A DNA stretch of 64,000 nt from Escherichia phage UB. The translations under genes were made by a program, and so were the position numbers. The notes beneath the pieces were generated by a model. That model was not told where the DNA came from. It worked only from the letters and a program-made list of their open reading frames with translations, and searched no databases. The stretch is from the sequence record MH383160. One strand, 5' to 3'. How positions within the stretch are numbered: the stretch's first letter is position 1; the number at the start of each line of letters is the position of its first letter. Of the stretch, positions 1-64,000 are shown one piece after another.

Positions 1-106
1 GTACAATCCTGACGAACTAAGTCTTTTGCACTAAACCTGCCGTCATCATTACATGCTGTAAGAAACATTGTACTGCACACAATGATTCCAGTCAAGAGTT
101 TTTTAA
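1..106 (-). CDS. Partial CDS (N-terminal part only; 3' end lies beyond window start); putative lipoprotein
   Basis: ATG at 106 on minus strand; translation begins MIKKLLTGIIVCSTMFLTAC, a signal peptide with an LTAC lipobox. Confidence 0.4.
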
Positions 107-477
107 TCATTTAACATCACCCCAACGGAATCCATTCATATAATTCAAATTCACCTCAACGAGTTCATTTGTTTTTGTACACCAAATTGATAGAGTTTTT
201 GTAACATCACCAGGTGAACTTTCATACTTCACACAATACCCTTCAATGCGAAGAGTTTTGTTAGTCCAATGTTGCCACTCAATCCAAATTTCATTAGGAT
301 AATAAACCATATCTTCCTTGAACCTATGGTATTGATCCATCGGTAAGTGACCTTCAACTTCAATTACTTCAGCACTTCGAACAAGTTTGTCAAGCTTGTA
401 CTTTATCTCAGCAAGATATTCTTCATCATTCAGACGAGTTAATAAATCTGCTGCACGTGTTGTATCAAGGCTCATTG

Positions 478-723
478 TTATTCTCCATGAATTACGGAAG
501 TGTTGATTCGTGTTTTACCGCTAGTGTATCCAGTACTGGTATTTGCATTAGGGCAATAAACTGTATACAAGGTTACGCCAGCACCATCCTTTTGCATACG
601 ATAAATCTTACATCCTGCTTCTTGTAATTCAATAGGGAGAATAAAATCACTTGTGCGTTCTTTGGTTGAAGCATCACATGCAGTGAGTAAAAATGCGACG
701 AGTACTGCTACAATGTATTTCAT
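478..723 (-). CDS. Small putative lipoprotein (81 aa)
   Basis: N-terminus MKYIVAVLVAFLLTACDAS has a hydrophobic signal and an LTAC lipobox. Confidence 0.5.
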   Translation of the reverse strand: MKYIVAVLVAFLLTACDASTKERTSDFILPIELQEAGCKIYRMQKDGAGVTLYTVYCPNANTSTGYTSGKTRINTSVIHGE

Positions 724-2007
724 TAACGAACCTCCACTTCTTGAGAAAGAGCATGAGTCAGTGCATTTGAATTCGAACTATTCATTTCACGCTGACATAC
801 AAACATAATGGCATCTTGTACTGAACCTGCGATTTCATACTCACGACCTTCTGGATCAGTTACCAGATGTTCAACGATACAACCACCACGCAGTACAGAA
901 GCACCAGTACTTACACTAATTCTGTAACCTAAGAAATCAAACTGCATACATGCGTCAGTAGGTTTCATCCAATAACCGCTGTTTTGATTCAAATCGATGA
1001 TTACAAAACCTTGAGTGTTAGTTTGAAACATAGTTAATTCCTCATTTAATTTAAAAGGGCGGGAACGCAGTGACGAGTACGATTATGCTGTCTTTCCTTT
1101 CACTGCATTCCCTTTTATATAAAACATAATACTGCTATTATTCAGTACTGTCAATCGATATAAGTACCTTTTTTAACATCACAGACTTCTTCCATCCAAT
1201 GTGGATTTTCGTTTTTATCAGTGAAGATTTGTTCTGCTTCTTCTTTTGTTTCAGCTAGGACAATACGATCCCCTTCATCCAAATCACGGATACGATACAC
1301 TTTCAGTTCTTGTTTCTTCTCAAGAATATTACACAGTTCACGTGCTTTTTCTTCATCGCACTTCCCTTCATTAGCATAAAACCAAATTGCTTTTTTAATA
1401 AGGTCACGTTCTTCTTTAGAAAAAGACATAATATTTCCTATCATTTGTTAAAGTGGATTTCGTTTGATATAAACATTATACAGTACTGATATCTTATGTC
1501 AAGTATTAATCACCAAAAACCATCAGATACCCAAACCAACCCACACAGACGACTAAGCTAACAATACCAAAGACAATCTCTAAAGTCATGTTGTATCCTT
1601 AATCAATGATTTTATATTCACGATGACCATAGAATCCAGCCTCAAGGATGCGATTACCATCAGCATCTTCCAAATCCCACCCACGGGATGTTTCGGCAAT
1701 AATAGTCATGATGTGACCTCTTGGGAAAATTCCACTCATGGTGGATACATCTTCAAGTAATTGAACTTTCTTACCAACATTGGAATTCGGTTTAAACATT
1801 TTATGGCCCTTATTCATTGATCACATCAAGTACTTTATCCAGCTTTTTACCAATGCTTTCCTTTGGTTTCTCACCATTCTGGAATACATTAGTACTGCAA
1901 TATTCAGGACGCGTATTAGGAAACTTCTCGTTCATCCATGAGTGACCATAAACACCCAACATGATACCAACGATAAGAATGATGATTTGCATGATAATTT
2001 CCTCTGA

Positions 2008-2796
2008 TTAAATGTTAGTAGTATAGTACTTGATTTCGTGTTGAATTGCAAGTTCTATTTGTTTATTGAAAAGAATTCCAAACTCTTTGATTGATTCACA
2101 ATCGAATTCAATAGAAAAAGTATACTCTGGTACACGTAGATTGTCAATCCCCAAATACTCTTTTATGTAAATTTTAATGAGTTTACATAGTGCAGTACTA
2201 AGACATTGAATTTCAAAATGTTTTGCACCTTTGTCAAAATACTTGAATGCATCAATATCACCTACAATAAAACTATTCTTTAATGTAGTGAATAGGTTCT
2301 CAGGAAACACGGTAATAGGTGACATTGATTTAAGAATGTATGTATCTTTGGCATTCTTAATGTACTCAATGAAGCAGTAGTTAACGTCAGGCTCGATTGA
2401 ACGATCCGCGTTATGATACCAGTGTTTAAACTCACTGTATTCAGCAAACTTATGCTGGCGTAATGCGTTACATTCTTCACACAGTGCAGTCATGTTCTCT
2501 TTATCATTACCGCCCTGAAGACAGTCCAGTACATTATGGTCTAACGTCATGCGTACAAGGCGTTTCCCTTTAAGTACATAAGGTCTGAATTTATAACGAT
2601 CTTTAGTACTGTGCTTGTGTAAAGTGAATACTACATTTGATTCACCACAACAATCACATTTAAAGCCATCACGTGACATTACATGAATGAGTTTGCGTGT
2701 GTTCGGTCCAAACTCAGATTTAGTAATGTTATCCACAATTTCTGATGGTTGGTAATATTTTGAATTCCGTTGAATCAGTTCATCGATAGTGCCCAT
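2008..2796 (-). CDS. HNH-family endonuclease (262 aa)
   Basis: CDCCGE zinc-knuckle followed by TLDHNVLDCLQGGNDKENMTALCEECNALR, the HNH pattern D-H...N...C..CN. Confidence 0.65.
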   Translation of the reverse strand: MGTIDELIQRNSKYYQPSEIVDNITKSEFGPNTRKLIHVMSRDGFKCDCCGESNVVFTLHKHSTKDRYKFRPYVLKGKRLVRMTLDHNVLDCLQGGNDKENMTALCEECNALRQHKFAEYSEFKHWYHNADRSIEPDVNYCFIEYIKNAKDTYILKSMSPITVFPENLFTTLKNSFIVGDIDAFKYFDKGAKHFEIQCLSTALCKLIKIYIKEYLGIDNLRVPEYTFSIEFDCESIKEFGILFNKQIELAIQHEIKYYTTNI

Positions 2797-3233
2797 TTAC
2801 ATTATTCCTTCTATGCAACAACCAAGAATTACTTTTTTAACTTCAACAACTCGTACCAAATAGAATCCATTTGAAAAGTTAAAACTATACATTTGTACTA
2901 AGGCATCTGCTTCAGATTTCGCACGTATACATGATAGATAAATTTCACGTATATCACCATCTAACGATACTTGTTTCTCTGCATCAATGACAATAGAACG
3001 AATCTCAAAACGAACACCATAACTCATTGAGTTTGTCCTACAATAAGCTTTGTGTTAGTATTACTATTGTAACACCACATTTGTTCTTTATTAACTGTAA
3101 TCCAAATATCTTTGTTTACTTGTTCGTATGTACTATCACGTACTGCTATACATTGATTCATGGAATTCATTGGGGTTATTTGTACACCGGAATTAACAGA
3201 AAAAGCTATTACTAAAAAGATTACTGAATTCAT

Positions 3234-3820
3234 TGGATATTCCTTAATGGTTAATCATCCATCTCTTCGAGATGTCTGTTCGCTTCTAATACTACGTATT
3301 CTACGCGAATGATTAATAACTGTCAAGGACTTTTAATATTGACGGGATTTGAGGAAGGGATTTTTCTTCCCCCCACAAGGAGGGAAATTTGACGCTGATG
3401 GTATCAGAGCTATTGCATTGAAGATTACTCATAAAGAGTGCGAAAGCGGGTCATCCTGTTTCTCTCTACTTCAGTTTCATATGACGGTCTACACTTTTAA
3501 ACATAGTGTATCTTCATTAAGTATCTATGCAATCAAATACTTAATGTGAGTACTCAAATTTTGGACGCAACTTTCCTGTACAAAATTCGATAACTCTCCC
3601 TTAGATAATTCGTAAGGTGTTATCCTTATATGTCTATCAAGGAACCACCAGCTATCCTAACGTGGTTCTTTATACAGCCGCATTGCCGTGAGGGGTTCAA
3701 ACTATGCCCACATCTAACGGGTTTCTTTTGCTGTTCGCACTGTCGGACTGCTCAACTGCCCTCTACGTTTTCGAGTGGATCAGGTACATAAATATCATGC
3801 CAACAGAATTGTACAAGATA
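3234..3820 (-). ncRNA. Candidate structured non-coding RNA (ORF-free, GC-richer segment)
   Basis: About 590 bp with no minus-strand ORF of 60 aa or more in an otherwise gap-free gene array; locally higher GC; promoter at 3821-3849 and terminator at 3851-3876 flank it; several hairpin-capable segments. Confidence 0.3.
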
Positions 3821-3849
3821 ATTATATCACAAACTTTTACTTCATCCCA
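3821..3849 (-). promoter_or_regulatory. Extended -10 promoter (TGTGATATAAT) reading into the ORF-free segment
   Basis: Minus-strand sequence GTTTGTGATATAAT; the -35 element is weak. Confidence 0.35.
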
Positions 3850-3850
3850 T

Positions 3851-3876
3851 AAAAAAAGGTTGGCATAAGCCAACCC
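3851..3876 (-). terminator. Intrinsic terminator after the sigma factor gene (bidirectional in appearance)
   Basis: Hairpin GGTTGGC-ATAA-GCCAACC flanked by an A7 run and a T-run. Confidence 0.55.
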
Positions 3877-3883
3877 TTTTTCT

Positions 3884-4849
3884 TTAGAAATCTTCGTATT
3901 CGTACCCTTTTGCAAGTACTAGCTTCTTAAGCTTTTGCATAGCTTCACTGTACTTTCGATGTATTGATGAACGGGATTTAACATATTTTCCATTATCATC
4001 AACAAAACCATTATCAGCAATCTCACGAAGCGTTTCAGGTTCATATTCACCTAGACCATGAACACGCTGGATAATCTCACGTTCTTTAGTACTCAATTCG
4101 TTAGTCAGTTCATTGATAGCATAACGTAAAGGTGCACGAATACTATCAACATTGAGGTTAAAATCAGAAGCAGGTGAATGAATAATGTCACCTAGTGTAC
4201 CATCGGTAACACCGTCTAATGGTGCATCCAGCGAAGTGTATTCGCTTTGAAATAACAAACAGTTATTAACATGCTGAATCTCAATCCCAGTACCCTCTGA
4301 GATTATTTCAGGAGTTGGGCGAACACCATGTTTACGCATATATTCCTGACAGAATCTTTTTACTTTGATCTTATGAACACTCATATAACGTGGGAAGTGT
4401 ACCATATAGTTAGCGTCAGAACTTTCGTTATAGACTGTCATGTAAATACTAGAAGAAGCATAGGTAATGAACTTAACATTCTTATTAAGATCAAAGGTTT
4501 TTAGTGCTCTCATGAACCCCTCAACACCATATGAAATCTTATCTTCAAATGGGATATAACAAGTACATTTACTTGCTACATCAATAATCAGTCCATAATT
4601 GTAACGAACTAACAGTTCAGTGTTTTTCTTTACATTGATACCAGCTTGAATATCACGAATTAGATCTTCATTGGAAACATTTGGTGGTCGCTTAAGTGTA
4701 ATATTATATTTGAAACTGCTTTGTACTTTACCTTCATTTTCATCTTTATCTTCAACGAAATCTAAGGCTTCTAGTGTGTTGACTTCTTCATTAGCAAAAC
4801 ATTCATCCAGTACTTCTTCGGCAATTGTATTTAAATCAAGCTTTTTCAC
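3884..4849 (-). CDS. RNA polymerase sigma factor, sigma-70 family (321 aa)
   Basis: Region-2-like LLVRYNYGLIIDVASK...GFMRALKTFD...KFITYASSSI and region-4-like LSTKEREIIQRVHGLGEYEPETLREIA...SRSSIHRKYSEAMQKLKK. Confidence 0.7.
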   Translation of the reverse strand: MKKLDLNTIAEEVLDECFANEEVNTLEALDFVEDKDENEGKVQSSFKYNITLKRPPNVSNEDLIRDIQAGINVKKNTELLVRYNYGLIIDVASKCTCYIPFEDKISYGVEGFMRALKTFDLNKNVKFITYASSSIYMTVYNESSDANYMVHFPRYMSVHKIKVKRFCQEYMRKHGVRPTPEIISEGTGIEIQHVNNCLLFQSEYTSLDAPLDGVTDGTLGDIIHSPASDFNLNVDSIRAPLRYAINELTNELSTKEREIIQRVHGLGEYEPETLREIADNGFVDDNGKYVKSRSSIHRKYSEAMQKLKKLVLAKGYEYEDF

Positions 4850-7800
4850 TTACATCTCCTAATGACGAAATCAAAATCGATATACATTAATATTATCATC
4901 TGTGAAGCAATCATGGTTGTGCACATCCATGAAAGTACTAAACACTTTATCATATAAAGTTGTATGTTCTTCATGAATAGCAGCATCTAGCATGTATTCT
5001 CCACCACTTCCCATAAAGAAAGTGTAGTCTTCATGTAGATATTCAAGTTTTTTAATAAACTTTCCTTTAGTTAAAATCATATGAATAACATAATCTTTAG
5101 AAAGAAGCACACAATGGCAACTTAACTTTCTGTCAGGTATAACTGGTACTTTATTAATTAACCAATCCAGTACTTTATCAATTTCACTTACTACCCCACT
5201 AGCACTGAATAAACGGTCATGTACATATAAAGTTTTTTGATTAACAACTCCATATTGATATTTTGGTCTTAGTGGGAAAAAACCAAATAAGTTTCGTGGT
5301 ATAGTTGACGTAACTCTAGAATCGGTAATCAATAAATTTAATCGTTTATCAATATAAACAGTTGTCATATTAAACCTTATCTAAGAATTTATCGTATATA
5401 TAAAATTCTTTATCGGTGAATACATTAATTCTAGTATCGAATCTTTGCATTGTGTTCATATACAATGAACTTTTTAAATAAAAATACAAAGCAACAAATT
5501 CTGATATATGCATATTCTTTTTATTGTTACATAAATTCTTAAGCATTTTGATGCTATCAAATTCTTTTTCATCAAATCTGTATTGGTAAAAATTGTATCT
5601 ATTGGAACGGCACTCATAGATACGAAGTGCCATTATATCAATACATGCTTTAGATTTACAGTACTTATTCAATACGTCATAATCACCCGTACATAATGCT
5701 ACAAAGATTCTATGTGCGAGTGTAGCTTTGCCTTCAATCGTATAATAGCCAAAAAATTTAATGATTAAGTACTGAATGAATGTAATCATTTGATTTAGAA
5801 TTTCTCCGAAATTACTAGAGTGTCATCATAATCTTCTGCAATATCATGAAGAACTTTTAAGTTACTTTCACCAGAAACGCTTTTTACTTCGTTCAAAAGA
5901 TAGTTTAGATCAACTTTAGTTACTTTTTCTGAATCAAACACACAGAAAGTTAATTCAGCGTTTGGACAGATCTTCTTCAGATTATCAGCAACAACTTGTT
6001 TGAAGTTGAAAGATGGGGAAGCAACCAGGTTAACTGCAACGAGAATAGATTTCATAATGTTTTCCTTTTTAGCTGATAATTAAATTAGGAGCACATTGTA
6101 CTCCATATTATTTGTTATGTCAAATACTTTTAGATACCAAGTGCAGTAGATAACTCTTTACGTTTGTTATATGAATCAGATTCAATCTTACTTTTCTTGT
6201 TGAAAAGGGATTCGATATCCTTATAGATTGCTTCGATAGATTTAGTTACTACCCATTCTGATTCTTGAAGCATACCTTGGAGTCGTGCGTACTCAACTTT
6301 GATAGTACTGCGAAGTTCTTCACAAACTTCTTCATTCTTAATTAGTGCAGCACTAAGTTCTTTGACCTTATCGATGTTCATAAGTTCCTTACTCTAATTT
6401 GTTTTTAACAAAATAATTATATATAACATACTAAATTATGTCAAGTATTTTTAGTACCTTCTTCTGCCATTTTTGTGATATACCAATTAAGTATTGATTT
6501 GTGTACCATAAAAAATGTGAATGCAAATATAGCAATAGCTGCTGATGTAACACTATTAGATAATGACCCAAGTTGGATGTTAGTACCTAAAATAACAATA
6601 AATGGATACAACACAATCAATCTACTGTAAGGTTCGTCTCCAGTATCACGGAGAAATCCAAGCCTTTCATGATCAGTATCCATAGTGACAATTGGACAGA
6701 ACATAAGTGCAGACATAAGAGCAATACCAATTTGTGCTACATTGGAAATTGTAAACCACAAAGGATTTAAACCATATGAAATATTATTTTCTGTACAGTA
6801 GTAACCAAACGAATTGAATGCACAAACTAAAAATACAAAAATACAAATCTTATTATAGCCTCTCATTTGTTTAGCTCCGTTAATTTTCGTTTAACTTCTA
6901 GATCATGAAACTCATCGGCATATGAGTTTTGAACAGTTCTGATGTATTCCAACATAACAAACATAGTTCCACATACCCATAGATATGTATAGTAATCAAA
7001 TACAAATGCATATAACATACACGGTACTAAAATGAAAGTGTAAACAAAACTATATCGTGTAGTTCCAAATACTTTCAGATATAACAAACGTCGATAATCA
7101 CGGGCAAATGTATTGATGCACACTGAAAATGTAATTAATGTATACCATGAAATACCCTGAATTAAACCTGAAACATTTAAAAGTTTATGTTCATCGGAAA
7201 ACCCCAGTGCATTTAGCACTGGAGCCATAACCCAACCAATAATACTAATAAGAAAAAGATATTTTGCATTACTTAGTGTGAACATATTACTTTAGTCCCC
7301 ATGCTTTTTTGATTGCATCAACAGAGTTTTGGTCCACTACTTCCTTTTTTTCTGATGTAGTTTGAAGTTTATTAATTACATATTCCTTTGCATCTTTTTC
7401 TATCATAAATTTACCATCAACCAACACACCAAAAACTTTAGAATTTCGGGCTGGATATGGATTAATTTCATCAAGAGTACGGACTTTCTTATCAACTATA
7501 ATGGCTTTGATGTAACCAGTTTCAAGTACTGTTGTAATCACAGTCATTTCAATTGCAACTGGTGAATCTTCCCAATACGCAATCCATTTAGTAAAGCTAC
7601 GATCAGGTGAATCTTTTGTGCATTTTAATTTAATTGCACTATTAAAAATGTATTGTTTAAAATTGTCATCGACAACTTCACTAATACTAAAATAACCTTC
7701 ACGCTCTTCAACATTACGTTTGAAATTTGTAGCTAATACATCCATTTTCCATCCCCCTTGGGTTACTTGGTGTGTTAATTATAATACTAAGAATCTTTGT

Positions 7801-8262
7801 TGTCAAACTTTTCCCTCAAATATTTTTCTATTAATCTAATTTGTGTTGGTGGTAAGATAAAGTAATCGTACATAGATTTACTACCATGTATCGAACAACC
7901 TACACTAATACTATAATCATATGGATATAAGTATATTGGATCTTGTATATCAGGTATGAAAACTATTCTTGATATATTACCATTTCCTATTCTTACTTGG
8001 ACGTTATCATTATTATTAATATAATTTCTTATACAGTACTCAATTATACCATTTACTTTAGAATCATAACCATAATTTTTATATTCAGGAAAAATGAAAT
8101 AGCGTTCATGGTATAGATATGAGCATAGTAATGCTGGGAAAAAATTCCAAAAACCTTCATGCTTTGCAATTGTTTGTGCATATTTAAAATGATTAGCATT
8201 ACTAAAAATATTATACAGCACAAAATACACAAATGGACTTACCAACAACACTATTGTTAACA

Positions 8263-8724
8263 TCAGAAGCCTCTGTATTTTTCATACACTTCAACGCATT
8301 CCATGATTTTGTCATCGTCCATCATATCATAGCCTTGTAGAAATTCTTCTTTATCAACCTTCCCTGCCATCATATCTGTGTCAGAAATTCTGGAGTCATA
8401 GAAGTAATACATATCTTTATAGTACTGGTTTTTGTGCTGCTCAATCTTTACTTTAGCATATCCAGCACAAAATGAAGGAGATTTAACAACTTCCCATTTA
8501 TGCTTCTTGATGGGTTTATCATTAGCATGTTTTTCCCTGTATGTCTGACGATAACGTTCACGCATTTCAGGCATGTATTCTTCAGCAGTACGTTTAGGGG
8601 GAGTTTTACCAGTCCCAATAGTTTTAATAGTTTGACGTTGTTCTTCTGCGTGTACTGGGTAAATAAAACATGATGTACCAAACAGTACTGCTACGATAAC
8701 CATAAAATTCTTAAACATAATCAA
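8263..8724 (-). CDS. Secreted or periplasmic hypothetical protein (153 aa)
   Basis: N-terminal signal peptide MIMFKNFMVIVAVLFGTSCFIYPVHA. Confidence 0.45.
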   Translation of the reverse strand: MIMFKNFMVIVAVLFGTSCFIYPVHAEEQRQTIKTIGTGKTPPKRTAEEYMPEMRERYRQTYREKHANDKPIKKHKWEVVKSPSFCAGYAKVKIEQHKNQYYKDMYYFYDSRISDTDMMAGKVDKEEFLQGYDMMDDDKIMECVEVYEKYRGF

Positions 8725-9594
8725 ACCTCTTTTACAATAATATCGATTGATACTGGAATTGCAATTTCACTATTACATGAATATACATCAGCACAGTACT
8801 CAATATCTAGTACTTTAAAATATTTCTCAAAACCACAAATGGTAAGATTCAACGTTGACCCAACTGCTGGGAGTACAGGAAATGATAAGAACGCAATTTT
8901 AGAATGAAATTCTTCATTGATATCTTGATATACAGTTGCAGTAATCACAATGGTAACTCCTGTAGTGGTTTCATAATACCGAGTACTGGGTGATTTTCAA
9001 TCATTGGTCGCCCTGGTACACCAGTGAGGATAACTGGGATAGAACTAATATCTTTTACATAGTTGAATCCCTCAAACGTGAACTCTTGTTTTTTCTCATT
9101 ATACAATACCCATAGTATTACGTCAGCTTTTTTCTGGATATTTTTTAACTGTCGAGTACTAACACATGGTCCAAAGTCAGTCCATGATTTATACTTGATA
9201 CCTTTTACTTCAATACGAAGGTTGTTTACCTTAATATCACATTCACCGTCACGTGCTTCATTTTGGAATGCTGGATCGATATTAAGTTTAATACCAGTAT
9301 TGTTTTCAATTTCATTAAAAAGTACTAAAGATGCGTGCTCACACACCATACCAACAAAATGACTATGTGCATGATTAAAACCATATGGCGATTTACTTGC
9401 TGGAGCCAAAAGTTTATATCGTTCTGATTTTTCAATCGCTTTTGCCATAAAAGAATCAGCTTCATCTTTATATAACTTAACAGTCATTTTTCCATTTTTC
9501 AGTACTAATCTATTATCAATAACATTCATAAAAACACCTCATTATTCATTCACTACATGATAACACCAAATCATACACCAGTCAAGCTCATTTT

Positions 9595-9623
9595 TTGGAT
9601 ATGCATAATAAATACGTTATAAT
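9595..9623 (+). promoter_or_regulatory. Sigma-70-type promoter for the only plus-strand gene in the interior
   Basis: TTGGAT - 17 nt - TATAAT, followed by GGAGGG RBS and ATG at 9646. Confidence 0.55.
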
Positions 9624-9645
9624 AATTATACCAATGGAGGGATAA

Positions 9646-10800
9646 ATGTCAAGGTCAATTGCTGCGGCTGGACGCTATAAGTTTGGTGAATGTGGTTATG
9701 TTGTTGATGGTGCAATCCTCAATGATGGAACTAGACTAAAAAATATTAGAATCTATCGCCAAAGAAGCCATAGATTATATGATTTAGTTGATCCAAGAAC
9801 TAATATAATATATCGTAAAGTACAAATAACAACTAAAGATAATAAAGGTTATCTATTAAATTACAATAAAACTAATGACCAACTATTAAGTGAAATTAAT
9901 AAAAATTGTTTCTTTGTTCGTGGATATTCTGAAGAGCCACAAGAAACTGATACTGGATTTGTATATAAATTCATGCTACATAAAACAATTTTAGGTAGTT
10001 CACAAACCTTGTATCATATGTATACACCTGAATGTGGTATTATAGATCGTGATATAGATAATATTCTCATTTCACCAGTATTTGTTGGTAATGACTCAAT
10101 TAGTGGTAAATTATTCAACACTGGTTCAGAAATTGATACTAACGGTATGGTAATAACAATCGTATTACCAGACGGGACAGAATACTTTACTACCCAATTT
10201 GTTAATGATGCATTTACAATTCCAGTTGATGTTATCACACAATCAGGGAAAGGTACTGCTACACTCACTTCTCCATATTATAACACTAAAGTGGTGGAAT
10301 TTGATGTTCTTGAAAGTGGTGAGGATATTGATTTTGTTACATCAGTTCTTCTATCCCAATTTGAACCTGTTTCGGAAGGTGTATTTTCTGCGGTTGTTCC
10401 ATTTGATGTTCATGATCGTGGACAGTACTTAGCACTTCAAGCATACAGTGGTGACTTATATCAAGTTGGTGTAGATCTTTCTGTAGACGCAGAAGGTAAT
10501 ATTACTGTGTATCAAACTGACAATTTACCTGTTTCTTTGAGTATAATCGGAAAAACACTGCATACTACTCCTTTCCATAAAGAATATACTTTAAGTGAGT
10601 GGGTTCTCGGTGAAGACTCTATGTACTCTATCTCAGTTCCAGTAACTGAACATGGTAAAGCACTACCACAAGTTCAATTATATTCTTCAGACAATCATGT
10701 AGTTCATAGTGAAATACAAGTGGATGAAGATGATAATGTAATTCTTAAAGTAGTAGAACCGCTTGACTGCTCAGTCGTAATAGTTGGTTACAACGCATAA
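9646..10800 (+). CDS. Hypothetical protein (384 aa), beta-rich, opposite-strand gene
   Basis: Long ORF with strong RBS, own promoter, and terminator immediately downstream. Confidence 0.6.
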   Translation: MSRSIAAAGRYKFGECGYVVDGAILNDGTRLKNIRIYRQRSHRLYDLVDPRTNIIYRKVQITTKDNKGYLLNYNKTNDQLLSEINKNCFFVRGYSEEPQETDTGFVYKFMLHKTILGSSQTLYHMYTPECGIIDRDIDNILISPVFVGNDSISGKLFNTGSEIDTNGMVITIVLPDGTEYFTTQFVNDAFTIPVDVITQSGKGTATLTSPYYNTKVVEFDVLESGEDIDFVTSVLLSQFEPVSEGVFSAVVPFDVHDRGQYLALQAYSGDLYQVGVDLSVDAEGNITVYQTDNLPVSLSIIGKTLHTTPFHKEYTLSEWVLGEDSMYSISVPVTEHGKALPQVQLYSSDNHVVHSEIQVDEDDNVILKVVEPLDCSVVIVGYNA

Positions 10801-10801
10801 T

Positions 10802-10837
10802 AAAAAAAGCCACTACAATGTAGTGGCTTTAATTTTA
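10802..10837. terminator. Bidirectional intrinsic terminator between convergent genes
   Basis: A7 run, hairpin GCCACTAC-AAT-GTAGTGGC, then TTTAATTTTAT. Confidence 0.65.
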
Positions 10838-10842
10838 TCTAA

Positions 10843-11655
10843 TTATTTGAAATTGTCACGTAGAACTTCTTCAAGTGTTTTATCTGGATTGCTAATGGCT
10901 ACATTATAAATCAATTCTTTAAATGCAGTTAGTGCCTGCTCAGTTGCTTCTGGACCAAAGTTCTCACTAATGCTTTTAAACATACTTTGTGCACGTTCTG
11001 ATTTGATACAACTAGTTACAAACTTGTCAATTTCATTACGAAGCTGCTTAGTTGTCATGTCACCAATGAGCATCTCACTAATTTCTTTTGGTTCATCTGC
11101 ACTTGTTCGGACATTCGTAAAACCAAACACATCATCACCTGAGCCAAAGCTACGTTTTTCTTTTTTAGTTTCTTTTACTGGTTCTTCTTCAACTTCTTGT
11201 TCGTATTCTTTAGTAAAGAGATGAGATAGTACATCATCAAGATTTTTAACCATACCGTCAATACGAGATTCAGCATTCTTGGATACATGTTTGAATGCTT
11301 GCTCTAGTGCTTTTTCTTGAATCTGGTCACGAACATTATTAACTACATTACGAAGTTTTTCATTACAGTTGTCTAAAATTTCTAATACTTCACCAGTTTT
11401 GATTTTTTCCAAAAGTACATCTAAATCAGATTTTACATGTTGTTTTTGACTTACTTCACCATTAAGAATTGAATTCAATTCTTTAGCACCTTCAACTGCT
11501 TCTTCATGTGTTTTAAATTCAACTGGTACGTCAACACCATCCAGTACAATATTAAGCACTTTACCATCAACGTAGGCGTAGGAGTAAGATGCTTTTTTGA
11601 AAGAAATAGTTTTGAAGAAAATGTTGCTCATATTGATATACTCCTTAATGCCCAC
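10843..11655 (-). CDS. Hypothetical protein (270 aa)
   Basis: Long ORF; no recognisable motif. Confidence 0.5.
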   Translation of the reverse strand: MGIKEYINMSNIFFKTISFKKASYSYAYVDGKVLNIVLDGVDVPVEFKTHEEAVEGAKELNSILNGEVSQKQHVKSDLDVLLEKIKTGEVLEILDNCNEKLRNVVNNVRDQIQEKALEQAFKHVSKNAESRIDGMVKNLDDVLSHLFTKEYEQEVEEEPVKETKKEKRSFGSGDDVFGFTNVRTSADEPKEISEMLIGDMTTKQLRNEIDKFVTSCIKSERAQSMFKSISENFGPEATEQALTAFKELIYNVAISNPDKTLEEVLRDNFK

Positions 11656-13389
11656 TAGCTGGGAAGGTTTTAAACATATAGTGACATTGTACTAAATCAT
11701 CGAACTTCAAGCCGAAGTCTTTAGTACCCATCAGTGTGTGGTAAAAATAATGCGAAATTGTATTAGTTTCAGCGTCTTTAATATAGATACCAAATTCGGT
11801 ACAGCAAAACTGAACAACTTCATTATAACTTTCTAACTTGGAAATTACAAGTACTTGATCATAAGAATTTTTATCAAATCCAATGATGTACATTTCCTCT
11901 GTTTCTGGGTGTACAATCATCCCACCGCGAGAAATAATTTTCTCGAAGTTACTGCTCAAGTACTGAATTGTTGAACTTAAGTTCATTTACAACTCCTTAC
12001 GTATTACTCGTCCGGTAAGATGTTCATCTGTACAGAACTTCATTATAAATGCTTTTAGATGGAAGTCTTCTAAAATTCTATATGCTTGCTTTTTCATAAC
12101 GACTTCCTTCTTCTCCACATCAACAATTATATCATGTTTCTCGTGAAGTTCCTGGATCATTTGATATGAATTCAAACTTAGTACGCTCATAACCACCAAT
12201 GTCCTCCATCTCCCACAAAATTTGAACTGCCACTTCTAATTCGTGGTGAATTTGAAAATAACCATTACTTGCAGTATAGATGTAGCCATTTTTAGTAATT
12301 GCATAACCCCACTTTTTACTTTGAGAATGCATCTCACGTTTCAACCCATAAGGTGATGGTGGCTTCTTGACTGGTTCTGGTTCTCGGTTTTCGTTGTAAA
12401 TCTCTTGTTCGATTCGCAACGCTTTATGATATGAGTATACATGAATCAGGCGACAAAGTACAATAGTAATGCAACAAATAATTGTAAATGTTATCAAGCT
12501 CATCAATTTGCCCTCTGCCTAGATACATATTCATTAATTGCATCTTCCAAATCATACCCTGACATTTTTACATTATCAATTGAAACATGATATTTTTTCA
12601 GCACTTTTTGTCCAGCAGTGTTCTCCCATATAGACCCATCAGGCTCAATATGAACTTTATGGTTCAGGATGAAATCGAACATTTCTTCTTTTGATAAGTT
12701 TGCTTTACGGGTTTCAATGTGATTAGTATTAAGTAATTCACGAGTATGTTTAATGCCATATTCAGTGTACTCACCAATACTACGATGCAAAACTTTTAAC
12801 TGCTCGGCAGCAGTCTCTTCATCATAAACATGAATAGTTTCAGTACTGTACAAAATATCCTGAATATTACCAGTACTCACTTCTGTCCATGTGTCTTTGA
12901 AATGCACTTTGATTGTTTTCATGGAAGCTCGTATTAGTTATATGCTGTGAATAGGTCAATGTTTTTATCATCTACACTGATTAATTTACCAGTTGAACTA
13001 ACAAACACAATATTACCACCAGGGGTGATTTGAACACGCTGGTTTACTGAATATTGATCACTAAGGTTATAATTAGCCCATTCAACTACATAACGCTGTT
13101 CAACACCGTTAGTATCATATAGATAAACGTGTGTAACGTCACGCATTTTTAAACGGTCTAACAGTGTAGAGTTGTCCATGAAATCCGATGGTGTATTGCT
13201 GCGTAATGCAATACCGAACTCACCGATAACAGTACTAATTGTCAGTCCGTTTGAAAAACGGCTACAAAGAGTTTTCTCATCAGCAATATGCATCCATAAA
13301 ACATTCTTTACATCAATATCAACAAATTCACAGTTTTCAAAAACCAAACCTACTTTGGAAACTTTACCATTAAATTGCATTAGTAACTC

Positions 13390-13824
13390 CTATTTTTTAT
13401 ATTTTAAAATTAAATCACTCACGGCTTTCATTAGCTTATATGGAATAGCTAATTCTTGAACAGTACTTTCCATAAAATGTTCTTCTTCTGTATCATAAAA
13501 TGTTGAACTAAAGTGTTCACAATCATCTATACTATCATAAAAAGAAGACGTAAGTTTATCAACAATGACAGTGATTTGTTTGTCAGTTTTGGCACATCCT
13601 ACCTGAACGGTTAATCCAATATCATCAGCCTCTACACGAATTATAAACGAATTATTAGTATAGTTCAGCCAACAATCTTCACCAAAGTATACAACACTGT
13701 GTTTCTTCTGAAATGAAGTTGCGGTGTTAAGAACACCAATAACAACATCAACTGTTTTTTCATTTAAAATATTAGACATTTTTATTCCTGCTTCGTATGT
13801 TTCGTGAAATCTCAAATATTCCAT
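13390..13824 (-). CDS. Member of C-terminal EExFFQxS-motif paralogue family (divergent)
   Basis: C-terminus TEEEHFMESTVQELAIPYKLM; start probably internal to the listed ORF. Confidence 0.4.
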   Translation of the reverse strand: MEYLRFHETYEAGIKMSNILNEKTVDVVIGVLNTATSFQKKHSVVYFGEDCWLNYTNNSFIIRVEADDIGLTVQVGCAKTDKQITVIVDKLTSSFYDSIDDCEHFSSTFYDTEEEHFMESTVQELAIPYKLMKAVSDLILKYKK

Positions 13825-14200
13825 TCAACTGCTCAACAGTTAAACCCTGTAAATCGTAAACTGTTGATAGTTGAAAGAACATCTCTGAATCTATAGTATC
13901 ATGTTCAATTGGAAGACTCAAGAGGTCTTTATTAATAAAATAATCATATGTTCGAATTGTCAAAGAATCACCAAAGATATCAATGTAAAATTTCGGAACA
14001 TTATGTAACGAAACATCTATTAATATGTTTTCAGCATATCTACAAGAAATTTTAGAATTATTTTTATAAGATTGGTATGAAAAATTATAAGGTTCATCGA
14101 CCGATGTGTATGATGAGGTATCACCTTCGGAAAATATTACACCACATTCAATAAGATGTGTTAACGACTTAGGTGGAATTTTTAACATTTCACTTCCCAT
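13772..14200 (-). CDS. Member of C-terminal EExFFQxS-motif paralogue family
   Basis: C-terminus SEMFFQLSTVYDLQGLTVEQLNGIF. Confidence 0.55.
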   Translation of the reverse strand: MGSEMLKIPPKSLTHLIECGVIFSEGDTSSYTSVDEPYNFSYQSYKNNSKISCRYAENILIDVSLHNVPKFYIDIFGDSLTIRTYDYFINKDLLSLPIEHDTIDSEMFFQLSTVYDLQGLTVEQLNGIFEISRNIRSRNKNV

Positions 14201-14618
14201 GCTTACTCATATTACTACGGATCACCCCACTAAGAAAACATATTTTCCTTAATGTATCATAACTGATATTTGTAAGATCATGTACAAAATTCAACTGCAA
14301 GTACATTTCTTCAGTTAATTGATTAAATGTATCATCAACATGAATGTTAGTATGTTCCGTTATATCTATTTCTATATTATTTTCCCAAATATCAATGCTA
14401 ACAGCATAGTCTGATGTATGTCTGGATTGAACTGAAATAAAAATATTATTACTGTTGTATAATGTCTCTGTGTATCCATTCAAAAATGATCCAACGACAA
14501 CATCAAAAATGCCATCTCTAATTGGGTTTTTTGTTTCAAACGTATCACTACAAACTTGACGGTATACAATGTCAACATACTTATCAATTAAAGTAAACAA
14601 ATAACTCATTGCATTCAC
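14190..14618 (-). CDS. Member of C-terminal EExFFQxS-motif paralogue family
   Basis: C-terminus TEEMYLQLNFVHDLTNISYDTL. Confidence 0.5.
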   Translation of the reverse strand: MNAMSYLFTLIDKYVDIVYRQVCSDTFETKNPIRDGIFDVVVGSFLNGYTETLYNSNNIFISVQSRHTSDYAVSIDIWENNIEIDITEHTNIHVDDTFNQLTEEMYLQLNFVHDLTNISYDTLRKICFLSGVIRSNMSKHGK

Positions 14619-14626
14619 CTATATAA

Positions 14627-14657
14627 GAAAAAAGGCCGATTCATCGAATCAGCCTTA
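14627..14657 (-). terminator. Intrinsic terminator (minus strand)
   Basis: Minus-strand hairpin AAGGCTGATTCGATGAATCGGCCTT followed by TTTTTTC. Confidence 0.5.
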
Positions 14658-15328
14658 AGTATAACACAGTAGAAGTTAAAAAGTCAACTTCTAAATTACA
14701 GCATCCAAGAGGAATAAAAAGATACTGTTAGAGGGTAACGAATATAATGAATTTGAGGGTAATATCATTATACGTAAAAAAGTGATAGCTTCTATACATA
14801 AGGAGGAATCAGTACTGACTAGAAGCTATCGGGTTAAACGATTTCAGTACTGAGTGTTTAGTTTAGGATGAGTATTTCCATCTTCGATTTGTTTTAGAAT
14901 CGAGTCACGAATTTCTACTGCCCCTTGATAACTATATTTATCTTTTGGGATCACCCATGTATATTCGCCATCAGTGGTTTTAAAATCAATACATGGATTA
15001 TCCCTGTATTCAGATGCAATGATTGCAATAACATGTAATGAATTCAATGAATGATTTGTATAAGGATAATTGTTATTATCTCTGAACGTGAATGTTTTAA
15101 GTTCATCAGGTGCAACAATGAATTCCATTATTCATCCTCGTACTTCTTGAATGGTGGAACATCTACCTTGAAGTCTTTGCACATCTTAGTTGTACGAACT
15201 TCAGTATTGTTGTGATAATTTTTCTTAAATTCATAAGAAACATAATTACGAATACCAGGTGTATGAATAATAGCAAGAACCAATGTACGACCAAACAAGC
15301 ATAATAAATTCCAGAACATATGAATCTC

Positions 15329-15694
15329 CTAATTGTGGGTTTTAACCAAACGTGCGACAGCTAGTATAGCATTAACCTCATCCAATGTCAACCCACCAAT
15401 GTCATTAATCATTGAGTACTGAAATAGTGATTCTTCAGTGTAATTGTAATCATGAGAAGCAATAAAGATTGCTGGTTTAGATGCATCCAAAATTATCTTT
15501 GTCATTGTAGTATATATATCAAATTGATACAATAGATTTTCACCTGTATATGCTACGTAGATATTATTTGAATAGGATGGATGTACCATTGTAAAACCAT
15601 CATAACATAATATTTTTATGTTCGGATCGTCAAAATTGCCTGTATAAAGGTTATTACAAACATCTTGCATTATACGTACTATTAGACTAGTCAT
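15329..15694 (-). CDS. Member of C-terminal EExFFQxS-motif paralogue family
   Basis: C-terminus TEESLFQYSMINDIGGLTLDEVNAILAV. Confidence 0.55.
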   Translation of the reverse strand: MTSLIVRIMQDVCNNLYTGNFDDPNIKILCYDGFTMVHPSYSNNIYVAYTGENLLYQFDIYTTMTKIILDASKPAIFIASHDYNYTEESLFQYSMINDIGGLTLDEVNAILAVARLVKTHN

Positions 15695-16112
15695 TTAAAG
15701 GATTTAGAACCTCTTCTGGAATCAACTTTTGAACTTTAAGTATAGCTTTAATGTCCTCAAATGTTAATCCTAATGTGTCGTTAAGGAGGCAGTACTGGAA
15801 GAATTTTTCTTCAGTATCAATATCGTTAACATTCAATTCAATTGATTCATCATCATAATCATAATCTTCATTATCACATTCATAACTTCTGAATATAACT
15901 TTTTCAAAATACACATCAAATGAATAAAAATGATTATTGAATTCATAACCAAGAAAAATATTAAAACATTTACTCAAATCTGTGGTTTGATTCAAATCTG
16001 GATCATAGCAAAATACTCTAACTTCACCAATATCTTCTAATTGTACATCATGCAGTGACCATGCGTTGTTTTTTAATACATAGTTCACCATTTTAACAAT
16101 GTTGTATGTCAT
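15687..16112 (-). CDS. Member of C-terminal EExFFQxS-motif paralogue family
   Basis: C-terminus TEEKFFQYCLLNDTLGLTFEDIKAIL. Confidence 0.55.
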   Translation of the reverse strand: MTYNIVKMVNYVLKNNAWSLHDVQLEDIGEVRVFCYDPDLNQTTDLSKCFNIFLGYEFNNHFYSFDVYFEKVIFRSYECDNEDYDYDDESIELNVNDIDTEEKFFQYCLLNDTLGLTFEDIKAILKVQKLIPEEVLNPLND

Positions 16113-16118
16113 AGTGTA

Positions 16119-16208
<90 letters not shown>

Positions 16209-16229
16209 AGAAGTAAGATAACCAACAAG

Positions 16230-16393
<164 letters not shown>

Positions 16394-16436
16394 ATTGACC
16401 TCTTTAGATTAAAACCCCCAGTTTTCTTCTTGAACC

Positions 16437-16955
<519 letters not shown>

Positions 16956-16967
16956 TTATAATACCTG

Positions 16968-17413
<446 letters not shown>

Positions 17414-17414
17414 T

Positions 17415-17452
<38 letters not shown>

Positions 17453-17453
17453 A

Positions 17454-17521
<68 letters not shown>

Positions 17522-17522
17522 A

Positions 17523-17558
<36 letters not shown>

Positions 17559-17588
17559 CGGTAATCATCAATATCAATTTTAGTTTTG

Positions 17589-17643
<55 letters not shown>

Positions 17644-17656
17644 TATATCATGTGAA

Positions 17657-17903
<247 letters not shown>

Positions 17904-17904
17904 A

Positions 17905-18041
<137 letters not shown>

Positions 18042-18065
18042 GTACTATTTTCGGAAAAAACCTTC

Positions 18066-18100
<35 letters not shown>

Positions 18101-18436
18101 CGGAAACACATTTTCATATACTGTTCGTTTCTGGAATTCATCTGCTTCATCAGCACATAGCTTGAAAGTAATGTATTCAGTACTTAAACTATTTACTATA
18201 TCTCGTAACGTAGGATATTTTAGTTTTTTTATTTCTTTATTTTCTTCTAATGATTCAAAAACAATTTCGTTATCATTAATAATAAACGATTCATCGTTCT
18301 CATTAAAAACACGGATTTCTGGGTTATCATCACTCCAATTTTTAGAAGCTTTAGATGTTAATTTGGAATTTAAAAATGATTTAAGAAACTCTTCATACTT
18401 TGAAATGTCTTTAACACTCATATACCCAACTTTAAT

Positions 18437-18497
18437 TAAAAAAATGGATGGTGACGCTTTTAAACGCCGCTGTTAATTCAGCTTTATAACCATCCGT
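18437..18497 (-). terminator. Putative intrinsic terminator with long hairpin
   Basis: Minus-strand ACGGATGGT ... ACCATCCAT arms followed by TTTTTTTAATT. Confidence 0.35.
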
Positions 18498-18499
18498 TT

Positions 18500-18775
18500 T
18501 AACTTGCCTTTCGGCTACCTTGACGTGGGGCGTACAGGCTGCTAAAAGCAACTTCTGTAAACATATTTCCACGCCTTACCCTTTTAAATAAAAGTCCATC
18601 CGGTTTTCCAGTTTGGTGAAGGACTGTCACCTCTAGTTTCAACCTGCTAGTCAAGTAATAATTGCCTATCGTCCAATTATCAAACCCGTCTAGGTTAACA
18701 TTCACCACTTCCTAGAGTACCAGAGATCTTGTTCTGGATAGCATCGACGTAACTTACACCATATACGTCTGATTG
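18500..18775 (-). ncRNA. Candidate small non-coding RNA inside the tRNA cluster
   Basis: GC-richer ORF-poor segment between an extended -10 promoter (TGATATAAT at about 18781-18795) and the terminator at 18437-18497; the only listed ORF has no RBS. Confidence 0.25.
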
Positions 18776-18800
18776 TGGAATTCATTATATCAGTACTGAA

Positions 18801-18992
18801 CTATTCATCAGTGCTCAAATAAATTGTATCAGTTTTACATTTATACTGAATACGATGATCAATAAACGTACCTTGTTTATAAAGATCTGCATTTTTTACA
18901 TCAGTAATGATTTCAACACCAACATATTGTTTAAAAAGAACTTCTGCTTCTGGATATTGTTTAAGAATTTTAATCAAATCTTTAGCTTTCAT
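18801..18992 (-). CDS. Small protein, MKAK(E/D)LIK N-terminal family (63 aa)
   Basis: N-terminus MKAKDLIKILKQYPEAEVLF. Confidence 0.45.
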   Translation of the reverse strand: MKAKDLIKILKQYPEAEVLFKQYVGVEIITDVKNADLYKQGTFIDHRIQYKCKTDTIYLSTDE

Positions 18993-19022
18993 TTAATCCC
19001 ACTCGTTTATGTGTTAAGATAC

Positions 19023-19229
<207 letters not shown>

Positions 19230-19232
19230 GTT

Positions 19233-19390
19233 CGTACCATTATTTCAATAAAGAACCACGGATACGCTTCATGGTTTATAAGTTTATCGTATTCTGCTGG
19301 GTCTGACATGATTTCCCAATGATACTTTCTCCAGTTACCGAAACCTGCATATCTAAAATTAATGTCATTCATCCATTCTTCATGCGTCAT
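19233..19390 (-). CDS. Small protein, MTHEEWM family (about 52 aa)
   Basis: Manual translation MTHEEWMNDINFRYAGFGNWRKYHWEIM.... Confidence 0.4.
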
Positions 19391-19441
19391 GGTTTTAACC
19401 TTTAATTAAAATTATCATAGGCATAAATTTAATTACTATCA

Positions 19442-19984
<543 letters not shown>

Positions 19985-19998
19985 AATATTATATTTTA

Positions 19999-20070
19999 TA
20001 AAGGGCCGGAGAATCGAACTCCGATTGGATTCTTAGAAGGAATCTGTTTTATCCATTAAACTAGCCCCTC
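19999..20070 (-). tRNA. tRNA-Arg (anticodon TCT)
   Basis: D-arm GTTT-AATGGATA-AAAC; anticodon stem GATTC/GAATC with loop CTTCTAA; T-arm CGGAG-TTCGATT-CTCCG; acceptor has two G-U pairs. Confidence 0.65.
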
Positions 20071-20080
20071 AGTACTAATA

Positions 20081-20108
20081 ATTATATCACATCTTTATGT
20101 GATGTCCA
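20081..20108 (-). promoter_or_regulatory. Sigma-70-type promoter upstream of tRNA-Arg (TGGACA-N16-TATAAT, extended -10)
   Basis: Minus-strand TGTGATATAAT lies 11 nt upstream of the tRNA 5' end. Confidence 0.45.
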
Positions 20109-20673
20109 ATTATTTATGATTCGGTTTCGGGATTAAATTTTATAAATTCATCTTTATATTCATCTTCAATCGCAATATCTTCTACTTCTTCAGGCCAAAT
20201 CGTAGTGTCTCCTTGATAAAAGCGATAATTATCAAATACTGCACTACGCGTTCTTCCCTGTTCCCAGCCAATCGTACAGTCATGATATACATCCCCACTA
20301 CTTGTACGAATACTAATGGTGTCTTGAGTTTCATAAAGAACTTCAATGCGTGTGTTACGATTTACGTTGAATTTTTCAAAATGCATAATATTATCCTCAT
20401 CTAGAACCAGTGATAATCATTATATAATGAATTAATGATTTATGCAAGTGTTTTAGATACACCGACACCAATAATTCCAGTGATATCGATATGGATATTG
20501 GCAAGTTGATTACTATCATATGGGTTTGTTTCTGTAATAACCAATGTTGTATCATTGACTAAAACCACAGTACCTTTTACACGATAACCATGTAGTAGTA
20601 CTTGAACCTCATCTTCAGGTTTTAATGATTGAATAACTTCAAATAAAGTTGTTTCCATTTTTGTATTCCTTGT

Positions 20674-20874
20674 TTAGTTTTGATTATTTGACTTTCTAAA
20701 TGCCAGTTCGCATATAAACCAGGGTTTTCTGGTATCCAAAACATATGACCTGAAAAGATTTTCATCTCTTAATATATCATAATGTACCTGACGAATGCCA
20801 TTCCCAAAGCAGTCATGTTCTTTATGCTGTTTGGACATCCATTCTTCGTGTGTCATTTTATGTATCCAGTACAA
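20674..20874 (-). CDS. Small protein, MTHEEWM family (66 aa)
   Basis: MYWIHKMTHEEWMSKQHKEHDCFGNGIRQVHYDILRD...WFICELAFR. Confidence 0.5.
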   Translation of the reverse strand: MYWIHKMTHEEWMSKQHKEHDCFGNGIRQVHYDILRDENLFRSYVLDTRKPWFICELAFRKSNNQN

Positions 20875-21091
20875 TTAAGTGCTGCATCTCTTCTTTTGTA
20901 AAGAAAGCACTGTCATGAACAATAGAACCAGTCTTATCAACTACATAGTACAGGTTTCCATATTGTTGAACATCAATTCCGTCAATTTCAATTCGTGGAA
21001 AATTTTGGACAATACAGTCTGCACCGAAAACCTCACCAAAAAAGTTTCCTGCTGGATTGATAATGACTTTCATATTAAATCACCTTTATTG

Positions 21092-21193
<102 letters not shown>

Positions 21194-21198
21194 TCTTA

Positions 21199-21393
21199 CT
21201 ATTTTTTGTCTCTAATAGCAAGCTCGTAGATGAACCAGTGGTTGGAATCTTCGTCCAAAACCAATGATTCGAACGTTTTTTTATCGTTCAAAACATCATA
21301 ATGGCCTTGGCGTATACCAAATCCAAAATGATCATGTTTATATTTTAGTGACTCTATCCATTCTTCATGTGTCATTTTATGTATCCAGTTCAA
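21199..21393 (-). CDS. Small protein, MTHEEWM family (64 aa)
   Basis: MNWIHKMTHEEWIESLKYKHDHFGFGIRQGHYDVLND...WFIYELAIRDKK. Confidence 0.5.
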   Translation of the reverse strand: MNWIHKMTHEEWIESLKYKHDHFGFGIRQGHYDVLNDKKTFESLVLDEDSNHWFIYELAIRDKK

Positions 21394-21455
21394 TTAAGTG
21401 TTTCATTTATTCTTCTGTAAAGAAAGCATTGCAATGGACAATGGAAAAGGTTATT

Positions 21456-21633
21456 ATATTTTTTTGTCTCTAACCGCAAGCTCATAGATGAACCAACGAT
21501 TTCCATTCTCATCTAGTACATATGATTCGAACTTATATTTGTCTCGTAAAATATCGAAATGACCATCAATAAATCCATTTCCAAACTGGTCATAACGTTT
21601 TTTCATCATTGCCATCCATTCTTCATGTGTCAT
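21456..21633 (-). CDS. Small protein, MTHEEWM family (59 aa)
   Basis: Manual translation MTHEEWMAMMKKRYDQFGNGFIDGHFDILRDKYKFESYVLDENGNRWFIYELAVRDKKI. Confidence 0.4.
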
Positions 21634-23716
21634 CTCTTAATATCCATAACGGCTATACTAAAATATGTACCAAAATCATCACAATTGATAATGTTGTTAT
21701 AGTACTCAATTGGGTTACGCAATGATATATACAATTCAAGCTTAAAATAGTATATATCTGCTGCATTTATATTATAGTGTAGATTAAACCACTCATCAAA
21801 TGTCTTAGGCTGCATTATATTTATCTTTATAAAAATCCATGATTTTAGTCAACAGTACTGCAATCGTATAATCTAAATCAGGATAAAGTAAATTGTACTG
21901 AAATTCTTCCTCAACACTATAGTTAGTGGTACAGTACTGGTAATCTTTATAACCTATTGAAAAATAATTCGGATACAATGTACAACGAAAGCGATAAGCT
22001 TCATCTGTCATATAATCATTGTATTCAACACAGAAGTATAGTGATTTTGAATTTAATTCGATAAGCTCAACGAATCCATCAGGTAATGAATGGTTATAAA
22101 TTACTGAATCTTCATTAAACCATTCATAGTATTTTTCCAAAAAATCACTAATGGATACATCCAGACTTTGTATAGGTGGAGTTATGATAATTTGAACTTC
22201 TTTATTCATTTCGACCCCTTACTATATTTCACGTATGGGCTATCATACAGATCATAACTTTTTTGTGCACGTTCTTTTCGGCGTTCATACATGATTCTAT
22301 CATACTCTTTAGCTTTCTGATTTGCTTCATTATACAATTTTAAAATTAGCAAAAATGCATCAAGATCGGGATAGTTTACTGGATTGATAGTACTCAGCAT
22401 AAATCGTTCTTCTTCAGTTCTAGCTAAGTCAAATTCATACTTAATAGTTTTATACCCACTCCATTTATATATATGCGTTACTTTATTAGTAAGTACATTA
22501 TATTCAACGAAGTCAGTACTACCATCAAGTACACGAGTAATCTTAATAGATGTACCAATGACAATCTGCACAGAACTCATTTCTGAAGTTTTAAAGTAAT
22601 AAATGTTATTACGGCGAAGATTAACTTCTCGATCTCCAATGCGAACATGCTTAATAACTTCCATTAATGGTTCTGGGACACCACGAATCGGCATGTTAGT
22701 ATTCCTCAATAACGGTTAGGAATCTATCCCAACCAGTATAAGTGAAATGATCAAAGTATTGTTTTTCGCCACCTACCATATATACTTCAATTAAACCGTG
22801 GTCGAAATAATTTTTTGGTTTTTTAACTTCAGTTACGATTGCTTTATGTCTGAAACCATTATAATCAGTATATGTTACAATATCGTGAATTTTGATATTA
22901 TCAGGTGTATAAGTGTTGGCGTTATTATTGAGAACATGAAGATGATGGTCTACGATTTCTTTACTGGAAATTACTCCAAATATGTTACCAGAAAATACTT
23001 TATTACCATTACAGGTCAATGCCCAGCCATCACCAACTTCAATAGATTCAAATACATAATGTGTGCAAATTTTAGATACATCTGACGTATCCCAGTAATC
23101 ACCATCAAGATTGGTGAATTTATAAACAGTTTTGAGTTTTTCGCCATCAAATGAAAGCAATGATACTCCGATAACAACCGTTCCGTCTTTAAGAATAATA
23201 TTAAATTTATTATTTGTATTAAAGTATGCTTCTGACTCATATGTGTTGAATTTAATAAAGTTCATATGTTCTCCTTAGTAAGTCATAGTATTATATCAGA
23301 GTTTCATTGCACTTACCAGCATGTTTTCATAACTTCTGTGATGTAAATCATTTTATCTTTTAGTGTGTAAGGGATGCAAATTTCACCTGGGCTTAACGTT
23401 GTGTTCTTTTGAAACTCATCTTCTTCGGAATCAGCCAGGTAAAATGGGTGTGTCACAAAGGTATCATCAACTGGACGATTATGTGGTTTCATTAATGCAT
23501 CATGATTGACAAAATAATAAGCATCAATATCAGGACGGAAATACAAACAATCAACCTTAATGCACGGGTGTAACCATAAGGACAAAGAATATGTTATTTG
23601 GTTACCAATTTGTCTTGGGCCTGATGCAATTGCATTGATGTTATTTTTATCTTGTACCATTTCATAAATGAAATCTATCATTTCGTGTAGTTCTGATTCA
23701 GTCATTTTATTTCCTT

Positions 23717-23746
23717 AAAAAAATACCCAGTACTTGACTGGGTATT
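23717..23746 (-). terminator. Intrinsic terminator (minus strand)
   Basis: Hairpin ACCCAGT-ACTTG-ACTGGGT flanked by an A/T run. Confidence 0.5.
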
Positions 23747-25086
23747 TACAAAGTAACGTTTAATCAGATTTCTTTTCGTAATCTGTAAAAACAGTCAGGA
23801 TTGTTGCACATAGTGAATCAACTACTGATGCACGTGTGTTATCAAGGTCTTTAGCTAGTGCTTGAATCTCTTGAAGTTTTACTACTAAGTCGATTTTTTG
23901 ATTACTCATTACTTCTCCTATTGGATGTTTTTTAGATATTAATTTTTATACCACTAAGGTCTAGAACTTTTTTATTAGATACTGTTTCTGATTCTAATTT
24001 AGTTTCTTTTACCTCAGTGTTAATATTTACGTCATCTTTGAGAATATCAGGGATAATACCATGTTGAATATCATCGTACATAGAAACAACGGTTTCGGCA
24101 CAAGATAACATTTCACGAACTTTGTACTGATAACCCTGTGGTAACTCATTGATGATTTCCATAATATCTAGTAATTTAGTTTGGACATCAATAAGAATTT
24201 TTCTTGATTTTTCTGGTTCCATTACTCCAACTCCACAACATTACTTTTTTTGGATTTAATCACTGATGGTGGCTCATTAACGCTTGTTTGACCACGAAGT
24301 GATTTTTCCAACGCAATGATGCGTTTTAAAGTTTTTATTGATGGTCGCTTCTTCGTCAACTCAGCTTTTGCTTCTGAATAATATTTTCTTACATATCCAT
24401 AGGCATAATATTTTGAACCAATGAAAATTTCAGCAACTACTGGATTTGAGTATTGTGTATCAATTCCATCTAGATCCGTGTCTACCGAGTAGAATGAAAT
24501 ATTTGTATCACATGCTGAAATTTTAGCCACCAAAAGATTTGCATCGAACTTATCTAAAATTAGAGAAATTGTTTTTTCGGCATCAGCACTATATGGCATA
24601 GCAGACATTAAAAGTTGGAATGTCTTAAAGTACTTACTTCCACTAATCATGGTATTGAAAATCAATCCAATGGTGATTAATGCAAGTGTACCAATACACA
24701 CAAACAAAAACCAATATTCAACACTCATTTATAAATCCTCTTACTTTATATGATTAAAATGCCCCATCAAAAATGATGAGGCGGTAAGATAAATTACTTA
24801 CGATTTGCTTTACGCAGTTCAGATAGTTCTTCTTGAAGACTTTTCTTCCATGCAATCAAGTGAGCAAAACGGATTGGCCTTGCACCAGTACCGTGGAATA
24901 CTGCTAGAGCTTCTTCTGCTTGATGAATCTGGAATTGAATGTAGTTCACAGTGCGGTCGAAGTCGGTGATATCTAGTACTTGTGCGTTAGTTTCTTTAGC
25001 CATTTTAATACCCTTTTATTTCTTTTTTATGAAAAACCCTCATCATTGAGGAATGGTTTGCATTTTAATATCTGCCGATAACAAAC

Positions 25087-25114
25087 ATTATATCACAATA
25101 TCTGTTCTTGTCCA
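25087..25114 (-). promoter_or_regulatory. Sigma-70-type promoter (TGGACA-N16-TATAAT, extended -10)
   Basis: Minus-strand TTGGACA...TGTGATATAAT upstream of 24794..25003. Confidence 0.5.
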
Positions 25115-25963
25115 ATTTTTAATTATTAGAAAGAACAATTTTTGAAACTGGTAAATCTGTATCATTTACACGTTGTTCATTATATCCATTCTGTACAAGA
25201 ATGTCAATAACTTTAGACTTATCAATTGTAAATGATTCTAACATATCATATCGGTAATAACCAATAGTCTGACTGAACTCATATTTTCCTGGCTGTTGAC
25301 GACAACACGTATTTGTTTCAGCCATAATCTTATTGATTAGGTAATATGTTTCAGTACTATCAATATTTGGAATATAGATCTTATCATCAAAATGAATTAC
25401 TTCATGTTTATTCATAGAGTGATTCAATCTCCGCTTTAAGAATGGAAATGATCTCTTTCTGAAGGCCAGTAATTTCACTGTTCAAAGATGATAGTCGCTT
25501 CGATAATGCCATGAATTGCTTTGCATCTTCTTTAGAACGGTCATTTCGTACTTTATCAGAACTCCAGTTAGCATATGATTGCTCATCTTTCCTGTTAAGG
25601 ATATCCCAGTCTAAACGTACTAGTTTACGTTCTTTCTTCAGTTCGCTTAAGCGAGATTTCATTTCGTCTTTAGTCATTAGATTGTTCCTTTCATGAAGTC
25701 TGGAATAACGATTACGATAGGAGGATTATACTCTACATAACCATTTTTTGTCAATAGACTTTTAATATCTGAAATCACATTATCATGCTGTTCAATATCT
25801 TTATCACAAAAGATTTCCAATTCTTTCTGAAACGGTTTTTTAACCGAGATGTTTTGAGTCAGTGTTTGGATTCGCTGTAACATATCAATTGGATCTGGAC
25901 TGAACTCATTACCAACATAAAGAGTACCAGATGCATCTTTTTCTAGCAAGACTTCTAAAATTT

Positions 25964-26800
25964 TCATTTCGTATCCTTCAATTTACTAAAGTTTTCTCGT
26001 GTAAATCCAGGAACTGGAAAATATACATCACAGTCAACATCAGGATTCATAATTACCATGTCATTACATATTATATCACGAATTTTACTGCCGTCCACGA
26101 TTTTTTGCATTAAATCATTCCATTTTTTACGAGAAATAACGAATGTACTAATTATACATAAATCATGTCCACGTTTTGAAATATATCCTAGTACTTCATT
26201 ATCGTAAACAACACGTATGGTAACTTTTCCAATTGTAACCCCTCTTACTGGATTAATACTAGTATCTTCAAAAATTAATTCTAATTTAAGTTTACCATTC
26301 GAAATAAGTGATGAAGTATATCTAGAAACCATTTTATCAATTTCTTGAGTCAAATCATCTCTATTTAGATATTCAAATACAGAATAAGTTAATTCGTCTG
26401 CACCTAGTTCTTGGATAGTTGGAAGCTGTGCCACCATATCCAAAGATACAGGTTCGATATATATTCTTTCAATATCAGAAGATTGTACAAATAGACAACC
26501 ATCAGGTGTCGTATCTCTAACAATTTCGGCATAATATGTATAAAGATAAAAAACATTAGACTCTGATGAGTCAGTTTCTACCCAAATCTCAGATTGTTTC
26601 ATTTCATCTTTATGAAGAATTCGTTGAGTAAATCCTATGTAAAAACCAAGATATAAATCATCATCAGTTTCAAACGGATTAAACATCAAATACGGATATT
26701 TGTCAAGGTACTCATTGAACTTACGCTGTACATCTCTATCACAATCCATGATATACTTTAGGAATTCAGAAATGATTATTTTTTCTAATGACATAATCAA
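25964..26800 (-). CDS. Hypothetical protein (278 aa)
   Basis: Long ORF; no recognisable motif. Confidence 0.5.
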   Translation of the reverse strand: MIMSLEKIIISEFLKYIMDCDRDVQRKFNEYLDKYPYLMFNPFETDDDLYLGFYIGFTQRILHKDEMKQSEIWVETDSSESNVFYLYTYYAEIVRDTTPDGCLFVQSSDIERIYIEPVSLDMVAQLPTIQELGADELTYSVFEYLNRDDLTQEIDKMVSRYTSSLISNGKLKLELIFEDTSINPVRGVTIGKVTIRVVYDNEVLGYISKRGHDLCIISTFVISRKKWNDLMQKIVDGSKIRDIICNDMVIMNPDVDCDVYFPVPGFTRENFSKLKDTK

Positions 26801-26980
26801 TCCTCAAGATGCATGTAGTACATAAACATCGCCAACCATATAAAAAACCCGAAACAACGAAGTAAAATATCAATTGTTGGATCTGTCCCACCATTAACTT
26901 GGTAAACGATTACTGGGATTAAAGCAATAGTAATAGATACAGCACATAAGATGAATGCAACAAACACCTCAAACATAAAC

Positions 26981-27553
26981 TTAATCGTTTCCATTATTAT
27001 CCTTCAATGTGTAGTGTAGTACATCTAAAAAGTTATACATTGATTCATTACGCACAACCTTGATTGTTAAATTACGACAACCCAACATACGTTTGAGGCG
27101 ACGCTTCACCGCAGTTAAATCATGTGTACTATTCGTATACAGACCATTAACCTGACCTGGAACAGTTGGCACATGAAGAATGTAATCATAATTCATTAGT
27201 AAGCGTTGATTATATTTCTTTAATGCTTGCTTGTATTCTGAAATATTTTCAAAGAATGTACAATAACGGTCGTAACGATTCATTTTATTCAAAATTGAAA
27301 TACGAAAAGCGTTACCACTATTCCAATCATCTTCAGTTGGGTTTGGGTTGATATGTGCCATGTTAGCTGTACTGTACCCACCACTTGTGAAAACTTCAGA
27401 ATATCCATTCTCAAAAACATACAATGTTGCTTTGTGGCCTCTGAATTTTTTACGGTACTTTGACAGTACTTGAATGTGATTACGCTTGGACTTGTACATC
27501 TCGTAACCTTCATAATCTGAACTGAATTCACAAATTTTATCAACACCAGCCAT
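26981..27553 (-). CDS. Hypothetical protein (190 aa)
   Basis: ORF with GAGGA RBS and consensus promoter immediately upstream. Confidence 0.5.
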   Translation of the reverse strand: MAGVDKICEFSSDYEGYEMYKSKRNHIQVLSKYRKKFRGHKATLYVFENGYSEVFTSGGYSTANMAHINPNPTEDDWNSGNAFRISILNKMNRYDRYCTFFENISEYKQALKKYNQRLLMNYDYILHVPTVPGQVNGLYTNSTHDLTAVKRRLKRMLGCRNLTIKVVRNESMYNFLDVLHYTLKDNNGND

Positions 27554-27585
27554 TTCGTATATCCTCGTTTAATTAATATAGGAGT

Positions 27586-27614
27586 ATTATACATACTCCA
27601 TTTTCATGTGTCAA
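27586..27614 (-). promoter_or_regulatory. Consensus sigma-70 promoter (TTGACA-N17-TATAAT)
   Basis: Both hexamers are perfect consensus on the minus strand. Confidence 0.6.
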
Positions 27615-28084
27615 GCTTTATAATACGGAAGACTTTTTACTAAAGATTCAGACGTATTATTTTTTACCCATGTACTACCGTTGTCATTAGATACGTATCC
27701 AGTACCATTAATAAATTTACGCATAATACCAGTAAAAATATTAGTATACACCATTACTCAGTATCCTTTGGTTTAGAATGTAAACCATACTTTTCATCAT
27801 AACGATCATAGGTAGTACCATTAGTACTAGCTTTGATGCTTTCAGTACGATTGATTGGTTCAATCTTAACACCACGATAACCAATCTCTTCTTTAAATTG
27901 TTCCCATGATTCACGTAGACTCATTTTAGCCCCTTTTGTTATTTCATACACTCACGTAGGTCAATCTTTTCTACTGACCCACCGAGTACTAGATAGTGAA
28001 AATTAGAATCTTTGTTTGCCATATTCAAAAGATCTGCTTTCTGTTGAAGCGTAAAGCGTGAAGTACTGTTACGTACTGGCATAG

Positions 28085-28528
28085 TTACTCCTTAAAGTAG
28101 ATATCACGAATTTGTTTAATCATCTCTAACTCTTGAAGTCCTATCATACCAAAGTCTTCTTGTATTGTCAACTGCTGAAAGTACATTTCTTCTAAATTAT
28201 TGTACGGAATCTCAACAAGATTCAAAGGCTCACTTTCCACACGATAAATTGTATCTTGTACATCATGTTTTTCGATATGAATACTAAATGTATCTTTTTG
28301 AATTCTAAATTTATAAAATGTTTGATTTGTTGTAAACAAACCAACTTTAGGATGGAATCCCATTTGAATACACAAACAATCTTCATCCTTATATTTCAAG
28401 TATATAGCTTTTGACGTTGCTAGTACTTTAGATTTTGGGAAATAAAAATCACCCATCAGCTTCTGACGTTTCCAGTCCTCATATACAACTGGATGCTTAA
28501 CCTTCTTCAATTGGTGCAGTACTGTCAT
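28085..28528 (-). CDS. Member of C-terminal EExFFQxS-motif paralogue family
   Basis: C-terminus LEEMYFQQLTIQEDFGMIGLQELEMI. Confidence 0.55.
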   Translation of the reverse strand: MTVLHQLKKVKHPVVYEDWKRQKLMGDFYFPKSKVLATSKAIYLKYKDEDCLCIQMGFHPKVGLFTTNQTFYKFRIQKDTFSIHIEKHDVQDTIYRVESEPLNLVEIPYNNLEEMYFQQLTIQEDFGMIGLQELEMIKQIRDIYFKE

Positions 28529-28907
28529 AGTTTTTTCCAGTCCAATGAATCGAAATCGATTTGTTCAGGATTATCAACAGCGACAACTCGTGCATTATGA
28601 AGAGTTTCAAAGTAGCCGTTCCACGGTGTACGTACTGGAATTTTTTCATCTCCAATTTTTACAAAGAAAGAGAATTCACATGACATTGGATCAAACCATT
28701 CTTTATGTTTGGCTTCATCGATTATTGTCGCACGTTCGTTACTATATGCATCATCGAGTTTCTTAAAGAATACCCAATGCTCTTTCAAAGACTGTAATGC
28801 TACAACTGCCTCATCCTTTGATTCCCATTGAACATCCAATGTATTGGTAACTGAATCTTCAGTTTCAGTGTCCCCTGTAGTGTAATGTACTTCAATGCTG
28901 TATTTCA

Positions 28908-29363
28908 TTAATCATCGCCTTTTAGTAATTTACAAATTTCAATCATATGATAATAACATGTATTCCAAAATTGTCCATTAGTACTTCCAACATCATGCAC
29001 AGTACTTTGTTGGAAAACATATTCATCGTTGAACATCATTTTAATATCATCAATGTAAAATTCTGGTTTTGAATCATTATTGTATTCAATACTCGTTTCA
29101 CCATCTGGATCAAGTGAAATTGATGATATGTCGTGAATTCCTCTCGGATTTGTTGGATAAATTCTCAACGTAAGAGGATAGAAGTCTGGATCGGTTTCAT
29201 AAGTATATTCGATTATGTAATAACCATCACCAGTAATTGATTGATATTTAAATGTAGTTTCAATTGAATTTGAGATGTTAAATCCCAGTTTCTTTATCTC
29301 ATCTACATGAGATAATATTTTATGTAAAGTTCCTAAAACATGAATCAAATTATCAATTTTCAT
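28908..29363 (-). CDS. Member of C-terminal EExFFQxS-motif paralogue family
   Basis: C-terminus NDEYVFQQSTVHDVGSTNGQFW. Confidence 0.55.
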   Translation of the reverse strand: MKIDNLIHVLGTLHKILSHVDEIKKLGFNISNSIETTFKYQSITGDGYYIIEYTYETDPDFYPLTLRIYPTNPRGIHDISSISLDPDGETSIEYNNDSKPEFYIDDIKMMFNDEYVFQQSTVHDVGSTNGQFWNTCYYHMIEICKLLKGDD

Positions 29364-29902
29364 TTACGAACCTTTGAAAAGTTTAGTTTAAAAGATTTAC
29401 CAAATTCCATTGTAGCTTTACCCAGATTGTTAATATTTTCCTTTAACATTTCTTGCATCTTATTCATACTTTCAATCCAAGCTTCTTCTTCGATACGAAG
29501 AATTGGTCGCAATCGTTCCTGAATATCGATAAAACGTGTATTGAGTTCTACTAATGATTCATATGTGAAATCTTTCATGTCGATAATAGTACTTCGTTGA
29601 AAGAATTCTTCTTCGGATAAATTACTTAAAATGATTTTATCACGACCAATAGATAATGTCAATTCATCATCTTTATTTTTTTTAATTACAATACTAACAG
29701 GTGTTTTTAATGTAATGCAAATATCATGATTATTAAATGTTTCAGTTTGGTTTGACATTCTGAATTGAAGTTTCCCAGATAAAGCATGTACTGGTGATGG
29801 TTTCTTTTTACCAGTAATAACATCTTCCCATGAATCGAGAATATTATTAATAATTTTAACATAAGGAATTGGCATATATGCACCTATGAAAAATCCACGC
29901 AA
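29360..29902 (-). CDS. Member of C-terminal EExFFQxS-motif paralogue family (with C-terminal extension)
   Basis: SEEEFFQRSTIIDMKDFTYESLVEL. Confidence 0.55.
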   Translation of the reverse strand: MRGFFIGAYMPIPYVKIINNILDSWEDVITGKKKPSPVHALSGKLQFRMSNQTETFNNHDICITLKTPVSIVIKKNKDDELTLSIGRDKIILSNLSEEEFFQRSTIIDMKDFTYESLVELNTRFIDIQERLRPILRIEEEAWIESMNKMQEMLKENINNLGKATMEFGKSFKLNFSKVRK

Positions 29903-30399
29903 TGCGTGGATTTGTAATTATTCAAGTATAGTAATTTCAATTAAACGAATTTCGATAAACTCGTTTTCAGTTTCCCATGACGTGCCAAATTTCTTTTCAA
30001 GTTCAGATTTCACATCACTTTTAAATTTTCCCATAGTATTAGGAATAATTTGTTTGGTTAATTTGTCGTAACCACAATAAAACATAGGTTTCTCCCTTCG
30101 AGATATTAGCTGAACAAAATCTTTTGGATATGCAGGTATGTTATGCATCACTTCATGAATACACTCAGTACTTGAATCTTGTACTTTGTACATTACATTA
30201 AGTTTACCTCTGAAATTTGCGGTCATATCAACAATAGTTCCTTTACCCGATTTAAGTAAAGTTCCATTCTTTGAATGAGAGCAATAAAATACCTCATCAC
30301 CAATATTAGGATAATACAAATTAAATTCTAATTCAGATTTTACAGCCAGCCGTTTGAAACTTTCTGTACGTTTTATATAAGTTTGGTATTTGTTTATGT

Positions 30400-31260
30400 T
30401 CAAAAGAATATCTCTCTTAGTAAATGTGATATAACTGGCATAGTCCATCCATTCCCAAGCATTTTGTATGCTTGTGTCTTACTAGACACTTTAAAGAAAT
30501 CTTCAGGAACACCCTGTAATTTACAACATTCTACTACACTTAAGTGTCTATAGTCAATATTTCTTTTGCCATTCTCTAATAGATATTGACGACTGATCAC
30601 TGGGTCACGAAACACCAATTGTCGTCTGGATTTATTAAAGTACTGGTTACAATCACCACCTTTAAAATAGTTAGCATCTATACAGTACGAAGCGGTTCTG
30701 TCAGTGTACCAACCATCTTCAATAATATCTTGAAGTTTAGGTGCATTGGATAATGCAGGTGGTATAAAAAGCTTATCAGTACTGTACCAGTAATATCTCT
30801 GCCTGAAGTGAGGCGTATAATGCTGGGAGTTTATCAGTACTGGCGTGATTCCTAAAATACTATTAATGTATTCTTTGAAATCTTCTTTCATTTTAACATT
30901 TTCAAACAGAAATTTCAAGTTAGGATTAAGACTTTTGATATGATCAAAAATTTCAACCATTACTAAAAATAACTGCCCACGTATATCATTTAAACCACCC
31001 TGTTTACCTGCAACTGACCAGGCTTGGCATGGGAAACCACCCATTAATAAATCTATTTTGTCCCACTCAATATCCCATTCTCTCCACTTAGTTACATCAC
31101 CCAATTGGATAATATCAGGAAAGTTAGATTGAGATTCAGCTATTGCGTACTTATCAATTTCGGATGAATAATATTTTTCAACTGGGATACCAGCATCTTG
31201 CAATGCCATATATCCCACACTCATTCCATTAAAAAGAGAAAGTACTCGGATAGGTTTCAT
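30400..31260 (-). CDS. DNA (cytosine-5)-methyltransferase (286 aa)
   Basis: Motif I-like LSLFNGMSVG; motif IV GGFPCQAWS; motif VI FLFENV; motif VIII-like QHYTPHFRQR; C-terminal LGNGW. Confidence 0.75.
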   Translation of the reverse strand: MKPIRVLSLFNGMSVGYMALQDAGIPVEKYYSSEIDKYAIAESQSNFPDIIQLGDVTKWREWDIEWDKIDLLMGGFPCQAWSVAGKQGGLNDIRGQLFLVMVEIFDHIKSLNPNLKFLFENVKMKEDFKEYINSILGITPVLINSQHYTPHFRQRYYWYSTDKLFIPPALSNAPKLQDIIEDGWYTDRTASYCIDANYFKGGDCNQYFNKSRRQLVFRDPVISRQYLLENGKRNIDYRHLSVVECCKLQGVPEDFFKVSSKTQAYKMLGNGWTMPVISHLLREIFF

Positions 31261-31917
31261 ATAAAATCCTTTTTATATTGTTAAGGTACTATAATATATT
31301 ATAGCATCTTATTTAGAAATCTTCCAAACTTTTTTCATCACACCATCGTGATGTACAGATGATTGCAGATGCCAGAATTGAAGCACTTGCACGTCCTCCA
31401 CCGAGTAAGTACTGGCTAATTACGCCAATCATATTGAACACTTTATCATACTCGGTTAGTTGTTCAAAACCTTTCTTCCAATGCTGATATTCTTCTTCTG
31501 TGACATTAAACTCACCATCAAGTTCCTTTAAAATCTTTTTAAGCACAGCACTATGTTCACTCATCATCATCTCCATATCGTTCGTCATAAAAATCATCAT
31601 CACGATCTAATGGTTCTTTTGGCTTTTCAGACATATATTTCCTCACATGGTAAAGGTATTATCACCATCCATATCTTCATCAGTTGCTTCAGCTAATGTC
31701 TTGATTGTAAGTAATCCACGCTTCACGTACAACATGAAGACCTTTTCATAATTACCAAACATAATCTCAGGTGACATGTAATTCTCTGTTACAATGACGA
31801 TTGGACGGCCCTGTGAAAGCATACGAAACATAGTACGATATTTGTCAAATGTGCGAAATTCATCCATGTTCATCATGTGGCGTTTACGAACTACTTTAGT
31901 CATCTTAATACCTTTAG

Positions 31918-32358
31918 TTAATTGAACTCTACTTCTGGATAATGATTATAGAACATCTCACGAACTGCGTCAAGATGTTCTTGAAATTGTTTTATATCTT
32001 CTAATGATGGTGCATCAATAACAGTACTAAGTTGAAACAACGATTCTTCTGTGTTATATAGTGACATATCAAATGAGTTATTGTTGTCATCAGTTATGAT
32101 ATTATCACAAATTTCGTATGTGTCAATACAAACATCATCAAGTGTTGTATTATCATATACAGTGTATACGAATACAAAAATAAAAGAAGAATGTTCTTTA
32201 CCATAACGCGGTGGGTCATATGTCACATAGCATTTGTGGTCAAATGTATCGAGTTCCATAGACACCACCCCAGCTTCACGATATTCATTAGTTTCACTGG
32301 TAAGATCCGGTATTGATGTTATCGAAAGTAAGTGGAGAAATTTACTTGGATTTAGCAT
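31918..32358 (-). CDS. Member of C-terminal EExFFQxS-motif paralogue family
   Basis: C-terminus TEESLFQLSTVIDAPSLEDIKQF. Confidence 0.55.
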   Translation of the reverse strand: MLNPSKFLHLLSITSIPDLTSETNEYREAGVVSMELDTFDHKCYVTYDPPRYGKEHSSFIFVFVYTVYDNTTLDDVCIDTYEICDNIITDDNNNSFDMSLYNTEESLFQLSTVIDAPSLEDIKQFQEHLDAVREMFYNHYPEVEFN

Positions 32359-32813
32359 TTCACCACCATTGGATTTTGCGACTGTATATTAAAAAGGGAT
32401 AATACAAAAGTACTCAATTTTTCGAAACAATCTACTAATACATTTAACTCATCATAACTAACACCAATTTCACGAATAAGCGATTGTTGAAAGAATCCTT
32501 CTTCGGTTAACGTTAAACTACTAACCTCAGTTATGTTATAATAACTTTGGGATGTTGTGGTTGATATTAGTTGTATTGCAATCGTATCTGATGTTGTGTT
32601 GTACAGATATAAATATTTTGTTTTTCTTTCCAATGGATCTATACATGAAAGATCGATCATGTCATAGGTTTTTCCAATAAAAATATTACAATCATCTGAC
32701 AATTCACAACAAATGCGTATATGTTCTTTCGGGTCATGAACACGTTGTGTGTCAAATTCACATGACATTGCAATTTCAAAATGATTTTTTATTTCGTCAA
32801 CATTCATCTGCAT
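32352..32813 (-). CDS. Member of C-terminal EExFFQxS-motif paralogue family
   Basis: TEEGFFQQSLIREIGVSYDELNVLV. Confidence 0.55.
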   Translation of the reverse strand: MQMNVDEIKNHFEIAMSCEFDTQRVHDPKEHIRICCELSDDCNIFIGKTYDMIDLSCIDPLERKTKYLYLYNTTSDTIAIQLISTTTSQSYYNITEVSSLTLTEEGFFQQSLIREIGVSYDELNVLVDCFEKLSTFVLSLFNIQSQNPMVVKC

Positions 32814-33181
32814 CCACCATTAATTCTTATATTTGTATAGTTTAATGCTTTTTTAATAATACCAATTTCTGTAATTCCTATTACATTTTTCTCAATCAAT
32901 GACAATTGGAATAGTTCCTCTTCGGAAATATCAATACTGTGGATTCTTGTACAATAATCGTTGAAGTCATATACATATCGTATTGTATAGTCGTTTATAG
33001 AAACTGATACAATTGCAATCCCATCATGGATGTAAGTTAGTTCATTTGAGTATCTATTAAAAATTAACCTATCTGGTGAACCTATTGGTAGTTGAAATGT
33101 ATTTCTAGTATCTTGAACAATAACAAAATCATCATCTATATTTTTACTCAGAACACCCAAAATATCATATATAGTAGTCAT
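32804..33181 (-). CDS. Member of C-terminal EExFFQxS-motif paralogue family
   Basis: SEEELFQLSLIEKNVIGITEIGII. Confidence 0.5.
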   Translation of the reverse strand: MTTIYDILGVLSKNIDDDFVIVQDTRNTFQLPIGSPDRLIFNRYSNELTYIHDGIAIVSVSINDYTIRYVYDFNDYCTRIHSIDISEEELFQLSLIEKNVIGITEIGIIKKALNYTNIRINGGCR

Positions 33182-33182
33182 G

Positions 33183-33587
33183 TTATTCTTTACCTTCAGC
33201 AGTTCTGATAATTTTCATAACTTCTCTGGATAGTGCGTATATTTTTTTATAGTACTCAAATGTAACTGAACCAAAATCATTAATAGTACTAGCCATGAAG
33301 AACGATTCTTCTGTATATAGTTCATTTGACAAAGCAACCAGTTCTTGGTGAAATTTTGCGTCCTTCCAATAACGAAATTCAAAAACAAATTGTCCGTCAT
33401 GACCGACTCTACAACATTCAGAACGATCACTGTCTACACAGCTAAACACAATATCCCTTTCAGAGTCGTACCAGATATTTCCAATATTTGTTTCAATAAC
33501 AGCATAATCAATTTTTTTAGAATTTGGAATTAAACCTTTTTTCACCAGCACTAAACTGGTATTATCAATATCTAGTAAACTTACCAT
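33183..33587 (-). CDS. Member of C-terminal EExFFQxS-motif paralogue family
   Basis: TEESFFMASTINDFGSVTFEYYKKI. Confidence 0.55.
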   Translation of the reverse strand: MVSLLDIDNTSLVLVKKGLIPNSKKIDYAVIETNIGNIWYDSERDIVFSCVDSDRSECCRVGHDGQFVFEFRYWKDAKFHQELVALSNELYTEESFFMASTINDFGSVTFEYYKKIYALSREVMKIIRTAEGKE

Positions 33588-33588
33588 A

Positions 33589-33999
33589 TCAATTCCCCAT
33601 TACTAAAGTGTTTTTAATCTCCAACAATTCACTATACATATTCTTCAATTGTAATATATCTTCAAAAGTAATACCACCAAGATCATCAACTAATGAACGT
33701 TGGAATAAAGATTCACTTGTTTGTAATGTATCTAAATCGGTGATTTTTAATAAAGAACTTGGATTAAGTGTTTCGACTAGTAGTATGTTTTTGTATGGTA
33801 CATATGTGATCTTGATGTTCTTTTTATAATTAATCTTATAAAATCGCATAATTGACGATTCATCACTTAGTTGGATAATTGGGTCGTCTTGTTCATTAGA
33901 CCACCATACAGTACTAGTCATATGATTGACGTGGTGGTTCAATTCTGATATGTCCAAATCTAAAAAATATTTTAGTTCATTGTGTAAATCTAAACTCAT
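33589..33999 (-). CDS. Member of C-terminal EExFFQxS-motif paralogue family
   Basis: SESLFQRSLVDDLGGITFEDILQL. Confidence 0.55.
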   Translation of the reverse strand: MSLDLHNELKYFLDLDISELNHHVNHMTSTVWWSNEQDDPIIQLSDESSIMRFYKINYKKNIKITYVPYKNILLVETLNPSSLLKITDLDTLQTSESLFQRSLVDDLGGITFEDILQLKNMYSELLEIKNTLVMGN

Positions 34000-34054
34000 A
34001 AATTTATCCTCAATGCAGCATCATCATGTATTGTAGGATAAACCCACAATAATG

Positions 34055-34450
34055 TCAAGATGTGAAATAATTATACCAGTAATATAGTTCTTTTAATTCT
34101 TCAGTACTGAACAATACTTCTTCTATTGTAGATTGTTGAAAGTGATATTCATCATTTAGATACATAGAAATATTACTATATACTTTCCTATTGTATTGAC
34201 ATAAAAAAGAAGTTTTTTGATTAATGTATTCAGTAAATGTTAATTTATCTAACTCAATATCGAATGATAATTTAATAATATGACTATTATCATTTACATA
34301 CATTAGTTTCTTTGAAAAATGATCAATTGTAATATATTCTTTATGAGAGAACTGAAATATATTATTAAATTTATTACCATTTGTGCTTCTAAATTTTTCA
34401 AGGTAATAAGAAAGTGGTTTAATTATTGAAGTTCCAATATTGTTCTTCAT
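34055..34450 (-). CDS. Member of C-terminal EExFFQxS-motif paralogue family
   Basis: NDEYHFQQSTIEEVLFSTEELKEL. Confidence 0.5.
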   Translation of the reverse strand: MKNNIGTSIIKPLSYYLEKFRSTNGNKFNNIFQFSHKEYITIDHFSKKLMYVNDNSHIIKLSFDIELDKLTFTEYINQKTSFLCQYNRKVYSNISMYLNDEYHFQQSTIEEVLFSTEELKELYYWYNYFTS

Positions 34451-34470
34451 ATATCCTCAATTTTAGATAA

Positions 34471-34496
34471 GAAAAATGCCCCGAAGATCGGGGCAG
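34471..34496 (-). terminator. Intrinsic terminator (minus strand)
   Basis: Hairpin TGCCCCGA-AGA-TCGGGGCA with flanking A5 (T5 on the minus strand). Confidence 0.55.
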
Positions 34497-34610
34497 TACT
34501 AAAATGATTTTGTACCAAAAGGGGAATAAGAACAAAATGAAAATATAATAACGCATCATTATTATGTAAGGGAGGAAAGTAACATGATATGTTAACCATT
34601 TCTGGTATAT

Positions 34611-35162
34611 TTATTTATCATTTAATTCTTTAAGTTGGGTTTGTATATCTTTAGTTATATTTCGAATTTTCTTAAAGCAATAAACACTATCGTCCAATTC
34701 GATTTTAAGTTCATGTGTAAATGCATACAGAAGTTCAGCAAATACTAAATCTTGACGCATCCAGTTTCCATCTTTATATAAAGTCATTACACAATATGGG
34801 CATTCACTATTAGAAGTTTGCTTTCCAATAAAAACACTTTGAATTGATTCATGCTTAAAGCCAATAAAACTTTCATTTATTTTTTTAATTTCAGTACTGA
34901 TATCGAATTTAGCACTGGTGTTGATTGCAAAAATTTTATTCCCACTTTCATCAGTATTGATATTGAGTTCAATATCACTACCTAGTTTACGTACTGCTAG
35001 AGTATAAAGAAGTAATTCATACATGTCGTAACTTGTTACATTACCATTTGGTGCAATTACATCAACACTAACACCGTGCATTTTTACTTCTGTATTAAAT
35101 CCATCTTTATCAGAAAGAAAATCAGTGATTTGCTTTGTAAGGATTTTAATTTGGTCTATCAT
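34611..35162 (-). CDS. Hypothetical protein (183 aa)
   Basis: ORF; no recognisable motif. Confidence 0.5.
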   Translation of the reverse strand: MIDQIKILTKQITDFLSDKDGFNTEVKMHGVSVDVIAPNGNVTSYDMYELLLYTLAVRKLGSDIELNINTDESGNKIFAINTSAKFDISTEIKKINESFIGFKHESIQSVFIGKQTSNSECPYCVMTLYKDGNWMRQDLVFAELLYAFTHELKIELDDSVYCFKKIRNITKDIQTQLKELNDK

Positions 35163-35215
35163 ATTTCATTTCCTTATGTGATAAAAGCCTCCATAATGGA
35201 GGCTTTTGTATTTAC

Positions 35216-35644
35216 TTAGAGAGATTCTTCGTATTCAGCAACAATCCCAACCATTTCATTAATGAACTTGATGTGAGAATGTGTCACTGTACGGAAATCG
35301 TAAACAAGTGACTGTTGGAAAAATACATCTTCATCAAGAGAACCATCAAAGTTCAAATCAATGTTTTCATCGTCATTGCTTGGTGCAACTTTAATATTCA
35401 GAAGATTTTCATCAACTGCAAGTTTTACAACACAACCCAGTGCAATGGCAAGAACATATGCTGGTTTCTTAGCTTTTTCATTACGGAATGGTGCACGTAG
35501 AGCACAAAAAGTACTGCTAATCTCATCATTCGGTTCTTTGTATTTAACATTGACCATTAGTTCTTCGATTTTGACGCTCTCAATAACACGACCAGTTTCT
35601 GGAGCGAAGAAAGAATGTTCACGGATAGTTTGTTCGATATTCAT
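35216..35644 (-). CDS. Member of C-terminal EExFFQxS-motif paralogue family
   Basis: DEDVFFQQSLVYDFRTVTHSHIKFI. Confidence 0.55.
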   Translation of the reverse strand: MNIEQTIREHSFFAPETGRVIESVKIEELMVNVKYKEPNDEISSTFCALRAPFRNEKAKKPAYVLAIALGCVVKLAVDENLLNIKVAPSNDDENIDLNFDGSLDEDVFFQQSLVYDFRTVTHSHIKFINEMVGIVAEYEESL

Positions 35645-36963
35645 ATATTATTCCTTATTTAGATTGCTAAAAATACGAAGATTGCGGTTTGCTTTAAACT
35701 GTTTCAAATCACCAAATCTATCATCAACGATGAAAGTTGCTGATTTCTTTGACTGACATATTGTACAAATCAACATACCTTGTATTGTATACTCAGTTGA
35801 GCAATTTGTACAGTACTTTTTTTCATAAAGTTCAGTACTCATAAAACCTTCACATCAGTACGTTTTTCTCTTTGTTCTTTTTTAACCTCATCAGTTCTAG
35901 TATCTTCTAATTGTAACACAACTTCTTTTAGAATGTCAACATCAATTGTTGCTTCTACATATTGATAGTCGTTTACACCAAAAACATACTTTACTGCAAC
36001 CCATACACGGTTATACCATTTTAAAAAAGGATTTAAACGCATACTTATCAGACATTGACCAAGTTTATCATCTCCATATTCCTCTGTCAAGTCAAATTGT
36101 GCAATGTGAACGCAATGCTCCATTTTATCGCCACAAGAACAACGTAAAATATACTCTTTACTATCTTCACTCATACTGGATAAGCCTTTAAAAATTGTTT
36201 AAGAACTCCAAACTTAGATGAATCGTAATCGTATTGATAGTTAAGCTCTCGCTTATCATTCATACGATACACCATATGAAAATTTGGATAACCAATTCTA
36301 ACAGGTTTTTTAGGATTAGCAAGTAAAATTGCCCATTCTTTTACAGGAAATACGTTTTCAGACAGCATTTTGATATTTGTTTCAAAATACTTCATGGCTT
36401 GCTTTCCGTGCTTGTAATCTTCTTCACTAATCTCTTGACAATCAATTCTATGTGTTTCGGTATCTAACACCCATTGTTGATCTTCGGTATATAAATCAAT
36501 TACATCATCAATAGTATAACTATCAGGTAAATCATAAAATACCCAATGAGATAAACCAGAACTTACACCAATTCGAATTTTAAAGAACTTCATTCTTTAT
36601 CACCTTTTACATAATTATAACACACGACACAGTGAATTACAAGAAGAATTATTTCCACAATATTAAGAGACAATACATGACTCTGCGGTGTGAAAAGTGC
36701 CAATAACAACATTATAGCAGGTATTGTGAATATTTTCCAAGTTTTTTTCATTTTATTCCTTTGTATATGCATATGGTAAAAATAAAACCTCTGCATTAGG
36801 AATGCATTGTGCCAATCCTTCAACAATAGATTTGTTTTTATTACATTGCCAAACTTTAGTAATTTTATGTCTAAATACTTTTTTATCAACAACAATCCAG
36901 TACATGTCCATTTTAACAGTACTGTTATCAGATGGTGTTAGTAAAGTATCGATGTCATATGTA

Positions 36964-37245
36964 TCAAAGATTTTGTCGTTCATATAATCTCCTAATAAAA
37001 TATTCTCGATTCTCTCTTATATACCCAGATACACAGTTAGTTGTGGCTTGGTTAGTGAATGAAATCTCACTATTGGACACGCCATTTGCATCACACAAAG
37101 GACATATTCCCATGTACTTGGGGGTCGGGTAGGTGTCCAATTTGTATTTTCCATTACATACCATGTACTGCTGTGGCAATACATCTAATATTATTTCATA
37201 TTCTTCATCAAACACCTTGAAGCATACCCAACATTTACCCATCAT
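36964..37245 (-). CDS. Small zinc-ribbon-like protein (93 aa)
   Basis: CWVC ... CPLC cysteine pairs. Confidence 0.4.
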   Translation of the reverse strand: MMGKCWVCFKVFDEEYEIILDVLPQQYMVCNGKYKLDTYPTPKYMGICPLCDANGVSNSEISFTNQATTNCVSGYIRENREYFIRRLYERQNL

Positions 37246-37726
37246 AGTTTTCCTTTAACACAGTTCTTATATATTCGAATGTTTTAACAAACCAATCATG
37301 TTCGTCGGATACATCTACAACTTTACCACCATATACATAGTAATGGTAAAAAGGCAACTTGCTTTTTCTTAATCTTTCGGCTAACTCTGGATTTTGAATT
37401 ATCTTAGCACAAATAGCATCTTGAATAATAGAAATACAATCATCCGTCATTTCAATTCGATCATGCATATATTTGTTAGCGGCTGCTTTTGCTGCTGCAC
37501 CAGATACTTTTCTAAGGTCATCATGTTTTTGCCCAGTTAAAAACCAAAAGTAAAATGTTTCAACTGAAGGGAACCAACCATATGGTTCAAGTGTGAAGCT
37601 ATGCGAAGAAAAGTTAGATAGATCTCTACCTAACTTCGTTCTGGCTTTACTATAAATGTTAATATGTCGGTATCCATCATCAGTAGGGTCAATGAAGTTA
37701 AATGACTCTTCTGGGAATTCAAACAT
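37235..37726 (-). CDS. NADAR (YbiA/DUF1768)-like protein (163 aa)
   Basis: LSNFSSHSF...SVETFYFWFLTGQ...VSGAAAKAAANK...NPELAERL matches the E. coli YbiA pattern FSNF...SEHYFQAQKF...NPEL. Confidence 0.55.
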   Translation of the reverse strand: MFEFPEESFNFIDPTDDGYRHINIYSKARTKLGRDLSNFSSHSFTLEPYGWFPSVETFYFWFLTGQKHDDLRKVSGAAAKAAANKYMHDRIEMTDDCISIIQDAICAKIIQNPELAERLRKSKLPFYHYYVYGGKVVDVSDEHDWFVKTFEYIRTVLKENYDG

Positions 37727-39285
37727 AATTATTCTTCTTCTCCTGAAGGTGTTCCACGTAGTTTATCAAAATCAACCCAAATACCATGCTGGTTTTTAAA
37801 TCGACATTTCTCATAGTACCAACTATAGTCCGTTTCAACACCTTGTGAAATAGAACGCACACTACAATCATACATATTATATAAATGTTCCCTGACAATA
37901 TATGTATTAATCAGTACAACGAATAATACAATAATACCACAGATTTTAGGATGGTCCATAATCAAGTCAAGTACTGATCTAGTTTCAGAACTATCAATCT
38001 TACTTCTACAAATAGTAACAATTTTAAGAACAGCGAATGATACCAGTAATGAAATTACAATAACACTTAAATAAATTAGCATAAATTACACTCCTACACC
38101 AAAACGTAAAATAATATTATTAACAAACACTAAATCAAAAGGTGACTTTGGTTCAGATACTGAGTACTGAAATGATTCTGCTGCGAAATTTTCTCTATTA
38201 TACCATGTTTCAGAATTTATTAGCATTTTTTTATCACCAATCGTCACTGAATGTAATGGAACATTTGAAGAAGAATTTATTGAATATGCATTAAGATTAC
38301 CGTTTTCATCTAATGTGATACTAAGATAATATCTTTTCTCAATATCAGGAATAAGTTCTTTTGTATACGAATAGATTGAATCAACCCATTCATCATGTAC
38401 ATTTTCTGCACCAACCAGGTGTCCGAATGACAAATTACGTTTAACTGGCTTTGTTCCAGGACGAGTTAGAATGAATTGTTTTGTTAAGTAAAAATTATTA
38501 TGTTTTACTTCAATATTAACATTTTTAAAATTCACCACTTTATCATATACATTTCGAAAAACTGTTATATCCCAAGTACTAATTTCATCCATAATACTTA
38601 TCACCAGTTCTTCTAGTTCTTGTATAAATGGCAAATCATCTTGATGAAATCTAGTCATGGTTTTCATATACCTTTTTCAAATTCATAATTTCAAGAATGC
38701 TGTATTCTTTATCACCAATCAAATCTTCAGTGAATGCAGTGGGGTCGGCATCGCTATACAACTTACCATTGATGATAACACAACCATTACTAAGATACAA
38801 TGCACTCATGATCTGTTGTCCTTCTTTCACATTTTGTGCTAGACCTGTATTTGTTACTACAAATCCATTTGTTGCTAATGATGATGTTAGTTCTGACCAT
38901 TCAACTGATATTAAGTCGCGATAGTCCTTAGATACTTTTATATTCACAATACAAGCAACTCGTTTAATAGGTGGAGTGCTAATCGTGTACATTTGTGGTT
39001 GTTGGTAATTAGAGTTGTATGTTTGTGGTGTTTTAACAGCAGTTCCTGAATTTTGAGTTGATTTGGTAATTACTGGTTCTACACTGGGGACTGTTGTTCT
39101 TAGTGATATAATACGTCCAGTTTCATCCAATTTAAGGACTAAACGATGAGTTTCATCCTCAGAGTAATAGGGAAACAAGCCACCGGAATTCATATTTTGA
39201 AGCATTTTAATTAATTCATAAGTATTTTTTAAAAACATAGTACACCCCATAGAAAAGGGGAGTACAAAGTACTCCCAACATTTAA

Positions 39286-39840
39286 TTATAGTTTAATTGA
39301 TTCTTGAATACCAGTATCCATTGCTTTCTTGGTACGTGTATCAGATACTACTGTACAAAGGTGTTCAATATTTTCACTTGGAAACGTATTCGAATCAAGA
39401 ATTTTGGAATTCCAGAAGCCTTTGCGGAACTTAGCATAATCAGTACACTGGTCAATTTTCATTTTCTGAAGATTGTTGAACTTTGTACGTCCTGTTTCAA
39501 TTGTCACCATCAATTCCTGATAAATTTTAGGATCAAGATTTGGAACCTGTTGTTGAATCTGTGACATTACAAACTTCTGGTCAACACCTTCACGCCCTTT
39601 AAAGTATGATTCAATCGTTTCTTTCAACGCATCTTTATACTTATCGGCTACTTGAACCTTATCTTGAATAGTAAGAGTATAATTGCTAAGTTGACTTTCT
39701 GATGCATCATAGTACTTTTTAATGTTTCCTTCAAACTCAACTGCACGATCATGTGCACCAACATACATACTAATAGAACCAAACACCATTAGTACGATAA
39801 CTACCAAAATACCAATTAACGCAAGGAGTTTACCATTCAT
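39286..39840 (-). CDS. Membrane-anchored protein, possibly LemA-like (184 aa)
   Basis: Single N-terminal TM helix (LLALIGILVVIVLMVFGSI) and a soluble helical domain; family assignment by architecture only. Confidence 0.3.
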   Translation of the reverse strand: MNGKLLALIGILVVIVLMVFGSISMYVGAHDRAVEFEGNIKKYYDASESQLSNYTLTIQDKVQVADKYKDALKETIESYFKGREGVDQKFVMSQIQQQVPNLDPKIYQELMVTIETGRTKFNNLQKMKIDQCTDYAKFRKGFWNSKILDSNTFPSENIEHLCTVVSDTRTKKAMDTGIQESIKL

Positions 39841-40931
39841 AAATCGTTATCCCTCATATAAAGGCCAATGAAAATAGACAGAATCAACAACACAATGGAA
39901 GCACCGATAAGAACATCTTTTCTAGGTTCCATTTTTACTGACAAGTACTCAAACTCTTTATTAGAGAGTCTCTCAAAATGTTTGTCAATATTATGTACTT
40001 CTTTAACTAGTAAGTCAAGAGTTAATTTTTCATTTAATGCATCAATACGCATCTTTGCATGTAACTCTTCATTCTTCATTCCTTGTGCAAATGATGTACT
40101 GTAAAATTTGACAACGTTACCATCATTGTCAATACCAAAGAACATAATAACATCATTCTTCTTACCACCACGCCACGATGCAAGGGTAGCATCAATAAAA
40201 TCAACATCTTTGTAATCATAAACTAGTACTTGGATGTTTACCTGCTTTCGTGCACCCATCGTTTTTAGCTCATTACGAAGGTATTCATCGTAACCATCAA
40301 CGTTGTAATTTGTAGTGTTAATTACGTGATGTGTTTTGTAATAATCAACTACACTTGGGTATTCTGGAATAGTACTAAGATACTTTTCATCATACATGTT
40401 GTGTAGTTCTTCAGGACTAAACAATGAGTTCTTATCAGCAAATAGATAGTTGATATATGAACTCTCTGCTGCGGCATAGTCACCAATAATAACTTGCTGC
40501 CAACGTGGTGGTGTCATTGTACCTTGACGGTTCACACGTTCAATCTCAAACTCACCTACTGTACTTTTCACATACCAATCAACTTCATATGAGTAATCAA
40601 AAACCTTATATGATTCACACTCACGATGTGATTTACCTTTACTATCATATCGCGTATGGCACTTCTCATGCCATGTATAGTGCTTACATGAACTAGATTG
40701 TGTGCAATATTCTTTGTGGCTGTATTTTGAAGTTACTTGACCATTCAGAATCTCAACATCATAAAGCTGGCTATAGTTGATTGCGTATGAAATACCAAGA
40801 ACAAGAGCCGCACCAACCAGACAACAACCAATATGAATCAATAGTTCTTTAGTACTGATATGCTTATCGTACATGTATTTCATAACGAATACAACGATAA
40901 GAGCAGGTATTAACAGAATAATGAAATTCAT
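39837..40931 (-). CDS. Membrane protein (364 aa), TM helices at both ends
   Basis: Hydrophobic segments at the N-terminus (two) and C-terminus (VLIGASIVLLILSIFIGLYM); Cys/His-rich central part. Confidence 0.5.
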   Translation of the reverse strand: MNFIILLIPALIVVFVMKYMYDKHISTKELLIHIGCCLVGAALVLGISYAINYSQLYDVEILNGQVTSKYSHKEYCTQSSSCKHYTWHEKCHTRYDSKGKSHRECESYKVFDYSYEVDWYVKSTVGEFEIERVNRQGTMTPPRWQQVIIGDYAAAESSYINYLFADKNSLFSPEELHNMYDEKYLSTIPEYPSVVDYYKTHHVINTTNYNVDGYDEYLRNELKTMGARKQVNIQVLVYDYKDVDFIDATLASWRGGKKNDVIMFFGIDNDGNVVKFYSTSFAQGMKNEELHAKMRIDALNEKLTLDLLVKEVHNIDKHFERLSNKEFEYLSVKMEPRKDVLIGASIVLLILSIFIGLYMRDNDL

Positions 40932-40934
40932 GTA

Positions 40935-41624
40935 TTAATCCATTTTAAGCTTGTTTAGACAGAATGAAATCTGGATTGCTTCACGTGCTGCATCAAATAG
41001 TGGATGATGTAACTCCAACCCATTAATCCCACACGTATTTGCATATGTGATAAATTTATCCAACTGTACCGAAACGATTTCATCCATTTCAATACGAGAT
41101 TCATCATTCAATAAACGTTTCAATGTGCGTGCATTTTCAGGTGCATCATACTTCCACAACTCACCAGCGTTCATTAGTTTTAAATGGTTTGCTTGTAAAA
41201 TGCTACAATCGAAGTTACATCCGTTACCCCAGACTGAATGAGGAACTTCTTCGCCATAATCATTGTAACGTAATTCTTTCCAGAAATCAACAATACTACT
41301 GTATGCAAAAAATCGTCGTGATTGACCATTCGGTCCATACAGTTCAGGTGCTTTGAGTTTCATAGTACTGGCAACTTCAGCATATGCATTAGGGTATTCT
41401 TTCTGACATGTATTCATCCAAAAATCCATTGCACCTGCGTCTGATTTTAAACCAGTTGTAACTTGATCCTGGTATGGTAATTTAATATATAAGAACTGAC
41501 GAATGTCATTTTCAGGTTTACTTGGAACTACTACTGCTGCGTAATTTGGGATAATAATATCATAACCGGAAAGTTCAGGTGTTCCAAGAGCTTCAATATC
41601 AACACTAATATGACGACGTTTCAT
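40935..41624 (-). CDS. dexA: DEDDh 3'-5' exonuclease, DexA-like (229 aa)
   Basis: Exo I ISVDIEALGT; Exo III HHPLFDAAREA; size matches T4 DexA. Confidence 0.65.
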   Translation of the reverse strand: MKRRHISVDIEALGTPELSGYDIIIPNYAAVVVPSKPENDIRQFLYIKLPYQDQVTTGLKSDAGAMDFWMNTCQKEYPNAYAEVASTMKLKAPELYGPNGQSRRFFAYSSIVDFWKELRYNDYGEEVPHSVWGNGCNFDCSILQANHLKLMNAGELWKYDAPENARTLKRLLNDESRIEMDEIVSVQLDKFITYANTCGINGLELHHPLFDAAREAIQISFCLNKLKMD

Positions 41625-41703
41625 AAGTTAGTTCCTTATCTGTACATTAAAAAGAGTGCGTTTTCAATAAGATTATATTAAAAACGCACTCATATGTCAA
41701 CTA

Positions 41704-42840
41704 TTACTTGTTAGCTTTTTCGGCAATTTCACGAAGAGTGTCTTCCAGTTCATAGGAAAGTTGTGCAATTTCCTGTTTAGCACGTTCACGTTCCAATTTA
41801 CCTTTTTTCTCTTCTTCAATAACTGCTTCAATACTGTCAATCATCGTTTTATGTACATTACGCAAGGTTTTAATATCCACAATACCACGGTTGTTTGCCT
41901 TTGCTGCGTCCAACATATTTGCTGCAACCATTTTAGAGTTAGTTTCCAAAAGACGGTTTGTCTCATTATCAATTAGATTGCCTAGTTCATTATCCTTACG
42001 TTGACGCTCGGAAATTAACTGTTCAGCCAATTGAGACTTCCATGCTGGAATAACAACAGATTTTAAATCTTCAAACTTAGAAACAGTGTTCAAGTTTACT
42101 TTTTTCATACTCATCAAACGTGGACCACTTAGCTCGCACATCATGATAAGACGACGAATCTTATCTTCTTGTTTAGAAAGTGCTTCACAAATCATCTTTT
42201 GCTCTTGAATAGCAAAAGAGTCTACATTTTTGTCTGCTTGCATTTCTAATAATAATGCATCTTGTGTTTTAGTTACTTCTTCTAATCCAACTAATGTATC
42301 ACGTAATTCAAACAAATATTCTTTGTTTTCATTATATGCTTTATCAAGCCATTCACATTCTCCGTGCTGGCGATTAATACCAGTTTGAAGAGTTTTCATA
42401 ATTTCGTCAATTTGCTCTTTACTGTTTTTGTACTGATCACCTACTTTCTGTTGAGCATTAACAAAGAATTTCTTAATACGACCAACAATTGATTTATCTT
42501 CTTGAAGACTGTCAATATCAACTGCACGAGTCAACGTAAGAATTGTGGTGATTGATTTACCAAACTCGGTATTGTCATCCGTTACATTAACTTTAGACAT
42601 AATTTCATCAGCCAAACGCCCAACAGCAGCACCAGCAGTTGTACCAACAGTATTGATGTTTTGAACTGTTAGAGACATAGTATTTCCCTTAACATCTTTC
42701 AGTACTGGTAGTGATTTTGTAGTTTGGTTAAAAATATCACTTGCATCAATTGTATGACCTTTAGATGCAGTTTTAGTAGTGCGTTTTGCTGATTTAGCTG
42801 CGGTGGATGCTTTTTTAGGATTGATTTCTTTCTCGGACAT
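41704..42840 (-). CDS. TelA-like (toxic anion resistance family) protein (378 aa), tentative
   Basis: Size, Lys/Ala-rich disordered N-terminus and long helical, coiled-coil-like body; assignment by overall pattern only. Confidence 0.35.
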   Translation of the reverse strand: MSEKEINPKKASTAAKSAKRTTKTASKGHTIDASDIFNQTTKSLPVLKDVKGNTMSLTVQNINTVGTTAGAAVGRLADEIMSKVNVTDDNTEFGKSITTILTLTRAVDIDSLQEDKSIVGRIKKFFVNAQQKVGDQYKNSKEQIDEIMKTLQTGINRQHGECEWLDKAYNENKEYLFELRDTLVGLEEVTKTQDALLLEMQADKNVDSFAIQEQKMICEALSKQEDKIRRLIMMCELSGPRLMSMKKVNLNTVSKFEDLKSVVIPAWKSQLAEQLISERQRKDNELGNLIDNETNRLLETNSKMVAANMLDAAKANNRGIVDIKTLRNVHKTMIDSIEAVIEEEKKGKLERERAKQEIAQLSYELEDTLREIAEKANK

Positions 42841-42888
42841 TTAGTGTTCCTCGTTTAATTTAATATGATGTGCTGCTCTGTGATAAAC

Positions 42889-42917
42889 ATTATACGGGCA
42901 GCACGTATGATAGTCAA
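42889..42917 (-). promoter_or_regulatory. Sigma-70-type promoter (TTGACT-N17-TATAAT)
   Basis: Near-consensus hexamers upstream of the TelA-like gene. Confidence 0.55.
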
Positions 42918-42925
42918 GTATTTTT

Positions 42926-44053
42926 TTACTCTTTGTTACCATATGCCAGATTACGAATAATTTCTACAGTACTCTCATCCACAGCTTTACCTGTCTGTGA
43001 TTGTAAACGATTGATAATCAAAGGAATAGTAATAGTTTGAATATCTACCATACGATTCATATCAACTTGATATTGCTTACTTGTTGCAATAATGCTCGTT
43101 TCAGTCATGGAGGTGGTGATTCCCATTTTCATAATACGTTCTAATGTTAATTCATATTCAAACGCATCATCCACACAACGTAGTGCGTATTCACAACCCA
43201 ACTTACCATATTCAAGTTCATTTTTGATTTCATTAACTTCGTTTCTAAGTTCTGAAAACATCGTACTAAGACCACTAAACTTATTAGTGTCATACTTAAC
43301 TGCTTCATTTAGTGCTTTCATCACTTTTGGCAAATCTGATGGTTGCACTTTGATATCAGTTTTACCAAACAATTTCTGTGTAAAGGTCGGCTTCAATGGG
43401 AACAACGTTTCCAACGCAACAGTAAGGTTATTCATAAGCATTCTAATATAATCACTATGCTGTTGTAATGCTGAGTTAAGATCCAATTGACGTTCTGAAA
43501 TTTGTTGAATCTTAGTTCCAATTTCTTGTGCACAAACTGGTAAGTTTACAAACCAGTCTAGTACTTTTACTGAATTCTTTTCAATAGTACTAGGGAATTC
43601 AACCCATCTTTCAATGTCATCAATTCTGCTATCGTCTGGGTTGATAGGTTTTTTCTTAAGAACAATAGGTGCAGGTACATCTGGTGATGTTTGTACCAAG
43701 TCTAAACGTGGTTTGGCACGACCTTCTTTCCATTCACGATATTCACGCTCTAATGGCGGTACTGGCATGTTAGGATCAATTCTAATATTACTAAAATGAA
43801 TTTTATCCTTCATTAAATCAAGAACTTTCAGACGTTTATTATCAAAATAGATTTCATCTAATGACAGAGTTTTTACATCAAATAACGGATTACCCAATGA
43901 GTCATAGGTGCGGCGAACAATTACATTATAAATGTATTTTTTGTTTGATGAACGGTCATATTGTTTCAATAAAGAGTTCAGTACATAATTATAGTTAAAT
44001 TCTTGAATCTCAACTTCTTTGCCATTTTCAATGAAAAAATATTTACCTTTCAT
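42926..44053 (-). CDS. Hypothetical protein (375 aa), helical C-terminal half
   Basis: Long ORF; possibly distantly related to the adjacent TelA-like protein. Confidence 0.5.
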   Translation of the reverse strand: MKGKYFFIENGKEVEIQEFNYNYVLNSLLKQYDRSSNKKYIYNVIVRRTYDSLGNPLFDVKTLSLDEIYFDNKRLKVLDLMKDKIHFSNIRIDPNMPVPPLEREYREWKEGRAKPRLDLVQTSPDVPAPIVLKKKPINPDDSRIDDIERWVEFPSTIEKNSVKVLDWFVNLPVCAQEIGTKIQQISERQLDLNSALQQHSDYIRMLMNNLTVALETLFPLKPTFTQKLFGKTDIKVQPSDLPKVMKALNEAVKYDTNKFSGLSTMFSELRNEVNEIKNELEYGKLGCEYALRCVDDAFEYELTLERIMKMGITTSMTETSIIATSKQYQVDMNRMVDIQTITIPLIINRLQSQTGKAVDESTVEIIRNLAYGNKE

Positions 44054-44149
44054 TATAAAACCTCATAATCAATTAAAATTTACGCGATGGTGATATTGTA
44101 CATACTTCGACTACACATGTCAACACCTGAAAAGAAAAAAGGACGCACC

Positions 44150-44968
44150 TTAGTGCATCCTTTTGTTACTTTTATCCTTGTACCATACAAATGTCTTGAC
44201 AGGTGGATATTTTTCATTCTTTGGTGGTTCAGGCATGTCGTATACAGTTGCATTTCTAAACTTAAGAATGTATGTGTCCATTAAACGGATTATACAATAG
44301 TTTAAACATTTTTGTGCTCTTTCTTTCCAAAAATGTTTATATGGTTCTGGACAACCAAGATAATCAAGTTTATACATACTCATAGCAACTTGCATAAATC
44401 TTTGGGCCGAGAATTTTCGCTTATCAATCTTACTTGCTCTGTGTTGGTCACATGTCCAACTTGATACACCAGGCAAGTGACAAAACAAATCAAAACTAAC
44501 CATACTATCAAAGTATTTGTTATGACCATGTAACTCACCATAAAATACAGCTTCTGACACAGTATCATATAATGAGAAATTTGAATGTATATGTTCATTA
44601 TCAAAAATACTTTTTAAATCTTTATAAGTTTCTGGAACAGGTGGCTCAGGTAATACTTCACCGAATACTTCAACACACCATATCTTCCATAAACCTTTTG
44701 TAAATTTATTTTCTAATTCTCTATCACTATCAATATAAAAAGTTTTTTCATTTATGAAAACTTTTCTAGCCATGTATGCTTTAAAAATTGCATCTGGATC
44801 AATGTCTTCACGATTTACATCATCCCAGCCTTTACCAATTCTTGAAATTTCAAATCTACGCATATACATACGACATGCTAAATCTTTAGTAAGGCTGCGA
44901 CGATACTTTTCATCCTGATGTAATTTGGTTGTTTCGTGAAGAGATTTAAGCATATTTAAAATTCTCAT
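44150..44968 (-). CDS. Hypothetical protein (272 aa)
   Basis: ORF; no recognisable motif. Confidence 0.5.
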   Translation of the reverse strand: MRILNMLKSLHETTKLHQDEKYRRSLTKDLACRMYMRRFEISRIGKGWDDVNREDIDPDAIFKAYMARKVFINEKTFYIDSDRELENKFTKGLWKIWCVEVFGEVLPEPPVPETYKDLKSIFDNEHIHSNFSLYDTVSEAVFYGELHGHNKYFDSMVSFDLFCHLPGVSSWTCDQHRASKIDKRKFSAQRFMQVAMSMYKLDYLGCPEPYKHFWKERAQKCLNYCIIRLMDTYILKFRNATVYDMPEPPKNEKYPPVKTFVWYKDKSNKRMH

Positions 44969-45645
44969 CGCAACACCAAATATTTCCCGTTTCTTCCAAT
45001 TACATATTGATCACCACTTCGTAGTACTGTATAGCTTTCCCCTAGTATGGAACTAAGACGCGAAGTGTCTAATTGTGTATCATTCTTTAATAACTTTTTC
45101 ACATATGTTTCTGAAACAAAACCGCTTCCAGTACTGTAATGTAATTTACCATATGCTGTTTTTAATGTCAACATGTTTCCTTCTTTGATTACTGAAACAC
45201 CAGCATAATCAAGGAACTCACTAATTGAACTAGGAATACCCAAATCAATTCTCTGCTGTATTTCTTCAAAATCAACATCGATTGGATCATTAACACCATA
45301 TAGTTGGATTTTCCAACCAGGGTCTGGGCAAATATTTTCAATTGTTTTAATTAAACGTAATAGTTTTTCTGGGAATTCAGCATTTCGTTCCATTTCTACA
45401 TAAACTTGATAACGACCATCTAGATTTGGTGTTTCTGCTGCTTCAGTATCAACTACGTCAATAGGTGATTTTTCAATAAAAGAAGATAAATCATATGCTG
45501 CATCAAAGTTGTTAAGTACCTGAAACATAATAACAATATTACTATCTTCAATTTTAGGAGTATATTCATCAACACTAATGATAGGATGAATCAAATCTTT
45601 GAGAACTTGCGGACGTAAGCCTTGTTCATTTAATTTCTTTTTCAT
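44965..45645 (-). CDS. Hypothetical protein (226 aa); sliding-clamp-sized
   Basis: Size close to T4 gp45 and located in the clamp-loader operon, but no sequence-level match seen. Confidence 0.5.
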   Translation of the reverse strand: MKKKLNEQGLRPQVLKDLIHPIISVDEYTPKIEDSNIVIMFQVLNNFDAAYDLSSFIEKSPIDVVDTEAAETPNLDGRYQVYVEMERNAEFPEKLLRLIKTIENICPDPGWKIQLYGVNDPIDVDFEEIQQRIDLGIPSSISEFLDYAGVSVIKEGNMLTLKTAYGKLHYSTGSGFVSETYVKKLLKNDTQLDTSRLSSILGESYTVLRSGDQYVIGRNGKYLVLR

Positions 45646-46208
45646 TACATTCCACCTTCTTGTGTCTCATCCGTTACTTCTACATCCAAATCCACATCAT
45701 CACCAGTTACAGGTTCTTCAATATTCTCAGGAGAATTCATTGGATTACTATTGAATTCTGCTGCCATTAGTTTATATTCATCAAAACTTTCTGGATTAAT
45801 CAAGTTTCGTGGAATCTGCACTCTAACCAATAGTACTGGGATTCTTTCATTTTTTGGTATACGTACAGAGCCAGATTGTGTCGCTACACTTTTCATGTCA
45901 GCTTGACGATTTGGTTCTTTAATAGGAGTTATTTCATAATCAGCTTTAACATATACTTTAGTTCCATGTTTCTCTAAAATAGAGAATGCGGTAGGATCGG
46001 GAAAATTTTCACGATAGTATTTAAATGTAACAGTACACCAATACTTACTTACAATTGGCCCCTCTACCAACTCACCCTCAATAATTCCTTTATACGCATA
46101 TAAATCATTATCATCGAAATATTTCTCTACAGCAAGAAGTATATCTAACATACCACTGTTATCATACAACTGCTGAATAGCATTATCTGTATAATCTAAA
46201 TCGTCCAT
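45645..46208 (-). CDS. Hypothetical acidic-tailed protein (187 aa); clamp-loader small subunit not excluded
   Basis: Same length as T4 gp62; acidic C-terminus DDVDLDVEVTDETQEGGM; no sequence-level match seen. Confidence 0.5.
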   Translation of the reverse strand: MDDLDYTDNAIQQLYDNSGMLDILLAVEKYFDDNDLYAYKGIIEGELVEGPIVSKYWCTVTFKYYRENFPDPTAFSILEKHGTKVYVKADYEITPIKEPNRQADMKSVATQSGSVRIPKNERIPVLLVRVQIPRNLINPESFDEYKLMAAEFNSNPMNSPENIEEPVTGDDVDLDVEVTDETQEGGM

Positions 46209-46264
46209 ATTTTATATTATCCTTAAAAACTAGCACATATAATACTATTTACTACTTTTAAAAT

Positions 46265-46293
46265 ACAACAAAAGGGGTTTGAATCAAACCCCA
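46265..46293 (-). terminator. Intrinsic terminator (minus strand)
   Basis: Hairpin GGGGTTTG-AAT-CAAACCCC followed on the minus strand by TTTTGTTGTATTTT. Confidence 0.55.
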
Positions 46294-46304
46294 ATTTAAA
46301 AGTT

Positions 46305-46949
46305 TTATTTGTAATATTTACCTAGTACTGAATAAATTTTCAGTCTAAGTTCTGTCCAGTTTTCGATATATTCAAAACCACTATGATTCTTATACATAGT
46401 ATTATGAGAACATCCCATCATAACTGATGGAATACCAAGACCCATAGCAGTTTCAATATTATTGATATAATCATCAATCATTAGTTTTACATCATATCGT
46501 GTTTGTAAATCCTCTAATGCTTCTTTCTTTGATTCATTCATTTCTATGATAATAATCTCATCAAAGCAGTTTTCACCAAATTCACGCATTAGATTTACAT
46601 TTCGTAAAACTTCACCATAGCCTTTTTTACCACATTTTGTGAGTACTACGAATTTTTCTTTATGAAAACGATCACGTAGCTCTTGTACAATATCAACTGT
46701 ATTTGGTTCGACTGGCTTTAACAACCCAAACAAATATGATTGTTGGTTGAACTGTTCAAGAATCTTTTTAACTTCAGGTTGAGGAACACCCAACCAGTCT
46801 GATAAATCATATTCTAATGGGTATGGTGTTGATGGTGTGATATTATAAGTTTGTTTTACAAACTCAGAAAGCATACCCATATGGTCCAATAGAACTTCAT
46901 CACAATCAAAAACTATACAACGTGGTTTCATTACATGTTCCCCGAACAA
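46305..46949 (-). CDS. HAD-superfamily phosphatase, 5'(3')-deoxyribonucleotidase-like (214 aa)
   Basis: Motif I IVFDCDEVLLDH (DxDxV); conserved K and a late DD motif (LMIDDYIN). Confidence 0.6.
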   Translation of the reverse strand: MFGEHVMKPRCIVFDCDEVLLDHMGMLSEFVKQTYNITPSTPYPLEYDLSDWLGVPQPEVKKILEQFNQQSYLFGLLKPVEPNTVDIVQELRDRFHKEKFVVLTKCGKKGYGEVLRNVNLMREFGENCFDEIIIIEMNESKKEALEDLQTRYDVKLMIDDYINNIETAMGLGIPSVMMGCSHNTMYKNHSGFEYIENWTELRLKIYSVLGKYYK

Positions 46950-47920
46950 ATTAGGTCAATCTCACACAGTAAAGCACTAAGATTCATTTCACGGTCTGAT
47001 ACTGTTGCTTGCTTAACAACTGCATCACGAATTTTAACTTTAATCTTCATCAGTGTGATTTCATCAGTACTGAACATTTCAGCATTTCTGTACAAGTAAG
47101 AGAAAAATGCATCCATCTCATCATCAGGGATATTTTGTACAATTTGTTCACGCATTTGGCGAATGTTGCCTGCCTTTAATGCTTCAACAATTGCAGTACG
47201 ATACCCTGCTGAATTTTCAATACTATCTTCAAGTTTTACTAGCTTACCATCAACAACTGAACTTTGCAATACGTTTAGTGTTTTACGGAAATCAGGATAG
47301 GAAGCATTGATGTACTTTTGAACTTGTTCAACACTATCATCACTACTCAAATCAACACCTTCTGCTAGAAGAATATTATAAATTCGAGTCATGAATTGTT
47401 CCATATCATGCTTTTCGATTGTAATAACTTGAACACGAGAAATGATAGGTTTTTGAATTTTATGTGGTTCGTTACTTGTTAAAATAAAGCGAGCATTTTC
47501 ATGATAGTCTTCCATTACACGTTTCAAACTACCTTGTGCTTTGTGGTTCATCTGCTCCATTTCTTCAAGAACAAAAATACGATATCTACCAAAACATGAT
47601 AGCTTTGCTGCGGCATCGATTTTGTCACGAACAGCATCAATGCCTTCATCGGACATGTTAAGCGTGGTCACATCACTTGGATCAAGGTGTCCATTTTGAA
47701 CTAGTCCATTAATTAGTACTTTGATCGCAGATGTTTTACCAGTTCCTGCTGGGCCAAAAAACCCAATATGTGGAATGTCACCAGTCTTAATCCATTCTTC
47801 CATTTTCTGGCGTAGTGCATCGTTTTTTGATACATAATCTTCCATTGATTGTGGGCGATATTTTTCAGTCCATAGTGTGGTCATTTGTATTTCCTTATGT
47901 GTACGTGTTATAGAATCCAA
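46931..47920 (-). CDS. Clamp-loader ATPase subunit, T4 gp44-like (AAA+)
   Basis: Walker A GPAGTGKTS; Walker B FVLEEME; sensor-1 TSN; SRV (SRC-like) motif. Confidence 0.75.
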   Translation of the reverse strand: MDSITRTHKEIQMTTLWTEKYRPQSMEDYVSKNDALRQKMEEWIKTGDIPHIGFFGPAGTGKTSAIKVLINGLVQNGHLDPSDVTTLNMSDEGIDAVRDKIDAAAKLSCFGRYRIFVLEEMEQMNHKAQGSLKRVMEDYHENARFILTSNEPHKIQKPIISRVQVITIEKHDMEQFMTRIYNILLAEGVDLSSDDSVEQVQKYINASYPDFRKTLNVLQSSVVDGKLVKLEDSIENSAGYRTAIVEALKAGNIRQMREQIVQNIPDDEMDAFFSYLYRNAEMFSTDEITLMKIKVKIRDAVVKQATVSDREMNLSALLCEIDLICSGNM

Positions 47921-48233
47921 TCGGCTGAATTATATAATAAAGCCGTGAAAAGTTCTTCTGTCATTTCCAATTGATTTAATAAAAAATTAAAAGAATTTGC
48001 CTTATTTTTAATCCCAGTACTTTCAGCTTGGGCTGATGCAACTAATAAAACTTTAAACATATCATGTGAAACTTCATATACATATTTGGTATTTTTTCTA
48101 TCTTCAAACATGAATCTTCCGTTTTTAGATACTAATGTTACATCCTTGAAACTAAATTTTCCATCATCAGTTATCATCAAAATCTGTCCAAATAAAAAGC
48201 CCAGATATTCATCCGAGCTTTAATTATATTTTA

Positions 48234-48560
48234 TTAACGACCAAAGGTTAGCATTTTAGTTCGTGGATCTTCATCTGAAACTAAACTAACTGCGGCTGGA
48301 TAATCAACCAAGTTTAATTCAATACCATCAACTTCAATAGTTCTTGACCATCGACCATGATCAATTAAAATCCATTGACCTTCTTTAATATCAGTAATGT
48401 CTTCGCCTACAGAATAAACTTTTGCCCAGCGAGAACGAATACCTCTAATTTTACCGTCATCGTTTGTTAAAACGATACCACCTGCTGTTTTGCGTTCACC
48501 ATGTTCCAGTTCAGTTACCAGTACTTTACCTTTACATGCAGTCATTACTTTATTAGTCAT
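48234..48560 (-). CDS. GroES-like co-chaperonin, T4 gp31-like (108 aa)
   Basis: KTAGGIVLT mobile-loop signature and VGEDITDIKEG...ILID pattern. Confidence 0.6.
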   Translation of the reverse strand: MTNKVMTACKGKVLVTELEHGERKTAGGIVLTNDDGKIRGIRSRWAKVYSVGEDITDIKEGQWILIDHGRWSRTIEVDGIELNLVDYPAAVSLVSDEDPRTKMLTFGR

Positions 48561-48958
48561 TTAATATATTACTCCTGATCTTTGGTTCTAGCTCGACGTG
48601 GTGCTTTCTTCTCTTCAGAAACCTCAGCTTCTTGTTCTTCGGGCTTAACTTCAAAACTCTCATCATCCCATACTTCATCCGTACCATGTTCAGTACTATG
48701 AAGTTGATGTTCAGGGATATAATCAGGAATTTGCATTTCTCGTTCTTTTTCTTGTATCAACTCTTCACGAGTTTTAATAATTGTTCCACCGGAACCGATT
48801 TTATCACCACGTGCGTTTAGATTAGCATTACCCAATGCTACCTGATGTTGATTTTGGTACTTGAGCATATCCATGTCAATTGTTGTACCACGATAAGTTG
48901 TATGTTTAGACATATCAAAATCCTTTTATTGTATGTGTGATATAAGCCTACAATAAAC

Positions 48959-48988
48959 ATTATATCACATGTTTTTCTACCATTTCAA
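48959..48988 (-). promoter_or_regulatory. Sigma-70-type promoter (TTGAAA-N18-TATAAT, extended -10 TGTGATATAAT)
   Basis: Read on the minus strand upstream of 48569..48913. Confidence 0.45.
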
Positions 48989-49495
48989 AAATTCGTTAAC
49001 ATCAAGTTCGTACTTCAATGAATCTACCATATGTAGTCCAATCAAAAACAAACAGTATGATGCAACCGAGCTTCCACGACCTAGACCCCAAAAGATCTCA
49101 TTTTCTTCCATATAATCAACAAGCCATATCATACATCTTAGTAGCTTTGTCATATTATAATATTCATATAAATCAAGTTCATACTCAACACGTTTTCGTG
49201 CTTCATCGGATGTGCATTTTTGTAAGAAAAAGTCACGCAGATTTATATTGTCGTATACTGGATCATATCGCCACAGTTCATGATTTTTATCATGCTCAAT
49301 TGTATAATCCAGCATACGTTGTTCTAAGCCAAATTTTTTACAGTTATCATTGAATTTCAACCTTTCAGGTTCATCAATTTCCTGCAATTGTAAGTACTGG
49401 ATATCTGCACCGCAATTGATTGCATAAACAACTGCGTTAAGATTACATTTCACATCACCATTGGGACTTATAAATCTGTTTCCTTGTACTTTCAT
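48977..49495 (-). CDS. Small protein with a DnaE (Pol III alpha) palm-domain motif (172 aa)
   Basis: C-terminal RVEYELDLYEYYNMTKLL...WLVDYMEENEIFWGLGRGSSVASYCLFLIGLHMVDSLKYELDVNEFLKW parallels E. coli DnaE ...[35 protein letters not shown]. Confidence 0.5.
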   Translation of the reverse strand: MKVQGNRFISPNGDVKCNLNAVVYAINCGADIQYLQLQEIDEPERLKFNDNCKKFGLEQRMLDYTIEHDKNHELWRYDPVYDNINLRDFFLQKCTSDEARKRVEYELDLYEYYNMTKLLRCMIWLVDYMEENEIFWGLGRGSSVASYCLFLIGLHMVDSLKYELDVNEFLKW

Positions 49496-49767
49496 TTTTC
49501 TTCTTCTGGGCCTCTTCGTTGTCAGTTAGATATGAATCCATATCGAAGATACATGGGTCTTCTTCGTCATAAACAGTTTTTTCTTTTTGTCCTTGGCGAA
49601 GTTCTAGTTCAGCATAACATTGATTTAAGACAGTTTGCATATTACCAATAATCATGTCGCTTAGGCCAGCAGCACGAGCAGAAGTTAAACGCATTGACTG
49701 TTCATTAATTTTTAACTGTAGTTCTTTTTCCGTCATTCCAGACGGGTCAAAAAACGGATTAAACATA

Positions 49768-52188
49768 TTAACCTCCTATGTTATTGTTTTGCAATGTAAT
49801 CAAAAATGTATCTGAAACATAATTCACTGATTCATGCGAAAAGTATCCGAATTCAACCGATGTGATTTCGAACTCTACACCTACCATTGTACCATGTTCA
49901 TTGTTCTGAAGTAAAGTGTTGAAAAATGCTTCACCTTTGCCTGGTTGACAATATGCAACTGGAATGATAGGCATGAATTTTTTCTGTATACCATCTTCAA
50001 TGTATGGGTGATTCATAAATCTTGGGACCGTATCAAGCATTTCATCACTGATACTTGGTATCGCATCAACGTATAGACCACGATTTTGTAAATCGGTTGG
50101 GTCTTTTACTAAGTTGGTTGTGTCTTCACCAATAGCCTGAAAAATATTTTGTCGTAAACCAAATAATTCACCAAGCTGACCGTTGTCGATTTGAGTATAT
50201 TGACGTGGATTTTTGGATACAGATACTAAAGAACCTTCAGGTAAAACCTCTCTATATAATAGATCATATTGTAAGTTACCTTGATTGTCAAGTGCTGATA
50301 TTATTTTATAATTACCCATTACCATTTTAAATTTTCCATTTGGAATAGTAGTTCCATTTGGGTTAATTATACTATTTCTCAATACTTTCTTGATATCAGA
50401 AAGGTTAGTATATGGATACGTTTGACTTAGGAAGTTTTCTTTTAATAACATCTTCGGTATTTTCTGAAGACCATATCTATTGTCAGATTGTCGGAAAAAT
50501 AGTTGATTAGTGAATGATGAAGTACTTATACATTTAAACCATTCTCTCTCAAATGCAACCGAAGGTAATACATGTGCACTCAAATAATTCTGTCCGAATC
50601 CTCTTACAATCTTAAGGTTAAATATTTTTCTTGCTTCACCACCTTCAGTACTAAATGCTTTAACATAAAACGATAATTTAATATCATCATTTTCACTAAA
50701 ATCAATACTTTTGGCATATGCAGTTCCTACAAGATATCCATCTGGTGTCAAATCTATCCCATACTTTCTAATGTCATCACCACCATCTAAAACATACGAA
50801 ACTTGATTAGAGCTATCAGTTTCAATTTTAGGATATATACTGTCTCCAAAATATTCACCAACATGTATGGTTCCTAAATCACTATCAGTAATAAAGTTTA
50901 TATTATTACCTTCTTCTGCGTTTATCAAAACCCTGAACATTTTTTGCATACCAATGATATTATCACCAAGAGTAGAGTCATAATATCCTAAATCAATCCA
51001 ATCACTACTATCATAAACGGGCTTAATTGTTCCATTATCGTATTCACCACTAATTACGTATGGATACACAACATTATCTTTTAATTGATATAAATGATTG
51101 GGTAGTGGTTTTTCTGAAATAGAATATATAGTATCTATGTCTTCAGGACAAACCCACATTTGATATGCTTTATATCGTTGATTGATAGCAAACCTTTCAC
51201 TTTCTTCGGTGTATGTACTTAATATATCAACAATCTCAACTTTAAAATATGCATCACAAGCATCTGAGTCATATAAAAATGTTTGCAATAATTGCCCATT
51301 TGGGTTGAACACCATTCCAGTGTCAATTAAATTACCATTTCTATTTTGAATATTAACTTTTACTTCTTTGTTTATACCAGAAATAGGCCATGTTGATTGT
51401 GCTGGCTTGAATACTGCGAAATCATTCGTAATATGTTTATCTGGAACTTCAGAAATATCCATGTCAATCAAACGATATGCTGGAAAAAAGACACGAGGTG
51501 TAATATCAGTAGTCATGTCAGTACCCAAAATGAAAGGTCGTCTTCTTCCAAATCCTTGAACGAACAATGTACTGTTGGAGCCATACTCAACATCACCAAT
51601 ACAATAAAGCTTTTTGTCATCACCAATCTCAACGCCAGGTGTAACCCAAACTTCTTGACTATCATATGTTATTGATGTATCAGTTAATCCTAGAACACCA
51701 CTTGGTGAAATATTTCCAAAATACATAACATTTACTGCTTGTAAATAAAAATTTATAATTTCTGTATTATTATAGGTTCCATCATTTTTACAATGAATTT
51801 TTATAAAATAAACATCTTCACTATTAGTACTTGCAGATAAGTTAAATTCATTTTTGCTGATTTTACACTTATGCTTACCATTTACTAATTTATTACCAGT
51901 TGTACCATCTGAAATAGGAACAAAAGTATTTTCGTCATTACCAACATAAAAAGTATAATGTGGTTCTGGATCAAATACAGCACCTGAACTATCCAAGCAT
52001 TGTATGTTAAGAATCATTTCTAAGTATTCATCTTCATTTAATACATAGCTATCATCCGTTGTGCTTTCTTTATTGATACTCAAACGCACAAGAATGTCTT
52101 GTCCTTCTTGTATATATCGAGCATCGGCTTTTATATCCCATCGTGGGGTAAAAGTTGTCATTATAATTCTCCATAGCCAAGCTGCCAT
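49768..52188 (-). CDS. Large hypothetical protein (806 aa), beta-rich, Asn/Ser/Thr/Gly-rich
   Basis: Longest ORF in the window; no catalytic motif recognised. Confidence 0.6.
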   Translation of the reverse strand: MAAWLWRIIMTTFTPRWDIKADARYIQEGQDILVRLSINKESTTDDSYVLNEDEYLEMILNIQCLDSSGAVFDPEPHYTFYVGNDENTFVPISDGTTGNKLVNGKHKCKISKNEFNLSASTNSEDVYFIKIHCKNDGTYNNTEIINFYLQAVNVMYFGNISPSGVLGLTDTSITYDSQEVWVTPGVEIGDDKKLYCIGDVEYGSNSTLFVQGFGRRRPFILGTDMTTDITPRVFFPAYRLIDMDISEVPDKHITNDFAVFKPAQSTWPISGINKEVKVNIQNRNGNLIDTGMVFNPNGQLLQTFLYDSDACDAYFKVEIVDILSTYTEESERFAINQRYKAYQMWVCPEDIDTIYSISEKPLPNHLYQLKDNVVYPYVISGEYDNGTIKPVYDSSDWIDLGYYDSTLGDNIIGMQKMFRVLINAEEGNNINFITDSDLGTIHVGEYFGDSIYPKIETDSSNQVSYVLDGGDDIRKYGIDLTPDGYLVGTAYAKSIDFSENDDIKLSFYVKAFSTEGGEARKIFNLKIVRGFGQNYLSAHVLPSVAFEREWFKCISTSSFTNQLFFRQSDNRYGLQKIPKMLLKENFLSQTYPYTNLSDIKKVLRNSIINPNGTTIPNGKFKMVMGNYKIISALDNQGNLQYDLLYREVLPEGSLVSVSKNPRQYTQIDNGQLGELFGLRQNIFQAIGEDTTNLVKDPTDLQNRGLYVDAIPSISDEMLDTVPRFMNHPYIEDGIQKKFMPIIPVAYCQPGKGEAFFNTLLQNNEHGTMVGVEFEITSVEFGYFSHESVNYVSDTFLITLQNNNIGG

Positions 52189-52248
52189 TATCTATAGATT
52201 ATTTATATAAAGGACAAGGAAGACCCATAAGGTCTTCCATTAAATATA

Positions 52249-53661
52249 TCAATTGTCTGATTTAGGAGTAAAGTCAATCTTTCTTAGTTCTTTTAGTTCA
52301 GATTTATAAATGTCCCAAATTAAGTCATGATTAGATAACAGTTCGTTGTACTTATCCATCAAATCAAGATTATCTTGAATATCTTGTAGTACTGATTGAT
52401 AATTATCTTGCGTCCAGCGATATGAAGGGAAGTTTACAATGCTTTGAATATTCTCTTCCGTTGCTTCAATTTCGGTATTTAACGATTTAACGAATTCAAC
52501 CATTTCAGCACGGTTTGCAAATCCTTTTACCTTAGCAATCATATCATTATCGAAACATTCTTTAATTAGAATTTTATAACGAACTTCAGCAGCACAATCA
52601 TCAAGTTTCTTTTCATAACGCTTGATGTAATATTTGAAACGGAAATCAACGAAGTCTTTAATCAAATCCATCGTAGTATCGTAAACTTTCACTTTGCCAT
52701 TTTCACCTAGAACAGTTAAATGTTGAGTCATTTTTTTGTTAATGCCAAAATACTCAATAACATCCATCTCTGTCCATTTAGCTGACGTTCCACGTGGAAG
52801 TTTAATGGTAATATCAATTACATCAGTACTATCATTGTCATAATCACGAATCTCACCATCATCACTCATTTTGATTAGTTTTTCAATGAATTTCTCAATA
52901 CTGTAATTGGGTGGTAAGCCTGTTACTTTAACAGTACTTGCATCAATAACCTCAGCTTTACCATAGAATTCATACTTATTTTCATCAAGCTTAGTCACAA
53001 CATCACTTGCACCACATGAAACATAATATGGGGTCATTTCTTTTAGTGGTTTTTTATCAATAGCACGAATGCAATTATCAATAATATCTTCAATTTTATG
53101 CGGTAGAATTGTACTCTTATAACCAACTGACATACTATCATTACCAAACAATGATAATGGAATAATAGGCAAGAAATGAACAGGTTCATATGTTGTACCG
53201 TCATAGTTCTCTTTCATTGGTATAATATCAGCATCACGCAAAACAAGCATCTCAGTACTTTTATTCTTTTTAACATAGGTATAACGAGCAGATGCCGGAG
53301 TACTGTTTACTTGTGTACCAAAACCACCACGCTTACCAATAAGAGGGTAGTTGTTAGCTACTGGCGATGCTAAGTTTTGAAGTGTTCCTGATGCAGAAGT
53401 GTCACCATGTAGATAGATACCATCACTAATCATTTTACCAGCACATGATACTGTTTTGATTTCACCACTAACTTTAGATAGCGTGAAGATTGCTTTACGT
53501 TGCGAACTCTTAAGACCATCAATTCCTGGGATTGCACGATCCAGTGTGTACATTGAATATTCTAGTGATGTGGTATTCACATAATCAGAACTGTTATAGT
53601 CTAGTAGAGTTAGTGTTTGGTTATCGATATTTTGATTTTCAGTTTTTTTACTTTTAGCCAT
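52249..53661 (-). CDS. DNA topoisomerase II medium subunit, T4 gp52-like (GyrA-like, 470 aa)
   Basis: N-terminal YSMYTLDRAIPGIDGLKSSQRKAIF matches the GyrA/ParC N-terminus; directly downstream of the large subunit. Confidence 0.75.
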   Translation of the reverse strand: MAKSKKTENQNIDNQTLTLLDYNSSDYVNTTSLEYSMYTLDRAIPGIDGLKSSQRKAIFTLSKVSGEIKTVSCAGKMISDGIYLHGDTSASGTLQNLASPVANNYPLIGKRGGFGTQVNSTPASARYTYVKKNKSTEMLVLRDADIIPMKENYDGTTYEPVHFLPIIPLSLFGNDSMSVGYKSTILPHKIEDIIDNCIRAIDKKPLKEMTPYYVSCGASDVVTKLDENKYEFYGKAEVIDASTVKVTGLPPNYSIEKFIEKLIKMSDDGEIRDYDNDSTDVIDITIKLPRGTSAKWTEMDVIEYFGINKKMTQHLTVLGENGKVKVYDTTMDLIKDFVDFRFKYYIKRYEKKLDDCAAEVRYKILIKECFDNDMIAKVKGFANRAEMVEFVKSLNTEIEATEENIQSIVNFPSYRWTQDNYQSVLQDIQDNLDLMDKYNELLSNHDLIWDIYKSELKELRKIDFTPKSDN

Positions 53662-53711
53662 TCCATTGTCTCTTTATAAAAGGGGAACACCATGTCCCCC
53701 ATTAGTCTATA

Positions 53712-55676
53712 TTATTCCATCCAGTTCTTACGATCATCTGCACGCTTCTTGTTGAAAATCAAATCAAGAGTTTCTCCAAGACGTCCATCATCGGTAATCG
53801 CTACTGCAACACTATTAGTGAATGCATCACGGAAGTTTGCTTTTTCTAAAGTACCCAAACCTTTTGCACGCGTTGCTTTCCAACCTTTCCAATCATCTGG
53901 ATTATATTCATGTACGTTATGACCATAGAAGTATTTTGTTTCTTTACCTTTCTCAAGAATGATGAATGGTGTTTTGAATACATATACAAATGGATTTTCA
54001 GGGTCTTGAAATAATTCAGGCCAAAATTTAAATAGGAAGTTGCATACTAAAGCACCAATGTTCTTCCCATCCTCATCTTCATCAGCACAGATATAAAGCT
54101 TGCCATAATTTAAGTCGGCACGTTCTGCTTTAACACCTGGAACTAAGTTGATACTAGCCATTATATCATGTAGTGCCATTGAATCCATTAGTTCTTTGGT
54201 CTTTTCAGTACCACTGACGTTCATAATCTTACCACGTAATGGTAGAATACCATGAATACTAGGTATACGAGCACTAGCCATGTTGGAAATTGCAGAGTCA
54301 CCTTCTGCTATCAAAAGAATACATTGTGAGCGGTCAGTACCAGTACTATCAAGTAGCTTTGCAACTTTACCTTTCAGTAGTTTCTTAGCGAGGCGACGGT
54401 CTTCTTCTGCATCTTTCTTATTGGTACGTGCAGCACAACGTTCAAATATTTCATCAACCCATTCTTTGTTTTTCTTAACTAATTCATCAAACCATTCTGT
54501 ATTCATTGCTTGTTGAATTGGTCGAATTACGTTTTCATTAGTTAGTTTAGATTTAATCTGTGAGTTGAATGAAGGTGCTTTCATAGTTGTGACATTGTAA
54601 ATCAACAAACCTTCTTCAATATCAGAACGATTAGGTTTCATCCTACGTTTCTTCGATTCTTTCTCCAATGCAGTTCCTACACCCAATGAAAAGAATTTCT
54701 TGAAGGTGTCAAGATGTGTACCACCATCAAATGCAGGAGCATTATTAACCAATCCATGCATATGGAAGTTTGTATTCATTCCAGATACTGCATTTGGAAC
54801 AATATAAAAAGTACTGTTAAAATTGAAAGAATCATCTTTAACATTCAACTGCATCAATTTAGATGCATTGAACAATGCTTTCTCGGTGTTACCTTTAATA
54901 ACAATACGTTTACCATTCAAAAATATTTTATAAGTTGGGTTGGCGGCTGCCATTTCTTTAAGAATACTGTAAAGTAATTCAGTAGGTAATTTTCTATTTG
55001 GAAAAACTTCTTTACTCAATGTAAAACGAATTGTTGTTCCAGTCTTATCTGTTTGTACCTTTCGAATGGTAGGCTCATGTACATGAAGTTCAGGGAACAT
55101 AATAGTTCCTTCCTCAAACTTCTGATTGAACTTATAAAACCCATCATAACCATCATTACTGCTTTGTGTTTTATATGGACGACCTTGGCGATGAATTTCC
55201 AATTCTGCCTTAGAACTAACAATCATCGCAACTGAACCACCCAATCCATTCTGACCAATAGTTTCATCACGTTTTGAATCATCAAAGTTTCGACCAGTTT
55301 TTGTTTCGGTCATTACCATAGTACATAGGTTTTTTTGATACTCTGGTACATAATCAATTGGAATACCACGACCATTATCACTAATCTCAAATGATAGTTC
55401 TTCTTCATTGAAATCAACTTTCAATACAGGTTCTTTAGTTCCAGCTTTTTTAAATTCATCTAAGCTGTTATCAATAATTTCACGTGTAGCAGTAAGAATT
55501 GCAGGAACCCATTCTACGTTCTTAACCTCATATCCTGATTCGCCAAAAATCAGTACTTGACTTTCATGTACTGAACGAGAACCAAGGTACATCTCTGTAC
55601 GCAAACGAGCATGTTGATAATCATTAAGTCGTTGAACATCATGTTCCTGTAGAACAGCACTTTCTTTCTTAGCCAT
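53712..55676 (-). CDS. DNA topoisomerase II large subunit, fused T2/T6-type gp39 (GyrB-like ATPase plus Toprim, 654 aa)
   Basis: ATPase motifs IIDNSLDEF and SDNGRGIP; Toprim ILLIAEGDSA; single uninterrupted ORF. Confidence 0.85.
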   Translation of the reverse strand: MAKKESAVLQEHDVQRLNDYQHARLRTEMYLGSRSVHESQVLIFGESGYEVKNVEWVPAILTATREIIDNSLDEFKKAGTKEPVLKVDFNEEELSFEISDNGRGIPIDYVPEYQKNLCTMVMTETKTGRNFDDSKRDETIGQNGLGGSVAMIVSSKAELEIHRQGRPYKTQSSNDGYDGFYKFNQKFEEGTIMFPELHVHEPTIRKVQTDKTGTTIRFTLSKEVFPNRKLPTELLYSILKEMAAANPTYKIFLNGKRIVIKGNTEKALFNASKLMQLNVKDDSFNFNSTFYIVPNAVSGMNTNFHMHGLVNNAPAFDGGTHLDTFKKFFSLGVGTALEKESKKRRMKPNRSDIEEGLLIYNVTTMKAPSFNSQIKSKLTNENVIRPIQQAMNTEWFDELVKKNKEWVDEIFERCAARTNKKDAEEDRRLAKKLLKGKVAKLLDSTGTDRSQCILLIAEGDSAISNMASARIPSIHGILPLRGKIMNVSGTEKTKELMDSMALHDIMASINLVPGVKAERADLNYGKLYICADEDEDGKNIGALVCNFLFKFWPELFQDPENPFVYVFKTPFIILEKGKETKYFYGHNVHEYNPDDWKGWKATRAKGLGTLEKANFRDAFTNSVAVAITDDGRLGETLDLIFNKKRADDRKNWME

Positions 55677-55737
55677 TTGAATTCCTTATCATGTCTCTTT
55701 GTCATAAAACATTGTATCACCAATGTTGTTTCTGTCT

Positions 55738-55780
55738 CAAAAAAAATATCGGGACAATATGCCCCGATATATTTTTATTT
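55738..55780. terminator. Bidirectional-looking intrinsic terminator
   Basis: A9 run, hairpin ATATCGGG-(9 nt)-CCCGATAT, then ATTTTTATTTT. Confidence 0.5.
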
Positions 55781-56565
55781 TACTAACATAAGTTGTAGTT
55801 CAGCACTTGGACTTGATTCATCATCACTCCAGTACTTATGAACCTTATCTGGACTCGCCTTTGCAAGTACTTCACCACCACCAACAATATAAACTTGATG
55901 GGAACCAATTAAACGGGTCCAGAATTTAATTGCATCATCAGTATGCAGACTATCACTCAGAACTTTAATACCATGTGATACCATATCCATAAAGATATTA
56001 TAAATTATACCTTTAGTTCCAGTTTTAGAAGCAGTTGCGGCAATTTCAAAAACGTTTTGAACACCAAGTACTGCATCATTGGATAAATGCCCACTAACTA
56101 TAGCAAGCTGTTTACCAGACTTATCGTAAGCGATAAATCCAGTACCGTTTTTGTTCATATATACATCATAGTCTTTATGTTCTGCGAACTTAACCATGTT
56201 GTGCTTACCTGTCATTTCGGCAGTTTTATCGACAAACTCGTCTCGGTCTTGACCTTGAAAACTATCGAAACGTTGTGGCATTTCATCCAACTTATCTTTG
56301 TCGTCTTCACATGAATCCATTATATCACAAGTTCTGTCGTCTGTATCAGCTAATTCTGCATCTTGTACAATATCGACTAAACTACGCATACTTGCTTCTT
56401 TTACTTTATTAGGAAGTTTAGAACTTTTTTTAAGATTTCCTTCCTTTTCATCAGCGGCATTCCATTCTTTAGCAGCACTTTGCGAAATTCCAGCTTTCTT
56501 TGCAAATTCTGGATTGTGTGCGGCGGCTGCGAAGAATTTAGCCTGACTTTTACTCTTACTTGGCA

Positions 56566-56566
<1 letters not shown>
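55775..56566 (-). CDS. Hypothetical protein with DUF3008-like N-terminus (263 aa)
   Basis: N-terminus MPSKSKSQAKFFAAAAHNPEFAKKAG resembles the MPxKSKxQ motif family; remainder unassigned. Confidence 0.4.
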
Positions 56567-59806
<3,240 letters not shown>

Positions 59807-60093
59807 GTAATAAAAGCTCCAATATGATTTTAATGTTTTGTTCGATAGTAATTATAGGATAGAACATTAGTTCTGTCAAGCACTATCATTGTGTTTTTTA
59901 ATTGCTTCACAGATTGCTTGAACTTGAACAAGATAAGTTTTTGCAAATTCTGCTTGGGTTCGCACACGGGGGTTCGGTGCGTCTTTGATCATAAGTTCTA
60001 GGTCATAAACTACCTTATCAAAAACTCCCTTGTCTTCAATAATACGATCATAAAATGTTTTGTCAGTCATGTCAAGAACTCCATGTTATAAAA

Positions 60094-60684
60094 TTATAAT
60101 TTAACGTAAGATACTACAGATGCATCAGAAACAGAAGGAACATTAAGATACACGTTCTCATACTCAATAAAATCAACAGTACTCGTAGTAAGAGCATTCT
60201 TGATACGTTGTATGGTTTTTTGTACAGTAATTTCTTCATTTTCTAGTGCATTAGTGCCATTACCTTTCAATGAATCATTGATTAGTGTTTGGATAATCTC
60301 AGCAGCTTTTGCTGTTTTCATATCTTCAGTAGTTAGTGCTGCTTGTTCTGCAACACTCAAAGTACTAAGAAAAGGTTGATAACTAATATATCCAACGGTG
60401 ATTGTTGCACCAGTGGGAATCGTTTTTGCAGTTCCTGGTGTAGCAAATTCAACATTGCTATAAACTGGTACTGAATAAGTTGAAAGCAAACGAGAAAGTT
60501 GTAGGTAACGCAAAAGTGCAATTGACTTATCAATAGTTTGCTGGTCAGTCGGTGCGGTTGTTGGGGAAGATGAATCATAATCACCATACATATAATATGG
60601 GATATTATCTAGGTTCGTCCCTGCAACTTCAATTTTAAATACTTGTAGTAAATTGTTCATTGTATATTCTTCTCCATAATACAA
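60094..60684 (-). CDS. Hypothetical protein (196 aa)
   Basis: ORF; no recognisable motif. Confidence 0.5.
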   Translation of the reverse strand: MYYGEEYTMNNLLQVFKIEVAGTNLDNIPYYMYGDYDSSSPTTAPTDQQTIDKSIALLRYLQLSRLLSTYSVPVYSNVEFATPGTAKTIPTGATITVGYISYQPFLSTLSVAEQAALTTEDMKTAKAAEIIQTLINDSLKGNGTNALENEEITVQKTIQRIKNALTTSTVDFIEYENVYLNVPSVSDASVVSYVKL

Positions 60685-60743
60685 AACACTTTTGATTATT
60701 TATTATTAAAAATCAAAAATATTTACGTATAACATTTAGTCTT

Positions 60744-62087
60744 TTAGAATCGTGCATTTTGTCTCAACATAACACTATAACGTGGACGTGTCATGGCAGT
60801 GTATAAAATTCTACACTTAGTATCATTTGTACCAATACGTTCAATAAAATCAGTATCAAACCAAATGTTATCAAAAGTACTTCCTTGCGATTTATGAACA
60901 GTTGTTGCGTAAGGATAATTGATAATATGCAATTTATTCTTTATTACATAGTAATCCTGCCACATATATGGTTTCTTTGTCAATGGATTTATTTCTTTTT
61001 TCTCAATATCCTTAACAAGTTTATCTAGTTTTTCGTCCATTGCAATTCTTGTTTCTGGTCCTACGCCTAAAATATAACTACCATTAGGTAAACGGAATTG
61101 CCAACAATCAATCCCCATAAAACTTTCACGTTTCACTTCAGGACATTGTATAATTTGTTGTACTACATATGGACTATTCTCAGTTATGCTTTCAAAAACA
61201 ATTGGTTCACCTTTAGTAAATTCATCTGGTACTTCAAATAGTTGACTTCTAATGTAAATATTAGCCAAATTAACTCTATAGTTAGTATATGCTAAGATTT
61301 TATTTTCATTTACGAAATCAAATATTTTTTTAGATGAACCCTTGTTTTCCATAATAAATTCACGATAAACATCTAAAAATAAATCTTCATCATCAATAGG
61401 TGTAATAGTGCTTAAACCATATGTCTGATGCATAATATCAAATGGATTTTTACTAGTTCCAATACACTCTCGAATAGCAGTTGCAACTGCCAAAATCGGA
61501 TTATCCAATGCTTGACGTAAAACCTCAGTTAACTCATATTGAACAGGTACATCAAACGTAGGAGACAATTTAGTCTCTCCCATTGTACCTTCGGACTCAA
61601 CTGGGGGCAATTGACAACGATCACCAATGAATAAAACTGCTCGACGGACACGCCACAATTGATCCTGAATATGTTGGAATAATTCTTCTGAAATCATACT
61701 ACACTCATCAACAATAAGAATGTCAACGTTAGTATTACTAACTTTACTTTGGGGATCATGTTTCAGTACTTGACGATTCTTTTCATATACTAATTTTAGT
61801 CCTAAAAAAGAGTGTATTGTACTAACTTGTGCATCTTCCTTAGTAAGACCAGCATTATTGATTAGCATATTACGAATAACAGCATTGGCTTTATGTGTAG
61901 GTGAAGTTACTGCAATATTATAGTTTTTACATAGTGCTTTTACAATCTCAGCAGTAGTGAATGTTTTTCCAGTTCCTGCTGGGGCAGACAAAACCGAAAT
62001 GGTCTTACCTGCATAGTTGTAAACACGATCTATAAAATCATCAAAGATTTCTTGTTGCTTATCCGTAAGCTTAATTTTACTCATCAT
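60744..62087 (-). CDS. dda: Dda-like SF1B DNA helicase (RecD-like, 447 aa)
   Basis: Walker A SAPAGTGKTF; Walker B ILIVDECSM; C-terminal YATTVHKSQGSTFDNIW; size as T4 Dda. Confidence 0.85.
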   Translation of the reverse strand: MMSKIKLTDKQQEIFDDFIDRVYNYAGKTISVLSAPAGTGKTFTTAEIVKALCKNYNIAVTSPTHKANAVIRNMLINNAGLTKEDAQVSTIHSFLGLKLVYEKNRQVLKHDPQSKVSNTNVDILIVDECSMISEELFQHIQDQLWRVRRAVLFIGDRCQLPPVESEGTMGETKLSPTFDVPVQYELTEVLRQALDNPILAVATAIRECIGTSKNPFDIMHQTYGLSTITPIDDEDLFLDVYREFIMENKGSSKKIFDFVNENKILAYTNYRVNLANIYIRSQLFEVPDEFTKGEPIVFESITENSPYVVQQIIQCPEVKRESFMGIDCWQFRLPNGSYILGVGPETRIAMDEKLDKLVKDIEKKEINPLTKKPYMWQDYYVIKNKLHIINYPYATTVHKSQGSTFDNIWFDTDFIERIGTNDTKCRILYTAMTRPRYSVMLRQNARF

Positions 62088-62114
62088 TCCCTCGACTGAT
62101 TTTTACATTTCAAG

Positions 62115-63417
<1,303 letters not shown>

Positions 63418-63502
63418 AATACTTCTTTCTCCATATAAACTATGTAAAACGTAAAATTGGGTAAATACTTTATAAAAATAACAATAAGATTGGAGATTAA
63501 CA

Positions 63503-64000
<498 letters not shown>

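Follow-up and report, generated by a model that had tools for sequence, protein, structure and literature searches.

Two separately inherited gene pairs with a possible role at the host inner membrane, and an exonuclease gene between them, in an Asteriusvirus jumbo phage

Genes and transcription units at the locus

The window analysed here is a stretch of 64,000 nucleotides from Escherichia phage UB (record MH383160). It comes from an Asteriusvirus, a jumbo coliphage of the 121Q/PBECO4/phAPEC6 type, and shares 99.7% identity with Escherichia phage JP4. Five consecutive minus-strand ORFs, g1 to g5, extend from 44053 (start of g1) to 39286 (end of g5), the limits given by an earlier sequence-only reading of this DNA (Table 1). 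These ORFs are real genes, and 35 records contain all five (g1-TelA-g3-g4-g5). The earlier reading had counted four consecutive genes; the one it overlooked is g3 (41624-40935), an exonuclease gene. An NCBIfam search returned no match for any of the five proteins, and no family among the PADLOC defence-system models matched any of them at E ≤ 1. Literature searches on phage TelA, phage LemA and LemA-TPM function yielded no work on these phage genes, which are also absent from the texts on CBB and CBA120.

Table 1. Positions of the genes and of the predicted promoters and terminators, in order of transcription
Feature	Position	Strand	Description
Terminator of the gene preceding g1, before P1	44164-44137	-	hairpin -17.5 kcal/mol, z -5.7
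P1, sigma70-type promoter 5' of g1	44095..44123	-	TTGACA-17-TACAAT, 11/12 matches
g1	42926..44053	-	375 aa; soluble, no TM helix; phrog_13312
P2, sigma70-type promoter between g1 and TelA	42889..42917	-	TTGACT-17-TATAAT, 11/12 matches
g2 (TelA)	41704..42840	-	378 aa; soluble, all-helical, no TM helix; PF05816; phrog_5890
P3, sigma70-type promoter at the start of the g3-g4-g5 unit	41700-41672	-	TTGACA-17-TATAAT, 12/12, perfect consensus
Intrinsic terminator ending the g1-TelA unit	hairpin 41691-41654 + U-tract	-	-22.1 kcal/mol, z -9.5
g3 (exonuclease)	40935..41624	-	229 aa; PF16473; phrog_255
g4	39837..40931	-	364 aa; predicted inner-membrane protein
g5	39286..39840	-	184 aa; predicted single-pass (N-in) membrane protein; phrog_1383
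Intrinsic terminator closing the g3-g4-g5 unit	39258..39276	-	-12.2 kcal/mol, z -4.9, then CUUUUC

The window has 23 near-consensus sigma70 sites, every one of them on the coding strand, where 1.9 would be expected by chance. The promoter P2, which had been proposed to drive the whole set, is real and near-consensus, but it lies downstream of g1 and is therefore unable to drive that gene. The segment 42880-42925, just before P2, holds no stable hairpin (z 0.24). Since no terminator precedes P2, TelA should be readable from P1 as well. After TelA, the terminator and the promoter P3 overlap (41654..41700) and part TelA from the last three genes, which does not fit the single coherent operon proposed earlier. 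In phages G17 and Munch, terminators are annotated at positions equivalent to both window terminators, one after TelA and the other after g5. Judged from these signals, three promoters and strong terminators set two transcription units, g1-TelA and exonuclease-g4-g5. The promoters are of the host sigma70 type, so both units are presumably expressed early, by unmodified host RNA polymerase.

By sequence, g3 is an Rv2179c-like DEDDh 3'-5' exonuclease: it matches PF16473 (E 2e-8, 34.5 bits against a cut-off of 27), and its catalytic residues are found as DxE at 9-11 and Hx4D at 206-211. It appears to share its transcript with g4 and g5, yet it stands outside both conserved cassettes described below. 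No g3 homologue was found near g4-g5 in the flanks of five other phage lineages (blastp, E ≤ 1e-3).

The g1-TelA pair

The profile comparison confirms g2 as a canonical TelA (toxic anion resistance protein), as the sequence-only reading had it. The match to PF05816 (E 2.2e-37; 129.3 bits, cut-off 30) runs from position 14 to position 331 of the 332 in the profile. By analogy with bacterial data, g2 may confer tolerance of tellurite or envelope stress. TelA is present in 257 phage records and g1 in 71. TelA and XpaC have been reported to affect nisin and daptomycin resistance and membrane lipid architecture (PMC6811118, PMC12791056). A search for solved structures of TelA or of g1 relatives found none.

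In g1, a Pro-rich linker joins the N-terminal domain (1 to ~125) to a helical C-terminal domain (~137-364). It had been described as a second helical protein related to TelA, and this kinship is at best remote. g1 has no Pfam match, direct BLASTP against TelA gives nothing, and a small g1 alignment scores 0.7% against a phage TelA alignment in hhalign. The C-domain aligns collinearly with KlaA (hhalign 28-50%). The only type of comparison with a signal is that of the C-domain with a pooled KlaA+TelA profile (87.6%, E 3.5e-6), to be read against a reversed-sequence control of 8.6% (E 0.004), as helical proteins inflate background scores. The C-domain of g1 is thus probably a very divergent KlaA-like paralogue within the TelA superfamily, by a borderline and remote link. 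If so, the g1-TelA pair mirrors the plasmid klaA-telA pair. KlaA itself is a member of PF05816 (E 3e-10 to 9e-7) and is encoded directly upstream of TelA in the three plasmids inspected. In the window and in RaK2, CBB and Munch, g1 likewise immediately precedes TelA. In addition, the g1 C-domain aligns with gp134 of Klebsiella phage FBKp34 (hhalign 97.5%, E 8e-12), whose gene is directly upstream of the TelA gene of that phage, and the g1-TelA linkage is therefore seen in two unrelated phage lineages. We looked in the window for TerC, TerD, vWA and KlaC/TelB partners and found none.

The g4-g5 pair

In g5, a single TM helix at the N-terminus leads into a helical bundle; this is the LemA layout and agrees with the single-pass membrane protein described before. 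The proposal of a LemA-like anchor holds at the level of the family profile, but not for the protein encoded in the window, which does not match PF04011 (LemA) even at E ≤ 1. Searches of the PDB with the single sequence and with close relatives gave no LemA match, and the g5 homologues listed carry no precomputed Pfam domains. PF04011 is matched by 14 of 62 family members (best E 6.5e-6). The profile of these 62 members has one significant match in the PDB, 2ETD, annotated as 'lemA protein' (E 3.7e-5), and hhalign aligns the family with four bacterial LemA proteins plus 2ETD over 150 columns (96.6%, E 7e-10). At the family-profile level, g5 is a remote LemA-family homologue. An exhaustive HMM search with the g5 profile collected 1,408 family members.

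In g4, hydrophobic helices at both termini (1-22, 27-54 and 336-361) and a Cys-rich core, in which C76, C82, C91 and C105 are kept in 63-97% of 63 homologues, bear out the earlier description of the 364-aa protein. That description overlooked a TPM domain. The predicted layout is a TM hairpin (2-20, 27-54), a periplasmic Cys-rich beta domain (~57-160), a TPM domain (~185-320) and a C-terminal TM helix (338-361). The window protein does not match the PF04536 (TPM) profile, four of the 63 homologues match it weakly (best E 0.013), and the g4 profile finds nothing among PDB sequences. With six bacterial TPM proteins, hhalign gives 8.6% (E 0.004) in the correct region, pairing W-x-GGKKNDV of g4 with W-x-vG-x-NNGV. 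Modelling assigns g4 a TPM fold. TPM domains have been proposed to act as chaperone-like assembly or repair factors for membrane complexes (PMC11237479).

The TPM domain of g4 ties g4-g5 to a bacterial gene pair, as LemA adjoins a TPM gene in all four unrelated replicons inspected (Bacteroides, Methylomagnum, Ralstonia and Enterococcus). g4-g5 is the phage branch of this widespread LemA-TPM pair. It is also a widespread phage gene couple, so far not annotated as such: it is spread over at least 1,400 clusters (50% identity) and some 480 phages with sequenced genomes, whose range extends from Ackermannviridae and ICP1 to Lak megaphages. g4 and g5 occur in 485 and 470 phage records, respectively, with near-identical host-genus counts, and they are adjacent in all phage lineages inspected and in ~19 of 26 further loci. 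Copies of g4-g5 also occur in Variovorax and Achromobacter assemblies, either prophage or bacterial, where most neighbours lack PHROG matches.

The start codon of g5 overlaps the stop codon of g4 (ATGA), and a natural g4+g5 fusion exists (P0266). g4 and g5 are translationally coupled and most likely form one inner-membrane complex. We derived their topology from the positive-inside rule (K/R distribution) and from cysteine patterns, and it places the soluble domains of both proteins in the periplasm. This orientation is suggested by the K/R distribution, by the conserved cysteines, by the g5 pair C132 and C162, which co-vary perfectly (both present or both absent), by the geometry of the fusion and by the precedent of MamQ. 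The C-domain of MamQ, a LemA relative needed to form the magnetosome membrane, is predicted to be lumenal (PMC3905215).

The neighbourhoods of the window, CBA120, ICP1, XacN1, phiN3 and Ea35-70 have only g4 and g5 in common, and a third conserved partner sought beside them in five other phage lineages was not found. Ackermannviridae, ICP1 and the Erwinia, Xanthomonas and Sinorhizobium jumbo phages carry g4+g5 without TelA. Stephanstirmvirinae carry g1+TelA without g4 and g5. By this distribution, the locus holds two independently inherited two-gene cassettes, which again speaks against a single coherent operon.

Proposed role at the inner membrane and known counterparts

Overall, we read the locus as a mosaic of an unrelated nuclease and two envelope cassettes, which would help to maintain or remodel the host inner membrane, and we give this reading a probability of roughly one half. 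The earlier description of an envelope-directed set is reasonable in this respect. The soluble helical proteins g1 and TelA (cassette A) would presumably reside at the cytoplasmic face of the inner membrane, a placement based on their likeness to plasmid klaA-telA and Firmicute xpaC-telA, and TelA-family proteins would work from that side. In cassette B, g4, with three TM helices, would expose its Cys-rich beta and TPM domains to the periplasm, where the LemA-like helical bundle of g5 would join it in a complex. Acting from the periplasm, this TPM/LemA complex might be a chaperone-like factor or one that shapes the membrane. Together, the two cassettes would preserve the integrity and energisation of the inner membrane and of its protein complexes, or would remodel both, through the long infection cycle of large virulent phages. 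The LemA-TPM analogy transfers little mechanism, because the bacterial pair has no established function. It is also conceivable, if doubtful, that g4-g5 represents an ancient phage-specific LemA-TPM branch whose periplasm-facing complex would have a dedicated infection role; candidates would be MamQ-type remodelling, protection from membrane-targeting abortive infection and superinfection exclusion.

Other readings have to be weighed against inner-membrane maintenance or remodelling. By analogy with T4 Imm/Sp and rI, g4-g5 could act in superinfection exclusion or lysis timing, as the sequence-only reading had suggested, made early and facing the periplasm to stop the DNA of secondary phages from entering or to sense these phages, whether TelA and g1 are related to this or not. 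An early-type promoter, a predicted inner-membrane location with periplasmic domains, their non-detection in virions and their occurrence, among the hosts listed, only in large virulent phages of Gram-negative bacteria are consistent with such a role. We nevertheless consider it unlikely. PADLOC and Pfam show no homology to known exclusion or antiholin proteins, g4-g5 lies outside any lysis cassette, and exclusion genes are usually lineage-specific whereas this couple is kept across very distant phages. Moreover, bacteria that have no such need pair the same domains, which argues for a housekeeping-type membrane role. Counter-defence seems more improbable still. Here the cassettes would shield the inner membrane from depolarising or perforating abortive-infection effectors and let the phage finish its cycle, as might be expected from the link between the TelA family and tolerance of membrane-active agents and from the many unrelated large virulent phages that carry these genes as portable cassettes. 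The case is purely inferential, with no similarity to known anti-defence proteins (the empty PADLOC search covers defence systems, not anti-defence), and it falls within the main explanation instead of offering a mechanism of its own. A spanin/holin pair was also considered for g4-g5 and rejected on account of the early-type promoters, the lack of a nearby endolysin, the wrong sizes and topologies and the bacterial housekeeping homology.

The contiguity and common orientation of the genes, and the synteny of the g1-TelA-exonuclease-g4-g5 block across Rak2-like jumbo phages, would suit a single operon of four genes, led by TelA and driven by P2 (42889-42917), with its products acting as a single complex. 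This is very improbable, given the -22 kcal/mol terminator and perfect promoter between TelA and the last three genes, the position of the named promoter after g1 and the nuclease gene that breaks up the set; the two pairs never occur together in phages other than the Rak2-like ones. Least probable is that g5 is a virion structural protein, as PHROGs and RefSeq label it in many records (phrog_1383; CBA120 orf254). The text of the CBA120 paper does not contain orf254, and the source of the label could not be traced. g5 is a predicted integral membrane protein with a bacterial membrane-family homologue and an early-type promoter. In addition, mass spectrometry of virions of phAPEC6, which is 99.2% identical over the region, identified 62 virion proteins, including gp149c and gp150c just upstream, and did not detect gp143c-gp148c, which are the five proteins plus the product of a 272-aa upstream gene. 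The five proteins are probably not virion proteins.

Our results refine the annotation of known families and add a hypothesis; they do not describe a new mechanism. They correct the database labels 'virion structural protein', 'metallopeptidase' and 'S-layer domain protein', and they assign a modelled fold to a family that almost all of the listed phage records, which run to hundreds, call 'hypothetical'. Few bacterial membrane proteins lacking a known function are as common as LemA and TPM proteins, and the definition of TelA still comes from a tellurite phenotype, which is unlikely to reflect what the protein does in nature. Many large-phage lineages keep TPM/LemA and some keep KlaA-like/TelA, which suggests a need that arises in the infected cell within minutes to hours. 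ICP1, CBA120 and the jumbo coliphages are simple genetic systems in which to seek a phenotype. If g4-g5 is a phage-specific LemA-TPM branch with a dedicated infection role, its study in a tractable phage (ICP1 or CBA120, for instance) could open the first functional route to the bacterial LemA-TPM pair.

Known systems resemble each cassette in part. In the kilA operon of IncP/IncHI2-type plasmids (klaA-klaB/telA-klaC/telB) and in Firmicute xpaC-telA, a shorter helical partner precedes a canonical TelA, as g1 does here. Compared with KlaA, to which its similarity is marginal, g1 carries an extra N-terminal domain of ~125 aa. XpaC is a membrane protein, whereas g1 has no TM helix. Phage TelA is followed by a terminator and the exonuclease gene rather than by a KlaC/TelB-like membrane protein as in the kilA operon. 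The same partner-plus-TelA pair is found in a virulent phage in the ter cluster of Stephanstirmvirinae (FBKp34: TerC, vWA, TerD, TerD, gp134, TelA); the window lacks TerC, TerD and vWA, and the 8.7-kb FBKp34 locus inspected lacks g4-g5.

Relative to the bacterial LemA-TPM pair (PF04011 + PF04536), g4 and g5 both fall below the Pfam thresholds, and the phage order is TPM then LemA, whereas LemA comes first in three of four bacterial examples. g4 adds an N-terminal TM hairpin and a Cys-rich beta domain to the bacterial TPM architecture and lacks the YgcG-type Gly-rich tail. It is 11-14% identical to TPM assembly or repair factors, for which we compared TLP18.3/Psb32 (photosystem II), AscF (mycobacterial CIII-CIV supercomplex) and B. 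subtilis YdjH, encoded beside PspA; the complexes with which these factors work are either missing from E. coli or not known there. Phosphatase/nucleotidase or metal-binding activity has been claimed for some TPM proteins. As is predicted for g5, MamQ, a LemA-type protein, crosses the membrane once and has its C-domain outside the cytoplasm. MamQ is not known to have a TPM partner. It is required for an inner-membrane-derived compartment (PMC3905215), and thereby offers a precedent for a membrane-shaping role.

Gene layout and transcription units

Every long ORF within 39286-44053 lies on the minus strand, and five genes are present: g1, the partner gene upstream of TelA; g2, TelA; g3, an exonuclease gene; g4, encoding a putative TPM-domain membrane protein; and g5, encoding a LemA-like membrane protein. 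The sequence-only reading had counted four genes, leaving out g3, and had placed them under the promoter that precedes TelA. This arrangement fails, since three promoters and the terminators give two units. One is g1-g2, in which a second promoter precedes g2, and the other is g3-g4-g5. The promoters come from a consensus scan for sigma70-type sites, with hits reported in intergenic gaps. Hairpins with a U-tract lie before g1, after TelA and after g5, and no stable fold was found in the g1-TelA gap. In G17 and Munch, the terminators of independent annotators stand at matching positions. Only 3 nt separate g3 from g4, and g4 and g5 overlap in ATGA.

Genes and regulatory features of the region
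Feature	Coordinates	Strand	Details
g1	44053-42926	minus	375 aa
g2	42840-41704	minus	378 aa
g3	41624-40935	minus	229 aa
g4	40931-39837	minus	364 aa
g5	39840-39286	minus	184 aa
sigma70-type promoter	44123-44095	minus	11/12 matches
sigma70-type promoter named by the sequence-only reading	42917-42889	minus	11/12 matches
sigma70-type promoter	41700-41672	minus	12/12 matches
examples of near-consensus sigma70 sites elsewhere	6416-6444, 7778-7806, 25179-25207, 27586-27614, 59851-59879	minus	
hairpin + U-tract before g1			-17.5 kcal/mol
hairpin + U-tract after TelA			-22.1 kcal/mol, z -9.5; overlaps promoter 41700-41672
hairpin + U-tract after g5			-12.2 kcal/mol

In the 64-kb window, 23 near-consensus sigma70 sites (TTGACA-17-TATAAT, at most one mismatch) were counted where chance would give 1.9, and every one is on the coding strand. 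From these sites, much of the region looks like host-RNA-polymerase-dependent (early) units. A minus-strand site within the 3' end of g4, at 39960-39988 (TTGACA-17-TCTAAT, one mismatch), precedes the g5 start codon by 120 nt and might be fortuitous or else an internal promoter that adds to g5 expression. At 41654-41700, the hairpin that terminates the TelA unit holds the -10 hexamer and the spacer of the next unit's perfect-consensus promoter inside its stem-loop. This compact overlap could couple termination with initiation.

The product of g3 is an Rv2179c-like DEDDh 3'-5' exonuclease, with PF16473 over threshold, a phrog_255 assignment and both the DxE and the Hx4D motif. In Rak2-like phages, g3 shares a transcription unit with g4-g5, and no homologue was detected in the g4-g5 flanks of other lineages.

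The g4-g5 couple and the bacterial LemA-TPM pair

The g4 protein has hydrophobic helices at residues 1-22, 27-54 and 336-361. Its AlphaFold2 model, from a 63-sequence alignment, is confident (pLDDT 92.7, pTM 0.81) and consists of an N-terminal helical hairpin, a beta-rich domain at ~57-160, an alpha/beta domain at ~200-320 and a C-terminal helix. Searched against BFVD, the model matched a full-length Agrobacterium jumbo-phage protein (E 9e-30), a protein named 'TPM domain-containing' in UniProt (E 7e-20) and two proteins of COG1512 (E 3e-3 and 1.5e-2), the COG counterpart of TPM. The sequence evidence agrees weakly with this assignment. PF04536 is the Pfam family matched by the largest number of g4 homologues (four of 63, best E 0.013), and residues 183-321 align to the TPM domain of six bacterial TPM proteins (hhalign E 0.004), with W-x-GGKKNDV corresponding to W-x-vG-x-NNGV. 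Across the g4 family, the N-terminus is almost without Lys or Arg. Net positive charge falls on the loop between TM1 and TM2 and on the C-tail, net negative charge on the two flanks of the large domain, and the beta domain of most members has four or more cysteines. This pattern fits an N-out hairpin, a large periplasmic domain and a C-in terminus. The Cys-rich beta domain (window ~40450-40760), N-terminal to the TPM domain, has the family consensus C-x-HSYSC-x-C ... SC-x3-C-x-TCY-x-H-x-YD-x-DW, and nothing specific matched it in the PDB.

The g5 family comprises 1,408 representatives at 50% identity. A 62-member profile found T. maritima LemA (2ETD, chain residues 10-154) as its sole significant match among PDB sequences (E 3.7e-5). 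PF04011 is matched by 14 of the 62 members (best E 6.5e-6), far above any other family, and alignment to true LemA proteins extends over 150 columns from the TM helix onward (hhalign 96.6%, E 7e-10). Thus, g5 belongs to a remote LemA branch, outside Pfam LemA membership in the strict sense but homologous at the profile level. Its N-terminus is net positive, and the predicted orientation is N-in. C132 and C162, the sole cysteines of the soluble domain, are co-present versus co-absent 13 versus 27 times in one alignment and 14 versus 48 times in another, a paired presence or absence that would be expected of a disulfide in a periplasmic domain.

By tblastn, g4 occurs in 485 phage records and g5 in 470, with near-equal counts by host genus (for example, Salmonella 166/166, Escherichia 62/62, Erwinia 29/29, Vibrio 22/22). 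Among the matches listed, all hosts are Gram-negative and all complete genomes are ~100 kb or more. In CBA120, ICP1, XacN1, phiN3 and Ea35-70, g5 directly follows g4 in 5/5, and these two are the only genes common to the neighbourhoods of the window and those five phages. In 26 loci from a bacterial genome collection, mostly MAG contigs, the genes are adjacent wherever the contig allows (~19 cases), with the order reversed once. In addition, the metagenomic protein P0266 is a single 553-aa ORF in which g4 is fused to g5, as possibly in a second locus (L047:3193-5310). Its linker, from the last g4 TM helix to the g5 TM helix, is so short that both soluble domains would lie on the same membrane side. 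This Rosetta-stone fusion supports a physical interaction of the two proteins as well as their shared side. True LemA genes, retrieved with 2ETD as the query, directly adjoin TPM-domain genes in all four cases inspected (Bacteroides finegoldii, Methylomagnum ishizawai, Ralstonia insidiosa and Enterococcus faecalis), and Pfam confirms both families. Given this bacterial adjacency and the adjacency and fusion of g4 and g5, the couple is the phage version of the LemA-TPM pair, with the TPM partner modified.

Copies of g4-g5 also lie on long contigs of the isolates Variovorax sp. WDL1 (L030, 282-kb) and Achromobacter anxifer LMG 26857 (L031, 487-kb), the latter with a RecA/UvsX-like gene immediately upstream. 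Most of their neighbours had no PHROG match, and the copies may belong to prophages, to carried jumbo phages or to the bacteria themselves. A contig binned as a CPR bacterium (L025) carries a phage-type g4-g5 (3992-5676) and, 2 kb downstream, a canonical LemA (7566-8126) with 40% identity to Ralstonia LemA.

The TelA couple and its independence

The g2 protein is a canonical TelA, matching PF05816 over near-complete profile length (E 2.2e-37), with no TM helix. Homologues of TelA were counted in 257 phage records, spread over several lineages: Rak2-like phages, Stephanstirmvirinae, Caulobacter phiCbK-like phages, Lactobacillus Herelleviridae and Lak phages.

Searches of g1 against Pfam, NCBIfam and PADLOC gave zero matches. 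Beyond the Rak2-like group, its only phage relative is gp134 of Klebsiella phage FBKp34 (Stephanstirmvirinae). This protein aligns to g1 residues ~137-364 (hhalign 97.5%, E 8e-12), and its gene lies directly upstream of TelA within a full ter cluster (TerC, vWA, two TerD, gp134, TelA). Three plasmids (IncHI2 Salmonella, IncP Azospira and pCAR1.2) encode a ~260-aa protein before TelA and a hypothetical protein after it, the klaA-klaB-klaC layout, and each of these upstream proteins itself belongs to the TelA family (PF05816, E 2.6e-10 to 9e-7). Between KlaA and the g1 C-domain family, hhalign gives collinear alignments (E 6e-4 and 2e-4), and Munch g1 shares 28% over 176 aa with Azospira KlaA (BLASTP). 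Against a pooled KlaA+TelA profile, the g1 C-domain scored 87.6% (E 3.5e-6), and the reversed-sequence control 8.6% (E 0.004). Therefore, the description of g1 as a helical protein related to TelA is plausibly right on the pooled profile, with borderline evidence; BLAST and small profiles against TelA detected no similarity. Probably, g1 is KlaA-like, a TelA paralogue that has diverged strongly and carries an extra N-terminal domain, an assignment that is itself borderline.

The FBKp34 cluster (L009, 54516-63259), in a virulent phage, is of the tellurite-resistance type, with a vWA/TerF-like protein, the KlaA-like gp134 and a cell-wall hydrolase gene immediately after. Phage phi92 (L021) has a comparable TerC ... 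gp179-TelA order.

The two couples also occur apart. No TelA or g1 homologue lies within 4-5 kb of g4-g5 in CBA120, ICP1, XacN1, phiN3 or Ea35-70, and the 8.7-kb FBKp34 locus with gp134-TelA has no g4-g5. Nine Salmonella-phage records carry TelA, versus 166 with g4/g5. Synteny of the five-gene block is limited to Rak2-like phages (RaK2, CBB and Munch); for Serratia BF and Yersinia fHe-Yen9-04, also Rak2-like, it was judged by coordinates.

Possible function and relation to known families

The searchable literature holds no experimental work on these phage genes. In E. faecium, the xpaC-telA cluster modulates daptomycin binding and membrane lipid domains, and Listeria TelA mutants show raised nisin sensitivity (PMC6811118 and PMC12791056, jointly). 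TPM domains are proposed to be chaperone-like factors for membrane-complex assembly or repair and accompany PspA in B. subtilis (PMC11237479). Formation of the magnetosome membrane depends on MamQ, a LemA-family protein with a C-domain predicted to face the lumen (PMC3905215). Because of these leads, the host-type promoters and the predicted topology, early inner-membrane maintenance or reshaping is the most economical reading of both cassettes. During early infection, the inner membrane would be the target of both, with the TelA/KlaA-like proteins working from inside and TPM/LemA from the periplasmic side, so as to keep it intact and energised or to reshape it. Alternatively, the cassettes may serve to exclude superinfecting phages, to time lysis or to protect against abortive infection that targets the membrane; computationally, these roles are indistinguishable from maintenance and from one another.

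PHROGs and RefSeq label g5 a 'virion structural protein'. Mass spectrometry of virions of phAPEC6, 99.2% identical here, gave 62 proteins, including gp149c and gp150c and none of gp143c-gp148c, and orf254 is unmentioned in the CBA120 paper. For this phage, the label is unsupported. The genes corresponding to gp149c and gp150c lie just upstream (44965-45645 and 45645-46208, minus), and their products are virion-detected despite early-type promoters and clamp-loader neighbours.

Over window 39000-44300, Escherichia phage JP4 is 99.7% identical, and some 20 further Asteriusvirus genomes, with 121Q, PBECO4, phAPEC6, G17 and slurp01 among them, exceed 99%. These relatives are 'Rak2-like' jumbo coliphages of roughly 350 kb. 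The genes have thus been deposited many times, as TelA-like/tellurite resistance, 'metallopeptidase'/exonuclease, hypothetical, and 'LEMA protein'/'virion structural protein', so the TelA and 'LEMA' labels pre-exist in GenBank for this phage group. The 'metallopeptidase' label of g3 in some records is without support; Pfam scans gave no backing to 'putative metallopeptidase' (g3, 40935-41624), 'S-layer domain-containing protein' (g1, 42926-44053) or 'G patch domain-containing protein' (the 272-aa upstream gene, 44150-44968).

Our results are an annotation advance and a testable hypothesis on families without known function, rather than a new kind of system. New are the corrected operon structure, the probable KlaA-like nature of g1 with its conserved TelA pairing, and the predicted TPM fold of g4, a protein 'hypothetical' in nearly every phage record listed. 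Also new is that g4-g5, a tightly linked couple found very widely in phages and with a natural fusion, is recognised as a phage branch of the LemA-TPM pair of bacteria.

Follow-up and report, generated by a model that had tools for sequence, protein, structure and literature searches.

The 64,000-nt stretch of DNA analysed here (the window; Escherichia phage UB, record MH383160) belongs to a Rak2-like jumbo myovirus. Over the 2.5 kb surrounding the ORF under study, identity to Escherichia phage PBECO4 and to its closely related phages is 99.8%; PBECO4 is a T4-superfamily jumbo phage of the genus Asteriusvirus with a genome of about 348 kb, and its position 190,939 corresponds to window position 1. 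Exactly where originally predicted, the minus strand carries a 172-aa ORF with an ATG start (Table 1), which is PBECO4 gp449 (YP_009150763.1) and a member of PHROG 11127, to which it aligns end to end (E = 3e-87, residues 1-171 on positions 1-171 of 171). RefSeq labels the protein 'DNA polymerase', and several GenBank records name it 'DNA polymerase III alpha subunit'. Its 5' end shares 41 nt with the end of an upstream 103-aa ORF, while on the 3' side a 63-nt spacer leads to a 114-aa ORF. A virion structural gene lies on one side of gp449 and a GroES-like gene on the other, and the same stretch also holds genes for a clamp loader, topoisomerase II, Dda helicase and RNase H.

Table 1 Features of the gp449 locus, of its wider surroundings and of the gp488 gene (window positions unless stated otherwise)
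Feature	Position	Strand	Description
172-aa ORF (gp449)	48977-49495	minus	ATG start; predicted N-terminal nucleotide-binding unit of a split minimal Pol III alpha-like enzyme
Codons of gp449 residues 98-170	48986-49204	minus	Gapless against E. coli DnaE 320-392 (BLASTP, hmmsearch, PDB profile search, hhalign)
Codons of G137-L-G-R-G-S-S-V-A-S146	49058-49087	minus	Invariant GxGRGSSVxS motif
Conserved gp449 C-terminus (K171, W172, stop)	48977-48985	minus	Fixed breakpoint of the proposed split
gp488 (212 aa)	270767-271405 of PBECO4	same as gp449	YP_009150802.1; PHROG 11778, E = 2e-108
Upstream 103-aa ORF	49455-49766		Overlaps the gp449 start
Downstream 114-aa ORF (PBECO4 gp448)	48569-48913	minus	PHROG 14844, unknown function
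Sigma-70-like promoter candidate	region 48937-48988	minus	Over the last gp449 codons; rejected
Terminator-like hairpin	52218-52238	minus	Directly followed by the late-promoter motif
T4-type late-promoter motif	52200-52207	minus	TATAAATA
Same-strand ORF run	5370-8724	minus	Head-to-tail ORFs of about 140-155 aa each
Same-strand ORF run	12132-14618	minus	Head-to-tail ORFs of about 140-155 aa each

Both flanking ORFs were considered as further polymerase parts and rejected. The upstream ORF has no Pfam match and belongs only to a PHROG of unknown function, and the downstream ORF, gp448, proved to be a chance extension: a tblastn alignment with the full-length DnaE of a faecal phage (see below) crosses three stop codons into gp448, which lies in the same frame, and pairs 'KDFDM' with 'PDFDIDF'. 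Neither DnaE nor the family of the C-terminal half described below shows significant similarity to gp448, in which Pfam detects nothing.

gp449 is the third gene of a run formed by an 806-aa virion-protein gene at its head, the 103-aa ORF and gp449 itself. Just upstream of the 806-aa gene, a terminator-like hairpin is directly followed by a T4-type late-promoter motif (TATAAATA). With 3 copies vs 12.7 expected, the motif is under-represented in the window, this being the only minus-strand copy, and in PBECO4 it also precedes the major head protein gene. Its position suggests that gp449 may be transcribed from a late promoter. At the 3' end of gp449, a sigma-70-like promoter with an extended -10 element (TTGAAA, 18 nt, TG-n-TATAAT; 11/12 matches) and a 10-bp inverted repeat in the 63-nt spacer were rejected as real signals, promoter-like sites occurring at chance count and the hairpin having a z of -1.3 vs shuffled sequence.

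DnaE similarity and conservation of gp449

The only Pfam match of gp449 is PF07733 (DNA_pol3_alpha), covering residues 92-171 (E = 1.9e-9, 37.9 bits vs a gathering cut-off of 23.9) and spanning only profile positions 16-95 of 260. Ten NCBIfam models of Pol III alpha or DnaE match the same segment, with E-values down to 1.6e-8, BLASTP aligns it with E. coli DnaE at 23% identity over 73 ungapped residues, and hhalign of the gp449 family with a four-sequence DnaE profile gave a probability of 97% (E = 5.8e-11). The original prediction of a stand-alone short protein with homology to the DnaE palm was therefore correct, as was the E. coli DnaE string quoted with it, and the profile search against DnaE families that had been proposed as a check turned out significant. 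It had described the C-terminal 70 residues as colinear with the palm; the homology holds, but the similarity extends over about 125-130 residues, about three quarters of the protein, and the catalytic part is not included, gp449 stopping before the DxD strand. For roughly the first 40 residues a clear counterpart in DnaE is lacking; hhalign pairs residues 8-70 with the final part of the PHP domain (E. coli 197-275), but at low per-column confidence.

The aligned segment comprises two palm helices, the GRGS loop (residues 139-142) and a helix pair closing in 'EFL' (E. coli 'RFL'). GLGRGSS (137-143) represents the GS motif, corresponding to GRGSG at 361-365 of E. coli DnaE and to the wider G(P)GRGSGAGS at about 359-368, and based on DnaE structures we take the loop to be the 'GS' nucleotide-binding motif of the Pol-beta-like nucleotidyltransferase fold. 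The polypeptide ends at about E. coli residue 394, two residues past 'EFL' and 7-8 before the DxD strand with D401 and D403. Consequently, the catalytic aspartate triad (E. coli D401, D403 and D555) is absent from gp449; the PHP domain, the thumb, complete fingers and the beta-clamp-binding and OB domains are missing as well, and only about 11% of full DnaE is covered. Judged from its sequence, gp449 is the non-catalytic part of a palm and no polymerase by itself. Modelled singly, its predicted structure reaches a pLDDT of 85.

An unverified 9.9-kb scaffold from a human faecal phage (MT836517.1) encodes a full-length DnaE of 1,166 aa (4310-7807). Among four full-length DnaE proteins compared, it gave the best tblastn match to gp449, with 28% identity over 163 columns that include the chance run-through into the gp448 ORF; in a database search it showed 39.5% identity over gp449 residues 96-170. 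This DnaE could be a lead on a phage-DnaE origin of the split form.

Conservation of gp449 is strong. Compared with phage 121Q, there are 19 synonymous nucleotide changes and no amino-acid change, and with two further relatives dN/dS is about 0.02, indicating strongly purifying selection. Searching 5.8 billion proteins with gp449 retrieved 176 relatives, nearly all of 171-187 aa, and an exhaustive search of 1.84 billion cluster representatives with a profile of its family (the N family) yielded 479 clusters (50% identity) with E<=1e-30. The best 150 of these 479 clusters all measure 152-196 aa, and in them profile position 172-174 lies within about 10 residues of the C-terminus, usually among the last 0-3. 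In an alignment of 39 members (down to 31% identity), G137, G139, R140, G141, S142, S143, V144 and S146 are invariant, and the proteins stop 1-3 residues past 'EFL', short tails being rare. Neither flank of gp449 contains DnaE-like sequence in any frame, and when ordinary DnaE queries were run against the complete PBECO4 genome, gp449 was the sole match. gp449 is an old, widespread and selected stand-alone protein.

The gp488 family and its co-occurrence with gp449

At a distance of 30 kb from gp449, roughly 15.8 kb past the end of the window, PBECO4 encodes another short 'DNA polymerase', gp488 (Table 1), which we infer to be present in the phage of the window from the 99.8%-identical PBECO4 reference. 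The family counts 785 relatives, which are 190-220 aa long. Across 40 members with identities as low as 40%, the invariant sites are D16, D18 and D20 ('DIDID'), H48, G51, K80 and D82 ('KVD'), R149-P150-x-K152, H190 and Y194, and their counterparts in E. coli DnaE are DFDVD 401-405, HAGG 511, KFD 553-555, RPGP 639 and NKSH 757. All three catalytic aspartates are there, D16, D18 and D82 corresponding to D401, D403 and D555, and the fingers motifs IRPxK and KKxHAxAY match FRPGP and NKSH, respectively.

hhalign of the gp488 family against DnaE (E = 3.3e-5) places H48, K80/D82 and IRPGK on E. coli H511, K553/D555 and FRPGP. A PDB profile search matched exclusively DnaE in collinear segments, but with E = 0.38, and a Foldseek search of the PDB with the AlphaFold model of gp488 (pLDDT 93.8) returned DnaE as all nine best matches, the top six with probabilities of 0.99-1.00 and E-values from 5e-3. 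BLASTP found no match between gp488 and E. coli DnaE, and Pfam gave a weak, sub-threshold fingers match, with 0 of 40 members tested reaching the threshold. The predicted homology of gp488 to DnaE is convincing by profile-profile and fold comparison alone, and the protein is too diverged for the DnaE queries against the complete genome, a check proposed with the original prediction, which picked up gp449 alone. The earlier claim that no other DnaE-like sequence lies on either side thus stands for the window, but not for the genome, where this diverged candidate for a catalytic partner is located about 30 kb away.

In gp488, about 27 residues stand in place of the DnaE thumb (about 433-510 in E. 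coli), and about 80 fingers residues are missing, among them the 'LRRAMGKK' segment, which in DnaE contacts the incoming dNTP. The gene is surrounded by genes for primase, helicase, a DnaQ-like exonuclease, UvsX, UvsY and SSB. In many GenBank records (GAP32, pEa_SNUABM phages, Muenster), members of the gp488 family are labelled 'hypothetical protein' or 'putative membrane protein', which looks like systematic mis- or under-annotation. A homologue of the C-terminal half with 35% identity is also encoded by Alishewanella phage vB_AspM_Slickus01 (OQ508957.1), the genome of which, at 141,644 bp, is well under the 200-kb jumbo limit.

Searching 50,697 phage records with divergent queries located the N-terminal half (N) in 94 and the C-terminal half (C) in 95. 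N and C counts are equal in Escherichia (33), Pseudomonas (11), Erwinia (8), Salmonella (8), Xanthomonas (4), Yersinia (4), Cronobacter (2) and Pectobacterium (2), Klebsiella being the sole mismatch among the listed genera (N 10 vs C 11), for which the 109-kb record W12-3 may be the source. Both halves occur together in distant lineages (Rak2-like, PA5oct-like, Atu_ph07 and Stenotrophomonas phage CM1), and the PBECO4 genome contains one N, one C and zero other DnaE pieces. Furthermore, the breakpoint is complementary within one fold, the N family closing with 'EFLK' and the C family opening with 'xTDIDID'. The N-half ends 2 residues past 'EFL' and the C-half begins about 12 residues before DIDID, without extra sequence at either junction and without an intein or Hint match in Pfam; this leaves no room for intein halves and therefore excludes covalent joining as in the cyanobacterial split DnaE. 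A fused N+C protein was not among the matches listed when a fused profile was run against 5.8 billion proteins and the N profile against 1.84 billion representatives.

The two genes lie 30-34 kb apart in phages of the Rak2-like type, whereas the distance is 43 kb in PA5oct and reaches about 180 kb in Atu_ph07, and in IMG/VR the partner lay within 10 kb of none of the top 80 N-loci and of none of the top 80 C-loci. These two IMG/VR lists share no contig, and co-occurrence was therefore counted on complete phage records. Such lack of adjacency is unusual for obligate subunits, and the co-occurrence could alternatively stem from shared membership of a conserved core genome.

A proposed two-gene minimal C-family enzyme and its alternatives

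Taken together, the sequence and fold comparisons make it highly probable that two genes encode a minimal C-family (Pol III alpha-like) nucleotidyltransferase with gp449 as its N-terminal subunit, an architecture that Rak2-like, PA5oct-like and related 'group 2.2' jumbo phages would share. gp449 would contribute the first part of the palm, namely its supporting helices and the GRGS loop; in DnaE, this loop binds the incoming nucleotide by its triphosphate. gp488, opening where gp449 stops, would contribute the beta-strand with two metal-binding aspartates (DIDID), the KVD strand with the third aspartate and a lysine (K553/D555 in E. coli) and shortened fingers, so that both chains together may form a non-covalent minimal C-family core of 384 residues with one rebuilt active site. 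Since neither half is expected to be catalytic alone and intein halves are absent, non-covalent association would be required. The reading named as contrary to the original prediction, a piece of an intact split polymerase, is essentially what emerges here, with the split lying between two genes and their proteins, not between exons.

The thumb, PHP, beta-clamp-binding, OB and tau-binding domains are absent from both chains. Because the thumb, part of the fingers and every clamp- and DNA-binding domain have been lost, the architecture argues for distributive synthesis at most, and for genuine templated polymerase activity of the pair we predict roughly even odds. PBECO4 additionally encodes gp512, a complete family-B polymerase with exonuclease and polymerase domains, and the likely role of gp449 and gp488 is auxiliary DNA synthesis or repair beside this replicase. 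It is from comparative analysis that we infer the physical association of the two proteins, their catalytic activity and their biological role.

The explanations proposed originally were a remnant of a larger polymerase gene and a decoy or inhibitor of the host replicase, and neither is supported by the data. A decaying pseudogene fragment of a once full-length phage DnaE would account for the coverage of only about 11% of DnaE, and the orthologue CBB_328 has indeed been called 'truncated' in its genome paper (PMC5259590), yet with a dN/dS of about 0.02, lengths of 152-196 aa and a common C-terminal end point in the best 150 of 479 representatives, no flanking DnaE-like sequence in any frame and a PHROG (11127) that is a full-length family of 171 positions, decay is effectively refuted. 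It is also very improbable that gp449 is a domesticated DnaE fragment that has the subunits of host Pol III as binding partners and inhibits or takes over the replicase of the host. Host replication is a known phage target and a short protein homologous to part of the replicase would suit such a purpose; however, gp449 lacks every DnaE region known for binding epsilon (PHP site), beta (clamp motif) or tau (C-terminus), and its 23% identity to E. coli DnaE over 73 residues speaks against recent capture from the host. Phages infecting very different hosts, as well as hundreds of metagenomic clusters, moreover show the same motifs, the invariant nucleotide-binding loop would be needless for a decoy, and the strict pairing with a catalytic half points in another direction. 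Somewhat better placed, although still quite unlikely, is an N-half that works independently of gp488, e.g., as a nucleotide-binding regulator or as an adaptor that serves PolB or the phage clamp loader, in which case a shared core genome alone would explain the co-occurrence. The genes are never adjacent, the gp449 model folds confidently alone (pLDDT 85) and the first 40 or so residues are without clear DnaE counterpart, all of which this explanation accommodates; it does not account for a breakpoint that lies inside a single fold and is complementary to the start of gp488, for a GRGSS loop as the most conserved part although it constitutes only half an active site, or for the phyletic match of 94 vs 95 across very divergent lineages.

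More serious, although still improbable, is the possibility that the gp449-gp488 heterodimer is a non-processive or template-independent nucleotidyltransferase acting, e.g., in tailing, in the synthesis of signalling nucleotides or in DNA modification, and possibly gated by the assembly of subunits that are regulated separately. Consistent with this, the pair has no thumb, is about 80 finger residues short and lacks all clamp- and DNA-binding domains, the phage already owns a complete family-B polymerase with an exonuclease domain, and the N and C genes belong to different transcription units, the N-half lying behind a virion-protein gene that has the T4-type late-promoter motif at its head. 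Against it, the retained IRPxK and KKxHAxAY motifs line template and nucleotide in DnaE, both genes are located within DNA replication and recombination clusters, and an alternative substrate is without positive support. If the halves were expressed under different regimes, the pair would represent a stripped Pol III palm that requires both of them for activity and possibly uses a non-canonical substrate. That the two-piece enzyme is an assembly-gated nucleotidyltransferase or, alternatively, a surviving ancestral C-family core instead of a reduced one appears unlikely to us. We favour the two-gene minimal Pol III alpha-like enzyme described above.

With respect to this enzyme, PBECO4 gp495 deserves mention. 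It is a 272-aa DnaQ/RNase T-type 3'-5' exonuclease ('DNA polymerase exonuclease subunit') encoded 4.3 kb from the C-half, with a short match to a quorum-sensing-regulated virulence-factor domain (QSregVF_b) at its C-terminus. Because PolB already has its own exonuclease domain, gp495 could be a putative proofreader of the minimal Pol III-like enzyme, against which it has to be considered that the PHP domain, the epsilon binder in bacteria, is missing here.

Known split polymerases and significance

A split 'minimal' Pol III alpha has been described for group 2.2 jumbo phages by Iyer, Anantharaman, Krishnan, Burroughs and Aravind (2021, Viruses 13:63, PMC7824862), with an NTP-binding unit (N-terminal) and a Mg2+/template-binding unit (C-terminal) encoded by distant genes in Rak2-, Atu_ph07- and PA5oct-type phages. 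Those authors noted that phages with the split units also have a family-B polymerase, suggested from comparative genomics an auxiliary function in synthesis or repair next to PolB, and speculated that the split form is ancestral (pre-LUCA-like) and not reduced (PMC7824862). This is apparently the same entity as gp449/gp488, and all its features were reproduced here; what our analysis provides beyond that study are numbers only, i.e., the breakpoint residues, the invariant sites, the dN/dS, the 94 vs 95 co-occurrence and the lack of fusions and of adjacency. The split-enzyme reading was thus already published in 2021, and the gp449 finding is real but already known. The annotation as (truncated) Pol III alpha is older and dates to the first Rak2-like genomes (CBB_328; PMC5259590). 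A literature search for experimental work on either half brought up papers on split-intein DnaE and the comparative study of 2021 and none with experiments on the two proteins, and the omics paper on PA5oct does not mention the N and C genes.

The DnaE and PolC structures (PDB 2HNH, 2HPI, 3E0D, 5FKU, 5LEW, 3F2B) have the palm fold in common with gp449 and gp488; the GRGS loop of gp449 is collinear with them, and so are the DxD motif plus third aspartate, the K553 equivalent and the two finger motifs of gp488. DnaE, however, is a single chain of ~1,160 aa with PHP, thumb, full fingers, beta-binding, OB and tau-binding regions, whereas the phage proteins of 172 and 212 aa are devoid of those, the cut falling between the GS motif and the DxD strand. 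Like the phage pair, cyanobacterial split DnaE (DnaE-n and DnaE-c of Synechocystis and Nostoc) derives Pol III alpha from two distant genes. The cyanobacterial halves carry intein halves, are joined by protein trans-splicing into full-length DnaE and are split elsewhere in the protein. In contrast, the phage halves are without intein halves. Two-gene family-B gp43 of some T4-related phages is another split core with separately encoded pieces. In the multi-piece RNA polymerases of phiKZ-like phages, as in the phage pair, the catalytic core is distributed over separate polypeptides and non-covalent assembly is expected (PMC7824862). Split gp43 and the phiKZ-like RNA polymerases belong to other enzyme families and their assembly and activity have been shown experimentally, whereas gp449/gp488 are known from sequence.

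If the proposed architecture is true, the 172 and 212 residues would represent the smallest known C-family core, a natural two-chain enzyme that defines the minimal catalytic unit. C-family polymerases are the bacterial replicases and normally consist of single chains of more than 1,000 residues. The question is raised why phages owning a complete family-B replicase keep a split enzyme under strong selection. On the practical side, the analysis removes the remnant and decoy readings, pinpoints a partner gene that many records mislabel and supplies concrete residues for experiments on a split enzyme whose published description is computational.

Two observations concern genome records and gene organisation. 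In the record of Escherichia phage CMSTMSU (MH494197.1), the match to the N-half is split over two places and reaches a coverage of only 81%, and the C-half falls into four pieces; errors of sequencing or assembly seem a likelier cause than true decay of the genes. In addition, two regions of the window consist of long head-to-tail runs of same-strand ORFs (Table 1); such runs, found likewise at 99-116 kb of PBECO4, may be arrays of paralogous small genes.
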